The translations under genes and the position numbers were made by a program. DNA of 64,000 nt from a virus (lineage: Duplodnaviria > Caudoviricetes): positions 160,001 to 224,000 of IMG/VR virus record IMGVR_UViG_3300031555_003626, one strand, 5' to 3'. The notes under the pieces were generated by a model. That model saw only the letters and a list, made by a program, of their open reading frames with translations, was not told the origin of the DNA and searched no databases. Positions 1 through 64,000 of this stretch are shown one piece after another. Numbering within the stretch: position 1 is the first letter of the stretch; every line of letters begins with the position of its first letter.

Positions 1-1
1 T

Positions 2-418
2 AATGAATATACCGCCGGCAAAACTCTCGATAACTATTCTATTGAGCTTTTGAAGGCTAAAGATAAAGGCGCAATGTTTGACGCTCGCTGCTTCAGCATT
101 CCTGTATCGGAAACGTGTAATGTATTTATTTGGAGACAGCAAGATGCGACTCGAAATGCTGTTCAGATGCTCGGGCAGACGTACTTTAGTCATAGTGAAC
201 TACATAAGAAGTCTACTTCAGATATTCAAGAAATGCTTTGGCAAAAGGGCATAAATTTTAATGACATGCCTATTGAATTTAAGCGTGGTGTTTGTTGTTA
301 TAAGAGAGCTATTGAGGTAAACGGTGCTGCAAGAACTGAGTGGTTTATTGACAAAGAAGGACCTATCTTCACTCAGGATAGAGACTATATTGAAAGACAC
401 CTTCCTAAGGAGAATTAA
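2..418 (+). CDS. Thg1-like tRNA(His) guanylyltransferase / 3'-5' polymerase, C-terminal part (5'-truncated by window)
   Basis: FDARCF...WRQQDATRNAVQM...FSHSELHK...GINFNDMP..FKRG is typical of the Thg1 C-terminal region; frame is open back to the window edge. Confidence 0.85.
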   Translation, partial: NEYTAGKTLDNYSIELLKAKDKGAMFDARCFSIPVSETCNVFIWRQQDATRNAVQMLGQTYFSHSELHKKSTSDIQEMLWQKGINFNDMPIEFKRGVCCYKRAIEVNGAARTEWFIDKEGPIFTQDRDYIERHLPKEN

Positions 419-973
419 ATGACAAATAGAGAGAGATTTATTTCACTTTGTACGTTTAACCGTACAGGAAAAACAGAACTTTTTGAGTGGCTCGAGAGTA
501 GCGATTTCTTTACTGCGCCAGCAAGTGCAAAGTATCACGGTGCTTATGAAGGTGGCCTTGTAGAACATTCCTTGAATGTTTATGACGCTCTTGTAAAACT
601 ACTTACTATATATCCCGAGATTCAGGTATCTGAAGAAAGTATTGCTATCGTCGCTCTTTTCCACGACCTTTGCAAAGTAAATATGTATGAGAAAGAGACT
701 CGCTATCGTAAAGATGAAAACGGAAAGTGGGAGCCTTATGAAGCGTACACTCACAACGAGAAACTTCATTATGGTGGACACGGAAGTAAGTCAGTATTTA
801 TTCTTCAGAACTTTATTAAGCTCACACCTGAAGAGGCAGTGGCTATTAATTGCCATATGGGCTCTTGGGAAGATAATCCTAACATTGGACCTGCCTTCGA
901 GCATTGCCCTTTGGCTTGGCTTCTTCATGTTGCCGACGAGAGCGCTACTTTTATTACGGAGGCAAAGAGATGA
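419..973 (+). CDS. HD-domain phosphohydrolase
   Basis: APASAKYHGAYEGGLVEHSLNV, ALFHDLCK, GHG.KS, HMG and LHVAD motifs. Confidence 0.85.
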   Translation: MTNRERFISLCTFNRTGKTELFEWLESSDFFTAPASAKYHGAYEGGLVEHSLNVYDALVKLLTIYPEIQVSEESIAIVALFHDLCKVNMYEKETRYRKDENGKWEPYEAYTHNEKLHYGGHGSKSVFILQNFIKLTPEEAVAINCHMGSWEDNPNIGPAFEHCPLAWLLHVADESATFITEAKR

Positions 974-1752
974 AATTTTTTATAGTGAGTGATATACATT
1001 CATATTACTCTGCTCTAAAGAAAGCTTTAGATGAGGCTGGCTTTGATAGAAATAATCCTGAACATTGGCTAATTTCGTGCGGAGATGCTCTTGATAGAGG
1101 TTATGAAAGCGAGGAAGTACTTCATTTCCTTATGTCGCTTGAAAGAAAGATTCTTGTAAAGGGTAATCATGACCTTCTTCTTGATGACCTTTGTGTGAGA
1201 GAATTTCCATATAGTCACGATTTTTCCAATGGAACATTTCGTACAGTGAACGATATTGGAGGCGCTGGAGAAGGCTATCCTTTTGAGGACTGCTGTAGAA
1301 ATACTTGGAATAGAACTGCCGCTTATCGTGCTTCACTTGTAAACTATTTTGAAACTGAGAATTATATCTTTGTGCACAGCTGGATTCCTACAATTACTTC
1401 AGGCGCTTCTAAGCCTTGGCATACTCTTAATAAGTATTACGAGTATAAGGAAGACTGGCGTGATGCCACAAAAGCTGAGTGGGAAGAAGCAATGTGGGGT
1501 AATCCCTTCTTTAAGGCTCAGGACGGTATGAATAAGACCGGCAAGATTATTGTTTTTGGTCACTGGCATTGCTCTTTGGGGCACCTGATGAGTAGTGATG
1601 GAGAGCTTAGCGAGTTCGGCGAAAATGCTTGTTGGGACATTTATAGAAATGAAGATTGGAAGATAATCGGAATTGATAAGTGTACAGCTCATACTGGAAA
1701 AGTTAACGTTTTAGTTATTGAAGATAATTTTTTAAATAAGGAAGGTATATAA
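970..1752 (+). CDS. Calcineurin-like metallophosphoesterase
   Basis: SDIH, GDALDRG, GNHD, FVH and FGHWH motifs; ATG at 970 overlaps the upstream TGA. Confidence 0.85.
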   Translation: MKFFIVSDIHSYYSALKKALDEAGFDRNNPEHWLISCGDALDRGYESEEVLHFLMSLERKILVKGNHDLLLDDLCVREFPYSHDFSNGTFRTVNDIGGAGEGYPFEDCCRNTWNRTAAYRASLVNYFETENYIFVHSWIPTITSGASKPWHTLNKYYEYKEDWRDATKAEWEEAMWGNPFFKAQDGMNKTGKIIVFGHWHCSLGHLMSSDGELSEFGENACWDIYRNEDWKIIGIDKCTAHTGKVNVLVIEDNFLNKEGI

Positions 1753-1754
1753 TT

Positions 1755-2015
1755 ATGTTTATTATTAGCGGTGAAAAAGGTACGGGTAAGACAAGAGCTC
1801 TTCTTGAGAAGGCTTTTGCTGAAAACGGTATTGTTGTCTGTGAGAATCCTGATAAGATGAGAGAGCGTGCTTATAAGTATGGTATCGTAGGACTTGATAT
1901 TGTAGGCTATGATGACATCTACCTTGCAGGTAAGCCTGTTTATATTCACGATATCAATAAGTTTATAGAGCATAATATGCCGGAGGCGAAGGGCTATACC
2001 CTGTGTATTGACTAA
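1755..2015 (+). CDS. Small P-loop-containing protein
   Basis: Walker A-like GEKGTGKT; only 86 aa. Confidence 0.55.
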   Translation: MFIISGEKGTGKTRALLEKAFAENGIVVCENPDKMRERAYKYGIVGLDIVGYDDIYLAGKPVYIHDINKFIEHNMPEAKGYTLCID

Positions 2016-2230
2016 TGGATAAGAAATTTCTTTATGGCGCTCGTGATACTTTGACTGGGAAGCTTGTTAATGATATAACAAACCCCGGTCGTAAGTTTTG
2101 GGAGATACGTGGCAACTGCATGAATGCTATTAATGCATATAATAATAGGACTTCTTTTTATGGTCGCCGTCAGCACCATGGCCCACTTGAGCTCGTTACT
2201 TTCGAGCTTGTTGAAGTTAAGGAAAACTAG
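2015..2230 (+). CDS. Hypothetical protein
   Basis: ORF translationally coupled to the previous gene. Confidence 0.6.
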   Translation: MDKKFLYGARDTLTGKLVNDITNPGRKFWEIRGNCMNAINAYNNRTSFYGRRQHHGPLELVTFELVEVKEN

Positions 2231-2458
2231 CAGTAGTTGAAACACCTGAAGAAATTTATGATAGGCTTTATCCGCCTAAGATTGGTACATTCAGTTACTG
2301 CTCCGGCGTGGCAGATATAACAGCAGATAATATATGTGTTCAAGCAGTAGAACCTATACCAGAAGCTGCGTCTATCAAAAAGTCTGCGACAAAGAAAACA
2401 TCTACCAAAACAGTAGAAGAACACTAAAAATTTTTAAAGCAGGGTTGGTGAAATAGTT

Positions 2459-2629
2459 ATGTTAGAAATAAATGATTTTTGTATTAAAGAATGCCCACGT
2501 GGCAAGGAAAAAAGTGAAGAATTACTTGATAAAAATAATTCTGCTTTAGATGCGGCTATGGATATGTATTTCTTTATAGAAAAATGTCTAGAGACCTGTC
2601 CATACAGAGATAAAATTAAAAATACATAA
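2459..2629 (+). CDS. Small Cys-containing hypothetical protein (56 aa, MLEINDFCIKECPRG...)
   Basis: Read by hand; GGTG-type RBS; two CxxxCP motifs. Confidence 0.55.
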   Translation: MLEINDFCIKECPRGKEKSEELLDKNNSALDAAMDMYFFIEKCLETCPYRDKIKNT

Positions 2630-2653
2630 GAAATAGGCTAAATTAGATATATT

Positions 2654-2690
2654 AGAGAAGTAAATTCTTTTTGGGTTTGCTTCTCTTTTT
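2654..2690 (+). terminator. Intrinsic terminator
   Basis: AGAGAAGTAAATTC / GGGTTTGCTTCTCT hairpin followed by T tract. Confidence 0.65.
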
Positions 2691-2702
2691 ATTTTAATAT
2701 TT

Positions 2703-2710
2703 GCTAAATT
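2703..2710 (+). promoter_or_regulatory. Putative phage late-promoter motif GCTAAATT (one of about 15 intergenic copies)
   Basis: Also at about 2637, 8989, 16727, 20539, 28998, 31073, 34035, 36511, 36908, 37372, 38223, 47146, 51514 and 63121, mostly before virion genes. Confidence 0.65.
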
Positions 2711-2739
2711 ATTTGATTAAAAAAATTAGGAGGCCTCGG

Positions 2740-3258
2740 ATGTTTAGTAGTTGGACTGACTATACTACAGCGATACCATGCATTACAATATATATTAATT
2801 GTGACACATGTCTTGCTATAAATTTACGCGCGCTGAATCTGACTGATAGCGATGAGTTTATTTTTACTTTAAAAAACTATGATTATACAGAGTCAGATTT
2901 TATTTATATTTTTAAAGCCCGTAATGCTGATATGAATGAAAATGGTGAAGTACTATTTAAAATTCCTGCTAAGACTTCTAAGGCGCTAAAGCCTGGTGCC
3001 TTTTACACTTTTGCTGTCTTAGCTGATGCTTATAATAAAAAATCTTCTACGATATATAAGAGATTAGCTGAGAGTGGTAAAGTTTTACTCGAGTATGGTA
3101 CACAAGACATGCTGGTAAAAACTGGTGAAAATCAAGAATACCTTGAAAATGTCATGGCCGCTAAACTTGTTGCTCCTGAAGTTGTTCCAAGTCAGATTGA
3201 GAGCTCTAAGCCAGGTACCTTATTAAGTGGCCGTCTTGAGATTATTGAGGAGGCCTAA
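2740..3258 (+). CDS. Putative virion protein (related to 21999..22373)
   Basis: AGGAGG RBS before ATG 2740; GEV.FK....L.PG..Y similarity to the 21999 ORF. Confidence 0.55.
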   Translation: MFSSWTDYTTAIPCITIYINCDTCLAINLRALNLTDSDEFIFTLKNYDYTESDFIYIFKARNADMNENGEVLFKIPAKTSKALKPGAFYTFAVLADAYNKKSSTIYKRLAESGKVLLEYGTQDMLVKTGENQEYLENVMAAKLVAPEVVPSQIESSKPGTLLSGRLEIIEEA

Positions 3259-3260
3259 GG

Positions 3261-3404
3261 ATGTTTGAAATTAGAAATTATGAACAAGAGCCTATAGTTC
3301 TAATAAGGCCTGCTACGGTACAAGAACTAGCTGCTTATGAAACCTGGAAAAAAGAAAAGACTAAAGAAGAAAATAAGGAGAACTTAAACTATGCCAAAAT
3401 ATAA
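3261..3404 (+). CDS. Small hypothetical protein (47 aa)
   Basis: Read by hand: MFEIRNYEQEPIVLIRP...; GAGG upstream. Confidence 0.4.
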   Translation: MFEIRNYEQEPIVLIRPATVQELAAYETWKKEKTKEENKENLNYAKI

Positions 3405-4287
3405 AGTAGTATTAACAGTGCAGGATAGCTTTGGAATGCCCAAAGAAGTTGATGGTGGCACTATTGATATAGATTTAGCTGAGGCCTTAACTGCTACGGA
3501 TGTTAAACAAATTGAAGAAGCGCTTCCGCTTGAAGATTACATTAAAAAAGCCGAGTTGTCGGAAGAGCTTAATACATATGCAACAGATGGTGAAGTAGAA
3601 GATGCAGTTACATTTACAACAGATAAATTCGTTACAAATGCTTTTGGTGATTATGCTGTTGGTGACTCTGTAAAGGGTCATACAATAACTGCTGTATTAG
3701 CTAAATTATTAGGGTTAGTTGATAATATGCCTCAGCGTCCTAGCGGTGGTGAGCTTCCAGATGATCCTCAGCCTGATGAGCCCGAGCGCCCTGAAGAGCC
3801 TGAGCAGCCAGATGACTTTGATAGCATTACAGATGCAATTATTGCGAATAAGACACCTATGTATTCTGTTGACAACACTGGTAATATCATAGCAGTGTCT
3901 TATGAAAATGTTATTATCTATGCCGCAGACGAGCCTATTGCACAACCAACAGAATTTGGTTTTTATCAGATAGTAGGCGAGTCTGGCGACGTAACTGAGG
4001 CCGGTTATCAAGAGCTTACTGCTGAGAATCCTGATGTACCCTATATTATTGCATTGCCTTCAGGTATTGATTTTAATACCATGGTCACAGTACAAACCTA
4101 TGATTCATTAGAAAATAAATGGAAAAATGATTCTTTTGAGATGTCTAATGACCTTGAAGTAATAACTGGTATTTGTGATGAGCTTGGTATAGATATTTCG
4201 CACATAGATGCTGATGCATATACCATTTGGGCAGACCTTGAGGCTGGGCCTACTGGTAAAATTCATAGATTTATTATAACAGAATAA
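3391..4287 (+). CDS. Acidic virion-associated protein with Pro/Glu linker
   Basis: AAGGAG RBS; PDDPQPDEPERPEEPEQP linker; lies in the fibre cluster. Confidence 0.6.
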   Translation: MPKYKVVLTVQDSFGMPKEVDGGTIDIDLAEALTATDVKQIEEALPLEDYIKKAELSEELNTYATDGEVEDAVTFTTDKFVTNAFGDYAVGDSVKGHTITAVLAKLLGLVDNMPQRPSGGELPDDPQPDEPERPEEPEQPDDFDSITDAIIANKTPMYSVDNTGNIIAVSYENVIIYAADEPIAQPTEFGFYQIVGESGDVTEAGYQELTAENPDVPYIIALPSGIDFNTMVTVQTYDSLENKWKNDSFEMSNDLEVITGICDELGIDISHIDADAYTIWADLEAGPTGKIHRFIITE

Positions 4288-4297
4288 GGAGAACCCT

Positions 4298-4822
4298 ATG
4301 GCTTTAGAAATTTCTAATCAATATTCATACGTCGGTAGAGGTCCATTTGATGCAAAATCTCTTGTAAAGACTTATGCAGATTTATTAGCAGAAGAATCTT
4401 GGCTATCAGATGCTGGCAAAAATATCGCGTATAACGGTATGATTGTAGCTGTCTGGCTCAATAAAGATGACCCAGCTAGAAACGGTATTTACTACTTACA
4501 CGACAGTACAGTTACAAACACATTTAAAGCACCTGACGTTACAAATGAAGCTAACTGGCACAAATTAGTAGAAATATCTGATATCACTGAGAGACTAGCA
4601 GCTATTGACGAAAGACTTGCTGCGTTAGAAAACGATGAACCAGACGTTATTACTTATGGTTATCGTAAAAACTTTCCCATTGAAGGTGAGTTAAATAAGC
4701 TTTACGTTGCTGCAGATGAAGGAAAAACTTATGTTTGGTTTGGTGAGGAATATTTAGCCGTCGGAGGGTCAGGCGGCGACTATGAAGAGCCTAAAGTAAT
4801 TTATGGTGGCTCTGCAGATTAA
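4298..4822 (+). CDS. Virion fibre-associated protein (GPFD/PLD-type N-terminus)
   Basis: YVGRGPFDAK...AYNGMIV; FP.EG...LYVA repeat-like motif. Confidence 0.55.
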   Translation: MALEISNQYSYVGRGPFDAKSLVKTYADLLAEESWLSDAGKNIAYNGMIVAVWLNKDDPARNGIYYLHDSTVTNTFKAPDVTNEANWHKLVEISDITERLAAIDERLAALENDEPDVITYGYRKNFPIEGELNKLYVAADEGKTYVWFGEEYLAVGGSGGDYEEPKVIYGGSAD

Positions 4823-4879
4823 CTATGATATAATTTAATTTTAAAATTATATAAATATTTTATAGAGAGGTAAAAACAA

Positions 4880-5977
4880 ATGGCAGAAAAACAATTAAGT
4901 ACCATTATCGTTCTAAGAAACGACAAGTCTACTGACTGGGCTACTTCTGAAGTTATTCTTCGTGAAGGTGAACTCGGTGTTTCTTACTTAGATAATGGCA
5001 ATGTAATGGTTAAGGCCGGTAATGGTGTCGACAAGTTTGCAGATCTTCCTCAGGTTGAGTCTGTTCTCGAGTCTGACATGATGCTAACCTATAGCTTTGG
5101 TAAGCATACCGTTCCCACTGGTGGTTCCTTAAACGCTGGAGGCACCGGAATGACCATGTCTCAGTGGCTTGCAGACTCCCTTAAGAAAACTGTTGAGCCT
5201 ACTATCAAGCGTTATCCTAATGCAGGACTTTCCGCAAGTTGCTCTAATTCTGGAGCATCTCTTGAAATTGGCTCTTACATTACTTCTGTTTCTTACACCG
5301 GATCTCTTAGTGAAGATGGTGACTACGAAACAAACGGTAAGGAGACCGCTTCAGGCATTAAGTCAAGTGACCTTAGCTGGGAAGTAACTCTTGGAGATGA
5401 TGCAGCTACTAAGAAGACATCTAGTACTGGTAGCTATACAACTAATATTCAGATTAATAGCACGACAGCAAACACTGTTTATGCAACAGTTAAAGCTAAG
5501 GCTACTTTAAGTCTAGATAATGTAGTAACTCCTACTAATAACCTTGGTGAGGCAAGTTCTACTGTTAAAATTAAGGGTTATGACGCAGCTGGTACCACTG
5601 TAAAGAACCTTACTGCTGATGTTAAAGCAAGCGGTTATCGTAATACCTGGTCTTATGTTGGCACAGACGACACCTTTGAGCTCACATCGGCAAATATCAG
5701 ATCAAAGTTTACTGCGAAGAATGCTTCTACAACTTCTTTTGGTACTGTAACAATCCCTGGTGGTACAAAGAGAGTTGCCTTTGCTGTTCTTGGTGATAAG
5801 ACTCTTAAATCTGTTATTGACGTTGATGGCCAAAACCTTGACGTTAAGGCAAACTTTACAAAAGAAACAATCGCTATTGAAGGCGCTAACGGTTTTGAGG
5901 CAGCTAACTACTCTGTATTCCACTTTGAGAATCCTAATGGTGTTGCTGCTACTAAGTATACTGTAACAATCGGTTAA
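4880..5977 (+). CDS. Fibre protein with Mtd_N/hyaluronidase-N-like head and beta-rich C-terminus
   Basis: LREGELGV...KAGNG...FADLP motif. Confidence 0.6.
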   Translation: MAEKQLSTIIVLRNDKSTDWATSEVILREGELGVSYLDNGNVMVKAGNGVDKFADLPQVESVLESDMMLTYSFGKHTVPTGGSLNAGGTGMTMSQWLADSLKKTVEPTIKRYPNAGLSASCSNSGASLEIGSYITSVSYTGSLSEDGDYETNGKETASGIKSSDLSWEVTLGDDAATKKTSSTGSYTTNIQINSTTANTVYATVKAKATLSLDNVVTPTNNLGEASSTVKIKGYDAAGTTVKNLTADVKASGYRNTWSYVGTDDTFELTSANIRSKFTAKNASTTSFGTVTIPGGTKRVAFAVLGDKTLKSVIDVDGQNLDVKANFTKETIAIEGANGFEAANYSVFHFENPNGVAATKYTVTIG

Positions 5978-5996
5978 TAAGGAGGACGAATAAATT

Positions 5997-8981
5997 ATGG
6001 CAATGAATTATCAAAATTTCGCCTCTCTTGGCGTTAACTTAAATAGACAGAAATATGGTCCTCTGGATATTTCTAATGTATTTACTTCCGCTGCGGATTT
6101 AAAATACTACTTAACTAAGGGTACATTTACAGAGGGTGTATCCGAATATTGGTACAAGAACGCGAACGAAAAGATTGTTCCTTATCCTTATGAAGGTCAA
6201 GTTCTTGCTACCGTTATTGACGGTGTTGTTGAAGTATTCGTTCTTGCTCTTGATGCAGAAGGTAACTTCGAAACTCGTGAGATCGCAGGTAAGATTGAAG
6301 TAGACGGTACTACAATTGTTAAGGATGCCAATGGTAAGCTTTCTATCGTTGCTCCTGTTAATCCTGACTCTACTAAAACTTATAACTTCTCTTATGCAAA
6401 TGGAGTATACTCTTGGGTAGAAGTTGATACTGCTACTGCTGCTGGACAGGCACAGGCTATTGCAGGTCTTACTGATCGTACTGTAGCTCTTGAAACAACT
6501 GTTAATGGTAAAGCAGCTGTTGGTGAAGAGGGTGCTGAAGGTTATCAGCCCGCTGTTGTAGGTCTTGTAGACAAGGTTGCTGCTCTTGAAGCTGTTGACA
6601 ATGCTACTCAGGCTGAACTTGATGCTTACAAAGAAGTAGTTACTGCTGCTATTGCTGCTGGCGTTAAGGAAGCAAAAGACTATGCAGATGCTCAGGATGC
6701 TGACACTGTTTATGATGATACCGAACTTGCTGGTCGTGTATCTGCTATCGAGGCAGATTATCTAAAGACTGCTGATAAGTATGATGACACTGAACTTGCT
6801 GGTCGTGTAACTACTATCGAAAATGACTACCTAAAGAAGTCTGACGAGACTATCTATGATGATACTGCTCTTGCTGGTCGTGTAACAACCGTTGAAGGTA
6901 AGGTAGCAGACCTTGAAGATGCTGTTGCTGCTATTGATTATATCGATGCCGATGAGCTTGCTGATGCACTTGCTCCTATTAATGAGGCTCTTGGTACTAA
7001 GGCGGCACAGGCGGACTTAGAAACTCTTAAGGGCAGAGTTGATACTTTCTTTGAGGGTACCGGTGTTGAAAACGTAATTGATACTCTTGAAGACCTAATT
7101 AACTTCATTAATACTCATGATGACGTTGAAGTTTCTGGCATTCTTGCTAGTATTGAAGCTATCGAAGGTAAGCTTGCTGGTATTGATAGCACTGTTGCTG
7201 CTTATGTAACTGCTGCTATTGAGGCTCTTAAGATTGGTGATTATGCTAAGGCTGCAGATCTTACTGCTCTTGTAGATAGAGTTGCAGTTCTCGAGGCTAA
7301 GCCTTTCGATACTTATGCTACTAAGACAGAAGTTCAGGGCGTAGACGCTAAGTTTGCTGACTATACTACAACTTCTGACCTTAACACTCTTCTTGCTGAC
7401 AAGGCAGATGTAGATAGCGTAGTTGCTAATACTGCTTTTGAGACATTCAAGGGTGAAAATACTACTGCTATTGCTACCGCTAAGCAGGAAGCAATCGACG
7501 CTGCTAAGGCTGCTGAGGAAGCCAAGGGCTACGCTGTTGATGCAGATGTAAAAGCAACTTATGCAACTAAAGCAGAGCTTACAACTCATGAAGAGAGTAT
7601 TGCTAATGACCTTCTCGCTTATGCTAAGACAGCAGATGTAAATAAAGAACTTGCTAAGAAAGTTGAATCTGCTACAATTGTTCATGCTATTGCGGCTGAC
7701 CCTGATAATGGTATTGAGGCTATTCCTGAGGGTGTAACCAAAGACGGTGCTACTCTTAAGATTGTTGTTGATGCTCCTACAAGAGCTGAAACAACTCAAA
7801 TGATTGCTGATAAGGTTGCTGCTGTTACTGGTGGTGAATCTGCAGCAGCAGTTAAACTTCTTGTTGAGGCTGAAACTGAAAGATCTATTGCTAAAGACGA
7901 AGCTCATGATGCTGCTCTTGCAACTCTTCAGGGCGACGCGTCTAAAGCAGGCTCTGTAGCTGAAGCTAAGGCTCTTGCTCAGAAGGGTGTTGATGATGCT
8001 GCTGCTGTTGCTGCAAATCTCGTAACAGCTAATGCCGCTATTGCAGATAATGCTCGTGAAATCGGTGTTGCTAAAGATTCTATCAATACAGTTAATAATA
8101 CATTAACTGAGAAGATTACTGCTCTTGAAAATGCTGATACAAAGTTTACCGGTGATATTGCTTCTCTTCAAGGTATTGTAAGCGGTGAAGGTGGTCACGC
8201 TTCTCGTATTACAGCTCTTGAAGGTCGTGCAACAAATCTTGAAGCTAAGGATACTGAGCTTGCAGCTCTTATTCAGAGCAACACTGATAAATTTGCTGGC
8301 TATTACACTAAGGGCGAAGTTGACGCTGCTGTTATCACTTCCGGTGAAGTTGTTCGTGGTGCTGCCGATTCTATCACAATTGCTAATAATAAGATCACTG
8401 TAACTCTTAATAGCTATACTAAGGGTGAAGTTGATGATCTTCTTGCTAACCTTGACCAGACCGCTCTTGAGACAGGCATTGCTAATAATGCTTCTGATAT
8501 CGCAATTCTTGTTGGTGACGACAAAGATGCAGAGACGGGTAGAGCAGCTAAGTCTGTTAGAGCAATTGCTGCTGAGGAAGCAAAAGCTGAGGTTGCTGCT
8601 CTTGTAGGTGAGGCTCCCGATGCTCTCGACACTATCCATGAAATTGCTTCTTGGATTGAGAATGATACAACTGGCGCTGCAGCTATGAGCGCTGAAATTG
8701 CTGAGCACTCTGCAATTTTAAGTGGTTTCGGTGGTGAAGGCCAACCTGCTACGGTAGCTACTGCTATTGCTACTGCCAAGGCTGAGGCTATTGAAGCTGC
8801 TACATTTACTCTTGGAGTTGCTACTGCTGAAAAGCTTGGTGGTGTTAAATCCGCAAGTGGTGATAATAAAGTCGCTGTTGCTGAAGATGGCGTAATGAGC
8901 GTTGCTACTGTTAATGTAAGCACTCTCGCTCAGACTGCTGGCGATGTGCTTGTTCTCAATGGTGGCTCTGCAGCTGTCTAA
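5997..8981 (+). CDS. Long coiled-coil fibre protein (994 aa)
   Basis: Ala-rich heptads, YDDTELAGRV repeats, APDALDTIHEIA motif, C-terminal ATAEKLGGVK. Confidence 0.7.
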   Translation: MAMNYQNFASLGVNLNRQKYGPLDISNVFTSAADLKYYLTKGTFTEGVSEYWYKNANEKIVPYPYEGQVLATVIDGVVEVFVLALDAEGNFETREIAGKIEVDGTTIVKDANGKLSIVAPVNPDSTKTYNFSYANGVYSWVEVDTATAAGQAQAIAGLTDRTVALETTVNGKAAVGEEGAEGYQPAVVGLVDKVAALEAVDNATQAELDAYKEVVTAAIAAGVKEAKDYADAQDADTVYDDTELAGRVSAIEADYLKTADKYDDTELAGRVTTIENDYLKKSDETIYDDTALAGRVTTVEGKVADLEDAVAAIDYIDADELADALAPINEALGTKAAQADLETLKGRVDTFFEGTGVENVIDTLEDLINFINTHDDVEVSGILASIEAIEGKLAGIDSTVAAYVTAAIEALKIGDYAKAADLTALVDRVAVLEAKPFDTYATKTEVQGVDAKFADYTTTSDLNTLLADKADVDSVVANTAFETFKGENTTAIATAKQEAIDAAKAAEEAKGYAVDADVKATYATKAELTTHEESIANDLLAYAKTADVNKELAKKVESATIVHAIAADPDNGIEAIPEGVTKDGATLKIVVDAPTRAETTQMIADKVAAVTGGESAAAVKLLVEAETERSIAKDEAHDAALATLQGDASKAGSVAEAKALAQKGVDDAAAVAANLVTANAAIADNAREIGVAKDSINTVNNTLTEKITALENADTKFTGDIASLQGIVSGEGGHASRITALEGRATNLEAKDTELAALIQSNTDKFAGYYTKGEVDAAVITSGEVVRGAADSITIANNKITVTLNSYTKGEVDDLLANLDQTALETGIANNASDIAILVGDDKDAETGRAAKSVRAIAAEEAKAEVAALVGEAPDALDTIHEIASWIENDTTGAAAMSAEIAEHSAILSGFGGEGQPATVATAIATAKAEAIEAATFTLGVATAEKLGGVKSASGDNKVAVAEDGVMSVATVNVSTLAQTAGDVLVLNGGSAAV

Positions 8982-8997
8982 ATTATGTGCTAAATTA

Positions 8998-9031
8998 AAT
9001 AAGTGAGGTATGAAAAATTACCTCACTTATT
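8998..9031. terminator. Inverted-repeat hairpin (terminator-like)
   Basis: AATAAGTGAGGTA / TACCTCACTTATT perfect 13-bp stem. Confidence 0.6.
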
Positions 9032-9089
9032 GATGAAAATAAAATAATATTTGAAATTAAAATAAATTTTTATAAGGAGATTTTAAATT

Positions 9090-10865
9090 ATAGCTAATAC
9101 TACATTAAACATGCAACTTCTTCTTCGTAGAGATCAAGTGTTTACCTCCACTTATGTGCTCGCAGCAGGTGAACCTGGTTTTGAGATCAGCACTAATACT
9201 TTCAAAGTAGGTGATGGTACTAAGACCTGGGCTGAACTTCCTTTTGCTAATAAAGAGCAGATTGAGGTAATTCTTGAGAATTACTACACTAAATCAGAAG
9301 TAGATGCACTCGTTAAAGCAGTTGATGATAAGGTAGCTGCTCTTAATGATACTTATGCAACTGATACAGAGGTAGAAGGAATTAGAGCTGCTCTTCAAGG
9401 TGCTATTGATACTAAGCTCGCTGCTGAAACTTTCAATACTTATTCAGCATCTAGACAACTTACTGATACTGAAATTAATACTGCTATCGGTAACGTTGAT
9501 GCAAAGTTTGCTAGCTACAGAACTTCCGCTGATCAGGATGTAATCGATAATGGTATTAAAGGTAGATTGGATACTCTTGAAGCTAAGCCTTTCGATACCT
9601 ATGCTACTAAGACTGAAGTTCAAGAAGTTGCTGGAGACCTTAGTGACTATGAGACTTCTAATAACACCAGAGTAAAAGCAATTGAAGATGAAATCGATAC
9701 ATTTGGTGATATTGTAACTCATGATGCTACAGAGTTTGAGACTGCTGGAGCAGCTGCTGAAGCTGAAGGTAGAATCAATGAGACTCTCAAGAGCTATTAC
9801 ACTAAAACTGAAGCTGATGCAGCATTCACTACTCCTGCTGAAGTAATTGCAGAGGTTAATAAGGCACTCTCTGAAGTTTCTAGCGCTGATACTATTGAGA
9901 GTATAACAACCTTAGTTAATTATGTAAATGAAAATGCGGCTGACCTTACTGGTCTTATCACCGAAGTTTATGGTTCTGCTGAAATGACTGGTGACAGCAG
10001 ACTTGATACTATCGAAGCTAAAGCTGCTATGAGTATTACTGCCGATGATATCACTGCATGGAACGCTGAGAAGGGTGTTAAAGCAATTGTAGATGCTAAT
10101 AAAACTACATGGGATAAAGCAGGCACTGCACTTCAGGCTGCTGACCTTGCTGATTATGCTAAGACTGCAGATGTAGTTACTAATGATGAGTTCACTGCTT
10201 TTGAGGCTGCTAATACAGAAGTTATTGGTAAGAAGCTTGATAAGACTGCTTTTGATGCATTTAACAATGGTACCTCTAAAGATGTAGCTGCTATTGAGGC
10301 TGATATTGTAACTAAAGCGAATGCAGCTCAGAGTGCAGCTGAAGCTAAAGCTGCCGAGCTTGATACTGCTCTTCATAACACAATTTCTGGTGAAGTAGCT
10401 ACTGCTAAGCAGGAAGCGATTGATGCAGCTAAGGCTTACGCTGCTACTAAAGAGCAGGGAGATAAGATCGATAATTTAAGTAACGGTATTGCATATGATT
10501 CTGGATTCCTTAACTTAACTGCAAATGAAGTAACGGTAAATACTACTGCCTTTAGCTATAACGGCAAAGAAGTTGCTACTGTAGATGATGTAGCTGCTGT
10601 TGATGTTGGTGTAACTAAGATAACTGCTGGTACTGATATCGTTGTTACTCCTGCAGAAGGAACTGGTGAAGTTACTGTAAGTCATAAGGAATACAACACT
10701 GGTCTTCTTACTAAGGATCCTGATCAGCTTGATGAGGGCGATGCTTATGTATTCACTGGATTAACTCTTAACAATGGTCACGTTGAGAGTGGCTCCATGA
10801 AGAGCATTAAGGATATCCTTGAGGCAATGTCCTTCACTATTGATGGCGGTACATCTGCTAACTAA
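9090..10865 (+). CDS. Coiled-coil fibre protein with Mtd_N-like N-terminus (start ATA 9090 or ATG 9111)
   Basis: VLAAGEPGFE...FKVGDGTKTWAELPF; shares LEAKPFDTYATKTEVQ with the 5997 ORF. Confidence 0.7.
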   Translation: MANTTLNMQLLLRRDQVFTSTYVLAAGEPGFEISTNTFKVGDGTKTWAELPFANKEQIEVILENYYTKSEVDALVKAVDDKVAALNDTYATDTEVEGIRAALQGAIDTKLAAETFNTYSASRQLTDTEINTAIGNVDAKFASYRTSADQDVIDNGIKGRLDTLEAKPFDTYATKTEVQEVAGDLSDYETSNNTRVKAIEDEIDTFGDIVTHDATEFETAGAAAEAEGRINETLKSYYTKTEADAAFTTPAEVIAEVNKALSEVSSADTIESITTLVNYVNENAADLTGLITEVYGSAEMTGDSRLDTIEAKAAMSITADDITAWNAEKGVKAIVDANKTTWDKAGTALQAADLADYAKTADVVTNDEFTAFEAANTEVIGKKLDKTAFDAFNNGTSKDVAAIEADIVTKANAAQSAAEAKAAELDTALHNTISGEVATAKQEAIDAAKAYAATKEQGDKIDNLSNGIAYDSGFLNLTANEVTVNTTAFSYNGKEVATVDDVAAVDVGVTKITAGTDIVVTPAEGTGEVTVSHKEYNTGLLTKDPDQLDEGDAYVFTGLTLNNGHVESGSMKSIKDILEAMSFTIDGGTSAN

Positions 10866-11005
10866 TATTGTATAATTAAATAGAAACAGGTAAGGTTGGA
10901 ATTGATACTTTACCTATTCTCCAAAAATTTGGAACTGATAATTTTAAAGGAGAAAAGCATTAAAGGTTATTTAAAGCTAATTTCCTGAAAAATTAACTAA
11001 TAAGC

Positions 11006-11044
11006 GGATAAGCTGGTTCCAAAAAGGGCCAGCTTATCTTTTTT
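11006..11044 (+). terminator. Intrinsic terminator
   Basis: GATAAGCTGG / CCAGCTTATC stem followed by T tract. Confidence 0.65.
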
Positions 11045-11071
11045 AATAACTATATAAGGAGGACTATAAAA

Positions 11072-12373
11072 TTGGCTAATAATAATGTCAATAATAAAGT
11101 CGATTTAAAGGTTAGTTCAATAGTTCAAAAGCATGATATTGAAGTTAACTGGAATAAAGCAACTACATTTATTCCTAATAAAGGTCAAATAATTGTTTAT
11201 GACATTGAAGTTGATGAAAATAATAATACTCTAGCACTTCCAGAAGGTCGCACTAATCCTTACACATATGAACGGTTTAAGATAGGTGATGGGATACATG
11301 ATGTAACGAATCTACCCTTCGTTAGTAATGTTGAGCGCGGTGAAGGAAAAGGTACTATTCAGCAAGTAGCAGATAAGGTTTCTGATGGGTTTGATTTCAC
11401 AGGAAAAAATCCTCATGCAACAGAACTTGACGGCACTTTAACAGGTAGTATTACATATGGAGCTACAGGTGACTATGCTACTGCATTTGGTGGTAAATCT
11501 TCCGCTCAAGGAAAACGTTCAATGGCAGTAGGTACAACTACTATTGCAAAAGGAAATTACTCATTTGCAGCAGGTGATAATTCAGTAGCATTAGGAAATG
11601 ATTCAGCAGTATTCGGCTATCAAAACACTGCAGCAGGTCAAGCATCTTTGGCAGCAGGTTCTGGAACTCAATCAAAAGGTAACGCGTCTACTTCGTTAGG
11701 TAGAGATACAGTCGCTGAAGGTGATTATTCTTTAGCTGCTGGTTTTGAGAGTAAGGCAAAACATTTTGGCTCTACTGCTTTAGGTAAAGGGCTAGAAACA
11801 GCGGCCGATGATCAGGTGGTTATTGGTAGATATAATGATACTGGTTTTACTTATCATGATACTCATGGAACACCAATATTTACTGTAGGCTGCGGACGAT
11901 CTGATGAATGGGGTAGTTATCGTAGAAATGCTTTTACAATCGCCAGTGATGGCACTATGTTTGTAGGAGATTATCCATATACAGATAAAAGTAATCATAT
12001 TGGCTCGCTCTATGAAAATAAGGAATATGTTTGGCCTGAAGCTGAAGTACGAGATGAAAACAATGGTTGGGTAAGGCATTTAGGCACTCATGTACCGATT
12101 CAAAGCGTTACTGATAATGATGTAAATTATAGCTCTCTCACCGTTGCAAAATCATGGGCAGGTGCTGATACTATTGTTCAGCGTAATGATAAGGGTCAAA
12201 TCATAGTTACAGATCCTACTGAAGATACGCATGCAGCCACTAAGGCATATGTTGATAATGAAATAGCTAATATTGATATTCCAAAAATAGATTTATCTAA
12301 TTATGCTACTGTAGAATATGTTAACAGTAAAGTTAGCGGATTGGATTCTGATTTCTTTAATTCTTTATATTAA
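11072..12373 (+). CDS. Fibre/adhesin with Mtd_N-like start and YadA-like head repeats
   Basis: RFKIGDG...LPF; (S/A)xAxG repeats; HAATKAYVD; TTG start after AGGAGG. Confidence 0.7.
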   Translation: MANNNVNNKVDLKVSSIVQKHDIEVNWNKATTFIPNKGQIIVYDIEVDENNNTLALPEGRTNPYTYERFKIGDGIHDVTNLPFVSNVERGEGKGTIQQVADKVSDGFDFTGKNPHATELDGTLTGSITYGATGDYATAFGGKSSAQGKRSMAVGTTTIAKGNYSFAAGDNSVALGNDSAVFGYQNTAAGQASLAAGSGTQSKGNASTSLGRDTVAEGDYSLAAGFESKAKHFGSTALGKGLETAADDQVVIGRYNDTGFTYHDTHGTPIFTVGCGRSDEWGSYRRNAFTIASDGTMFVGDYPYTDKSNHIGSLYENKEYVWPEAEVRDENNGWVRHLGTHVPIQSVTDNDVNYSSLTVAKSWAGADTIVQRNDKGQIIVTDPTEDTHAATKAYVDNEIANIDIPKIDLSNYATVEYVNSKVSGLDSDFFNSLY

Positions 12374-12384
12374 TAGGAGGAAAT

Positions 12385-12603
12385 ATGGAAAATAAAATTA
12401 TAACAGCCGAGGAAGGCAAAGTTTTTAGAAGAATTGCCGATGGTCAAATTTACGGAAAAGAGATTTCTTTAGGTTACTCTTATTATATTAATGGAATTAG
12501 ACTTGCTGAACCACATTTAGACATTCCAGAAGATTTTGAACAAATTGATGAGCCTATTATAGAATATCAAGAAGAAATATCAGATGAAGGAGATACTGAA
12601 TAA
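12385..12603 (+). CDS. Small fibre-associated protein
   Basis: ITAEEGKVF...DFEQIDE; strong RBS. Confidence 0.6.
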   Translation: MENKIITAEEGKVFRRIADGQIYGKEISLGYSYYINGIRLAEPHLDIPEDFEQIDEPIIEYQEEISDEGDTE

Positions 12604-15600
12604 TGGCTTATGAATTAACTTATTCATTAATAAATAATAAAACAGAATATGAAATATCTGGATATACGGGCACTCCTGATGTTGTTGATATTCCTAGTAC
12701 ATATAATGGAAAATCTGTAACCTCAATCGGCTCTGATGCGTTCTATGAATGCACAAGCCTTACGAGCGTTGTTATCCCTGACAGCGTAACCTCAATCAAG
12801 CAGGCTGCGTTCATGCATTGCACGAGTCTTACAAGCATTACAATCCCTGATAGTGTAACCTCAATCGGCGGTTTTGTATTCTCTGGATGCACGAGCCTTA
12901 AATATAATGAATATGACAATGCTTATTATCTCGGTAATAAAAATAACCTGTACAGATGGTTGATAGAAGCGAAAAATACAAGTATAACTTCTGTTAATAT
13001 TCATGAGAATACTAAATTTATCGGCTATGATGCGTTCGAATACTGCAGGAGCCTTACGAGTGTGACTATTCCTGACAGTGTAACTAGCATCGGTTCTGAT
13101 GCGTTCTATTATTGCGACAGCCTTACGAGTGTTACAATCCCTGACAGTGTAACCACAATCGGCTCTAATGTGTTCGCTTATTGCACTAGCCTTACGAGCG
13201 TGACTATCAGTAATAGTCTAACCTCAATCGGTAGTTCTATGTTCAAACATTGTGACAAGCTTACGAGCGTAACTATCCCCGATAGTGTAACCACAATCAG
13301 CTCTTCTGCGTTCTTGGATTGCACGAGCCTTACAAGCGTAACTATCCCCAATAATGTAACCTCAATCGGCAATTATGTGTTCGATAATTGCACGAGCCTA
13401 AAATACAATGAATATGACAATGCTTATTATCTCGGTAACAAAAATAACCCTTACGTATTGTTAATAAAAGCGAAGAATAAAAGTATAACTTCTGTTAACA
13501 TTCATGATAATACTAAAATTATCTATGCTTCTGCATTCTCAGGTTGCATAAGCCTTAAGAGCATTACAATCCCTGATAATGTAAACTCAATCTGTGATTA
13601 TGCGTTCGAATTTTGCACAAAACTTAAGAGCGTAAATATTCCTGATAGTGTAACCACCATTGGCAATCGCGCGTTCTCTGATTGCGATAGCCTTAACGCA
13701 GTATATATCACCGACCTTGTCGCTTGGTATAATATAAGCTTTGGTAGTTATCTTGCAAATCCTCTTAATTGCGCAAATAATCTTTATCTCAACGGACAGC
13801 TTGTAACTGAGGTTGTAATTCCCGAAGGTATAACATCTATCAACTCTTCTGTGTTCTATAATTGCACAAGCCTTATGAAAGTGACTATCCCCAACAGTGT
13901 CACTATCATTAACACTTATGCCTTCTCAGGTTGCACGAACCTTATGAGTGTGACTTTACTAAGTACAACTCCGCCTTCATTAAGTTCCAATAGTTTTAAT
14001 AATATATCTGAAGATGTTAAATTCTATTGTGTTTCTTCAGTATTAGATACATATAAAACATCTACTAACTGGAATACTTATGCAGATAATTTTGTAACAG
14101 ATGACTTAAGATTATATTTCATTATGAATGCAAACTCTCAGAAGAATTATGTTAGAAATTATGTTGATTTAAAAGCATCTAAGTATGATGGTAGCGGAGA
14201 AAATTCTATTGTTGTTGGTGAAGGTTCAAATGCTATTGGAGGATCTTCTACTGCATTAGGATATTATGTTACTAGTGGCGCTAAAGCTTATGATTTTGAT
14301 ATTACAAAATCTTTAGATTATGCTGAAAACCAACCAGAAGAAGATATTACAAATAATGTAGGACGTTATTACTTAACAAGTAATGAAGGATTAACAGATC
14401 TTGCAGCAGGAGATGTATATTCAGTAATCCTTAGCGGTAACTGGGATTTCCAAGGAACTATTGCAGGTTATAACGATGATATTAATGACTGCTATATTAT
14501 AGTAGATAATTATATAAAGCCAACAGCTACTGATTATTATCTAAAAGATGAGAATGGTAATGATATCAAATATCGTAATACAAAAGTTACTACAAGCTCT
14601 TATATATTAATTGTAGACAAACCCTTAATTGGAAACAAAGTAATTGGAACAGGTACAGTTGCTTTAGGTTATTCAAACAAGGCAGAAGGTGTTTGTTCTG
14701 CTAGTATGGGTTATAATAACACTAGCGCAGGTAAATATAGCTTCAGTGCTGGACGAGACAATAAAGCTGGATACTGTGCTGCAGTATTTGGGCAACAATC
14801 AGAAGCATTAGGACACAATAGCTTTGCAAGTGGTGTACGTGCAAAAGCTCATGCTCATTACAGCTCAGCAATTGGTTATAATAATACTATTCAAAGTGGT
14901 GCTACTTATGGTGTTTGTCTTGGTACAGGACTTGTTGTGACAGACGAAGCACAAACAGTTGTTGGTAGATATAATAAAGAAGCCGACTCTAAAGGTTGTG
15001 TATTTGTAGTAGGCGGTGGCGAAGGTACTGGAGGCAGATCTAAAACTGCTTTATCTGTAACGCCTGCTGGAGATCTCAAAATAGCTGGTAGCTTTACAAA
15101 CAATGGAGATGCCCAAATTAAAGGTACTTTCAACGCTATGGATCAATTAGTGGTTGAACAGGGCATCACTACTTTAACAGATGCAGGACAGTTAAATGTG
15201 AATGGAGCTACTATTTTAAATGGCACTTTAACTGCAAATAATATAGTAACGATTGAAGGTAATACAACTTTAAATGGTACTATAACTGCTAATGGCTATT
15301 TAAATGCTGAAAGTGGTGCAACTCTAAAAGGTACAACTAATATAAATGGTACTCTTGTAGTATCTGGAGAGATAACGACAGGTGGTAAAAAAGTATATCG
15401 TATTCCAACTACTGGTGATTTAAAAAATACAGCTGCTTCAATGATTTTAGGAACAAGGCCTTTAAAAGATAGTGAAGGCAATGTTACTGGTTATGCAGAA
15501 AGTTACTTCAGTGTAGCCGCTAGTGGTACTAGTTCAAATTCTATTGCACAACGTGATAGCACAGGCTGTATACGAGTTGCTGAGCCTACTTTATCTAATC

Positions 15601-15662
15601 ATACTGCGACAAAGAAGTATGTTGATGATTTAATTAAATCAGCACTAAGTAAGAGTTATTAA
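12603..15662 (+). CDS. BspA-type leucine-rich-repeat (LRR_5) protein fused to YadA-like/beta-helical fibre
   Basis: Many CTSLTSVTIPDSVTSIGxxAF repeats, then S.A.G repeats and HTATKKYVD. Confidence 0.85.
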   Translation: MAYELTYSLINNKTEYEISGYTGTPDVVDIPSTYNGKSVTSIGSDAFYECTSLTSVVIPDSVTSIKQAAFMHCTSLTSITIPDSVTSIGGFVFSGCTSLKYNEYDNAYYLGNKNNLYRWLIEAKNTSITSVNIHENTKFIGYDAFEYCRSLTSVTIPDSVTSIGSDAFYYCDSLTSVTIPDSVTTIGSNVFAYCTSLTSVTISNSLTSIGSSMFKHCDKLTSVTIPDSVTTISSSAFLDCTSLTSVTIPNNVTSIGNYVFDNCTSLKYNEYDNAYYLGNKNNPYVLLIKAKNKSITSVNIHDNTKIIYASAFSGCISLKSITIPDNVNSICDYAFEFCTKLKSVNIPDSVTTIGNRAFSDCDSLNAVYITDLVAWYNISFGSYLANPLNCANNLYLNGQLVTEVVIPEGITSINSSVFYNCTSLMKVTIPNSVTIINTYAFSGCTNLMSVTLLSTTPPSLSSNSFNNISEDVKFYCVSSVLDTYKTSTNWNTYADNFVTDDLRLYFIMNANSQKNYVRNYVDLKASKYDGSGENSIVVGEGSNAIGGSSTALGYYVTSGAKAYDFDITKSLDYAENQPEEDITNNVGRYYLTSNEGLTDLAAGDVYSVILSGNWDFQGTIAGYNDDINDCYIIVDNYIKPTATDYYLKDENGNDIKYRNTKVTTSSYILIVDKPLIGNKVIGTGTVALGYSNKAEGVCSASMGYNNTSAGKYSFSAGRDNKAGYCAAVFGQQSEALGHNSFASGVRAKAHAHYSSAIGYNNTIQSGATYGVCLGTGLVVTDEAQTVVGRYNKEADSKGCVFVVGGGEGTGGRSKTALSVTPAGDLKIAGSFTNNGDAQIKGTFNAMDQLVVEQGITTLTDAGQLNVNGATILNGTLTANNIVTIEGNTTLNGTITANGYLNAESGATLKGTTNINGTLVVSGEITTGGKKVYRIPTTGDLKNTAASMILGTRPLKDSEGNVTGYAESYFSVAASGTSSNSIAQRDSTGCIRVAEPTLSNHTATKKYVDDLIKSALSKSY

Positions 15663-15680
15663 GATGAAAGGAAACAACAT

Positions 15681-16646
15681 ATGGCTAAAAATGATAACTT
15701 ATCAGATTTCTTTACAGAAATAATTGAAGTTATTCATAATAAAGGGGTAACTCAAAAGATTTATCCATATCAGATTCCTGATGCAATTCGTAAATGTAAA
15801 GATTCAAGTTATGAAATATTGGAGGATGACAGTAAAATGTTTCCTCCAATAGAGGATTTATTACAGGATATTGCAAACATTTTAAAGAATATCTTAGGTA
15901 TTTCTGGAGAAATAAATGCACAAGATTATGCTAGTGTAATATCAGGCATTGCATCTTCTTACACACTTACTTTTACGAATGCATGTGAAGGTATGTATTT
16001 ATCTGTTAATGGTACTCGTTATACTGATAATGCTGTGATAGATGTATCAGCAGACGACTATATTGCAGTAGGAGCTATAGATACTAGTAATGCTTACAAT
16101 GCATCATTGTTCCAAGCTTGTAATATAGATGTGGATGGGGGCTTATTAGCTAATGGTGGAGAGTATACCGAGTATGAACTAGGTGAATATAGAGAAAGCG
16201 GTGGAGCTCTACAAGTAGAAACAACTTATGTTCAAACATATACTAGTTTTTATGTTGAAGGCGACTGCTCAATTACACTTACACCTAAAGAAAAAAATAC
16301 TGTTACTATAAATTATCCTACAGGTTGTCCAGACAGCTTACGTATTTATGCTCATACTGCAGCTGATCCAAAATATTCTGATTGGCATATCTTTGTAGAT
16401 ACTGTAAATAATAATTCTTATGGTTCAGGTAGCTCTAGTTATGCTTTCAATAGTGATGATAATTTTATAACTATTTTAAGTAATGCTTACTGGCAACCAG
16501 TAGATAGTATTATCGATTCAATATATGGGTTGGATTTAGTTTATATAAGAGCTCATGTTGATTCTGGTAATGGAGAGATACAAGATATAATGGAACGCAC
16601 ATACAGAATAACACAGACTGATGTAGTAATTAATCTAACTAATTAA
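15681..16646 (+). CDS. Hypothetical virion-associated protein
   Basis: RBS; I.P..IPDAI / INAQDY motif seen in fibre accessory proteins. Confidence 0.55.
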   Translation: MAKNDNLSDFFTEIIEVIHNKGVTQKIYPYQIPDAIRKCKDSSYEILEDDSKMFPPIEDLLQDIANILKNILGISGEINAQDYASVISGIASSYTLTFTNACEGMYLSVNGTRYTDNAVIDVSADDYIAVGAIDTSNAYNASLFQACNIDVDGGLLANGGEYTEYELGEYRESGGALQVETTYVQTYTSFYVEGDCSITLTPKEKNTVTINYPTGCPDSLRIYAHTAADPKYSDWHIFVDTVNNNSYGSGSSSYAFNSDDNFITILSNAYWQPVDSIIDSIYGLDLVYIRAHVDSGNGEIQDIMERTYRITQTDVVINLTN

Positions 16647-16830
16647 ATAAAATAAAGCTCAGGCTAGATTTATTAAAAATATCTCCAGTCTGAGTTTTAT
16701 TTTTATGCATGTTAAATTCTTTATTTGCTAAATTAATTAGAGATCAAAAGCTAATCAAAATTTAAATATGAGATAGATAGCTAATTTTCATATTTATAAC
16801 TAAAAGATATTTTATTGAAAGGAATTTATT

Positions 16831-17538
16831 ATGGCAAAATTAGATATAACAGCTGAACAGATACAATCTACGACTAATATGATAACTTCTAGCGCAGCCG
16901 TTTCTGAATGGAATACTGATTTAAAGTATCCAAGTACTAAAGCTACTTTAAATAAAGCACATCCTGTTGGAAGCATTTTGATTACCAGTGTTAACTACTC
17001 TACAACCGACACAAGGCATCCAGATAATAGTATTGGTGGTACTTGGGAATTAGTTGACAAAGAATACCGAGTTGCAGCTACTGAATCAATTACTTGGACA
17101 CCTTACGATTCTAAGGCTACATTATCCAGAGGAATTGTTACGTGTTCAAATCATATGGTCTATTTAACAATGGAACTTACTGCCAACTCTACTATTTCGC
17201 CCAGCCCAGACGGCCAAATAACAGGTAAGCTAGGTCAAATTAACCCTAACAGTATTGGGGCTATTTATGATGTATCACATCCAAATCCTTTAGCATTCAA
17301 TACTACTACTGATTTTACCCTTGCTTATGCTGTTACAGGGGCAGGGGCTACTGCTGAAAGCTGTATTATTGTAGCTAATTTGAGTACAACTGGCGAGGTT
17401 AATATCCGGGCCATACTTAATGCGAATAAACAGCTAGTCTCAGGTACAAAAATATATTTAAGTATATCGGTACCAATGAAATCTACTAATATGGCTGATA
17501 GCTTTTGTGATAAATTTTATTGGAAGCGCACTGCTTAA
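16831..17538 (+). CDS. Tail/baseplate tip-like protein
   Basis: HPVGSI...P...GGTWE and terminal YWKRTA motifs typical of phage tail-fibre tip (gp10-C-like) domains. Confidence 0.65.
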   Translation: MAKLDITAEQIQSTTNMITSSAAVSEWNTDLKYPSTKATLNKAHPVGSILITSVNYSTTDTRHPDNSIGGTWELVDKEYRVAATESITWTPYDSKATLSRGIVTCSNHMVYLTMELTANSTISPSPDGQITGKLGQINPNSIGAIYDVSHPNPLAFNTTTDFTLAYAVTGAGATAESCIIVANLSTTGEVNIRAILNANKQLVSGTKIYLSISVPMKSTNMADSFCDKFYWKRTA

Positions 17539-17558
17539 CCTAATTATTAGGAAAGAAG

Positions 17559-18416
17559 GTGATTTTTATCGCTAGCTTAACGTTAGAAGTTTTAGATGGA
17601 AGCACCATTGCTTCGACTGAAATTTATGGAGCTAATAAAAAAACTTATATTAATATCGGCTCCGGAAATGTATTTAAACTACAGTGGGTGACCAGTGATA
17701 TTATTGTTGACCACTATGATTTAGTAATTAAACGACATAAACCAGAAGTGAATGTCTATGACGTTATTTTTGATAAGAACATTGGGTTAGTTAATGAGTT
17801 TTATGTAGATTCTGCTATATTGCCTGACTTCACAATGCCATATGAGACTTCTATTTATTTAGTCGCTTATGGAAAACAGGGAAGTGTACTTACTTCTAAT
17901 GTAGTAAATCCATATGTTTGTAAAGGCTGTGGTACATACGTAAAAGTACAGCCAGATGGCTATGAACAGCCAATCATGAAACGCGCAGTGGCTTTAGTCA
18001 AAACTAAACCAGATCGTATTACTTTAACTACTGTAGAAGAAGGAGAAGCTTCTGTTACTTCGAGTGCTGTGTCTGCTAATTATGCTGAAGCGGTACTACG
18101 AGATAGTGAAGGTTATATTTTACGAGATATAACTAAAAAAGTTCTTTTTTCTGTGCCTGCAACAACTGTTGAAATGGAATTAGCAGACATTACTGGTCAA
18201 CTTTTGGTAGACGATACTGGACGAACTTTATTTGCAGAGGTTTCTAATTTACTTGAAAATCCAGATGGCTGGACTATTATGCAGGAAATTTATACAAAAG
18301 ATGACGCCAATAACTGGCGTATTAATGATATTGAATACGAAGTACTTGTAGATAAAACCGGTGAAATTATTTATACTCTTAACGATGGTAAATATGAGCC
18401 TGTTTATGTACTATAA
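17559..18416 (+). CDS. Hypothetical virion protein
   Basis: ORF in the structural cluster; repeated L.D..G..L motifs. Confidence 0.55.
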   Translation: MIFIASLTLEVLDGSTIASTEIYGANKKTYINIGSGNVFKLQWVTSDIIVDHYDLVIKRHKPEVNVYDVIFDKNIGLVNEFYVDSAILPDFTMPYETSIYLVAYGKQGSVLTSNVVNPYVCKGCGTYVKVQPDGYEQPIMKRAVALVKTKPDRITLTTVEEGEASVTSSAVSANYAEAVLRDSEGYILRDITKKVLFSVPATTVEMELADITGQLLVDDTGRTLFAEVSNLLENPDGWTIMQEIYTKDDANNWRINDIEYEVLVDKTGEIIYTLNDGKYEPVYVL

Positions 18417-18443
18417 GCTAGTTTATTTAAGGAGAGATATAAC

Positions 18444-20486
18444 ATGTCTTATAAATTAAAACACACAGCAGAGGCTATTGACGATAAGCTAAGCTTAATT
18501 AATAAAAATAAAAATCTTTTGCCTTATCCTTACGAAGAAGAGCCTGGTGGGGTTGGCCTTATTGATGTAGGTGATGGCTCGTTTCTAACAAATACAGATT
18601 TTCCGGAAGCAGGCTATGAATTTTTACTTCATACTGTTGTACTACCTGGAGGTAGAAAATATAAAATTAGCCTCGATATTGCAGATTTTATAGACGAATA
18701 TGCTATGACAGTGAATCCAGGTTTCTCACTAATAGTTAGAAATAAGTCAGGTGCAGACCTTGACTTAAATAATGAGGTACTTGACCTTAGTGCTGAAACA
18801 GAAGAGACATCTATTAGTGTATTTCTATATGTCCCAGCGGGCGCTAGAGCTAATTTAATAGTTAAACCTCAAATAGAAGAGGGCGAAGAGCAGACGGCTT
18901 GGGTACCCTACATGAAAGATATAGCTAATTATGTGGATGAGCGTTTTAATAGCACCAATGTTAAAATTAAAGCTATTGCTGAAGCTGTTGCTAATAATGC
19001 CGGCAGTAGCGAGTATACCGGCCCTGAAAACATAGAAGACGGTACTACTACTGGAATTCAGCAAATTCAAGATCAAGAATCTGGAGTTACTGCAGGTTAC
19101 TTTAACTTTACTAATAAAAACCAACAAGCAACTAAGCATGATAATAGCTTGACTGGCGAAATTGAATATGGTGCCACAGGTGAGTTCGCAGTAGCATTTG
19201 GAGGTAAATCTGCGGCAATTGGAAAACGTTCTATGGCTGTAGGAACAACCACTATAGCTAAAGGAAAATATTCATTTGCTTGTGGTGATAATAGCGTTAC
19301 TTTAGGTAATGACTCTTTTGCAGCTAACTATCAAACAACTGCCAAGGGTCAAGCTTCAGCTGCTTTTGGTTCTGGTACAATTTCTGAAGGAAGTGCTTCC
19401 GTTGCTATGGGTAAGGAAACTCATGCTAAAGGAGAATATTCGTTCGCTACAGGATATCAGTCTAAGTCTAACAGTCAGTCTTCAGCGGCTATAGGCGCTG
19501 GAGCTGTTACTTCGTCTGAAATCAACGGTCAGGTCGTTGTGGGTAGATACAACAGATACGATACACCTGCAAGCTCTCAATCTGTGTTTATTGTTGGTTC
19601 TGGTGGGAGCGATACTGCACGTGAAACTGCAATGTCAATCGATATTTACGGAGATATGTGGAAGGGCTCAAACCCAAGTGCGCTAGATCGCTACATAACT
19701 GCAGGAGAAGCATTTAGACTTCCTGAATCGGTTAGTGATAAAGCAGACGGTACTTATATTCCTTGTTATGGGGTCACTAGCGGTAAGATGACTTCGGGCA
19801 AAGAATCACCAAATTCTTTACAGTTAGCGACGAGTTGGGCTAAAGGAAACACCCTAGTAGGTAGAGATGAAAACGGTGCGATTAATATAGGAACACCTAC
19901 AGCCCCCGGTCATGCAGCTACTAAGCAGTATGTTGATAACTCTCATATAGCTAAGATAAAAGAAACGCTGACTCAGTTATTTGACCGTGATGAATTTTAT
20001 GAAGTGCAGTCTACCGGTACTATAACAGTTAGATTAACTTGTAACTCACAGGAGTCTTTCGGCAGTGATACGTGGCTTGATTGCAATCATGACCTAGAGG
20101 TGTTTTTTGATGGAGATGCAAATAAAACAACGCTTCCACTACCTAAAGGTACTTTGATAAGCATAACAGGAAAATCGGAGACGGGTGATGCACACTATCT
20201 TTTAAATAATAGTACAGTAACTGTTTATTTAGAAGACTCTGATTATTCCGGAGATGGTGGGCCAGGCCATCTAATTGGGTTTGATGCTTTTACACCAAAT
20301 AGCTCTGAGACTATAAATAAAACTTACCGTGACGCGACAAGTGACCACGTTTTATATGCGGATACAGGCGAGTCCTCAATGGTTTGGGACAGCACATGTT
20401 TTGAAACCACTGAGGAAAGTCAAGAAGTTACTTTAACCTACACGCTTGCGAAAAATAAATATCTTGAGGCATTAGAAACTTTATAA
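18444..20486 (+). CDS. Fibre/adhesin with YadA-like repeats (paralogue of 11072..12373)
   Basis: YGATG....AFGGKS.A.GKRSMAVGTTTIAKG.YSFA.GDNSV.LGNDS shared with the 11072 ORF; HAATKQYVD. Confidence 0.7.
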   Translation: MSYKLKHTAEAIDDKLSLINKNKNLLPYPYEEEPGGVGLIDVGDGSFLTNTDFPEAGYEFLLHTVVLPGGRKYKISLDIADFIDEYAMTVNPGFSLIVRNKSGADLDLNNEVLDLSAETEETSISVFLYVPAGARANLIVKPQIEEGEEQTAWVPYMKDIANYVDERFNSTNVKIKAIAEAVANNAGSSEYTGPENIEDGTTTGIQQIQDQESGVTAGYFNFTNKNQQATKHDNSLTGEIEYGATGEFAVAFGGKSAAIGKRSMAVGTTTIAKGKYSFACGDNSVTLGNDSFAANYQTTAKGQASAAFGSGTISEGSASVAMGKETHAKGEYSFATGYQSKSNSQSSAAIGAGAVTSSEINGQVVVGRYNRYDTPASSQSVFIVGSGGSDTARETAMSIDIYGDMWKGSNPSALDRYITAGEAFRLPESVSDKADGTYIPCYGVTSGKMTSGKESPNSLQLATSWAKGNTLVGRDENGAINIGTPTAPGHAATKQYVDNSHIAKIKETLTQLFDRDEFYEVQSTGTITVRLTCNSQESFGSDTWLDCNHDLEVFFDGDANKTTLPLPKGTLISITGKSETGDAHYLLNNSTVTVYLEDSDYSGDGGPGHLIGFDAFTPNSSETINKTYRDATSDHVLYADTGESSMVWDSTCFETTEESQEVTLTYTLAKNKYLEALETL

Positions 20487-20622
20487 TTAAATAAACTAAA
20501 GCTTAGATTTATTTCCAGTCTAAGCTTTATTTTTATCTGCTAAATTATTAGAGATAAATGCAGTTAAATTCAGAAAAAGAGTTTAACTTAGAAAAAATAT
20601 AAAGAAGGGAATTTTATATAAT

Positions 20623-21573
20623 ATGTCAATTAAACTAGATAAAAGTATTAGCATAGATGGTACGCTCTATGATGTAACAGCTGTAGAGGCTGATAAAGCA
20701 GTAGAGGCTGATAAAGTTGTTAATAAATTAACTATAAATGCACCTGGAAAAGATCCCGAGTACTTTGATGGTAGTGCAAACAAAGAGATAACAATACCTG
20801 CTGTTACTTATAGTAATAGTGCAAAAACAATTAATGCTTTAGGCGGAATTGGCCCGAATACCTCATTTGACAATGAGCCTATTACAAAGGTACTTGATAT
20901 GCTTTTGTACCCTTATGTTGCCCCTGTTATTGGAGATACGAGTTCTTCGCCACACAATGGTGGTGTATTCGAAAATGGAAGCGTTCAAAAAATTGCGTCT
21001 GTTACTACTTCTATTGTAAAGAAATCAGAAAGTATTTCTAAAATAGAGCTATTTCACGGAAATACACTGCTAGGAACGCGTGAGGATCTTCCAGATGGTG
21101 GCAATATTAAGTTCGAAGTCCTAGATCTAGGTGTAGAAATCGATAACGATAAAGATACTCCAAAATATCTTACAATTAAAGTAACAGACAGTAAGGGTAA
21201 CTCTGTTACAGAAAACACTGGCACTTTTAGTTTTGTTTATCCTTATTATTATGGCGCAGTTGAGGCTAACACTACAATTTCTGAAATTTCTGAAGATGTT
21301 GTAAAAGGTCTTTATTGTAGCATTCATGATAGAGTTAATAGAACTGTGCCATTTACGCTTAATAATCAAAAAGTAGTTTTTGCCTATCCAAAAATTTATG
21401 GTACATTACACTCTATTATAAATCAAAATAACTATGAGGTTATTACTACTTTTACACGTAAAGAGCTTTACATAACAGGCTTGGATAAAACAGCACATCC
21501 TTATTATGTATATGTTTCAAATGGAGCTTCAACAGTCTCTAATTTTAAGTATACTTTTAACTATTTAAAGTAA
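20623..21573 (+). CDS. Virion fibre-associated beta-rich protein
   Basis: FDGSANKEITI, VLDMLLYPYVAP, YPYYYG and FAYP motifs; resembles the C-terminal part of the 4880 ORF. Confidence 0.55.
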   Translation: MSIKLDKSISIDGTLYDVTAVEADKAVEADKVVNKLTINAPGKDPEYFDGSANKEITIPAVTYSNSAKTINALGGIGPNTSFDNEPITKVLDMLLYPYVAPVIGDTSSSPHNGGVFENGSVQKIASVTTSIVKKSESISKIELFHGNTLLGTREDLPDGGNIKFEVLDLGVEIDNDKDTPKYLTIKVTDSKGNSVTENTGTFSFVYPYYYGAVEANTTISEISEDVVKGLYCSIHDRVNRTVPFTLNNQKVVFAYPKIYGTLHSIINQNNYEVITTFTRKELYITGLDKTAHPYYVYVSNGASTVSNFKYTFNYLK

Positions 21574-21585
21574 AGGAGTTAAATA

Positions 21586-21969
21586 ATGGCAATATTTGAT
21601 AAAATTTCTGGTATTCCTGCTGATAATGGTTTTAAGTATCAGGCAGAAGCTCCGCTTGATGCTCGTTTAGTAGTAGACTACTACAGCGAATTAGCTGAAC
21701 TTGCTGAGGGACACGGTGCTTACATCGGTATGTTAGTTTATGTAAAAAGTGAGACGACTACGGCAGGTGGTATCACTTTTCCTAAAGGTTATTATTTTTA
21801 TGATGGTGTCATTTGGGCTGAATTTAAAGGAGCTGGCACTTCTAATGCAGAGGGTGCTGATAAAGTGCGAGTAACTTTGGATGATGGTAGTAAACCATAT
21901 GCTACTATCACAATTAGTGCAGAGGAGCCTGATGGCGGCAACATTGGAGATATTTGGTTTAAATACTAA
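21586..21969 (+). CDS. Small PLDAR-motif virion protein
   Basis: FKYQAEAPLDARLVV..AYIGMLVYV; C-terminal GDIWFK. Confidence 0.55.
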   Translation: MAIFDKISGIPADNGFKYQAEAPLDARLVVDYYSELAELAEGHGAYIGMLVYVKSETTTAGGITFPKGYYFYDGVIWAEFKGAGTSNAEGADKVRVTLDDGSKPYATITISAEEPDGGNIGDIWFKY

Positions 21970-21998
21970 TTAGCCAAATAACACTAAAGGAGTTTAAA

Positions 21999-22373
21999 AT
22001 GGCTAAAAATATTATTAAACTTAACAGAGGTGACTCATTTGAATTTAAAGTGAGTATTCCAGATAAAGAAAATACTAATAAAAATTATATTTTAACTAAT
22101 TTTGATGTTGTTTATTTTGCCTTGTTATATCCATATCAGCCATTTGCCGACGCATTTATGGTTAAAGGCTACACTATAGAAGACCAAAATAAAGAAACCG
22201 GCGAAATAGTTATAAAGTTAGTACCAAATGATACTAGATGTCTTGCTCCAGGTATTTATTATTACACTGTTAAACTGCAAAGAGGCGGCACCTTGGAAGT
22301 TATAAATGACTTTGATGAGCCTGACGAAGTTAGAACAATAATTGATAGAACAAAATTTATTGTAAACGATTAA
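21999..22373 (+). CDS. BppU-N-like baseplate/fibre adaptor protein
   Basis: IKLNRGDS...L.P.DT..L.PG.YYY.VKL pattern. Confidence 0.55.
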   Translation: MAKNIIKLNRGDSFEFKVSIPDKENTNKNYILTNFDVVYFALLYPYQPFADAFMVKGYTIEDQNKETGEIVIKLVPNDTRCLAPGIYYYTVKLQRGGTLEVINDFDEPDEVRTIIDRTKFIVND

Positions 22374-22464
22374 ATTTCAAAACTTTTTATCGTATATATT
22401 AATATATTAATTAATAATGTATATAATATTATAATAATATATTAAGTATATTATATATTTATTT

Positions 22465-22496
22465 AAGAACGTAAGTTAATTTCTTACGTTCTTTTT
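22465..22496 (+). terminator. Intrinsic terminator at the end of the fibre cluster
   Basis: AAGAACGTAAG / CTTACGTTCTT stem followed by T tract. Confidence 0.7.
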
Positions 22497-22525
22497 ATTT
22501 TATAGTAAAATATTACAAATCATGC

Positions 22526-22535
22526 TGTATTATAT
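22526..22535 (+). promoter_or_regulatory. Sigma70/sigmaA-like extended -10 motif YGTATAATAT/YGTATTATAT (one of about 15 copies)
   Basis: Also at about 26764, 29030, 29196, 31322, 33447, 35118, 36195, 37339, 47981, 52895, 53334, 54320, 56260 and 63343, before non-structural genes and RNAs. Confidence 0.7.
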
Positions 22536-22574
22536 ATGTAGTAAATAAAAAAAATTATTTTAGGAGAATTTAAA

Positions 22575-22946
22575 ATGAGAAACTACGAGACAAAGATTTA
22601 TGATTACATTGATAAGAAGACAGGAGCACATGTAGTAAAAGCTACTACGATTTATGCAGGCCAAATGGTAAGTGCTTGCTCAAAGTGTGACCCTAATGAT
22701 ACTTTTAATCTCGATTTTGGTACCGCAGTAGCTCTTAAGCGTCTCGACCTTAAGATAGCTAATAAGCGAGCAGCAAGCATGAGAAATTACGCAAAATTCT
22801 GTAAAATGAACCTTGACTTCATTGAAATTGAAAAGCGTCGTGTTAAGAAGTCTATGGAGAGGGCCGAAATTGCTGTTCTTGATCGCAGAGTTGAGATTAA
22901 GGCTTTTGAAAAAGAGCTCGCAGAACTTATTGCAACTACAAAATAA
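22575..22946 (+). CDS. Hypothetical protein
   Basis: RBS; KCDPNDTFNLDFG..VAL.R motif common in phage proteins. Confidence 0.7.
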   Translation: MRNYETKIYDYIDKKTGAHVVKATTIYAGQMVSACSKCDPNDTFNLDFGTAVALKRLDLKIANKRAASMRNYAKFCKMNLDFIEIEKRRVKKSMERAEIAVLDRRVEIKAFEKELAELIATTK

Positions 22947-22985
22947 GAAATTTCCTACATATTTATTATATAAGGAGCTATACAG

Positions 22986-23414
22986 ATGATTTTACGAATT
23001 ACTGTCGGCGACAATGACTTTACAGAAGAGCTTGAACAATTTGCTGAAGACCCCGAAGGTAGTGCTTATCTTTTAAAGGTAGCTAAGCTTGAAAATACTT
23101 CTTTAACTCAAGATGAAAAGCTTGCACTTTTTAAACGCAAGGAACGCTTTAGAGAACTATTTTATAATACAGAAAAATATACTCCTGAGCTTTCTGCTGA
23201 ACTTTGTGAAATGGTTAAACAGAATTGGGAGGATTTTGTAAATCATATTATGCGCGACCACGACTACTGGAATGAAGATGATAAAATAAGACTTAGAGAA
23301 TATCTTATCAGAGACTTTAAAGTAAAGTTTCAAAAGAGCCTTACACCTAAGTGGGAAAATGGTGAAGTAGTTTACATTTGTTGCGGCTATTATAATAAAC
23401 ACTGGACATTTTAA
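22986..23414 (+). CDS. Hypothetical protein
   Basis: AAGGAG RBS, ORF. Confidence 0.7.
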   Translation: MILRITVGDNDFTEELEQFAEDPEGSAYLLKVAKLENTSLTQDEKLALFKRKERFRELFYNTEKYTPELSAELCEMVKQNWEDFVNHIMRDHDYWNEDDKIRLREYLIRDFKVKFQKSLTPKWENGEVVYICCGYYNKHWTF

Positions 23415-23436
23415 AATTACATAGGAGGAACTTAAT

Positions 23437-23694
23437 ATGACTTTTTTGGCAATTATTCAAATTATTTATTTAGCAATTAACCTTTTTGGCTTAGGAGTAA
23501 GCATTTACTTTATTTGTGGTACGACCGATGATTTTCCTATTGTATCTAAATTGTTTAGTTTTATTGCAAGGCACTTTGGAAAAGTAGCCTTTATTATTAC
23601 AGGTATTTTACTCACTATCTTGTTTTTGCCTACTATTGCTCTTACAGCTGCCTTTATTACTTTCATGTGGCTTTGGGGCACATATTGGGATTAA
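23437..23694 (+). CDS. Small membrane protein (2 TM)
   Basis: Two hydrophobic stretches; AGGAGG RBS. Confidence 0.7.
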   Translation: MTFLAIIQIIYLAINLFGLGVSIYFICGTTDDFPIVSKLFSFIARHFGKVAFIITGILLTILFLPTIALTAAFITFMWLWGTYWD

Positions 23695-23706
23695 GGAGTA
23701 CTTATT

Positions 23707-24003
23707 ATGTTAGATACATTATTAGTATTTTGGATATTCTTTAACGTAATATCTACAGTAGCAATAGAAGTTGTGTGCTTTTCAAGTGCTGAACATTTTG
23801 ACAAGATTGATATTCTTTTATACCCCCTATTAATAAGGACTCTACGAGCAAAGCTAAATATTGTTGGAACCGTTATAGTTACAATATTAGTTTCCATTCT
23901 TTGTTGTCTGGCGATTATTGCTTATTTTGTACTTTTAGCCCTCTTTGCTTTAAGCGGCTTACTAGTAAAATGTTTTCTTTGTATTTTTAAGAGAAAAGAT
24001 TAA
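23707..24003 (+). CDS. Small membrane protein
   Basis: Hydrophobic segments; AAGGAG RBS. Confidence 0.7.
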   Translation: MLDTLLVFWIFFNVISTVAIEVVCFSSAEHFDKIDILLYPLLIRTLRAKLNIVGTVIVTILVSILCCLAIIAYFVLLALFALSGLLVKCFLCIFKRKD

Positions 24004-24029
24004 ATAATGTTAAATATAAGGAGTAAATT

Positions 24030-24293
24030 ATGAATAACGATACAACACTTAGTAGCTTTCTTGAAGATAGACTTTCTTATGAGCTGCCTGAAGACGATGA
24101 TTTCAATATTGCAGGCCTGGCTGAAGACCTTGCTTATAGTCTTAAAATTAATGGTTATTGTTCTGACCCTTATTTTGAATATGCTAAGGCTCTTATATGT
24201 CCTATCAATAAGAAACGCAAAAAATATTGTGGTTGTACCACTTGTGAAAGTCATGAGTTTTGTTTAATGCTACGTAAGGAAGGTTACGTATAA
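24030..24293 (+). CDS. Cys-rich hypothetical protein
   Basis: CGCTTC...C cluster; RBS. Confidence 0.65.
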   Translation: MNNDTTLSSFLEDRLSYELPEDDDFNIAGLAEDLAYSLKINGYCSDPYFEYAKALICPINKKRKKYCGCTTCESHEFCLMLRKEGYV

Positions 24294-24733
24294 TGGAAAG
24301 AATTGAGATTCCTGCAGAAGTTTATTTTAAAGCCTTTGACGGTAAGAAATTTTATAGTGAGACAGAGTGCCACAGATATGAGTTTCTTTCTGACAAATAT
24401 ATGAATAAGGAACGTCACGCTGTCTGTGAAGATGGTGAAGGCCATTTGCATAATTTTTTCTTTGCTTGTGATAAGTATGATATTATAGAAATTTGCGAGC
24501 TTAGTAAATATGTACTTGGTTATCGTCCACAATATGTTGAAGCTGCTCCAAAGTGGGAAAATTTTGAATATGGTTGGCTTTGGGTAGCTTACGATTTTGA
24601 CGAGTACGGACCTGCACCTGCTCTTGGCACTGTTTCTGACTTTATTGAGATTCAGGAAGACTGTGCTAGGTCATATAATGATGCGGTTCAAATAGCAAAA
24701 CAAATTGAAATTCTACCAGGGCCGAGGAGCTAA
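24293..24733 (+). CDS. Hypothetical protein
   Basis: AFDGKKF.SE.EC..YE motif; coupled ORF. Confidence 0.7.
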   Translation: MERIEIPAEVYFKAFDGKKFYSETECHRYEFLSDKYMNKERHAVCEDGEGHLHNFFFACDKYDIIEICELSKYVLGYRPQYVEAAPKWENFEYGWLWVAYDFDEYGPAPALGTVSDFIEIQEDCARSYNDAVQIAKQIEILPGPRS

Positions 24734-24735
24734 TT

Positions 24736-25245
24736 ATGCTTAGATTTTTTAAAGACTTAAAAGTTTATTTTACTGATAGACCTAGATACGAGCAGTGGAA
24801 ACGATATAAAAAGCTTCAGAAAGAGTATCGTAAAAAGCTGATAAAGCAGGCAAAAGAATTTTGTCCGTGGTCTGGTTGGTACATGAATGAAATGGTAAAA
24901 ACGATGCTTGAGTTTTATAATAAGACTTATACTGCTGGTGATTGTTGCTGGAGTGAGAAGTGTCGAGTACAGAAAATTGCTAACCAAACTAAGAAAGCTT
25001 TGCAGGCAGCAACTAACCTTGATACTTATGAAGATTTAGGTACTGACGAGCTTATAGCACTCGCGGAAAAGGAACCTGGTTTTACAAAGTATCTTGAGAA
25101 GTGGGAAAAGAAATCAGGCCTTAAAGTCAATAAAGATGAGAGAAAGTATCTTTTATATGGAGTAGCTTGTGCTTATTACGAGAAAAAATACACAACTGCA
25201 TTGTATGATATTATAGGAAAACATATTTGGGAGTGGTGTGACTAA
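24736..25245 (+). CDS. Hypothetical protein
   Basis: Coupled ORF with RBS. Confidence 0.7.
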   Translation: MLRFFKDLKVYFTDRPRYEQWKRYKKLQKEYRKKLIKQAKEFCPWSGWYMNEMVKTMLEFYNKTYTAGDCCWSEKCRVQKIANQTKKALQAATNLDTYEDLGTDELIALAEKEPGFTKYLEKWEKKSGLKVNKDERKYLLYGVACAYYEKKYTTALYDIIGKHIWEWCD

Positions 25246-25580
25246 TGAATTTTAAACCTGAAAAAATACCCGTTACTTTCTCGCAGCTTTTAGAGATATG
25301 TAATTATCAGCAGCATATTATGGAAAAATATAAAGAGTTTATTGAGCAGAATATTGTTAATAAAATTTTAGAGACGGATTTTGACGACTCTTGGACTCCC
25401 ATCGGGCGCGCTAGTTTTAAGCGTATAACAATTCCACAGTCAACTTTTATGTTACAGTGCGATCCTTCTACTCTTAAAGCTTGGAAGTGGCTGCAATATG
25501 AGAGACCTGCCTTTGACTCCGACTATTATGTTAGAGCTGCTTTTGTTGAAGAAGGAGAAAATGATGCTAAAGCCAATTAA
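25245..25580 (+). CDS. Hypothetical protein
   Basis: Coupled ORF. Confidence 0.65.
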   Translation: MNFKPEKIPVTFSQLLEICNYQQHIMEKYKEFIEQNIVNKILETDFDDSWTPIGRASFKRITIPQSTFMLQCDPSTLKAWKWLQYERPAFDSDYYVRAAFVEEGENDAKAN

Positions 25581-25773
25581 AACTTTTTATGTTGTAGGTG
25601 CACCGAATTATAATGAGTATGCAGAAGCTCGTGATATTGCGAGAGACGAAAATTGTGTAGTAGAGCTTCGTTGGTGTCCTAATATTTGGACTGGCTGGTA
25701 TCATGAATATGTATTTGAGGATAGTGACCCTGCAGAGCTTGATGCAAAAACACCTAGAGTTTACGGAGTTTAA
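25561..25773 (+). CDS. Hypothetical protein
   Basis: AAGGAG RBS before ATG 25561. Confidence 0.6.
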   Translation: MMLKPIKTFYVVGAPNYNEYAEARDIARDENCVVELRWCPNIWTGWYHEYVFEDSDPAELDAKTPRVYGV

Positions 25774-25785
25774 GGAGATTTAAAA

Positions 25786-26712
25786 ATGGCTAAGTTGATT
25801 ATTTTATGTGGGCTTCCTGGAAGTGGAAAGAGCTATTATGCTGCCCAGCTATGGCGAAGAGAAAACACCTTTGATGAGCCTACTGCAGTAGTACACTCTT
25901 CAGATGCTATAAGAAAAGAACTTTTCGGCGATGCAGGCTCGCAGGAAAATAATGCTCTTGTATTTGAGACTATGCATAAGAGAGTAAAGGACGACCTTAG
26001 AGCAGGTAAGACTGTAATTTATGATGCAACTAATATTACTCGAAAGTCTCGTCGTGGAATAATCAATATGACTACTAAAGACGATATTGTTGAGTGCCAT
26101 ATTGTTTGGGCGCCTGTTGATACTTGTATTAAGCGAGATGCCAAGCGCGAGCGCCACGTAGGTAGAGAAGTAATTGATAAGATGATTCGTCGTTGGCAGA
26201 GCCCACATAAGTCTGAAGGTTTTACTTGTATCGATGTTATCTGCTCAGACCCTAACTTTGATCAGACTAAGTACGTAGCAATGCAGGCTGACCAAATGCA
26301 TATACCCCATGACAACCCCCATCACACTCTTGGTGTTTGGGATCATTGTATGCAGGCTTATTACTATCTTTGCCAGCAGCCTAATATCAATGATGACCTG
26401 AAGACTGCTACAATGTGGCATGATATCGGAAAGCCTTATACTAAATCGTGGCATATCGATAAAGTAAACGGAGCAGTAGATTATTCACACGCTCATTATT
26501 ATGATCATCATTGTGTTGGCGGCTATCTTGCTTACGGACTTTTCTTACATAAGGATTTTGATGAGGAAGATGTAGACTTTATGTGTTGGGTGAGCTGGCT
26601 TATCTGCAATCACATGGAGCCTTTCTTTAACTCTCATTGGTATAGAGAACTTCCTGAGCACTTGAAGCAGCCTATTGATATATTGCATGCCGCTGACGTT
26701 TCTGCACATTAA
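25786..26712 (+). CDS. Polynucleotide kinase (P-loop, AAA_33-like) fused to an HD phosphohydrolase; RNA end-healing type
   Basis: GLPGSGKS, SSDAIR, YDATN, R...R in the N-half; HH.L...DH, WHDIGKP, HME and AD in the C-half. Confidence 0.85.
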   Translation: MAKLIILCGLPGSGKSYYAAQLWRRENTFDEPTAVVHSSDAIRKELFGDAGSQENNALVFETMHKRVKDDLRAGKTVIYDATNITRKSRRGIINMTTKDDIVECHIVWAPVDTCIKRDAKRERHVGREVIDKMIRRWQSPHKSEGFTCIDVICSDPNFDQTKYVAMQADQMHIPHDNPHHTLGVWDHCMQAYYYLCQQPNINDDLKTATMWHDIGKPYTKSWHIDKVNGAVDYSHAHYYDHHCVGGYLAYGLFLHKDFDEEDVDFMCWVSWLICNHMEPFFNSHWYRELPEHLKQPIDILHAADVSAH

Positions 26713-26804
26713 CATAAATTTTAATAAAATAACATTATAATGTTAAAATTACAAAAATAATATTGTATAATATAATGTGAGTGCAGAGCGCAGCATTCAC
26801 AAAT

Positions 26805-26862
26805 AGAGCCTATACTTATTTCTAACATAAATTTTGGGAATTTAAAAGTTGACAGTTAGGCC
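26805..26862 (+). ncRNA. Bulged-stem (Y-RNA-like) element 1, short
   Basis: AGAGCCTA-T-ACT-TATTTCT...AGT-TAGGCC. Confidence 0.7.
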
Positions 26863-26963
26863 AAAATTGAGATACTACTTTATTATAAGGCGGTGGCTTA
26901 TTTTGGTTTAGATCAAAAAGCTACCGTTATTTTATTTTGATTTTATTTAAAAGGAGATACATT

Positions 26964-33046: not shown

Positions 33047-33172
33047 GACACCGGCCACTATACTAGTTAATAGGGATGTCCAGGTCGAAGACTAAATAGG
33101 GCGTTTCCTCTAGCGGTTGCAAACGCGAAAGGTAAGAGCTCTCCGGGTTGCCAAAATTTTATAATATTTTAT

Positions 33173-33248
33173 CGGGGAGTAGCTCAGATGGTAGAGCGCG
33201 TGGTTTGGGACCATGAGGCCGCAGGTTCGAGACCTGTCTCTCCGACCA
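33173..33248 (+). tRNA. tRNA-Pro(UGG)
   Basis: CGTGG-TTTGGGA-CCATG; CCA. Confidence 0.95.
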
Positions 33249-33461
33249 AAGTTTGTCCGTAGCTAAGAATAAACGGTCATTTAAAACACCGCTACTGCAG
33301 TTCGATTCTGCACTCAGAGGTTCAATCTCATCACGTTATTTAGGTTAAAAGTGAGAGGGGATATGGTTCGACTCCATTAGGGTATGTGGTAAGTGTGCGG
33401 AAACCTAAATTTATTTAGTTTAATAATAAAATTTGTAAAAATATATCGTATAATATATTAT

Positions 33462-33556
33462 GCAGAAGTGCGTGAGCCTGGTTGAAACGACCTCCCTGCT
33501 AAGGAGGCGAGGGTTTATAAAATCCTCCGAAGGTTCGAATCCTTCCTTCTGCGCCA
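33462..33556 (+). tRNA. tRNA-Ser(GCU)
   Basis: CCTCC-CTGCTAA-GGAGG; long variable arm; CCA. Confidence 0.95.
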
Positions 33557-33677
33557 ATAAAATGCACCTGCGAGAACAGGTTTTATAGAAAAGTAGACGG
33601 GGACGAGAGTCGCACTCTCAGAAACACTGGATAAACACCGAAGACCCGACTAGTGGGAAGCATTTGAAATTTAATTT

Positions 33678-33763
33678 CGGAGGGCGGCGAAGTCGGAGAG
33701 TCGCGGCGGACTGTAAATCCGTTCCCCCTGGGTGAGTGGGTTCGACTCCCACCCCTCCGACCA
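33678..33763 (+). tRNA. tRNA-Tyr(GUA) with C1:G72
   Basis: CGGAGGG/CCCTCCG-A-CCA; GCGGA-CTGTAAA-TCCGT. Confidence 0.9.
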
Positions 33764-33769
33764 TTATAT

Positions 33770-33959
33770 TGCTAAGAAGGGCAAAGAATCGAGCTCGGCA
33801 GGCATCATACCCTGTGACAACGTTGTAGATAAGTTCGAAGGTATCTCGAGCAGAATAGAAAACTGTCTACTGAAATCAAAATAAGAACTAGATGAAAAAC
33901 TCTACGGAACTATTCAATGATGAGTTTAAAAGAAGGTGTGAGTCCTTCCTTAGCGACCA
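33770..33959 (+). ncRNA. 190-nt RNA with tRNA-like acceptor, T arm and CCA
   Basis: TGCTAAG/CTTAGCG-A-CCA; GAAGG-TGTGAGT-CCTTC. Confidence 0.55.
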
Positions 33960-34070
33960 ATTTAATATGTATTTAAGGCATTAAAACCGGTAAACACGCA
34001 GTTCAAATTTTTTGAAAGTTCTCCAAAAATATTTGCTAAATTTAATGATGCAAATAAAGGAGATATTTAA

Positions 34071-34547
34071 ATGCGTACTGATTTAATTAATAAAAAAGAA
34101 TTAATTTTAGAATGGATTGCCGAGGAACTTCCTAAAAGTGAGATGGCAAAACGTCTGGGTTGTAAACAAGAGACTCTTAATGCTTATTTAGTTAAAATGG
34201 GTATTACATATGTGGGTCAGCAGGCTAAAAAAGGTCAACAAAAGGGGCCTAATAAGTATAAAGATTCTTCTTACTATACTAAAATTGGCGGCCCAAGGAT
34301 TCACTCTACTGTTCTTAGACTAAAGTTAATTCGTGATGGTATTAAGGAAGATAGATGTGAACGTTGTGGTAATTCTCATTGGTTAGGCATTAAGCTTCCT
34401 TTAGAATTACATCATAAAGACGGTAACCATTATAATAATGAATTAACAAATTTAGAAATTCTTTGTCCAAATTGCCATGCTGTTTCTGGGGATAACGCTG
34501 GAGCAGCTGTTGGAAACTATATAACATATGCGGAAGTGACGGAATAG
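34071..34547 (+). CDS. HNH homing endonuclease with N-terminal HTH
   Basis: CERC...LELHHKDGNHYNN...NLEILCPNCH. Confidence 0.9.
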   Translation: MRTDLINKKELILEWIAEELPKSEMAKRLGCKQETLNAYLVKMGITYVGQQAKKGQQKGPNKYKDSSYYTKIGGPRIHSTVLRLKLIRDGIKEDRCERCGNSHWLGIKLPLELHHKDGNHYNNELTNLEILCPNCHAVSGDNAGAAVGNYITYAEVTE

Positions 34548-34613
34548 GCAGACGTCCCAGACTTAGAATCTGGTGCCTTTGGCGTATGGGTTCAAGTCCC
34601 TTCTTCCGCACCA
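34530..34613 (+). tRNA. tRNA-Leu(UAG)
   Basis: CCAGA-CTTAGAA-TCTGG; CCA; overlaps the HNH stop codon. Confidence 0.9.
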
Positions 34614-34618
34614 AATAT

Positions 34619-34693
34619 GGCGCTATAGTATAGAGGTCATTACGCCGGACTGTCACTTCGGTAACCCGAGTTCGAATCTCGGTAGCGTCGCCA
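34619..34693 (+). tRNA. tRNA-Asp(GUC)
   Basis: CCGGA-CTGTCAC-TTCGG; CCA. Confidence 0.95.
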
Positions 34694-34815
34694 AGTTACT
34701 TACCGTTGCGTTATAAACGGTTGTATAGTTCTTGTTAAAGTTGCAGACTATACGGAAACAATAACAACCACCACCTGCTTGGTGTGACTCTTTATAGGGA
34801 TGCAGAAGCTTATAT

Positions 34816-34891
<76 letters not shown>

Positions 34892-34999
34892 CGTTGCCGT
34901 TCGTAGCAAATATGTCGTTGGGTCAGAGATAGTATCGGCTAGCTTTAGATATTATCGTAACGAGATGTGCAGTTCGGGGGACTTTAACCTCGCCATTAT

Positions 35000-35075
35000 G
35001 GCTCCGTAGTCAAGTTGGTCAAGACACGGCCCTTTCAAGGCTGAGGCGGGAGTTCGAACCTCCCCGGAGTCACCA
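35000..35075 (+). tRNA. tRNA-Glu(UUC)
   Basis: CGGCC-CTTTCAA-GGCTG; CCA. Confidence 0.9.
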
Positions 35076-35132
35076 TAAAAAATTATAAAATTTAAATTAA
35101 AATTTTAAAAAATATATTGTATAATATATTAT

Positions 35133-36007
35133 ACGGGCCTGACCGATAACTTCCCGTAAGGGAATGAAAGAGGTAGACTGACAAGACCTCGCTGTGATGA
35201 GCAGTACCTCAGGCAATGTGTGACGGGACCTGTAAGAATTGAAAAGATTCTTACGAATATGCTAACCCCATGTTCTAACTTATCAATGATGAAATGAAAA
35301 GAGTTTAGTTGAGGGTCAACTGACTGAGCTATTCTCGCTCTCGCAAGGAGCTGGTTTCAACGCAAAAGGATTTGATGAGGTAAGGTAAGCTACAGGAAGT
35401 AAAATAGTTCGAGATTTAGCAGTCAAGGGCGACTTCCATTTATATCTGCTATGGTGGATATAAGAAATGTAAGTACAATGCGACGGAAAGCATTGAAGGC
35501 GGGTAGCATTCTTGCATTCAAAAGGTGTGAGAACTACAACAATAGTCTGTCTTCTGTCAAACTCAACTTAGCGTGGGTTGGAATCCCACCCGGTGTGCCA
35601 ATTTATCTTTTAGAGATAGTTCGCACCTATCTCATTATATACACCGGTAGCTCAGTGCTAGAGCGGCTGTGATAGGAAAACAGTGTCATGAGTAAAAACC
35701 TATTGTTGGAAACAAAGAAAAGTGTCTTAAGCCCACAGTGGTAAGCAATGTGGGATACATGGTGTCACAAGCATTATGTATTTGATTGAAACGAATCTAT
35801 AGAGGCGTAGCAACTTCGAACAGCCCGCAAGGTTGATAGTGGAGTGATAATCGAGTAATTGTTTCCGTAAAGGCGAACGCAAGCCTGGAGCCCTTGTGCT
35901 GGGGTGACGAATTGCAGGCATGAGCGGTACTTCCCAAAAGGAAGTGGAAATGTGACTAAAAAATAAGGTCATTAAGCCGTAGCAACTGTAAGGTGTATTC
36001 TCAGCCT
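35133..36007 (+). ncRNA. GOLLD-like giant RNA with an internal permuted tRNA-like domain
   Basis: About 870 nt after a promoter; many GNRA hairpins; ends AAGGTGTATTCTCAGCCT, matching the GOLLD 3' end as recalled. Confidence 0.65.
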
Positions 36008-36093
36008 TTTATTTATCTTACTATTTAATACTAATTGTTCCGAAAGGCGCTCTAAGGCAGGGATGAAATGCCCCTGTCAATTAGTATTTTTAT

Positions 36094-36169
36094 GCTTCCT
36101 TCCTCTAGCGGTCAAGGAGTTCCGGTTCTCAGCCGGGCAACAAGAGTTCGAATCTCTTAGGAAGTACCA
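36094..36169 (+). tRNA. tRNA-Glu(CUC)
   Basis: TCCGG-TTCTCAG-CCGGG; CCA. Confidence 0.9.
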
Positions 36170-36234
36170 ATAATTTAAATTTCAAAATAAATATCGTATA
36201 ATATAATATATAAATTTATTAGGAGATACTTAGG

Positions 36235-36426
36235 ATGACACAGTTTCAGTTTGATTTGATTTGTAAGGTTATTGAGGGTGGCGCACCTGCTCTTGCGAAT
36301 GAGCTTTGCGGTGCTTTAGATAGTCTTGTTCAGTCTTATAATGAAATCGTAAAAGAAAATGCTGATCTCAAAATTCAGCTTGAGGCTATAAACGCTTCTT
36401 CTGAAGCAGCAGAAGCTACCGACTAA
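36235..36426 (+). CDS. Small coiled-coil protein
   Basis: Promoter motif plus AGGAG RBS. Confidence 0.7.
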   Translation: MTQFQFDLICKVIEGGAPALANELCGALDSLVQSYNEIVKENADLKIQLEAINASSEAAEATD

Positions 36427-36444
36427 ATTACAGTAAATAATTTT

Positions 36445-36501
36445 AGAGCTTGTACTTATTTCTTTGAAATATAATTGATATTTAATACAAACAGTCAAGC
36501 C
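36445..36501 (+). ncRNA. Bulged-stem (Y-RNA-like) element 5, short
   Basis: AGAGCTTG-T-ACT-TATTTCT...AGT-CAAGCC. Confidence 0.7.
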
Positions 36502-36524
36502 AAGTTATTTGCTAAATTTAATAT

Positions 36525-36627
36525 AGAGCTCGCGCTTATTTCTACTAACAAAAAGACTTCGGCCGGGTATGTGGACTTCCGTCCTGGAAGTTTGCAGGTA
36601 ACCTGGCATACATATTATAGTCGAGCC
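36525..36627 (+). ncRNA. Bulged-stem (Y-RNA-like) element 6 with a three-way-junction cargo
   Basis: AGAGCTCG-C-GCT-TATTTCT...AGT-CGAGCC. Confidence 0.7.
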
Positions 36628-36638
36628 AATTTTTAATG

Positions 36639-36697
36639 AGAGCCTATGCTTATTTCTCACATTATTTAGGATAATAGAAAGTATGGATAGCTAGGCC
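36639..36697 (+). ncRNA. Bulged-stem (Y-RNA-like) element 7, short
   Basis: AGAGCCTA-T-GCT-TATTTCT...AGC-TAGGCC. Confidence 0.7.
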
Positions 36698-36704
36698 TTT
36701 ATAT

Positions 36705-36778
36705 TGCGGGTGGGCCGGTGCCCAGGCGAGTCTCATAAACTTGCTTTGACGGTCGTTCGACTCCCGTACCCGCGTCCA
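36705..36778 (+). tRNA. Atypical tRNA with CAU anticodon (Met or Ile2)
   Basis: GCGAGT-CTCATAA-ACTTGC; acceptor TGCGGGT/ACCCGCG; irregular D and T arms; CCA. Confidence 0.6.
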
Positions 36779-36787
36779 ATTTAATGT

Positions 36788-36863
36788 GCTGGCGTGGCGC
36801 AACTGGCAGCGCAACTGACTTGTAATCAGTAGGTTGCAGGTTCGATTCCTGTCGCCAGCTCCA
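36788..36863 (+). tRNA. tRNA-Thr(UGU)
   Basis: ACTGA-CTTGTAA-TCAGT; CCA. Confidence 0.95.
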
Positions 36864-36967
36864 TGATCATACTCGGGATACCTAAGGGTACTCGAGTTTT
36901 ATTTATAGCTAAATTATATGTATATAGTATTAAATCTAATCCAAAAATTAAAAAGAGGTATTATTCA

Positions 36968-37279
36968 ATGAGAATAAATAAACTTACTGAATCCGAATTA
37001 GCTCCAGGAAAAGTTCTTTCAGAAAAGAATGCGGCTTTTGCAGATATGCTTAGCTTATTAATTATAGATGAGTGGGAAGCAATTAATGGTTATCAAGGCG
37101 TTATTCAAAGTATGAAAAAGATGAAGATGCCTCAGAAGGCCATTGATATTCTTCAATCTATTATGGCTGAAGAGCATGCACACGTAGGCGAGCTTCACAA
37201 AGTACTTGCTTTAGTTAATCCTGATTCGGAAGCTCAGATTGAGCACGGTAAAGAAGAAGTAGAAGAGGTAGCTAAATAA
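36968..37279 (+). CDS. Ferritin-like (half four-helix bundle) protein
   Basis: DEWEAINGY...I..EEHAHVGEL diiron-type motifs; GAGG RBS before ATG 36968. Confidence 0.7.
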   Translation: MRINKLTESELAPGKVLSEKNAAFADMLSLLIIDEWEAINGYQGVIQSMKKMKMPQKAIDILQSIMAEEHAHVGELHKVLALVNPDSEAQIEHGKEEVEEVAK

Positions 37280-37286
37280 ATTATTA

Positions 37287-37315
37287 AAAAGAACCTATTT
37301 AGTAGGTTCTTTTTT
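37287..37315 (+). terminator. Intrinsic terminator
   Basis: AAAAGAACCTA / TAGGTTCTTTT stem. Confidence 0.7.
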
Positions 37316-37412
37316 ATTAAAGTTTTATAAACAAAGGCTGTATAATATATATATATTTAATAAATCTATTTGCTAAATTATACTGTAGATAACTTTTGAA
37401 AGGAGCATTTTT

Positions 37413-38195
37413 GTGTTAACTAAAGCAATAATTCAAAGTATTGATTATACAAAAAATATGTGTAGAGTACGTATACCATTATTTGAGAATGCTTCAAGGA
37501 ATGTAAATATTATCGAAGCAGATGCTCAAATTAATATTGTACCGGGAATATATAATAGTTACAAAACCGGAGATATAGTATTCATTGGCTTTGAAGAAAA
37601 TAAGATGGAATTACCTGTTGTTCTAGGAAAGCTTTTTGTTTCAGCCGCAACTGAAGCTAGCTCTTACCGTGGTAATGTTAGCGGAAATTCCTTAGCTATT
37701 ACCGATACAGCACAATTGCCTTATTCCACAGTTTTTAATTATGATAAAATAGCACAAAATGATACTATTTATAAAGATTTAAATACTCCGAAGAAGCTGG
37801 CTGACGGTATTATAAATTTGCAACGATCACAGATTCAAAAGTATCAAACAGTTATAAAAGTTTTAGCTACCAAAGTTAATAAACAAGACCCACAAGATAG
37901 TAAAAGTGCTTATTCTTTATATTTGAAAACTACTAATGACTTTACATATTCACCAGATAAATCAGATGAGCCTTTATATAGGCTATGCACGGCGTTAAAA
38001 AATAGTCAAACTGATAGTGTGTTTATTCCTTTAGATCTGGCTGTAGCAGAGGATGATTCAATTTCTCATGCTTTATTACAAGTACTGGAGATAGGCCCAT
38101 CTAGTCTTAAGCTTAAAGTGCTTATTGACGGTGAATTTTATACTGTTGACAAGGCAGATGTTGTAAGTATTCAGAGCTTTGCGATTTATTATTAA
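37413..38195 (+). CDS. Baseplate spike/hub-like protein with N-terminal OB-fold
   Basis: CRVRIP...GDIVFIGF......PVVLG (gp5/gpV OB-fold pattern). Confidence 0.65.
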   Translation: MLTKAIIQSIDYTKNMCRVRIPLFENASRNVNIIEADAQINIVPGIYNSYKTGDIVFIGFEENKMELPVVLGKLFVSAATEASSYRGNVSGNSLAITDTAQLPYSTVFNYDKIAQNDTIYKDLNTPKKLADGIINLQRSQIQKYQTVIKVLATKVNKQDPQDSKSAYSLYLKTTNDFTYSPDKSDEPLYRLCTALKNSQTDSVFIPLDLAVAEDDSISHALLQVLEIGPSSLKLKVLIDGEFYTVDKADVVSIQSFAIYY

Positions 38196-38248
38196 TATAT
38201 TTAATAAATCTATTTACTATCTGCTAAATTATTAAGAGGTGAGATTAA

Positions 38249-38635
38249 ATGCGTTCATTAAAATTTCCAAATATGTTTAGGTCCAACAGTACCGAGGTAT
38301 GGAAGTCCTCGGAATATCTTAATGCCACAAAGCAAAATACATTTCTTATCTTGCAAACTGAAAGAGGCGAGCTCGAGTGTGACCCGTACTTCGGTTTAAT
38401 GCTAAAACATTACTTATTTAGCCAAAATAACTATATATTAAAAGATATGCTTATTGATACTATTTATACCCAGCTCGCGTTGTTCTTACCACAGTTAAAA
38501 ATACAACGTAATTCTATTGAAATAATTCAAGACAAAGAGCGTGGAAAAGCTTATTGCAGGTTTTCGGGTATTAATCAAATTGATTACACTCATAATACAT
38601 TCAATCTTCTCTTATTTGAAGATTCTGACTTTTAA
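38249..38635 (+). CDS. gp25-like baseplate wedge protein
   Basis: LQTERGEL..DPYFG..L...LF motif. Confidence 0.8.
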   Translation: MRSLKFPNMFRSNSTEVWKSSEYLNATKQNTFLILQTERGELECDPYFGLMLKHYLFSQNNYILKDMLIDTIYTQLALFLPQLKIQRNSIEIIQDKERGKAYCRFSGINQIDYTHNTFNLLLFEDSDF

Positions 38636-38648
38636 AAGGAGATACTAA

Positions 38649-41600
38649 ATGATTACAAAGAATGAAATATCTTCATTAAATTTATCACCTACTAAAAAGG
38701 ACTTCGTTCAGATTTGGAATGAACTTATCGAAGTTGCATCAAAAATAACTGAGCGTTGGGATCCTACCAGTACGAACGAGAGCGACCCTGGTATTGTTTT
38801 ACTTAAAGTACTTGCTGGTATCGCAGATAAACTAAACTATAATATAGATAAAAATATTCTTGAAGCTTTCATGCCCACCGCTGCTCAAATGGAATCCATG
38901 AGAAAGCTTTGCGAGCTTGTTGGTTATGATATTAAATACTATCAGTCTGCTGAAACACGAGTAAGAATTAGTTACACTGGAAGCACTACAGATGAAGAAG
39001 AAAAACTTCCTGAACCTGGAGGCCTAGCTTTACCGAAGTTTACTACTATTACAAATGCAGATAAGGATATAACTTTTGTAACTACTAACACAACACCTAT
39101 ATTTATTACAAATAGCACTCCTTGGGTAGAAGTTTCATGTATTGAGGGTCAAATAAGCCAGTGCGAAAGCATAAATGAAAATAATCTAATCACACTTACT
39201 CAGTTGGATGATGAATATAGATATTACCTGCCCGAGATTCAAATAGCCGAGAATGGTATTTTTGTATATAATGCAGCTATTTCTATTAATGGTACTTATG
39301 AAGATGGCCAGCCGTGGGAGCAAGTTTCAAACTTAAATACGAGATCTTCTGAAACACGTGTTTTCAAGTTCGGTTATGATTCTTTTGAAGGTCGCCCTTA
39401 CCTAGCCTTTCCTGAAGACGTTGGTAGTCTAATTGGAGACGGCTTATTTATTTATTTCATTAGAACAAGTGGCCTTAGTGGAAATATTTCAGCACGAACT
39501 CTTGAGGTGTTGGAGGCTCCTACGGGCGGTGACTGGGATGATTACTCTGCAGAGCAGTTTGAAGTTGTGAATGATAATGCAGCCACAAATGGTACAAATA
39601 TTGAAAGTATCTCTGCTGCTTATAATAACTTTAAAAAGACTATTGGTACTTTTGATACGCTTGTAACCTGCAGAGACTATATGAATAAGATTTATTCATT
39701 AATGGATATGAATAATACTCCGTATGTTTCTAACATATTAGTTACTGACATTAGAAATGATATTAATAGCGCAATTACTCTCTGTAGCTGCAATGAATTT
39801 GGTATCCTGTATAAAGAGCTTCCTTTGACTAGACCAGATGACGTCACAGTTAAGACTACCTCTTATAAAGTTGATGAAATTAATAATAATAGACTAACTA
39901 TAAATACTAGTGCAGATACTAGTTATCAAATTGAAGTTCCTTTAATTGACCATTTTGACTTAGTTCTTTATCCATTTAAAACTTTTACACAGGTATCTTT
40001 TGGTACTGACAAAGAAAAGCTAGCGGAGTACTATAATAATTCATTTGTTTACTCTGAGCAGAAGAATGGCGAGATTGCAGCATCCCTGTCTGCTTTTAAA
40101 ACTTGCGCACATAATTTTAAAGCACCTCGTGATGGCGATCTTGTAGCAATAAATAACTATCTAAGACTTAATGCGCTTATTGCAACTTCAAACAAAGTAT
40201 CTGCAATCGAAGCAAACGATATTTTACAAAACGTCAAGGTCGCGCTTATTAATGAATTTAATATGAGAAACCTTGACTTTGGTGAAGAGATCCCTTTTGA
40301 TAATATCCTATCTGTCATTGAAAATGCCGATTCTAGAATTAAGGTTGTTTCTCTTCAGGAGCCAAAAGTGCTAACAACTTTCTCTGTTAAGGAGACTGAA
40401 AATGGAACAGCTACGTCTAAGGAATACGGAATTGTATCTTCTGCCTCTGACGTTAGGATTAGTGGAGTTAACTACGTGAATAAAGTGGTAAACAGTGAAA
40501 CTGGTGAAGAAACCGAGGAAGAGATAACCAAGGCTAAAGATATTTATAATAAATTAGTGCTTAGAAATATTTTAGCAGGAAGAGCTTCTTTACTTGACTA
40601 CGATGAGACTTTTATTCCCAATAACTCTGAAAAACCCTATACAATTACTGCAAATATTACTAGTATTTTAAACGATGGTGCTGATGAGCTTTATAATAAG
40701 GATGTGGCTGACTCTATTAATGAAGCAATAGACGCAATAGACGCTGACTCGGACGAGAACTTAGGCGAGCATATCCTTTATGATAGCGATGGTCTTATTA
40801 TAACTAACGGCTTTTATAGCAATGACAGCGTAATAACCCTTAAAGTATTCGATACAGTTAAAGAAGAAGAATATAGTACTAGCCAACTAGAGTCTATTCT
40901 TGACGATGAAGAAGCTATTACAGCCCAAAACATTATGGATGAGATTAGTAATATCACTACGGCAGGTACACATGAATTAACTAATAGGGGCCTATATGGC
41001 GGAACTTTAGTACTTATTGTTTCTGACAGTAACGAAAAAAAAGTACTTGAGACTTATTCTATACGAGACTATGCAGTATACGAGACATACGAGCCTACTT
41101 TTGCTGTTAAGCAAGAATCAGCTGCTAAAACTAGAGCTAGCTCAAGCAGCAGCGCTTCATCAGATTCAGCAGTTATTGATAAAATATCTCGGATTGCTGC
41201 GATTTGTGAGATTACTGGCGATGAGCAGGGACATTTTGAGGATATCACATTAGCTAAAAATGAAGTAATTAAATTTAGAGCCCCTAACTTAATTACTACT
41301 AAGACATTCCCTGCCTATGTTTATTACCGTTTTGAAAGAGCTTCTGGAGCTTCCGGAGCACAATCTGCTTCGGATGGACATTATGCCGCTGTGCAGTCCC
41401 TTAATTCATTTATTTCTGATGTTGGAGTTTCTGCTTTCTTTGGCGGTAAACTTAATACTGATAGTAACGGATGGAAATATGAGGGACTTTGGAGAAATGC
41501 TTTTAAAGCAAATCCAGACAACCTTAAAACTAAAACAGCTACAATTAAACTTAAAAAACTTACTGACAACACCGTTGAAGCTACAACTGTAGTTGACGTT

Positions 41601-44111
41601 ATTAACCAGGCGGACTTGCTACCTAATATATTTAATACTTCTGTTGCTTGTGGTATTATAGAGTATGTATATACTGATGGAACAATAACGGATATTTCAG
41701 TCAAGGATACGGATATTTTTACTGATAGGACTCAACTAGAAAGGTACCTAGATGGCCAGAAAACTTCTTGGGGAAATACTGCAAAAGTAGGTGACACTGA
41801 GGAACTTAGGCTAGTAATTACTTATTTCCCCTTCAACGAGGCTAATATGCAAGTATGGGCAGATTATGTGCATACCTGTTATTCTATAAGTAAAGGTAAA
41901 GATCTACCTGAACATGAGACCACTACCTTTTGGAGGCTTTCTTCTACAAATGAGTTTCCAAAAGGGCGACTAGTCACTGAAACTCACCAGTGTCTTTATG
42001 CACAGAGTAATAAGTTCTTAAACAATGCTGTTGCCGGTGCTACCACTTATATCTGTACTGATCACGGTGAAAACCCTATTTATAATGTAATAGAGCCTGA
42101 TAGCGATATTGAATTATTAACTGGTGATAAATTATACATTCATTACACTCCTTCCAGTACCAACGAAGATGGCGAAATTGTAAATGCAGAGCCAATTTCT
42201 GTTGTATATGAGGGTGGTAACGATAAGGACGCAGTAATAATTAAACCTTCTGGGTTTACTTTAATGCCTTCTGAAAATGTTTACCAGCAAGGTACCTCTT
42301 GGAAGAAAACTGATGTAGAATTCCCCGGGTATGGCAAGAAAAACTTGCTAGCTTTAGCTCCTAATGAACAAATAGAAATGAGAAGCCTTTCAAAAGTTGT
42401 TATTGATAAACCCGCTAGATTCTATAAGAACTTTGATAATGCCGTACTAGAGCAGGGCAATAAGTCGGATACTGTTAGCTATGAGCTTAAAGATGGTGAG
42501 TATATTTTCTATACTGACCAGAACAATCAAGGTGCAGCGTACTACGGAAGCGGCTCAGTTATTACACTGTCTCCTGGTGCGTATATTCCGAAAGCTTCTG
42601 AGGCTATAGAAGTTTCAGAAATTTTAAAACAAGGTTTACATATTGTACCTTGGAGTAATATTGTATTATTAAATGCCGATAATGGTAGAACTGTTACGAT
42701 AACTGAATATCAGTATGTTACACTAGTCGAAGGCGATACTCTAAATACCTTAACGCTTCAAGACGCAGATACTATAAATAGCACATGGAAAAAATGTGCT
42801 GAGCTAAGTGATATTTTTTATACTACTTCTGGTGCAGAAACATCTACCGAGCTTCCAAAGATACGACTAAAGTCTGGAACTTGGGAAGTTTGCAGTCTGC
42901 TTGAGCTTTCTACTTCACCTGGTTATGCACAGCAGTTACGCGCTACAGATAAGCTTAAAAATAAGATTAATGTTTACACAAAGTCTGGCACAGGTGAGAC
43001 ATTAGCCTATGAAATTGAGCCTAAAGAATCCGATTTTACTAATGATTATGAGAAAGTTTCTGTTAAACTAAGTACTATTGCCAAAACGGCCTCAGGTAAT
43101 TTAGAAATTAAGTCAGAATCTGATAACCCAAGCGTACAGATGAAAGTGTTTAAAGAGGAGGCGCCAGCTAAGGTAGAACTCTTAGAGCACGACGATAACA
43201 TAACACCAATATCAGTCAAATACTCCGTACCTGCAGATGCAAGCTCTGATAATATAAATAATTATTTAACTAAGATTGACGTAGGTGAACTCTGGCGTTC
43301 TGTTACAGAAACCACTACGACGGAAACAGAAGAAGGAAATCTCGTAACAACTACACAGCAAGTTAAGAAGCCAAACGCACTTAAGCTAAACCTTATGATT
43401 CCAAAAAACTCAGACGTATTTGGTATATTTAGTATTTATTTAGAAATACCGGTAGATAGGCTAACTTCTGGAAGCGGCCAAATTATCCCCGATAAGGATT
43501 CTCGAATATTTATTGATATACCAAAAGAGTTTGGTAACTGTACAGAGTGTATTTCAATTTATAACAATGGAAATAGATCTCCAGAGTCAGACAATTATGA
43601 GGATAGCTGGTGGGAGTCTAATAGTACGCGGCATCCTGAGGAAACTAAGGATTCGGCAAAAAATAGACTATATCTTCGAGCAGGTTTAAATTGCATAAAG
43701 ATTATGAAATCTTGTAGCATATACATAAAGGCAGAAGAAAATGCTACTGGTAGCATTCTTTATGATAGTATGCGTCTAGTTAAAGGTAGGGAGACTAACG
43801 GTATAAATCTTAAATTACTTGACCCAGATACGACCTTCAATACGGAGGCAACGCAAGCTGAGACGTCTAAGAAGCAATATGCCGATAAAATTCTAAAGGG
43901 TATTGCAAGCTTAGATAAAAACCATGACTTTTATTACAACGTACCGGTTGAGAATAGCCTTGCTATAGAATTTGATGATAATATTAACTCATTTTCTAAT
44001 CCGTATACTCTTTATGATATAAATAATATAAATAATAGCTTTGTAGTGTCTAAGTTAGATGCTGCTTATCTAGACACTGGCTTAAGCATTGCTAAGTCTT
44101 CTAAATATTAA
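38649..44111 (+). CDS. Large baseplate wedge protein (gp6/J-like N-terminus)
   Basis: KDF...W....ESDPGIVLL...YNID...E.F..TA...LVGY; TLVT..DY; follows gp25. Confidence 0.75.
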   Translation: MITKNEISSLNLSPTKKDFVQIWNELIEVASKITERWDPTSTNESDPGIVLLKVLAGIADKLNYNIDKNILEAFMPTAAQMESMRKLCELVGYDIKYYQSAETRVRISYTGSTTDEEEKLPEPGGLALPKFTTITNADKDITFVTTNTTPIFITNSTPWVEVSCIEGQISQCESINENNLITLTQLDDEYRYYLPEIQIAENGIFVYNAAISINGTYEDGQPWEQVSNLNTRSSETRVFKFGYDSFEGRPYLAFPEDVGSLIGDGLFIYFIRTSGLSGNISARTLEVLEAPTGGDWDDYSAEQFEVVNDNAATNGTNIESISAAYNNFKKTIGTFDTLVTCRDYMNKIYSLMDMNNTPYVSNILVTDIRNDINSAITLCSCNEFGILYKELPLTRPDDVTVKTTSYKVDEINNNRLTINTSADTSYQIEVPLIDHFDLVLYPFKTFTQVSFGTDKEKLAEYYNNSFVYSEQKNGEIAASLSAFKTCAHNFKAPRDGDLVAINNYLRLNALIATSNKVSAIEANDILQNVKVALINEFNMRNLDFGEEIPFDNILSVIENADSRIKVVSLQEPKVLTTFSVKETENGTATSKEYGIVSSASDVRISGVNYVNKVVNSETGEETEEEITKAKDIYNKLVLRNILAGRASLLDYDETFIPNNSEKPYTITANITSILNDGADELYNKDVADSINEAIDAIDADSDENLGEHILYDSDGLIITNGFYSNDSVITLKVFDTVKEEEYSTSQLESILDDEEAITAQNIMDEISNITTAGTHELTNRGLYGGTLVLIVSDSNEKKVLETYSIRDYAVYETYEPTFAVKQESAAKTRASSSSSASSDSAVIDKISRIAAICEITGDEQGHFEDITLAKNEVIKFRAPNLITTKTFPAYVYYRFERASGASGAQSASDGHYAAVQSLNSFISDVGVSAFFGGKLNTDSNGWKYEGLWRNAFKANPDNLKTKTATIKLKKLTDNTVEATTVVDVINQADLLPNIFNTSVACGIIEYVYTDGTITDISVKDTDIFTDRTQLERYLDGQKTSWGNTAKVGDTEELRLVITYFPFNEANMQVWADYVHTCYSISKGKDLPEHETTTFWRLSSTNEFPKGRLVTETHQCLYAQSNKFLNNAVAGATTYICTDHGENPIYNVIEPDSDIELLTGDKLYIHYTPSSTNEDGEIVNAEPISVVYEGGNDKDAVIIKPSGFTLMPSENVYQQGTSWKKTDVEFPGYGKKNLLALAPNEQIEMRSLSKVVIDKPARFYKNFDNAVLEQGNKSDTVSYELKDGEYIFYTDQNNQGAAYYGSGSVITLSPGAYIPKASEAIEVSEILKQGLHIVPWSNIVLLNADNGRTVTITEYQYVTLVEGDTLNTLTLQDADTINSTWKKCAELSDIFYTTSGAETSTELPKIRLKSGTWEVCSLLELSTSPGYAQQLRATDKLKNKINVYTKSGTGETLAYEIEPKESDFTNDYEKVSVKLSTIAKTASGNLEIKSESDNPSVQMKVFKEEAPAKVELLEHDDNITPISVKYSVPADASSDNINNYLTKIDVGELWRSVTETTTTETEEGNLVTTTQQVKKPNALKLNLMIPKNSDVFGIFSIYLEIPVDRLTSGSGQIIPDKDSRIFIDIPKEFGNCTECISIYNNGNRSPESDNYEDSWWESNSTRHPEETKDSAKNRLYLRAGLNCIKIMKSCSIYIKAEENATGSILYDSMRLVKGRETNGINLKLLDPDTTFNTEATQAETSKKQYADKILKGIASLDKNHDFYYNVPVENSLAIEFDDNINSFSNPYTLYDINNINNSFVVSKLDAAYLDTGLSIAKSSKY

Positions 44112-44125
44112 GGAGTTGATAATTT

Positions 44126-44854
44126 ATGATTAGTATAAAAAATCAAGTGCCTAATATTTATTATGATGCTTCTCGAGACTTTCAAGTTTTAGGACACTTA
44201 TATGAAGTCACACTTAACTATATTAAAACAAATGCTGACATGCTGTATCTTCTTCCTAATGGCATCGAAGAAGATACACGTGCCACAGAGTTACTTGCAA
44301 CTACTTTAGGATTTAAACTTAGACGAAATTATGATAAAGCGCAGCTTGCTGCTCTTGTAAGTATTTTCCCCCAGTTATTAAAGATTAAAGGAACTTTGGC
44401 TGCTGTTAATTTAGCCGGTGACGCTCTAGTAAAAGCTTCAGGAGTACCTGGAATGTTTTCAAGCAAAATAGAAGAAGGTCATATATTAACTATTAACATT
44501 CCAATTGAGCTTTCAGATATTACACTATTTATTGACTTACTCCCGTATATTCTGCCTTTTGGCCTTAGAGTTTCTATAGTAAGAAATACTGTACTTAAAC
44601 GTGAGCTAAATACGGCAGTGGGAGCGCTTGCAGTAATGAGAAAGGCTTTCTCCGTCGCAGCTCAAAACGAAGCATCGGAGCTTGGTCTTGCAAAAATTTC
44701 AAGTAATGGCGACCTAAAGGTAAAATATTCAGATGTTAATTATATTGGTCCAAACACTAATGAGCCAATTGCAGGTCAACTAGGCGCTTCACCAATTACT
44801 GCTTACGAGCCGCAAGAGTACTCACTGGATACACAAAAGGAGGAAAATACTTAA
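44126..44854 (+). CDS. Baseplate protein (P2 gpI-like)
   Basis: LLATTLGF...L.KIKGT..AV motif; position after the J-like gene. Confidence 0.6.
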   Translation: MISIKNQVPNIYYDASRDFQVLGHLYEVTLNYIKTNADMLYLLPNGIEEDTRATELLATTLGFKLRRNYDKAQLAALVSIFPQLLKIKGTLAAVNLAGDALVKASGVPGMFSSKIEEGHILTINIPIELSDITLFIDLLPYILPFGLRVSIVRNTVLKRELNTAVGALAVMRKAFSVAAQNEASELGLAKISSNGDLKVKYSDVNYIGPNTNEPIAGQLGASPITAYEPQEYSLDTQKEENT

Positions 44855-45421
44855 ATGTCAAAACCTATTTTTTCGGATGGCATCGGGTATGAGGGTAAGA
44901 TAACACTTACCCTCAAGAGTGATAACCGTGTACTTAAATCTAAGACATATAAAAATAACGGTACATCTCAATTATTTAGCTTCTTGGGTAACTGTTTAAT
45001 CGGGTCATTTGAAGACGCAAAAAAAGACCTACCGAGAAAAATTATGCTCTTAAAAAATGAATCAAATAAAGAAGCTACTCTTGATGAAAAAAATGTAAAA
45101 TCTTGTTCTGTATTTCGTAGTTATACTAAAACTCCTGCAATAGTTAATGATAGTGACTTAGGTGCTGTTAGAGTAACATATAGCTTTGAGATACCCAAAT
45201 ACGAAGTAGAGGCCGACTTTAATCAAGTGGCACTTTATGGAGCAGAGACTACTGATATTAAAAGTTTTTCTGCATACTATTATTTAACTGACGCAAAGGG
45301 ACGTTTAACAGATGAGCAGATTGGTAATTGGTCTGCGACTACTATTCTACTTATTGAGTGGGAACTCAGCTTATCAAATACAAATATAGCTACAAATAGT
45401 ACACAAGGAGGACAAGGATAA
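44855..45421 (+). CDS. Putative tail/baseplate protein
   Basis: Context; C-terminal LIEWEL. Confidence 0.5.
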   Translation: MSKPIFSDGIGYEGKITLTLKSDNRVLKSKTYKNNGTSQLFSFLGNCLIGSFEDAKKDLPRKIMLLKNESNKEATLDEKNVKSCSVFRSYTKTPAIVNDSDLGAVRVTYSFEIPKYEVEADFNQVALYGAETTDIKSFSAYYYLTDAKGRLTDEQIGNWSATTILLIEWELSLSNTNIATNSTQGGQG

Positions 45422-47032
45422 ATGAGCAATCATATTAATAATAAACTTTTAATATTAGAAAATAATACTGATGATATCAGAGTTTTTATATCCAGCGAAA
45501 ATATAAATGTATTTCCTTGTTCTCGTAGAGGGCAGAAGACCATTACAGGCTATGCTTCAAATTGGGACCCAGAGGCTCGCTTAAATACTGAACGTACTAA
45601 TAGGCTTCATACTGCAATTAATGGCTTTACAGATGATTTTATTGTTAGCTATGAAGAGCAAAAAGATGAAGCCGGCACCGGCACAGGTAAGTATAGGCTA
45701 ATTTTTGTTTTAGCTGGTTATTATATAGAAATTAAAGATTTTAATCTTGATAATATTATCGGCATTGAAGCATTAAACCTTAACACTGGTACAATTTATG
45801 CTCATTTGAGCTTGCACGATAATATACCATTAGACGTATCAGGTTACTATACAGAGCTTCTATATAAGCAGTCGTCTAAAGTTGACCATAATCTTATAGA
45901 TGTTGAGTACTCAGATTCTACTAATAATGCGAGCGGTTATTTCTTTATGGGCGTTTCCTTTACGTCTGCACCTGTTGAGGATGAAGTTCAGGTTGGAACG
46001 GGTGCTAACCTACAAACCCATACATTGGCCTCTTTCGATTTACCTCTTTTTTCTAAAACTGATGGAGACGGTAATTGGCAGCTTGTTCAAACTTCACTAT
46101 TACCAAAAATAGAGCATGGTGAAACTACAGACTCTATTGTAGTTACTGGTAAAACTTTACTAAAGGATACTCTTGAGGTTAAGGGTGCTACTACGATTGA
46201 GAATACTCTTACTGTGACCAAAGATAAAGCAACCTCTTTAGGTGGTACCCTTACTGTAGCTAAAGCGGCAACGTTTAATGATACGCTTACTGTCGAAGAT
46301 GATAAGGCTACTAGCCTAGGCGGCACTCTTTCTGTAGCCGCTGGGAAAGATACTACTCTTGGGGGCGCGCTTTCTGTAGCTGGAAATGCTACCTTGACAA
46401 GTAACCTTGCAGTAGCCGATAATATTAATGTAGGTAATCCCACAAATAAGGCAGAAAGTGATAATGGAGGCTGTATCGTTGCTGAAAAGGATATTACGGC
46501 TGAACAAGACTTAGTTGCAAAACGTAATGTAGAAGCTACCATGAGTATTAAAACACCCACTCTTGATGTCGAAATAATAAAAAATGATGATACCGAAGCT
46601 GTTACCATTGATGATGATTTGTCTGTTGCTGGTCATATAACTCTTAACACGAGCAAAGCTGTCACTGCTGATAGGGTAAATGTTTATACTATTAATAGTA
46701 GACAGGAAAAGGGTACAATAACCGTAACGTCGCCTGTTATTCTGAATGGCAACACTACGTTAAATAATGGTTTAGAAGTAACTAATGGAGATACATCGCT
46801 TAAGAAACTAACAACTACCGAATTAGCAGTAGCTACCGATGCTCTTACGGTCACAGAAGATGAGGCTAATTTTACAAAGCCCGTTACTGTCGATAGTAGC
46901 TTGACAGCTAATAATGTGCAAATTAAAGACCAGGGTCAAGTACCTGCTTTAGAACTTTATCACTTTAAGAATGGATCATATCAGTTACGATTTAAATTTA
47001 ACACAGCACCAACTATTATTGAAGAAGAATAA
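45422..47032 (+). CDS. Tail fibre-like protein with beta-helical repeats
   Basis: ATSLGGTLTV / TLTV repeats. Confidence 0.6.
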   Translation: MSNHINNKLLILENNTDDIRVFISSENINVFPCSRRGQKTITGYASNWDPEARLNTERTNRLHTAINGFTDDFIVSYEEQKDEAGTGTGKYRLIFVLAGYYIEIKDFNLDNIIGIEALNLNTGTIYAHLSLHDNIPLDVSGYYTELLYKQSSKVDHNLIDVEYSDSTNNASGYFFMGVSFTSAPVEDEVQVGTGANLQTHTLASFDLPLFSKTDGDGNWQLVQTSLLPKIEHGETTDSIVVTGKTLLKDTLEVKGATTIENTLTVTKDKATSLGGTLTVAKAATFNDTLTVEDDKATSLGGTLSVAAGKDTTLGGALSVAGNATLTSNLAVADNINVGNPTNKAESDNGGCIVAEKDITAEQDLVAKRNVEATMSIKTPTLDVEIIKNDDTEAVTIDDDLSVAGHITLNTSKAVTADRVNVYTINSRQEKGTITVTSPVILNGNTTLNNGLEVTNGDTSLKKLTTTELAVATDALTVTEDEANFTKPVTVDSSLTANNVQIKDQGQVPALELYHFKNGSYQLRFKFNTAPTIIEEE

Positions 47033-47189
47033 TAAAAATTGGGCTAACATAAAAGTTAGCTCAATTCTTTTTGTTTAGTAGAAAAATTGTTAATTTTATA
47101 ACTAATTAATAAATTGTTAATTTAATAGCTTACTTAAAATTATTTGCTAAATTTAATGATTACAAGTATCTATAAAAAGGAGCTAGAAA

Positions 47190-47903
47190 ATGCCTGGCTG
47201 GTTAATAACTGTGTTAAGCACTGCAGGGTCAGTAATATTAACACTTACTATAACACTACTTTTTAATAAGTTAGTTGCACTTCCAAAAGAACTTAAGAAA
47301 CAGAGAGAAGCTGAGGCAGCAGCACAAGCTGCAAAAGAGGCTGCAAAAGAGGCTGCACACGCAGAAAGAGAGGCCGAACTTCAGTCTGAGATAGATACAC
47401 TTAAAAGAGAAGCTGAAGAAAAAGAAAGACAGCACTGTCAAGATGACCAACTAAGAGATGCTAAGATTGCTGCACTTCAAGCAGCAGTTGATGCTCTGCC
47501 TTCTTATCGTGCACAGAGCCTTCAAATTCAAACACAGCTACAAACAACTGATAGAGAGATTCTTGCTGCTTGTGAAGCGATTCAAAGAGGTGTTGCTGAT
47601 AACCAGCACGTTCTTAATGAGCGCTTAGACCGTTTAGAAAAGCGTGAGAAAAATGCGCTTAGACAAAAGATTTTACAGGAACATCGCTTATTTACAGATG
47701 AGACAATGAATCCTATGAGAGCTTGGACAGAGATGGAACATCACTCCTTCTTCGAATTAGTAAAAGACTACGAAGATCTCGGCGGTAACGATTATGTGCA
47801 TAGTGACGTTCTTCCTGACATGAATAGGCTTCGAGTTATCCCTATGTCAGACAGAACCACTCTATATGAATTAATGCATAGCAGAAGAATTAACGCACAG
47901 TAA
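47190..47903 (+). CDS. Membrane-anchored coiled-coil protein (possibly lysis-associated)
   Basis: N-terminal TM helix, coiled coil, Y..LGGN motif. Confidence 0.55.
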   Translation: MPGWLITVLSTAGSVILTLTITLLFNKLVALPKELKKQREAEAAAQAAKEAAKEAAHAEREAELQSEIDTLKREAEEKERQHCQDDQLRDAKIAALQAAVDALPSYRAQSLQIQTQLQTTDREILAACEAIQRGVADNQHVLNERLDRLEKREKNALRQKILQEHRLFTDETMNPMRAWTEMEHHSFFELVKDYEDLGGNDYVHSDVLPDMNRLRVIPMSDRTTLYELMHSRRINAQ

Positions 47904-48018
47904 AAATTATACTAAATAAATTAATAAGGTCTGTCAATAGATGGGCCTTATTTTTTTTCTTAAATTTTAAAGAGAGATATTGTATAATATAAAGTAAAGT
48001 AATATAAGGAGTAAAATA

Positions 48019-50112
48019 ATGTCAAAACAATACACTTCTGATAATATTAAAGTTTTAAATGATATTGAACACATACAACTTCGTTCTGGTATGTATATCG
48101 GTGAGGCAAATGACCCGAGATCGCTTTTCTCAGAAATGTTTGATAATGCTATGGATGAGGTAAGTGCTGGACACTCTACCGAACTTGTTGCTGAAATCGA
48201 TACTAAAGAAAATCGATACACAGTTCATGACTTCGGGAGAGGCATTCCACATGGCCTTAAAAAGCTAGACAATGGAGAAGAAAAAGAAGTAGTCGAAGTT
48301 CTTATGACTATTGCCAATTCCGGCGGCAAGTTTGATAACAATTCTTATAACTACTCTGCAGGCCTTAACGGTGTTGGTATGACTGTCACAAATGCGCTTT
48401 CTGAGACTTTTACTATTAGAACTAGGCGCAGTGGTAAATATGTAGACGCCACCACTCACGGGTCGGCTGACGTAGAACTAAAGAGAGGAAAAACTCAAGA
48501 GCACTCTGGAACTTCCGCTTCTTTCATTCCTAATAAGAAGTATTTCCATTCTTCTAAGATTCCTCACGATTTTATTATAAATAGGTGTAGAATTGCGTCA
48601 GCTCTCGGGTTTAGGGCACGCTGTATTATAGATAATGAAGAAGTTGATACTAACTGTACAATTTTCGACTTAATTAAAGAGGAAGATTCTAAGATTGCTA
48701 CTTATGTAGATATTCCTACTATCGAAGTTCAGAATGACGCTGGCGAGTCCATGAAGGTAGCATTAAGATATACTTCTGATACGAAAGATAGGTATTTTGG
48801 TTATACTAATCTTCTTTCTAATTATCTTGGCGGCACACATATTCAATGCTTGTCTAAGACAATTCAGACAACCTGGGAAGCGCTTATTAACAAATATAAA
48901 AATCTTAAGCCGGCTGTTGACCTGAAGCCTTCTGATTATCTTGTCGGTCTTCGTGGCATTTGTGCTGTATTTATTTCACATCCTGAGTTTTCTTCTCAGA
49001 CAAAGGAAAAACTGGTAGTCAATAAGACTTATTTTGACGGCCTTATGGAAGCCTTTAGCAAGAGCCTGACAAAATATCTAACTAATAATATTGAGGTTGC
49101 ACAGCAGCTTTTAAAGCGCTTTGAGGAGTATCGTATAGCTCAAAATGCCTTGCTTTCCCGTAAAGAAATTTCATCATTAATTAAAATTAACGAGGACTCT
49201 GGTGATAACATCAGGCGTCGTTCAGTTGTTTCAAAACTTGTAGAATGTACGTCAAGAAAGAGAGACGATACAGAACTATTTATCGTTGAAGGTGATTCTG
49301 CAATGGGTCCGTACCTTTATGTAAGAGATAAAGCAACTCAGGCAGTACTTCCTATAAGAGGTAAGATTCTTAATACTACATATAAGGATCTTAAAGAAGT
49401 AATTCAAAATAAAGAAATCTGTGATATTGCAAATAGTATTGGTTGTGGTATAGGCGCTCAGTGTGATGCTTCGAAGTCTCGTTATGAAAGAATTATTATA
49501 TCTGCCGATGCCGACCCTGACGGACTTCAAATTAACTGTCTTGTTCTTGCAGTATTTATTAATCTGTTTCCTGATATGGTTAAGCAGGGAAGAGTCTATG
49601 TTTCACTCCCACCCCTTTATTGTTGGGGTAAATCTGCAAAAGATTATGGTTGGTGTAATAAAGTAGAGGATATTCCTGCTACGGCAAAAGACGTACATCG
49701 CTTCAAGGGACTTGGAGAAATGAATGACGACCAGCTTTATTACTTCTTGGTAGATAAGAATACTAGAAATGTGCTTCAGATTGAGTATCCTTCTGATATT
49801 GATGAGTTTAACAAAATTCTTGGTACTTCGGAAGGAAAGGGTAGTCTTCTTAAGGACCTTGGAATTATCCTTAATTCTGAGACGAAGGTATTTACTAATC
49901 CTGAACCTGTGCTTAAACAGACCAATAATACTGTACCTGTTGCTATTGACGGTCCCGTGCTTACTGTTAAAGAGCCTGTTCCTGTTGAAAAAGTTACAAA
50001 ACCTAGAAAGAAACCAGCTGAAAAAAGTTCTACAAAAAAGATTGCAATAGTCGGTGAAGGCAAAGATAGAGTAGCTGAAGTTGTAAATCTTTTTGCTGGG
50101 CTTTTTGACTGA
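48019..50112 (+). CDS. Type IIA topoisomerase, B subunit (GyrB/ParE-like)
   Basis: R.GMYIG, EMFDNAMDE, D.GRGIP, GLNGVG, EGDSA, PIRGKILN, DADPDG, RFKGLGEM. Confidence 0.95.
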   Translation: MSKQYTSDNIKVLNDIEHIQLRSGMYIGEANDPRSLFSEMFDNAMDEVSAGHSTELVAEIDTKENRYTVHDFGRGIPHGLKKLDNGEEKEVVEVLMTIANSGGKFDNNSYNYSAGLNGVGMTVTNALSETFTIRTRRSGKYVDATTHGSADVELKRGKTQEHSGTSASFIPNKKYFHSSKIPHDFIINRCRIASALGFRARCIIDNEEVDTNCTIFDLIKEEDSKIATYVDIPTIEVQNDAGESMKVALRYTSDTKDRYFGYTNLLSNYLGGTHIQCLSKTIQTTWEALINKYKNLKPAVDLKPSDYLVGLRGICAVFISHPEFSSQTKEKLVVNKTYFDGLMEAFSKSLTKYLTNNIEVAQQLLKRFEEYRIAQNALLSRKEISSLIKINEDSGDNIRRRSVVSKLVECTSRKRDDTELFIVEGDSAMGPYLYVRDKATQAVLPIRGKILNTTYKDLKEVIQNKEICDIANSIGCGIGAQCDASKSRYERIIISADADPDGLQINCLVLAVFINLFPDMVKQGRVYVSLPPLYCWGKSAKDYGWCNKVEDIPATAKDVHRFKGLGEMNDDQLYYFLVDKNTRNVLQIEYPSDIDEFNKILGTSEGKGSLLKDLGIILNSETKVFTNPEPVLKQTNNTVPVAIDGPVLTVKEPVPVEKVTKPRKKPAEKSSTKKIAIVGEGKDRVAEVVNLFAGLFD

Positions 50113-50122
50113 GGAGGAAAAA

Positions 50123-51508
50123 ATGAATATAACTATTCCTGTAAAAGATGCTCTTGAATTGGCATCTGAAAACTATAAAGAGTATAGTATCTACGTTGCT
50201 GCAGGTAGAGCTTACGGATCCGTAATTGATGGAGCTAAGAGTGTACAAAAGAGAGTTATTTATTCTCTCTATAAAAAGGCACCGAGGTCTATCATCAAGG
50301 TAGCTGAAGCAGCCGGCTACTGTCTTGATATGCACCCTCACCCTACTGCAGTTCCTGAAGTTATTGTATCTCTCGGAGATAACAGCAATAAGTTTAATTT
50401 CTTAGATAAACAAGGAAACTTCGGTAATCGCATAAAGAATATCGAAGCTTCCGCACCTCGTTATATCGGTTGTAGACTTTCCGACCTTGCTATCGACCTT
50501 ACTTGTGACGGCATCGAGTACTGTCCTACCATGACGGGAGAACTTGACAAGCCTGAGCCTATTGCTTTGCCTACCCTACTTCCGCTCTGTTTCTTAAATT
50601 CAATGTCAGGTATTCCGGCGGGCCTTCCTAAGCTCAATATTCCATGTCTCGATATTGAAGGTATGTTTGATTACTACCTTGATATTCTTAAGCATAAAGA
50701 CCTTAATTGGGTACCGAAGAAGCTTCCTATTCCTAATGTTGGTGTATCTATTTTGTCTGACAAAAAAGAGTGGGAAGAAGTCCTTAAGACTGGTAAAGGT
50801 TCTATTAGACTTGCCCCTGAGATGACTATTGACAAAAACGGTACTATCACTATTACTGCAATGCCGGCATCTAAGACTGCGGAGCACGTAAGAAAGATTA
50901 TTGAAAAAGAAATCTTACTTGATAAAGTTGATATGCGAGATGAGTCTACCTATGATACCCGTATTGTAGTTGAAAAGGTATTTAAGAAACAGTGCGACAT
51001 GCAGGAATTGTTTGATAGACTCTACAAAAAGCTTCAGACTTCTGAAACTTATAATCTTGCCTTCTTCGACCAAGATCATATTTATGTACCTTGTAGCTTT
51101 GATCTTGTGGTAAAGTCTAATCTTAATTATTTGATTGAAACACACACCAATAGACTTACTCATCAGATTGCGGACAACAGAGAAAAGCTTTTGGTTCTTC
51201 AGATTATTGAAAGTCTTAAAAAGACAAATAATTGGAAAGATATCTTTGACTTATCCTATGACGATGCAGTAAATTTTATCGCGATGCGTTTTAAAGCTTG
51301 TACAGAAGAAATTGCAAAAGAAGTTCTTAGAAAGCCGATGTCATATCTAACAAAGGCGCATGACCAGGAAATTATTGATCTTCAGAATCTTATTAATGAG
51401 CTCGAAAATGACCAGTCTGACATCTTTGAGATGTTAACTAAGAAGTACAAAGCAGTAAAATCTAAGGTGCTGAAAGAAATCTCACCTAATACGACAAAAT
51501 TTATATAA
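50123..51508 (+). CDS. Type IIA topoisomerase, A subunit (GyrA/ParC-like, no CTD)
   Basis: DGAKSVQKR, HPH, QGNFG and ASAPRY (catalytic Tyr); GAGGAGG RBS before ATG 50123. Confidence 0.9.
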   Translation: MNITIPVKDALELASENYKEYSIYVAAGRAYGSVIDGAKSVQKRVIYSLYKKAPRSIIKVAEAAGYCLDMHPHPTAVPEVIVSLGDNSNKFNFLDKQGNFGNRIKNIEASAPRYIGCRLSDLAIDLTCDGIEYCPTMTGELDKPEPIALPTLLPLCFLNSMSGIPAGLPKLNIPCLDIEGMFDYYLDILKHKDLNWVPKKLPIPNVGVSILSDKKEWEEVLKTGKGSIRLAPEMTIDKNGTITITAMPASKTAEHVRKIIEKEILLDKVDMRDESTYDTRIVVEKVFKKQCDMQELFDRLYKKLQTSETYNLAFFDQDHIYVPCSFDLVVKSNLNYLIETHTNRLTHQIADNREKLLVLQIIESLKKTNNWKDIFDLSYDDAVNFIAMRFKACTEEIAKEVLRKPMSYLTKAHDQEIIDLQNLINELENDQSDIFEMLTKKYKAVKSKVLKEISPNTTKFI

Positions 51509-51548
51509 AATTTGCTAAATTATATAGTATTATAATGGAGGAACTTTT

Positions 51549-52268
51549 ATGAAGTATAAACGATTAAATTTTGAAGATTATTTTACTATATGTTCAAGCA
51601 ATTGGAATAAACTAGCTACTAATTTAGAAATTGCTAAATATGAAAGCATCCCTTATAATTATAAGGGTAAAAATTACAAAGCCGAGTATCAAGTACGCTT
51701 TGATGAAAACCGAAACTGTATTCAAATTATCTTACAGCAAACTTCTGGTAAAATGGATTGGTTTGCTAATTTTGATTTTGCCGCAAAGCTCTACGATAAG
51801 TTTACTTTTGAAGGCAAACTAATTCAACTAAGAGTGCACCGAGGTTGGGGCAACATGTGGCTTGTTTGTCAGTCTACAGTAAGACAGAGAGTTAAAGAAC
51901 TTCTTGATATGCACCCAGGTTGTTTTATTGAAATTTTTGGCTGGTCTCTTGGCAGCGGTCTCGCCCAGCTTGCAGCAGAAGATATTTATTTCAAGTTTGG
52001 TATTAAGCCTTATCTTTATACCTATGGAAGTGTAAAACCGTTCTATGGAAAAGATACTTATAATTTCGTAAAGTCATGCTGTGCCGAAGCTTATAACTTC
52101 TACGACCATTGCGATATTGTAGGTTATATGGTACCTTTCTTTGGTTGGAAGGCTATCAATCATTGTAAAGTAAAGCTTGAAAAATTTAGTATTCTTAAGC
52201 TTTTTAAACCTAATACCTATCATACTAAATATGATGTACCTGGACAGTACGATAAGTATAATTCTTGA
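51549..52268 (+). CDS. Class 3 lipase-like alpha/beta hydrolase
   Basis: DW..N, VHRGW, GWSLG, YTYGS, DIV and terminal H. Confidence 0.8.
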   Translation: MKYKRLNFEDYFTICSSNWNKLATNLEIAKYESIPYNYKGKNYKAEYQVRFDENRNCIQIILQQTSGKMDWFANFDFAAKLYDKFTFEGKLIQLRVHRGWGNMWLVCQSTVRQRVKELLDMHPGCFIEIFGWSLGSGLAQLAAEDIYFKFGIKPYLYTYGSVKPFYGKDTYNFVKSCCAEAYNFYDHCDIVGYMVPFFGWKAINHCKVKLEKFSILKLFKPNTYHTKYDVPGQYDKYNS

Positions 52269-52279
52269 AAGGAATTAAT

Positions 52280-52873
52280 ATGTTTTTTGATTCAGATTTT
52301 ATGAGGCTCTATGAGGCCTTAGAGCGTCTTAATGAGAAAATTATAGAAGAAGACAAGAAGGAAAAGAAGAATAAACAAGTCAGTGGTCAAGAAGATTTAG
52401 TAAAATTAATGGATAGCTTCTTAACTAGCATAGACCTTGTTAGAATTTCAAATATCGCGATGAAATGTTCCGATTTTTCTTCTGCAGGTGCTGCGGTTTG
52501 GGTGCCTTCTAATAGAGTTATTGATTATACAGATAGCATACCATATTTTGATGTACTGGCAACTAAGAGGCTTCCTAAGTTTGTCGAAACTTTGCCATCT
52601 GGTGAGTGGCCGATTAAAATGTGGGCGCCCAATGTAATTCAAAATAACGATGGTCGATTTATTATTGAAATAGACCTTGGTGAGTTAAACCGTAAACAGT
52701 GGAGAGGCTTAGGTTTTAGATTTAGAGTGAATGATAAGCCTTATTTTGTTTTTGGCGATATTTTTTATAAAGGGTATCAAAAAATTAATGGTAAAAATGA
52801 TGGGCACGTTCAGCAGGCAAACTATTATTATGATTTAATAATGAAAAAACTCAAAGAATTTAATAATAAATAA
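52280..52873 (+). CDS. Hypothetical protein
   Basis: AAGGA RBS before ATG 52280. Confidence 0.6.
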   Translation: MFFDSDFMRLYEALERLNEKIIEEDKKEKKNKQVSGQEDLVKLMDSFLTSIDLVRISNIAMKCSDFSSAGAAVWVPSNRVIDYTDSIPYFDVLATKRLPKFVETLPSGEWPIKMWAPNVIQNNDGRFIIEIDLGELNRKQWRGLGFRFRVNDKPYFVFGDIFYKGYQKINGKNDGHVQQANYYYDLIMKKLKEFNNK

Positions 52874-52933
52874 TGTTTTTCTGCTCAAAGTTATTGTATA
52901 ATATAATAAAGTTAAAATTTAAGGAGCTAACAT

Positions 52934-53275
52934 ATGGTTGACTTCACTACTTATAATAAAAATGAAAAGCGTGCTGATGAGCTTCAGGAAAAGTATGGAC
53001 TTTCTATGACTCTTCACGACCTCTATGCTTGGGAAGAGCTTACTGAATCTGAGGTTATTGGCATTCAGCAGTACCGTGATCGTACTTATCCGAAGTATAC
53101 GGGTGATGCAGAGTCAGACCTTAAACTTCAGGAAGCTTTTGAGAAAGAGTTTGCTGCTCGAAATCTTACAGAAGATCAACTTATAGATTATAAAGCGAAG
53201 AGCCTCTATGAAAATTCTTGTTTAGACCTCGACGAAGCCTTGGAGCTTCAGAGACTTAGAACAATCAAAAATTAA
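52934..53275 (+). CDS. Hypothetical protein
   Basis: Promoter motif plus RBS. Confidence 0.7.
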   Translation: MVDFTTYNKNEKRADELQEKYGLSMTLHDLYAWEELTESEVIGIQQYRDRTYPKYTGDAESDLKLQEAFEKEFAARNLTEDQLIDYKAKSLYENSCLDLDEALELQRLRTIKN

Positions 53276-53369
53276 TATCTAAAAGAAATCTCAATGATCT
53301 TACCGGTTATTGAGATTTTTTATTTTAGTTTATTGTATTATATAATATAAAATTATTTTAGAGGTACAT

Positions 53370-53897
53370 ATGAAAGTTATTTGTATTAGCGCAAAAGCAC
53401 GACATGGTAAAGATACTGCGGCAGAAATGATTAAGTATTATTTAGAGTATAAAGGACAAAGAGTTTTGGTGACTCATTTTGCAGATTTGCTTAAGTTTAT
53501 TTGTACAAAGTTCTTTAATTGGAATGGCCTAAAAGATGAGGCGGGGCGGACACTTCTTCAGTATATTGGTACAGATGTTGTAGGCACAAAGAATCCCGCA
53601 TACTGGGCAGAATTTATTGTAAGTATTCTTAGGATGTTTGAAAATGAATGGGACTATGTTCTTATTCCTGACTGCCGCTATCCTATTGAGGTAGAGACTA
53701 TGAAAAAGCATTTTGATACCACTATTCTTCGAGTAGAAAGACCTAATTTTGACAACGGTCTTACTGAGGCTCAGAAGAATCATCCTTCAGAAGTAGCTAT
53801 GGATAGTCAGCCTTATGATGCTTATGTACGTAATGAAGGAAGCCTTGAAGACTTTGAAGATAAAATTAATCGGTTTGTTGAAAAATTTTTTACTTAA
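53370..53897 (+). CDS. Deoxynucleoside monophosphate kinase
   Basis: A.ARHGKDT, FADLLK, R.LLQYIGT, DCRY..E, HPSE. Confidence 0.85.
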   Translation: MKVICISAKARHGKDTAAEMIKYYLEYKGQRVLVTHFADLLKFICTKFFNWNGLKDEAGRTLLQYIGTDVVGTKNPAYWAEFIVSILRMFENEWDYVLIPDCRYPIEVETMKKHFDTTILRVERPNFDNGLTEAQKNHPSEVAMDSQPYDAYVRNEGSLEDFEDKINRFVEKFFT

Positions 53898-53918
53898 ATA
53901 AAATTAGGAGATCTTTGT

Positions 53919-54326
53919 ATGGTAAAAATAAATGATAAAGATTTATATCAGCTTTTGATCGCAGAATTTCGTTATGCAGTAAAGCGAGACAATCACCTCG
54001 CCCCGAGTAGCTGTATACAACATATTATGACTTATCTACCTGAACTATCCAAAGAGTGGCAGATTCATATAGCCGAGCAACTCACTAATGAAGTTATTCA
54101 GGAAAGACTCTTTATTGGTGGACGTGAAAAAGGTCGTCTTGAGCAGGATGCAGAATGGGAAAAGCTTCTTGTTTTTCTTACTGACTACCTCGTAAAGCTT
54201 CCGTATGCAGTAGAAAAATATATGCAGTATATTTATAATAAACCTGATTGGGAAGCTAATATTGATTATTTCTCTCCCAAGATGGCAATGAAAATTAAGT
54301 TAAATCAAGCAAAATTTAATGTATAA
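53919..54326 (+). CDS. Hypothetical protein
   Basis: RBS; FRYAV.R motif. Confidence 0.65.
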   Translation: MVKINDKDLYQLLIAEFRYAVKRDNHLAPSSCIQHIMTYLPELSKEWQIHIAEQLTNEVIQERLFIGGREKGRLEQDAEWEKLLVFLTDYLVKLPYAVEKYMQYIYNKPDWEANIDYFSPKMAMKIKLNQAKFNV

Positions 54327-54356
54327 TATAGTATTAATTGAAAGGATTTATATTAA

Positions 54357-55202
54357 ATGAGTATTGCAGATCTTTATTTTAAAGATGAAGTAAACGAGCT
54401 TCTTACTAATGGCTTTAATGACAAGGATTATCCTGTAAGACCTAAGTGGCCTGACGGCACTCCTGCACATACAATTAAAACCTTCTGTGCGGTTCGTACT
54501 TATGATCTTTCTAAGGAATTTCCTATTCTCACGCTTAGAACTCAGGCATTTAAGGGTGTAGTAAGAGAGCTTCTTTGGATGTGGCAGAAGAAGTCTAATG
54601 TAGTCAATGACCTTGGCAAGAGTGCTTCTATTTGGAGAGCCTGGGAAGGTGAAGACGGAACTATTGGTAAGACCTATGGCTATCAGCTTGGTAAGGTTTC
54701 TGATTACGGTTACGGTAAGTTTGACCAAGTAGATAATCTTATTTATCTTCTTAAGAATAAGCCTATGGATCGTAGAATGATTACAACTATGTGGTGCCCC
54801 GAAGATCTTAATGAAATGAATCTTCCTCCATGTGTTTATGAAACTCTTTGGGATGTAACTGACGGAAAGCTTAACTGCACAGTTATTCAGCGCTCAGGTG
54901 ACCTTCTTGCTGCAGCAGCTTCTGGCGGTTGGGATACTATTCAGTATGCGGTATTGGTGCACATGCTTGCTCAGGTTTGTGGTTATCAGCCTGGCACCTT
55001 AGTTCATATCGTTAATAACCTGCATATCTACGATAGACACGTAGAGCTTGTCAAGGAAGTTATCGAAAATCCTGAATATCCAGGTCCTCAGCTTAGGCTC
55101 AATCCTAATGTAAAGGATTTTTATGACTTTACTGAAGATGATTTTGAGCTTATTAATTATCAGTCTACTAAACTTGAGAAAAAGTTTCAGGTGGCAGAAT
55201 AA
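54357..55202 (+). CDS. thyA: Thymidylate synthase
   Basis: FPILT, ELLW, G..YGYQ, RRM, LPPC, QRSGD, HIY.RH. Confidence 0.95.
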   Translation: MSIADLYFKDEVNELLTNGFNDKDYPVRPKWPDGTPAHTIKTFCAVRTYDLSKEFPILTLRTQAFKGVVRELLWMWQKKSNVVNDLGKSASIWRAWEGEDGTIGKTYGYQLGKVSDYGYGKFDQVDNLIYLLKNKPMDRRMITTMWCPEDLNEMNLPPCVYETLWDVTDGKLNCTVIQRSGDLLAAAASGGWDTIQYAVLVHMLAQVCGYQPGTLVHIVNNLHIYDRHVELVKEVIENPEYPGPQLRLNPNVKDFYDFTEDDFELINYQSTKLEKKFQVAE

Positions 55203-55456
55203 TGAAGTATTCAGTGGATATTCCGGCACAGCCCGGCGATAGACTTCTTGTTTATGAAAATTTAGTTTATGGAAACGGCTGGCAGCTTGGGGAGCCAGTA
55301 CTTTATGAAGTAACGAATTTAACAATAACTCAAAATAAGAAAAAACAATGGACTAAGAAAATTCGAGCAATGCGAGTCGTTAATGGTAAAACAATTGACT
55401 ATGGAATTAACTTGAATTTTGAAGATATTGGGGTAAAAGCTTTTTTACAGGAGTAG
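55202..55456 (+). CDS. Hypothetical protein
   Basis: Coupled ORF. Confidence 0.6.
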   Translation: MKYSVDIPAQPGDRLLVYENLVYGNGWQLGEPVLYEVTNLTITQNKKKQWTKKIRAMRVVNGKTIDYGINLNFEDIGVKAFLQE

Positions 55457-55460
55457 AGAA

Positions 55461-56039
55461 ATGAGTAATTTTTGGAAACATATTAAAATGATAAGAACTC
55501 ATAGAAAGCATGTTATAAGGGCATGCTTTAATATGGGTATTCCTCTTCAGGGGCTTCTACATGATCTTAGTAAGTACTCGCCGACTGAGCTTAAAATTTG
55601 TAAATATTATACTGGTACCCTGAGTCCTCACGACGCAGCAAGAAAAGAACTTGGATATTCACCGAGCTGGTATCATCATAGAAATAGAAATAAGCATCAT
55701 TCAGAATACTGGGTAGATTCATTTGAAAAAATGAACGCTGTAAAGATGCCTTATAAATATGTGATTGAGATGTTCTGTGACTTTATTGCTGCGGGCAAAG
55801 CTTATAATAAAGATTCTTGGTCAGTAAAAACGCCTTGGGACTACTGGGAAAAGAAGTGTCGCGGAGTAAGAGCTCTTGACATCGAAACTGAATATCTTTT
55901 TGAAAAGCTTCTTTGGAATATGCATGAAGTGGGAAGTGAAAAAGATTTTTATAGATTATATAAAAGAATTAAAAAGCATCTAAAAACAAATTATGAAAAT
56001 GGTACTTTAATTAAAGTCGAAAGTGAGACAGGAGCATGA
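55461..56039 (+). CDS. HD-like protein (DUF5662-type)
   Basis: HDLSKYSP.E, W.HH..RNKHH.EYW, EM.CD. Confidence 0.75.
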   Translation: MSNFWKHIKMIRTHRKHVIRACFNMGIPLQGLLHDLSKYSPTELKICKYYTGTLSPHDAARKELGYSPSWYHHRNRNKHHSEYWVDSFEKMNAVKMPYKYVIEMFCDFIAAGKAYNKDSWSVKTPWDYWEKKCRGVRALDIETEYLFEKLLWNMHEVGSEKDFYRLYKRIKKHLKTNYENGTLIKVESETGA

Positions 56040-56221
56040 GTAAGAAGATAGTTAGACATATCCCCACCCAGTGCTGCTATTATACAGAAGAAGACGGTGA
56101 AACCGTGATAATTTGTGGGTGTGACCTTAAGCCTAAGATTGACGGTAAAATCTTTTGGGAATACGTAGATACTTATACTGAAAAAGTAATTCAGCCAAAT
56201 AACCCTTTTATAAATCGTTAA
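56036..56221 (+). CDS. Hypothetical protein
   Basis: Coupled ORF. Confidence 0.55.
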   Translation: MSKKIVRHIPTQCCYYTEEDGETVIICGCDLKPKIDGKIFWEYVDTYTEKVIQPNNPFINR

Positions 56222-56294
56222 AATTAACTAGACAGGCCTGAAAATGACCTGTCTTTTATTGTATTATATAATATATTATTAAGGAGGAAAACAA

Positions 56295-56756
56295 ATGAAA
56301 AGACCTTCAATAGATGAATATTATCTCAATATTGCTAAAGCCGTCTCAGAGCGGTCAACTTGTTTGAAGAAGCACTATGGCTGCGTAATTGTACAGAGTG
56401 GAGAGGTAGTATCTACAGGATATAATGGTAATGTCAGAGGTGAAGGCCATTGCGGTTTTTGTACTAAAGCGTCAGGTAATGGTGATATGGAAGAGTATCA
56501 GCATTGCGAAGCAGTGCATGCAGAAATGAATGCGCTACTGAGTGTCTCAAGACGTGAAATGCAGGGCGCGGATCTTTATCTCGCTGGCTATGACGTAAAG
56601 TCTGGCGAGCCTATTGAGTGTGAAGCTTGGCCTTGTGAGATTTGTTTAAGACTTATAAAGAATGCTGGAATTTATCGTATTATAAATAAGAAAGGCGTTA
56701 TTTATATGCGCTCTGATGACGGTATTTTAAGACAGCTTATAGAAAAGAAGGACTAG
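56295..56756 (+). CDS. dCMP deaminase
   Basis: RSTC, TGYNG, HAEMNA, PCEIC. Confidence 0.9.
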   Translation: MKRPSIDEYYLNIAKAVSERSTCLKKHYGCVIVQSGEVVSTGYNGNVRGEGHCGFCTKASGNGDMEEYQHCEAVHAEMNALLSVSRREMQGADLYLAGYDVKSGEPIECEAWPCEICLRLIKNAGIYRIINKKGVIYMRSDDGILRQLIEKKD

Positions 56757-56760
56757 TATT

Positions 56761-57024
56761 ATGGACCTAAAAGAATTAAAAATAAAAGTAGCTCCTGAAG
56801 AGTTTAAGGGCTTTAAAGTTGATGAATTAGCTACTTTGAATTATGAAGAGTATAAGAGTGCTACTTATACGACAGATATCTTTGTTCGGTGTGCCATTTG
56901 TGAAGAACACGTTTCAATGAGTTCTAATGATTATAGGGCTCAAGGAGTATTTATTTGTGATAAGTGTAAAGCAACTATTTTGCATATAAGAAAACTTTTA
57001 GAAGACAGAGGAAGTGTAGTATGA
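56761..57024 (+). CDS. Zinc-finger hypothetical protein
   Basis: CAIC...CDKC. Confidence 0.6.
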   Translation: MDLKELKIKVAPEEFKGFKVDELATLNYEEYKSATYTTDIFVRCAICEEHVSMSSNDYRAQGVFICDKCKATILHIRKLLEDRGSVV

Positions 57025-57515
57025 TTATTGGAATTGTTTGTGTAGATCGTAATTTTGGTATCGGCAAAAAGAATGACCTTCTTTTTCATTTAAAGAAAGA
57101 TATGGAATTTTTCAAAAATACTACTATGGATAGTATTGTTTTCTGCGGATACAATACTCTTCTTAGTTTTCCTGGAAGTAAGCCACTGAAGCATCGTTCT
57201 ACTATTTGTCTTTGTCCCGAAGGCATTGAGAGAGATGACTGCTTCTGTATTCATGATTTTGATACGGCAGTAAAACTTGTTAAGGAGCTTGCTAAGACTA
57301 AAAACGTTTATGTAATTGGCGGAGCGATGCTTTACAAGTCAATGCTTCCTTACTATGATGAAGTGCTTGTGACTAAAGTAGACGCAGACGGTGAGGCAGA
57401 AGTTTTCTTCCCTAATCTTGATGAGTGTCCTGAATTTAAGGCTAGACGTGTTTCAAGCTGTGAAGATATGGGATATGATACTAGCTTTTGGACTTATAAA
57501 AGAATAACTGAGTAA
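57021..57515 (+). CDS. folA: Dihydrofolate reductase
   Basis: GIG..N.L.....DM.FFK..T, KPL..R, VIGGA.LY, FFP. Confidence 0.9.
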   Translation: MIIGIVCVDRNFGIGKKNDLLFHLKKDMEFFKNTTMDSIVFCGYNTLLSFPGSKPLKHRSTICLCPEGIERDDCFCIHDFDTAVKLVKELAKTKNVYVIGGAMLYKSMLPYYDEVLVTKVDADGEAEVFFPNLDECPEFKARRVSSCEDMGYDTSFWTYKRITE

Positions 57516-57518
57516 GCT

Positions 57519-58052
57519 ATGAAATATAACGTTGGATTATTTATTGGAAGATTTCAGCCTTTTCATTGTGGTCACGAATCAATAGTACGTAAAATGCTAG
57601 AAGAGTGTGAAAGGGTTATTATTGCAATTGGGTCAGCACAAGAATCAAACACAGAACTGAATCCACTTAGATACGAATATCGTCGACTAATGATTCAGAA
57701 AGTTTTTCCTGAATACTTTGATAGAATTATTATTATCGGCATTACTGACCGTACAAATCCTTCTGATGATGAATCATGGGGAGAGTATTTACTAAATGCG
57801 GTTTATCAAAATATAAAGATAAAACCTGATGTTATTTATCAAGGCATAGAAAATAAACATAATCATTGGTTTGATTCTTTTAATATCAATATTATAAATA
57901 TAGATAGAGACTTATTAAAAGTGTCCGCTACAGAAATTCGCAAAGCAATTCTTGAAGAAGATTTTGACTACTATAAAGAATTTATGCCCGATAATTTACA
58001 TTCTGAATTTAAAAATTTAAGGAAGATACTAAAAGATGTTGAAAATAACTGA
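57519..58052 (+). CDS. NMN/NaMN adenylyltransferase (NadM-like)
   Basis: GRFQPFHCGH, IGSAQES...NP, SATEIR. Confidence 0.9.
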   Translation: MKYNVGLFIGRFQPFHCGHESIVRKMLEECERVIIAIGSAQESNTELNPLRYEYRRLMIQKVFPEYFDRIIIIGITDRTNPSDDESWGEYLLNAVYQNIKIKPDVIYQGIENKHNHWFDSFNINIINIDRDLLKVSATEIRKAILEEDFDYYKEFMPDNLHSEFKNLRKILKDVENN

Positions 58053-58788
58053 ACAGTGTATTAATTGGATTAAAGAACAGTTTAAAGATATTCCCGACGG
58101 TAAAGCAATTATTGGTATTTCTGGTGGCAAGGACTCTACAGTTGCAGCAGCGCTTTGTGTAGAAGCTCTCGGTGCAGATAGGGTAATCGGTGTTCTTATG
58201 CCTCAAGGAGTGCAAAATGATATTTATGACTCTTATGAAGTTGTTGCGTCTCTCAAGCTTCAATATCATGTTGTTAACATTGGAAATACGTGCGATGCAC
58301 TGTACAATTCTATTAGTGATGCAGTTTTTCTAAGTAATGGTAAAAATGCTGTAAGAAGTAATTCTATGATTACGACCAATCTCCCTGCTCGTATTCGTAT
58401 GACTACCCTTTATGCTATTGCAGCACTTTATCCTAATTCTCGTATAGTAAATACTTGTAATTACTCTGAAGATTTTGTCGGTTATTCTACAAAGTATGGA
58501 GATGCTGCAGGGGATTTTTCACCACTCGGTAATTTGACTGTTCGTGAAGTTCTCATGATTGGAGATGACCTTGGCCTTCCTAGTCATTTAGTTCATAAAG
58601 CACCTTCTGACGGAATGTGCGGTAAGACTGACGAAGATAATCTCGGCTTTACGTATGAAGAGCTCGACAGTTTTCTTTTGGGAGAAAGCGGTCTTACTCC
58701 AGAAACAATGAGTAAAGTAGCAAGGCTGCATAAAGCAACTCGCCACAAATATACACCAATGCCAATTTTTAACAAAGGAGAAAATTAA
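58036..58788 (+). CDS. nadE: NH3-dependent NAD+ synthetase
   Basis: GISGGKDS, N..ARIRM..LY, GYSTKYGD, KAPSDG, DE..LG. Confidence 0.95.
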   Translation: MLKITEQCINWIKEQFKDIPDGKAIIGISGGKDSTVAAALCVEALGADRVIGVLMPQGVQNDIYDSYEVVASLKLQYHVVNIGNTCDALYNSISDAVFLSNGKNAVRSNSMITTNLPARIRMTTLYAIAALYPNSRIVNTCNYSEDFVGYSTKYGDAAGDFSPLGNLTVREVLMIGDDLGLPSHLVHKAPSDGMCGKTDEDNLGFTYEELDSFLLGESGLTPETMSKVARLHKATRHKYTPMPIFNKGEN

Positions 58789-58790
58789 TT

Positions 58791-60032
58791 ATGATGAAAC
58801 TTAGCCCTATTGTAGTATCTTTGCTTGATACTGACCTTTATAAATTTAATATGAATCAGGTAATGTTCCATAAGCATACCAATTTAAATGGTACTTATAT
58901 TTTTAAATGCCGAAATGAAGGTGTAGAGTTTACAGAAGAGATGATTGAAGAGATTAACGCACAAATTGATCATCTTTGCACTCTTACTTTTAGCGAGGAA
59001 GAACTCGAATACCTTTCTTCTCTTCGTTTTATCAAGAGTGACTATGTAGAATTTCTTCGTTTGTGGCGCCCTCTCCGTAGATATGTACACTGCTTTAAGT
59101 CTGATTATTTTTCTCTTACCCCTGCAGAGGACGACGAGGAAGAAAATATCGCTTCAGGTGGAATGGTTCTCTATGTAGAAGGTCCTCTGTTTTCTGTAAT
59201 GCAGTTTGAGATTTATCTTCTTGAGATAGTAAATGAAGTTTACTTCCGTATGAAGTATGACTATATATCCCTCGTGAATTCTGCAAAAGAAAAGCTTGTT
59301 GGCAAAATGACCGGCTTCCGTGCAGATATTTATGATTTTAAGTTTGCCGAGTTTGGCGCACGTCGTCGTCTTTCTAGAGAGTGGCAGGATTACGCAGTCG
59401 GTGAGCTTGTGAAAAATGAGCACTGTGTTGGTACCTCTAATGTTTATCTTGCAATGAAGTACGGTGTAAAGCCTATTGGTACTTATGCTCATGAATTTGT
59501 CCAGATGTATCAGGGCGTCCCCGGTATTCAGCTTGCTTATACCAATAAGGTAGCTATGGAAGAATGGTTTGATGAGTATCAGGGTGATAACGGAACTGCT
59601 CTGACCGATACTCTTGGTACAGACCTCTTCCTTCGTGATTTCAATAAGCTTCAGGCCCTTTGTTATACTGGAGTGAGACATGACTCAGGAGACCCTATTG
59701 AGTGGGGCGAAAAGATTATTGCTCACTATGAGAAGCTTGGCATAGACCCTAAGACTAAGACTCTCTTGTTTAGTGACGGTCTTGATTTTGATAGCGCTCA
59801 GAGAATTTATAATTACTTTAAGGGTCGTATAAATGTAAGTTTTGGTATTGGAACTTATCTCAGTAATGATACTTATGCAAAGCCTCTTAATATTGTTATT
59901 AAGCTGCAGTATGTCAACGGACACCCTGTGGCCAAGATAAGCGACACTCCTGGTAAGGCTATGTGTCAAGATAAGGGTTATCTTGAGTATCTTAAGAATG
60001 CAGTAAGTTATAGATTAAAGGAAGGTATTTAA
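58791..60032 (+). CDS. pncB: Nicotinate phosphoribosyltransferase
   Basis: SLLDTDLYKF.M, EFGARRR, GTSN, GTYAHE, GVRHDSGDP, FSDGL, FGIGT, KISD.PGK. Confidence 0.95.
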   Translation: MMKLSPIVVSLLDTDLYKFNMNQVMFHKHTNLNGTYIFKCRNEGVEFTEEMIEEINAQIDHLCTLTFSEEELEYLSSLRFIKSDYVEFLRLWRPLRRYVHCFKSDYFSLTPAEDDEEENIASGGMVLYVEGPLFSVMQFEIYLLEIVNEVYFRMKYDYISLVNSAKEKLVGKMTGFRADIYDFKFAEFGARRRLSREWQDYAVGELVKNEHCVGTSNVYLAMKYGVKPIGTYAHEFVQMYQGVPGIQLAYTNKVAMEEWFDEYQGDNGTALTDTLGTDLFLRDFNKLQALCYTGVRHDSGDPIEWGEKIIAHYEKLGIDPKTKTLLFSDGLDFDSAQRIYNYFKGRINVSFGIGTYLSNDTYAKPLNIVIKLQYVNGHPVAKISDTPGKAMCQDKGYLEYLKNAVSYRLKEGI

Positions 60033-60033
60033 A

Positions 60034-60597
60034 ATGAAGGTATTACTTGTAGTTGATGTACAGAATGATTTTGTAACCGGCGCTCTGGCGAATCCCGAAG
60101 CACAAGCGCGAATTCCTAAGATTAAAGAGAAGATTAAGCAGCGTGTCGCCGAAGGTTGGAAAGTAATGTTTACTCAAGATACTCATGACGAGGATTATCT
60201 TGATTCTTCTGAAGGCAAATATCTTCCGGTTGTCCACTGTGTCAACTGGACTTGGGGCTGGCAGATAGTAGATGAATTAAAAGAATTTATAGAGCCTCAC
60301 AGCACCATTATTAAAAAGCGTTTTGGTTTAAATGAATTAGACCGCCAGATTTATCTTAATATGCCTGGTAGCTGGAGCTTTGCACAAGACCCTATTACTG
60401 AAATAGAACTTATAGGCTTTTGTACAGATATTTGTGTAGTTTCTAACGCGCTTATTTTAAAGGCTGATGTAATAAGAGACCATACTATTATCAGCTGTGA
60501 TGCATCTTGCTGTGCGGGTACTTCCATTGAAGCTCATAATGCAGCACTCACTGTAATGAAGTCTTGTCAGATAGAAGTTATTAATGAGGGTTGCTGA
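60034..60597 (+). CDS. pncA: Nicotinamidase (isochorismatase family)
   Basis: VDVQNDF, TQDTH, HC, K, GFCTDICV; adjacent to pncB. Confidence 0.85.
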   Translation: MKVLLVVDVQNDFVTGALANPEAQARIPKIKEKIKQRVAEGWKVMFTQDTHDEDYLDSSEGKYLPVVHCVNWTWGWQIVDELKEFIEPHSTIIKKRFGLNELDRQIYLNMPGSWSFAQDPITEIELIGFCTDICVVSNALILKADVIRDHTIISCDASCCAGTSIEAHNAALTVMKSCQIEVINEGC

Positions 60598-60686
60598 TAA
60601 ATAAACAAATTATTTTGTTATAAAATAATATGCTAAAATAATTACCCTCATTAAATGACTTTATTTAAATGAAAGGATGAAATTGT

Positions 60687-62915
60687 ATGTTACATTTACA
60701 TCATAGTGGTTTTGTAGAAGGCCCTTGGGTTGATAGCATTGATGTAAGAGATTTTATTCAAAAAAATTATAAACCTTACTATGGTGATGCTGCTTTCCTA
60801 GAGGGCCCGACAGAACGCACTAGTAACTTAATGAAAACTGTCCAGCTTCTTTTTGAAGAAGAGCGTCGCAATAATGGTGTCAGAGCAGTCGATACGGAGA
60901 TAGTAAGTTCACCAACAGCGTACGAGCCAGGTTATATTGATATGAACCAAGAAATTATTGTTGGATTGCAGACTGATGAGCCTCTTAAAAGAGGTATTGC
61001 ACCTTTTGGTGGTATAAGAATGGCAAGACAGGCCTGTGAGGCTTACGGCTATAAGCTTAGCCCTAAAATCGAAGAAGAGTTTAAATACCGTACTACTCAT
61101 AATGACGGTGTTTTTAGAGCTTATACTGAGGAAATGCGGGCGGCGAGAAAGTCACATGTAATTACAGGACTTCCTGATGCCTATGGCCGTGGTCGAATTA
61201 TAGGTGACTACCGTCGTGTTGCTTTGTATGGTATAGACAGATTAGTTGAAGAAAAAATTAAGGACAGAAAAAAGCTTGCAACCGCTTCTTTTAACACTGA
61301 TGAAATTCGCTTAACAGAGGAACTTCATCAACAGATCGAATTTCTTAATCAACTTAAAGAAATGGCAAAGCAGTATGGCTTTGATATTAGCCAGCCTGCG
61401 AAGAGTACACGAGAAGCTATTCAGTGGACATATTTTGCTTACCTTGCCGCTATTAAAGAACAAAATGGTGCAGCAATGAGCCTAGGTCGTGTTGCTACAT
61501 TTTTTGATATTTATGCTGAAAGGGACCTCGCTCTTGGAGTTTTAACAGAACAGGAAATACAAGAACTGTTTGATGATTTTGTAATTAAATTACGATTAGC
61601 TAGACACCTTAGAACACCGGAATACAACGAGCTTTTCGGCGGAGACCCTATGTGGATTACTGAAGCAGTTGGCGGAATGGGTGAAGATGGTAGAACGCTA
61701 GTCTCTAAATCTAGCTTTAGAATTTTAAATACTTTATATAATCTAGGTCCTGCACCTGAGCCTAACTTAACTGTTTTGTGGTCAGAACAACTTCCTAAGC
61801 CTTTTAAAGAATTTTGTGCTAAAGTTTCTATTGATACTGATTCTATTCAGTATGAAAATGATGATATTATGCGACCTGAATATGGAGATGATTACGCTAT
61901 TGCTTGCTGCGTTTCTGCTATGAAAATCGGTAAGCAGATGCAGTTCTTCGGGGCTAGATGTAATCTTCCAAAGCTTCTTTTAATTGCACTAAATGGTGGT
62001 TATGATACTACTTCTGATATTCACATTGGTCCTCAGATGTCCATTATGGATGGTGAGGTTTTAGACTACGAAAAAGTAAATGAAAGACTTGATATTTATA
62101 TGCAGTGGCTAGCTCATTTGTATGTAAATACGATGAACGTTATTCATTATATGCATGATAAATACTGCTATGAAAAAACTCAGATGGCTTTGCATGATAC
62201 AGATGTACATCGTTTTATGGCTTTTGGCATTGCCGGCCTGTCTGTTATTACAGACTCTATGAGCGCTATTTTAAAGGCAAAAGTTGAGCCCATTAGAGAC
62301 GAACGTGGCTATATAGTCGATTTTAAAACTACTAGCAACTTTCCGTGCTATGGAAATGATGTTGATGAAGTGGATTTTATTGCAAAAGATATCTCTCATC
62401 GAATGATTACTTATTTAAGACAAACCCCAGCCTATAGAGATGCCGAGCATACCCTATCTGTTCTTACTATTACTTCTAATGTAATGTATGGTAAACATAC
62501 TGGTGCCACACCGGACGGACGTAAAGCTGGAGAGCCTTTTGCACCTGGCGCTAACCCAATGCACGGCAGAGATTGTACTGGACCACTGGCGTCACTTAAT
62601 TCAGTAGCAAAACTTTCTTATGATGACTGTAGAGATGGCATTTCTAATACCTTCTCAATTATTCCGTCAGCGCTTGGTAATTCTGCTGAAAATATGGTCG
62701 CTAATCTAGTAGCAATTCTTGATGGCTATTTTGCACAGAAGGCGCACCATCTTAATGTGAATGTTATGAATAGAGAAACACTTATGGATGCCTATGACCA
62801 CCCAGAAAAATATCCCAACTTAACAATTCGTGTAAGTGGCTATGCTGTTCATTTTAATAAACTTTCACGTGCTCAACAAAGAGAAGTAATTAGTCGAACT
62901 TTCCATAGTATGTGA
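60687..62915 (+). CDS. pflB: Pyruvate formate-lyase (glycyl radical enzyme)
   Basis: [23 protein letters not shown] Cys-Cys, TIRVSGYAV. Confidence 0.97.
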
Positions 62916-62923
62916 GGTAAATT

Positions 62924-63100
62924 ATGCAACAAAATAAAAAATTAAGCTACTGTGATTTTTGTGTGTACCATACTGCCAGCGGTTGCAGTGCTAAGCCAAA
63001 TAGCGCATATTGTACAGAGGCGAAAAATGAGTATTGGCAGTACATAAATAATAAAAAGCAGCCTCAAATAAAATCACTTAGAAAATGGGGAACAAAATAA
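62924..63100 (+). CDS. Small Cys-rich protein (58 aa)
   Basis: Read by hand: CDFC...GC...C; GAGG RBS. Confidence 0.55.
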   Translation: MQQNKKLSYCDFCVYHTASGCSAKPNSAYCTEAKNEYWQYINNKKQPQIKSLRKWGTK

Positions 63101-63183
63101 AAATGTGCTTGAATTAATTAGCTAAATTAAATAAGGAAGCTGAAAAGTTTCCTTGTAAATAATACAAGCACGATAAACTCAAG

Positions 63184-64000: not shown

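Follow-up and report, generated by a model that had tools for sequence, protein, structure and literature searches.

A circularly permuted tRNA-like domain with conserved tRNA-type processing signals in the linker of a phage GOLLD RNA

The window analyzed here was a 64,000-nucleotide stretch of DNA corresponding to bases 160001 to 224000 of the 233-kb record of an uncultured virus. The window contained a tRNA array that extended from about 29.0 to 36.9 kb, and tRNA genes flanked a GOLLD RNA on both sides. The positions of the GOLLD RNA and its parts are listed in Table 1. The earlier note on this DNA had called the region GOLLD-like, and the Rfam covariance model for GOLLD (RF02032) confirmed the assignment, scoring 156.3 bits at positions 35494 to 36007 versus a gathering score of 150. 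Full-length GOLLD matches were obtained with nhmmer in L098, L045, L111, L159, L148, L150, L153, L146, and L138, and the entire 875 nt was collinear among relatives. A blastn search of the GOLLD region against GenBank phages returned no match.

The promoter-like sequence located just upstream of the GOLLD RNA was conserved in relatives, and its match to the consensus suggested that transcription starts near position 35133. The earlier note had assumed that the two flanks of the tRNA-like element were parts of one RNA. This assumption was borne out: there was a single promoter-like site ahead of position 35133, a scan of the spacer at 35601 to 35640 found no promoter or terminator, and the flanks were collinear in relatives. 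The idea that the flanks are two separate transcripts was rejected because the spacer held neither signal and because the spacer of one relative, L150, was only 17 nt long.

Several other features were observed in or near the tRNA array. Three tRNA genes (29586 to 29737, 30811 to 30944, and 31447 to 31642; Leu-UAA-like, Gln-UUG-like, and Lys-UUU-like, respectively) were split inside the anticodon by inserts of 66 to 125 nt. Each insert was itself tRNA-shaped and in normal order, with a 7-bp acceptor, a T arm with the loop UUCAAGU, and an NCCA end, and removal of the insert restored a 7-nt anticodon loop in all three genes. The split genes were missed by ARAGORN and were matched by Rfam with large gaps. 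At 31861 to 32020, an Rfam tRNA match of 31.8 bits had a variable region enlarged by an insertion of roughly 87 nt and was not called by ARAGORN. A gene for a polynucleotide-kinase-like P-loop protein (25786 to 26712) was located just upstream of the array, an HNH endonuclease gene (34071 to 34547) was located within it, and a 668-aa open reading frame at 26937 to 28943 had no Pfam match. Between the GOLLD 3' end and tRNA-Glu(CUC), at 36020 to 36090, a long inverted repeat (ATACTAATTG ... CAATTAGTAT) enclosed small hairpins and was followed by a T run. This repeat could represent a terminator or else a further small structured RNA.

The linker of the GOLLD RNA, between RF02032 model positions of about 100 and 109, was filled by a circularly permuted tRNA-like domain (35568 to 35685). 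The order of the domain was variable loop, T arm, acceptor 3' strand, G73-CCA, 40-nt spacer, acceptor 5' strand, D arm, and closed anticodon-type arm, after which the GOLLD 3' domain resumed. The earlier note had described a tRNA 3' half that preceded its matching 5' half, with a 40-nt spacer between them. All of the elements that it listed were found where it had placed them, and the acceptor strands CCGGTGT and ACACCGG formed Watson-Crick pairs at seven of seven positions, as it had claimed. Three parts had been absent from that first reading, namely, the anticodon-type arm (35666 to 35684), the variable-loop nucleotides (35568 to 35572), and a swapped elbow pair in which G56 was matched with C19. 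The unusual T loop UUGGAAU was matched by an unusual D loop, AGUGCUA, and U8, A14, A21, a G in place of G46, and the T-loop A58 were all present.

When the halves were artificially joined in the un-permuted order, ARAGORN called a tRNA with the anticodon AGG. In contrast, no linear-order tRNA was detected at 35500 to 35750 by Rfam (E values up to 10) or by ARAGORN. The minimum-energy fold of the domain recovered the T arm, the acceptor, the spacer hairpin, and the anticodon-type arm; the thermodynamic z-score of this fold was unremarkable (-1.2). The anticodon-type loop was 9 nt in the window and was 8 to 13 nt and variable in the relatives described below, which indicated that the domain cannot decode.

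Table 1. Positions of the GOLLD RNA and of the parts of its tRNA-like domain in the window
Feature	Position	Strand	Detail or basis
Promoter-like site TTAAAA, 17 nt, TATAAT	35097-35125	+	Consensus match; just 5' of the GOLLD start
Whole GOLLD RNA	35133-36007	+	About 875 nt; Rfam RF02032 and nhmmer full-length matches
GOLLD 5' domain	35133-35493	+	Upstream of the Rfam-matched 3' region
Rfam-matched GOLLD 3' region	35494-36007	+	RF02032 model positions 1-416
GOLLD hairpin preceding the variable linker	35494-35555	+	Rfam model positions 1-62, cmscan alignment
Variable-loop nucleotides UUAGC	35568-35572	+	G35571 in place of G46; C35572 is position 48
T arm GTGGG-TTGGAAT-CCCAC	35573-35589	+	5 bp; loop UUGGAAU; G35580 is position 56
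Acceptor 3' strand CCGGTGT	35590-35596	+	Pairs with 35641-35647
Discriminator G73	35597	+	Sequence
Encoded CCA	35598-35600	+	Expected 3' terminus of the mature 5' piece
Spacer, 40 nt	35601-35640	+	A/U-rich tail, hairpin, then leader AUUAUAU ending in A-U at -2/-1
Spacer hairpin	35613-35619/35627-35633	+	Loop UUCGCAC
Predicted RNase P site, between U-1 and A+1	35640/35641	+	Predicted from the acceptor/T stack, elbow, NCCA, U-1, context of real tRNAs, and M. smegmatis YrlA precedent
Acceptor 5' strand ACACCGG	35641-35647	+	Followed by U8-A9 (TA)
D arm GCTC-AGTGCTA-GAGC	35650-35664	+	Loop AGUGCUA; G15 is 35655, G18 is 35657, C19 is 35658
G26 and closed anticodon-type arm	35665-35685	+	Arm 35666-35684; GCUGU/ACAGU; 9-nt loop GAUAGGAAA

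Relatives were sought by scanning viral, metagenome, and genome contigs with patterns for GOLLD hairpins that are specific to this clade, and the scans yielded both close and more distant relatives. The permuted domain was found in every relative whose linker was on the contig (L045, L098, L111, L127, L138, L146, L148, L149, L150, L153, L159, L162, L163, and L164), which, together with the window, gave 15 members from uncultured phages. These members carried 10 distinct acceptor stems, each of which was paired at seven of seven positions, and the AACUUAG context around the variable loop was near-invariant among them. Two other patterns were less productive. An exact 21-nt junction pattern had no matches in viral contigs, and the matches to a loose hairpin pattern with a variable gap were mostly due to chance, as the GOLLD 3'-end motif accompanied just 4 of 117; by luck, four true relatives were included.

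A covariance model of the permuted domain, with 12 members as input, was used to scan 1.45 Mb of phage loci. The members scored 124 to 176 bits, other full matches scored 39 bits or less, and the best of the non-member matches were ordinary tandem tRNAs. The domain was present in a single copy in the phage's own genome and, among the loci scanned, was confined to GOLLD linkers. The earlier note had called for a survey of GOLLD linkers for permuted tRNAs, and the scans placed them in the 15 members of one clade and in none of 19 other GOLLD loci, for which shuffled sequences gave about 1.1 weak pattern matches per set. Ordinary-order tRNAs were present in the linkers of 2 of those 19 loci (L007 and L017). 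In a control, the pattern T arm...GCCA...gap...TAGCTCAGT also caught seven ordinary tandem tRNA pairs, and their "acceptor" strands paired at only 1 to 4 of 7 positions. A comparison with the 98 tRNAs of these loci revealed no close match that would point to an origin from a particular tRNA.

Two additional arrangements were noted among the GOLLD loci. A sister clade (L137:3659-3731, minus strand; L049:2080-2150) had the same 3' hairpin, and its linker contained a weak pseudo-tRNA in ordinary order and without CCA (Rfam tRNA score of 33.4 bits in L137). In L149 (positions 2099 to 2260, minus strand), which is a low-coverage metagenome contig, a degenerate tRNA 5' part consisting of a D arm and a 5-bp arm with an 8-nt loop preceded the permuted domain and replaced the GOLLD hairpin and 5' domain. 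Possible explanations of the L149 arrangement are an intermediate of duplication, recombination, and chimeric assembly of the contig.

Pairing and covariation were analyzed in a MAFFT alignment of 14 sequences. In this alignment, 99.7% of the cells at proposed pairs were paired, versus 81% in shuffles and 33 to 55% when the partner was slid, and 16 of the 23 pairs changed on both sides. All seven acceptor pairs covaried and were 100% paired. Covariation was also observed at four of the five anticodon-stem pairs (98.6% of cells paired) and at three of the five T-stem pairs, and the D stem was invariant. Both of the tertiary pairs covaried with 100% pairing: 15:48 was G-C in eight sequences and A-U in six, and the elbow pair 19:56 was G-C in nine and C-G in five. 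In the case of the spacer hairpin, six of seven pairs covaried and the loop was semi-conserved as nnn(G/C)CAC. The spacer ranged from 17 to 45 nt among members, and the 17-nt spacer of L150 had no hairpin. An open anticodon stem, in which CAAC (35564 to 35567) would pair with GYUG (35666 to 35669), was considered and rejected; it was 68.8% paired, which equaled the shuffle mean, and showed no covariation, and the local hairpin was supported instead.

Comparison of the members shows that the domain folds as an L-shaped tRNA core that consists of four stems and the 15:48 and 19:56 pairs. The comparative support for this fold is about as strong as alignments of this kind can provide, and we consider it nearly certain that the tRNA fold is under selection. 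The permuted arrangement is not a chance occurrence, given that it was conserved with covariation in 15 GOLLD RNAs and that the tandem tRNAs caught in the control paired at so few acceptor positions.

The members also shared a set of nucleotides at the two ends of the spacer. Specifically, NCCA was invariant in 15 of 15 members, as were the A at -2 and the U at -1, and these nucleotides were kept while the acceptor differed at all seven positions and the spacer varied in sequence and length. The 98 genuine tRNA genes of the same loci had a similar context, with a T at -1 in 90, an A at -2 in 78, and an encoded CCA in 95. Bacterial RNase P classically recognizes its substrates by an acceptor of 7 bp that is stacked on a T stem of 5 bp, together with an intact elbow, NCCA at the 3' end, and U-1. 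All of these features were present in the domain and were kept in 15 of 15 members. Based on these signals and on the precedent of a cleaved YrlA RNA in Mycobacterium smegmatis, we propose that RNase P cleaves the GOLLD RNA in vivo at 35640/35641, and we place the probability of this reading at roughly 0.6. Subsequent trimming to a free CCA end has slightly less than an even chance. The conserved CCA could instead be a mere RNase P contact or an internal binding site and never a free end. A T-box-like partner for NCCA was sought among the GOLLD alignment columns, and none was complementary to the discriminator across subclades. A gene for a CCA-adding enzyme was sought in the phage and none was found.

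The chain enters the domain via the variable loop and proceeds through the T arm to the acceptor 3' strand with its encoded G-CCA. After the 40-nt spacer loop, it continues through the acceptor 5' strand, the D arm, and the anticodon-type arm and exits into the GOLLD 3' domain. The tRNA-like domain forms the joint between the GOLLD 5' cap domain and 3' body domain, and we infer that it serves as a substrate of the host enzymes that mature tRNAs. In the proposed mechanism, RNase P would cleave the RNA between 35640 and 35641, and the freed spacer would be trimmed back toward the CCA at 35600. The products would be about 468 nt and 367 nt in length, and the two pieces would be held together by the 7-bp acceptor stem and the elbow.

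The GOLLD cage of env-38 has been solved, and the linker in that structure was unresolved by cryo-EM, lay inside the cage, and pointed inward; the 5' cap and 3' body were separate domains whose only other connection was one A-minor bridge (bioRxiv 10.1101/2024.12.08.627333). Multimeric cage assembly in the present clade is assumed by homology. By analogy with the env-38 cage, the tRNA-like domain would point into the cage interior. The permuted order would allow processing and exposure of a CCA end without disconnecting the GOLLD domains; an ordinary linker tRNA, if matured, would sever them. This suggests a reason for the permuted order, namely, that the RNA can be processed while its two domains stay together.

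An alternative to cleavage is that the domain is a structural tRNA mimic that is never cut. The RNA would be covalently closed, the spacer hairpin would be part of the mature RNA, and the domain would either provide a rigid joint or offer a handle to a tRNA-binding factor in the cage, such as a modification enzyme, the ribosome, or a defense or anti-defense protein. This explanation is possible, but we are inclined to doubt it. An excised and degraded spacer needs no selected hairpin, so the covarying hairpin with its semi-conserved loop counts against cleavage; selection on the hairpin argues that the spacer has a role as RNA and keeps the uncut mimic alive as an explanation. However, the hairpin is missing from L150, and a closed loop leaves it unexplained why NCCA and A-U are invariant while the sequence between them varies and why they agree with the sequences that flank genuine tRNA genes of the phage. 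The comparison with YrlA RNAs also points in both directions. Most YrlA RNAs, described as permuted tRNAs in which a loop closes the acceptor, are not cut (bioRxiv 10.1101/312249; PMC4201824), and the Rfam YrlA model aligned with positions 35547 to 35692 (27.2 bits, local E value of 4.8e-4), but the 7-bp acceptor is the very feature that makes M. smegmatis YrlA an RNase P substrate (PMC4201824). Two points about other GOLLD RNAs were counted against cleavage: no separate product of the mycobacterial GOLLD pseudo-tRNA was detectable (PMC6582537), and, according to speculation in a review, tRNAs embedded in the cage may be impeded in their maturation (PMC12990946). The cage may shield the linker.

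Another idea, which extends rather than replaces cleavage by RNase P, is that the cut RNA is also aminoacylated, with a use of CCA like that of tmRNA or of viral tRNA-like structures. In favor of charging, the tRNA core is complete, with NCCA and an acceptor of 7 bp, and the same possibility was raised by the authors of PMC4201824 for the cleaved M. smegmatis YrlA. We nevertheless consider aminoacylation of the CCA end unlikely on the sequence evidence, as the members share no single conserved identity set. The discriminator and first pair switch by subclade (G73 with A1-U72; C73 with G1-C72), there is no G3-U70 (pair 3:70 is A-U, G-C, C-G, or U-A among members), the C73 members lack a G at -1, and the anticodon loops of 8 to 13 nt are variable. 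In addition, ARAGORN and Rfam yielded no tmRNA matches.

The domain might also be a gene that encodes a decoding tRNA in permuted order, with the halves rejoined during maturation in the red-algal or archaeal style. The un-permuted join called by ARAGORN, the polynucleotide-kinase-like gene of the phage (25786 to 26712), and the three array tRNA genes with tRNA-shaped inserts would fit such a gene, but the anticodon-type loop of the domain has 9 nt (8 to 13 in relatives) and is not conserved in sequence. Furthermore, both flanks are conserved GOLLD domains, so release of a tRNA would destroy the GOLLD RNA, and the element was found only in GOLLD linkers; a decoding role is very improbable. Even less credence can be given to the notion that the domain is a chance match or a nonfunctional remnant left behind when two tandem tRNA genes lost their outer halves. 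Tandem tRNAs do occur throughout the array, and the extra degenerate D and anticodon arms that precede the T arm in L149 resemble a duplication intermediate. However, every stem and two tertiary pairs had compensatory changes among the 14 to 15 members, the halves are exactly complementary with no leftover pieces, and ordinary tandem tRNAs pair at just 1 to 4 of 7 acceptor positions.

Under the RNase P cleavage proposed here, the GOLLD RNA is expected to exist as two pieces whose ends lie exactly at 35600 and 35641. No function is known for GOLLD despite the solved cage structure (bioRxiv 10.1101/2024.12.08.627333, PMC6582537). The findings show that, in one GOLLD clade, a tRNA-shaped domain under strong selection makes up the linker and retains signals for tRNA maturation, and these signals tie GOLLD directly to the tRNA-processing machinery. 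A more speculative idea, to which we attach a low probability, is that, once RNase P has cut the RNA, every protomer in the cage of the present clade displays a tethered tRNA-like domain with a free, possibly aminoacylated CCA end. If this were true, each cage would carry about 14 CCA ends, provided that the clade assembles like env-38, and GOLLD would serve as a scaffold on which numerous tRNA acceptor ends are presented. Such a scaffold could, for example, be a sponge or decoy for host enzymes or defense toxins whose targets are the acceptor ends or elbows of tRNAs, or it could hold a reserve of charged ends. Such a role would provide the first functional handle on GOLLD.

Ordinary tRNAs or pseudo-tRNAs are known in the variable GOLLD linker J13/15 (bioRxiv 10.1101/2024.12.08.627333; PMC12990946; PMC6582537). 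The RNA described here belongs to the same family and has its insert at the same place, but the order of the insert is permuted, and processing at the acceptor end would leave the GOLLD domains base-paired and release no tRNA. A published description of a permuted tRNA in GOLLD was not found in the literature searched.

Two-piece tmRNA is produced from a permuted ssrA gene in which the CCA-ended 3' half is encoded upstream of the 5' half; the intervening segment is removed, and the pieces are held by the acceptor stem. The earlier note had pointed to two-piece tmRNA as the parallel for the GOLLD domain. The shared topology, in which a CCA-ended acceptor piece comes first, stood up to scrutiny, but the likeness went no further. 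The GOLLD domain lacks the G3-U70 alanine identity pair and the tag reading frame with pseudoknots, it has full D and anticodon-type arms, and neither ARAGORN nor Rfam called a tmRNA at the domain; YrlA is the closer relative. In red algae and some archaea, permuted tRNA genes give rise to free decoding tRNAs via a circular intermediate that involves a splicing endonuclease and a ligase. The GOLLD domain resembles these genes, which are mentioned in PMC4238349, in that the 3' half precedes the 5' half and the acceptor strands are complementary. It differs in that its anticodon-type loop cannot decode and its flanks are functional RNA domains.

The closest known system is the YrlA-type permuted tRNA mimic (RF02553), especially the YrlA of M. 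smegmatis. In the paper on the YrlA structure, most YrlA RNAs are presented as circularly permuted tRNAs with closed acceptor loops (bioRxiv 10.1101/312249). M. smegmatis YrlA is the sole YrlA with a 7-bp acceptor, and RNase P cleaves it both in vitro and in vivo (Chen et al. 2014, PMC4201824). In cells, it is found as 82-nt and 65-nt halves, the 5' half is trimmed and gains its terminal CCA, and both halves coprecipitate with Ro60; the YrlA of S. Typhimurium and Yrn1 of D. radiodurans escape cleavage (PMC4201824). The GOLLD domain shares with YrlA the order of variable loop, T arm, acceptor stem, and D arm, as well as the same tRNA tertiary contacts (the Levitt pair and the elbow), and RF02553 aligned through the T arm, acceptor, and D arm of the domain. 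The score of 27.2 bits, however, was far under the RF02553 gathering score of 69. The GOLLD domain also lacks a Ro60-binding helix, as its flanks do not pair, and a search of the 233-kb phage genome for Ro60 (TROVE, PF05731) gave no match when controls were found; a copy may exist in the host. In addition, the anticodon arm of the GOLLD domain is a closed hairpin, with the break at 43/44 rather than through an open anticodon stem. The GOLLD domain has an encoded, invariant NCCA, its acceptor is closed by a spacer of 17 to 45 nt instead of a short loop, and it is embedded in an 875-nt RNA.

The phage genome also contained three tandem YrlA-like units at 29045 to 29460. Each unit followed its own TATAAT-like box, started with AGAGCCAAT, and had the form of a permuted tRNA mimic whose 7-bp acceptor was closed by a 3- to 6-nt loop, with no long spacer. 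The Rfam YrlA scores of the units were 43, 24, and 31.9 bits versus the gathering score of 69. The combination of NCCA and spacer was absent from these mimics of the same genome, which argues that this design is specific to the GOLLD domain. Based on these sequence comparisons, we rate the GOLLD domain as a YrlA-type permuted tRNA mimic that has retained tRNA processing signals and has been built into GOLLD. YrlA-type permuted tRNA mimicry, known from small RNAs bound by Ro60, is thereby extended to a giant RNA of a self-assembling family.
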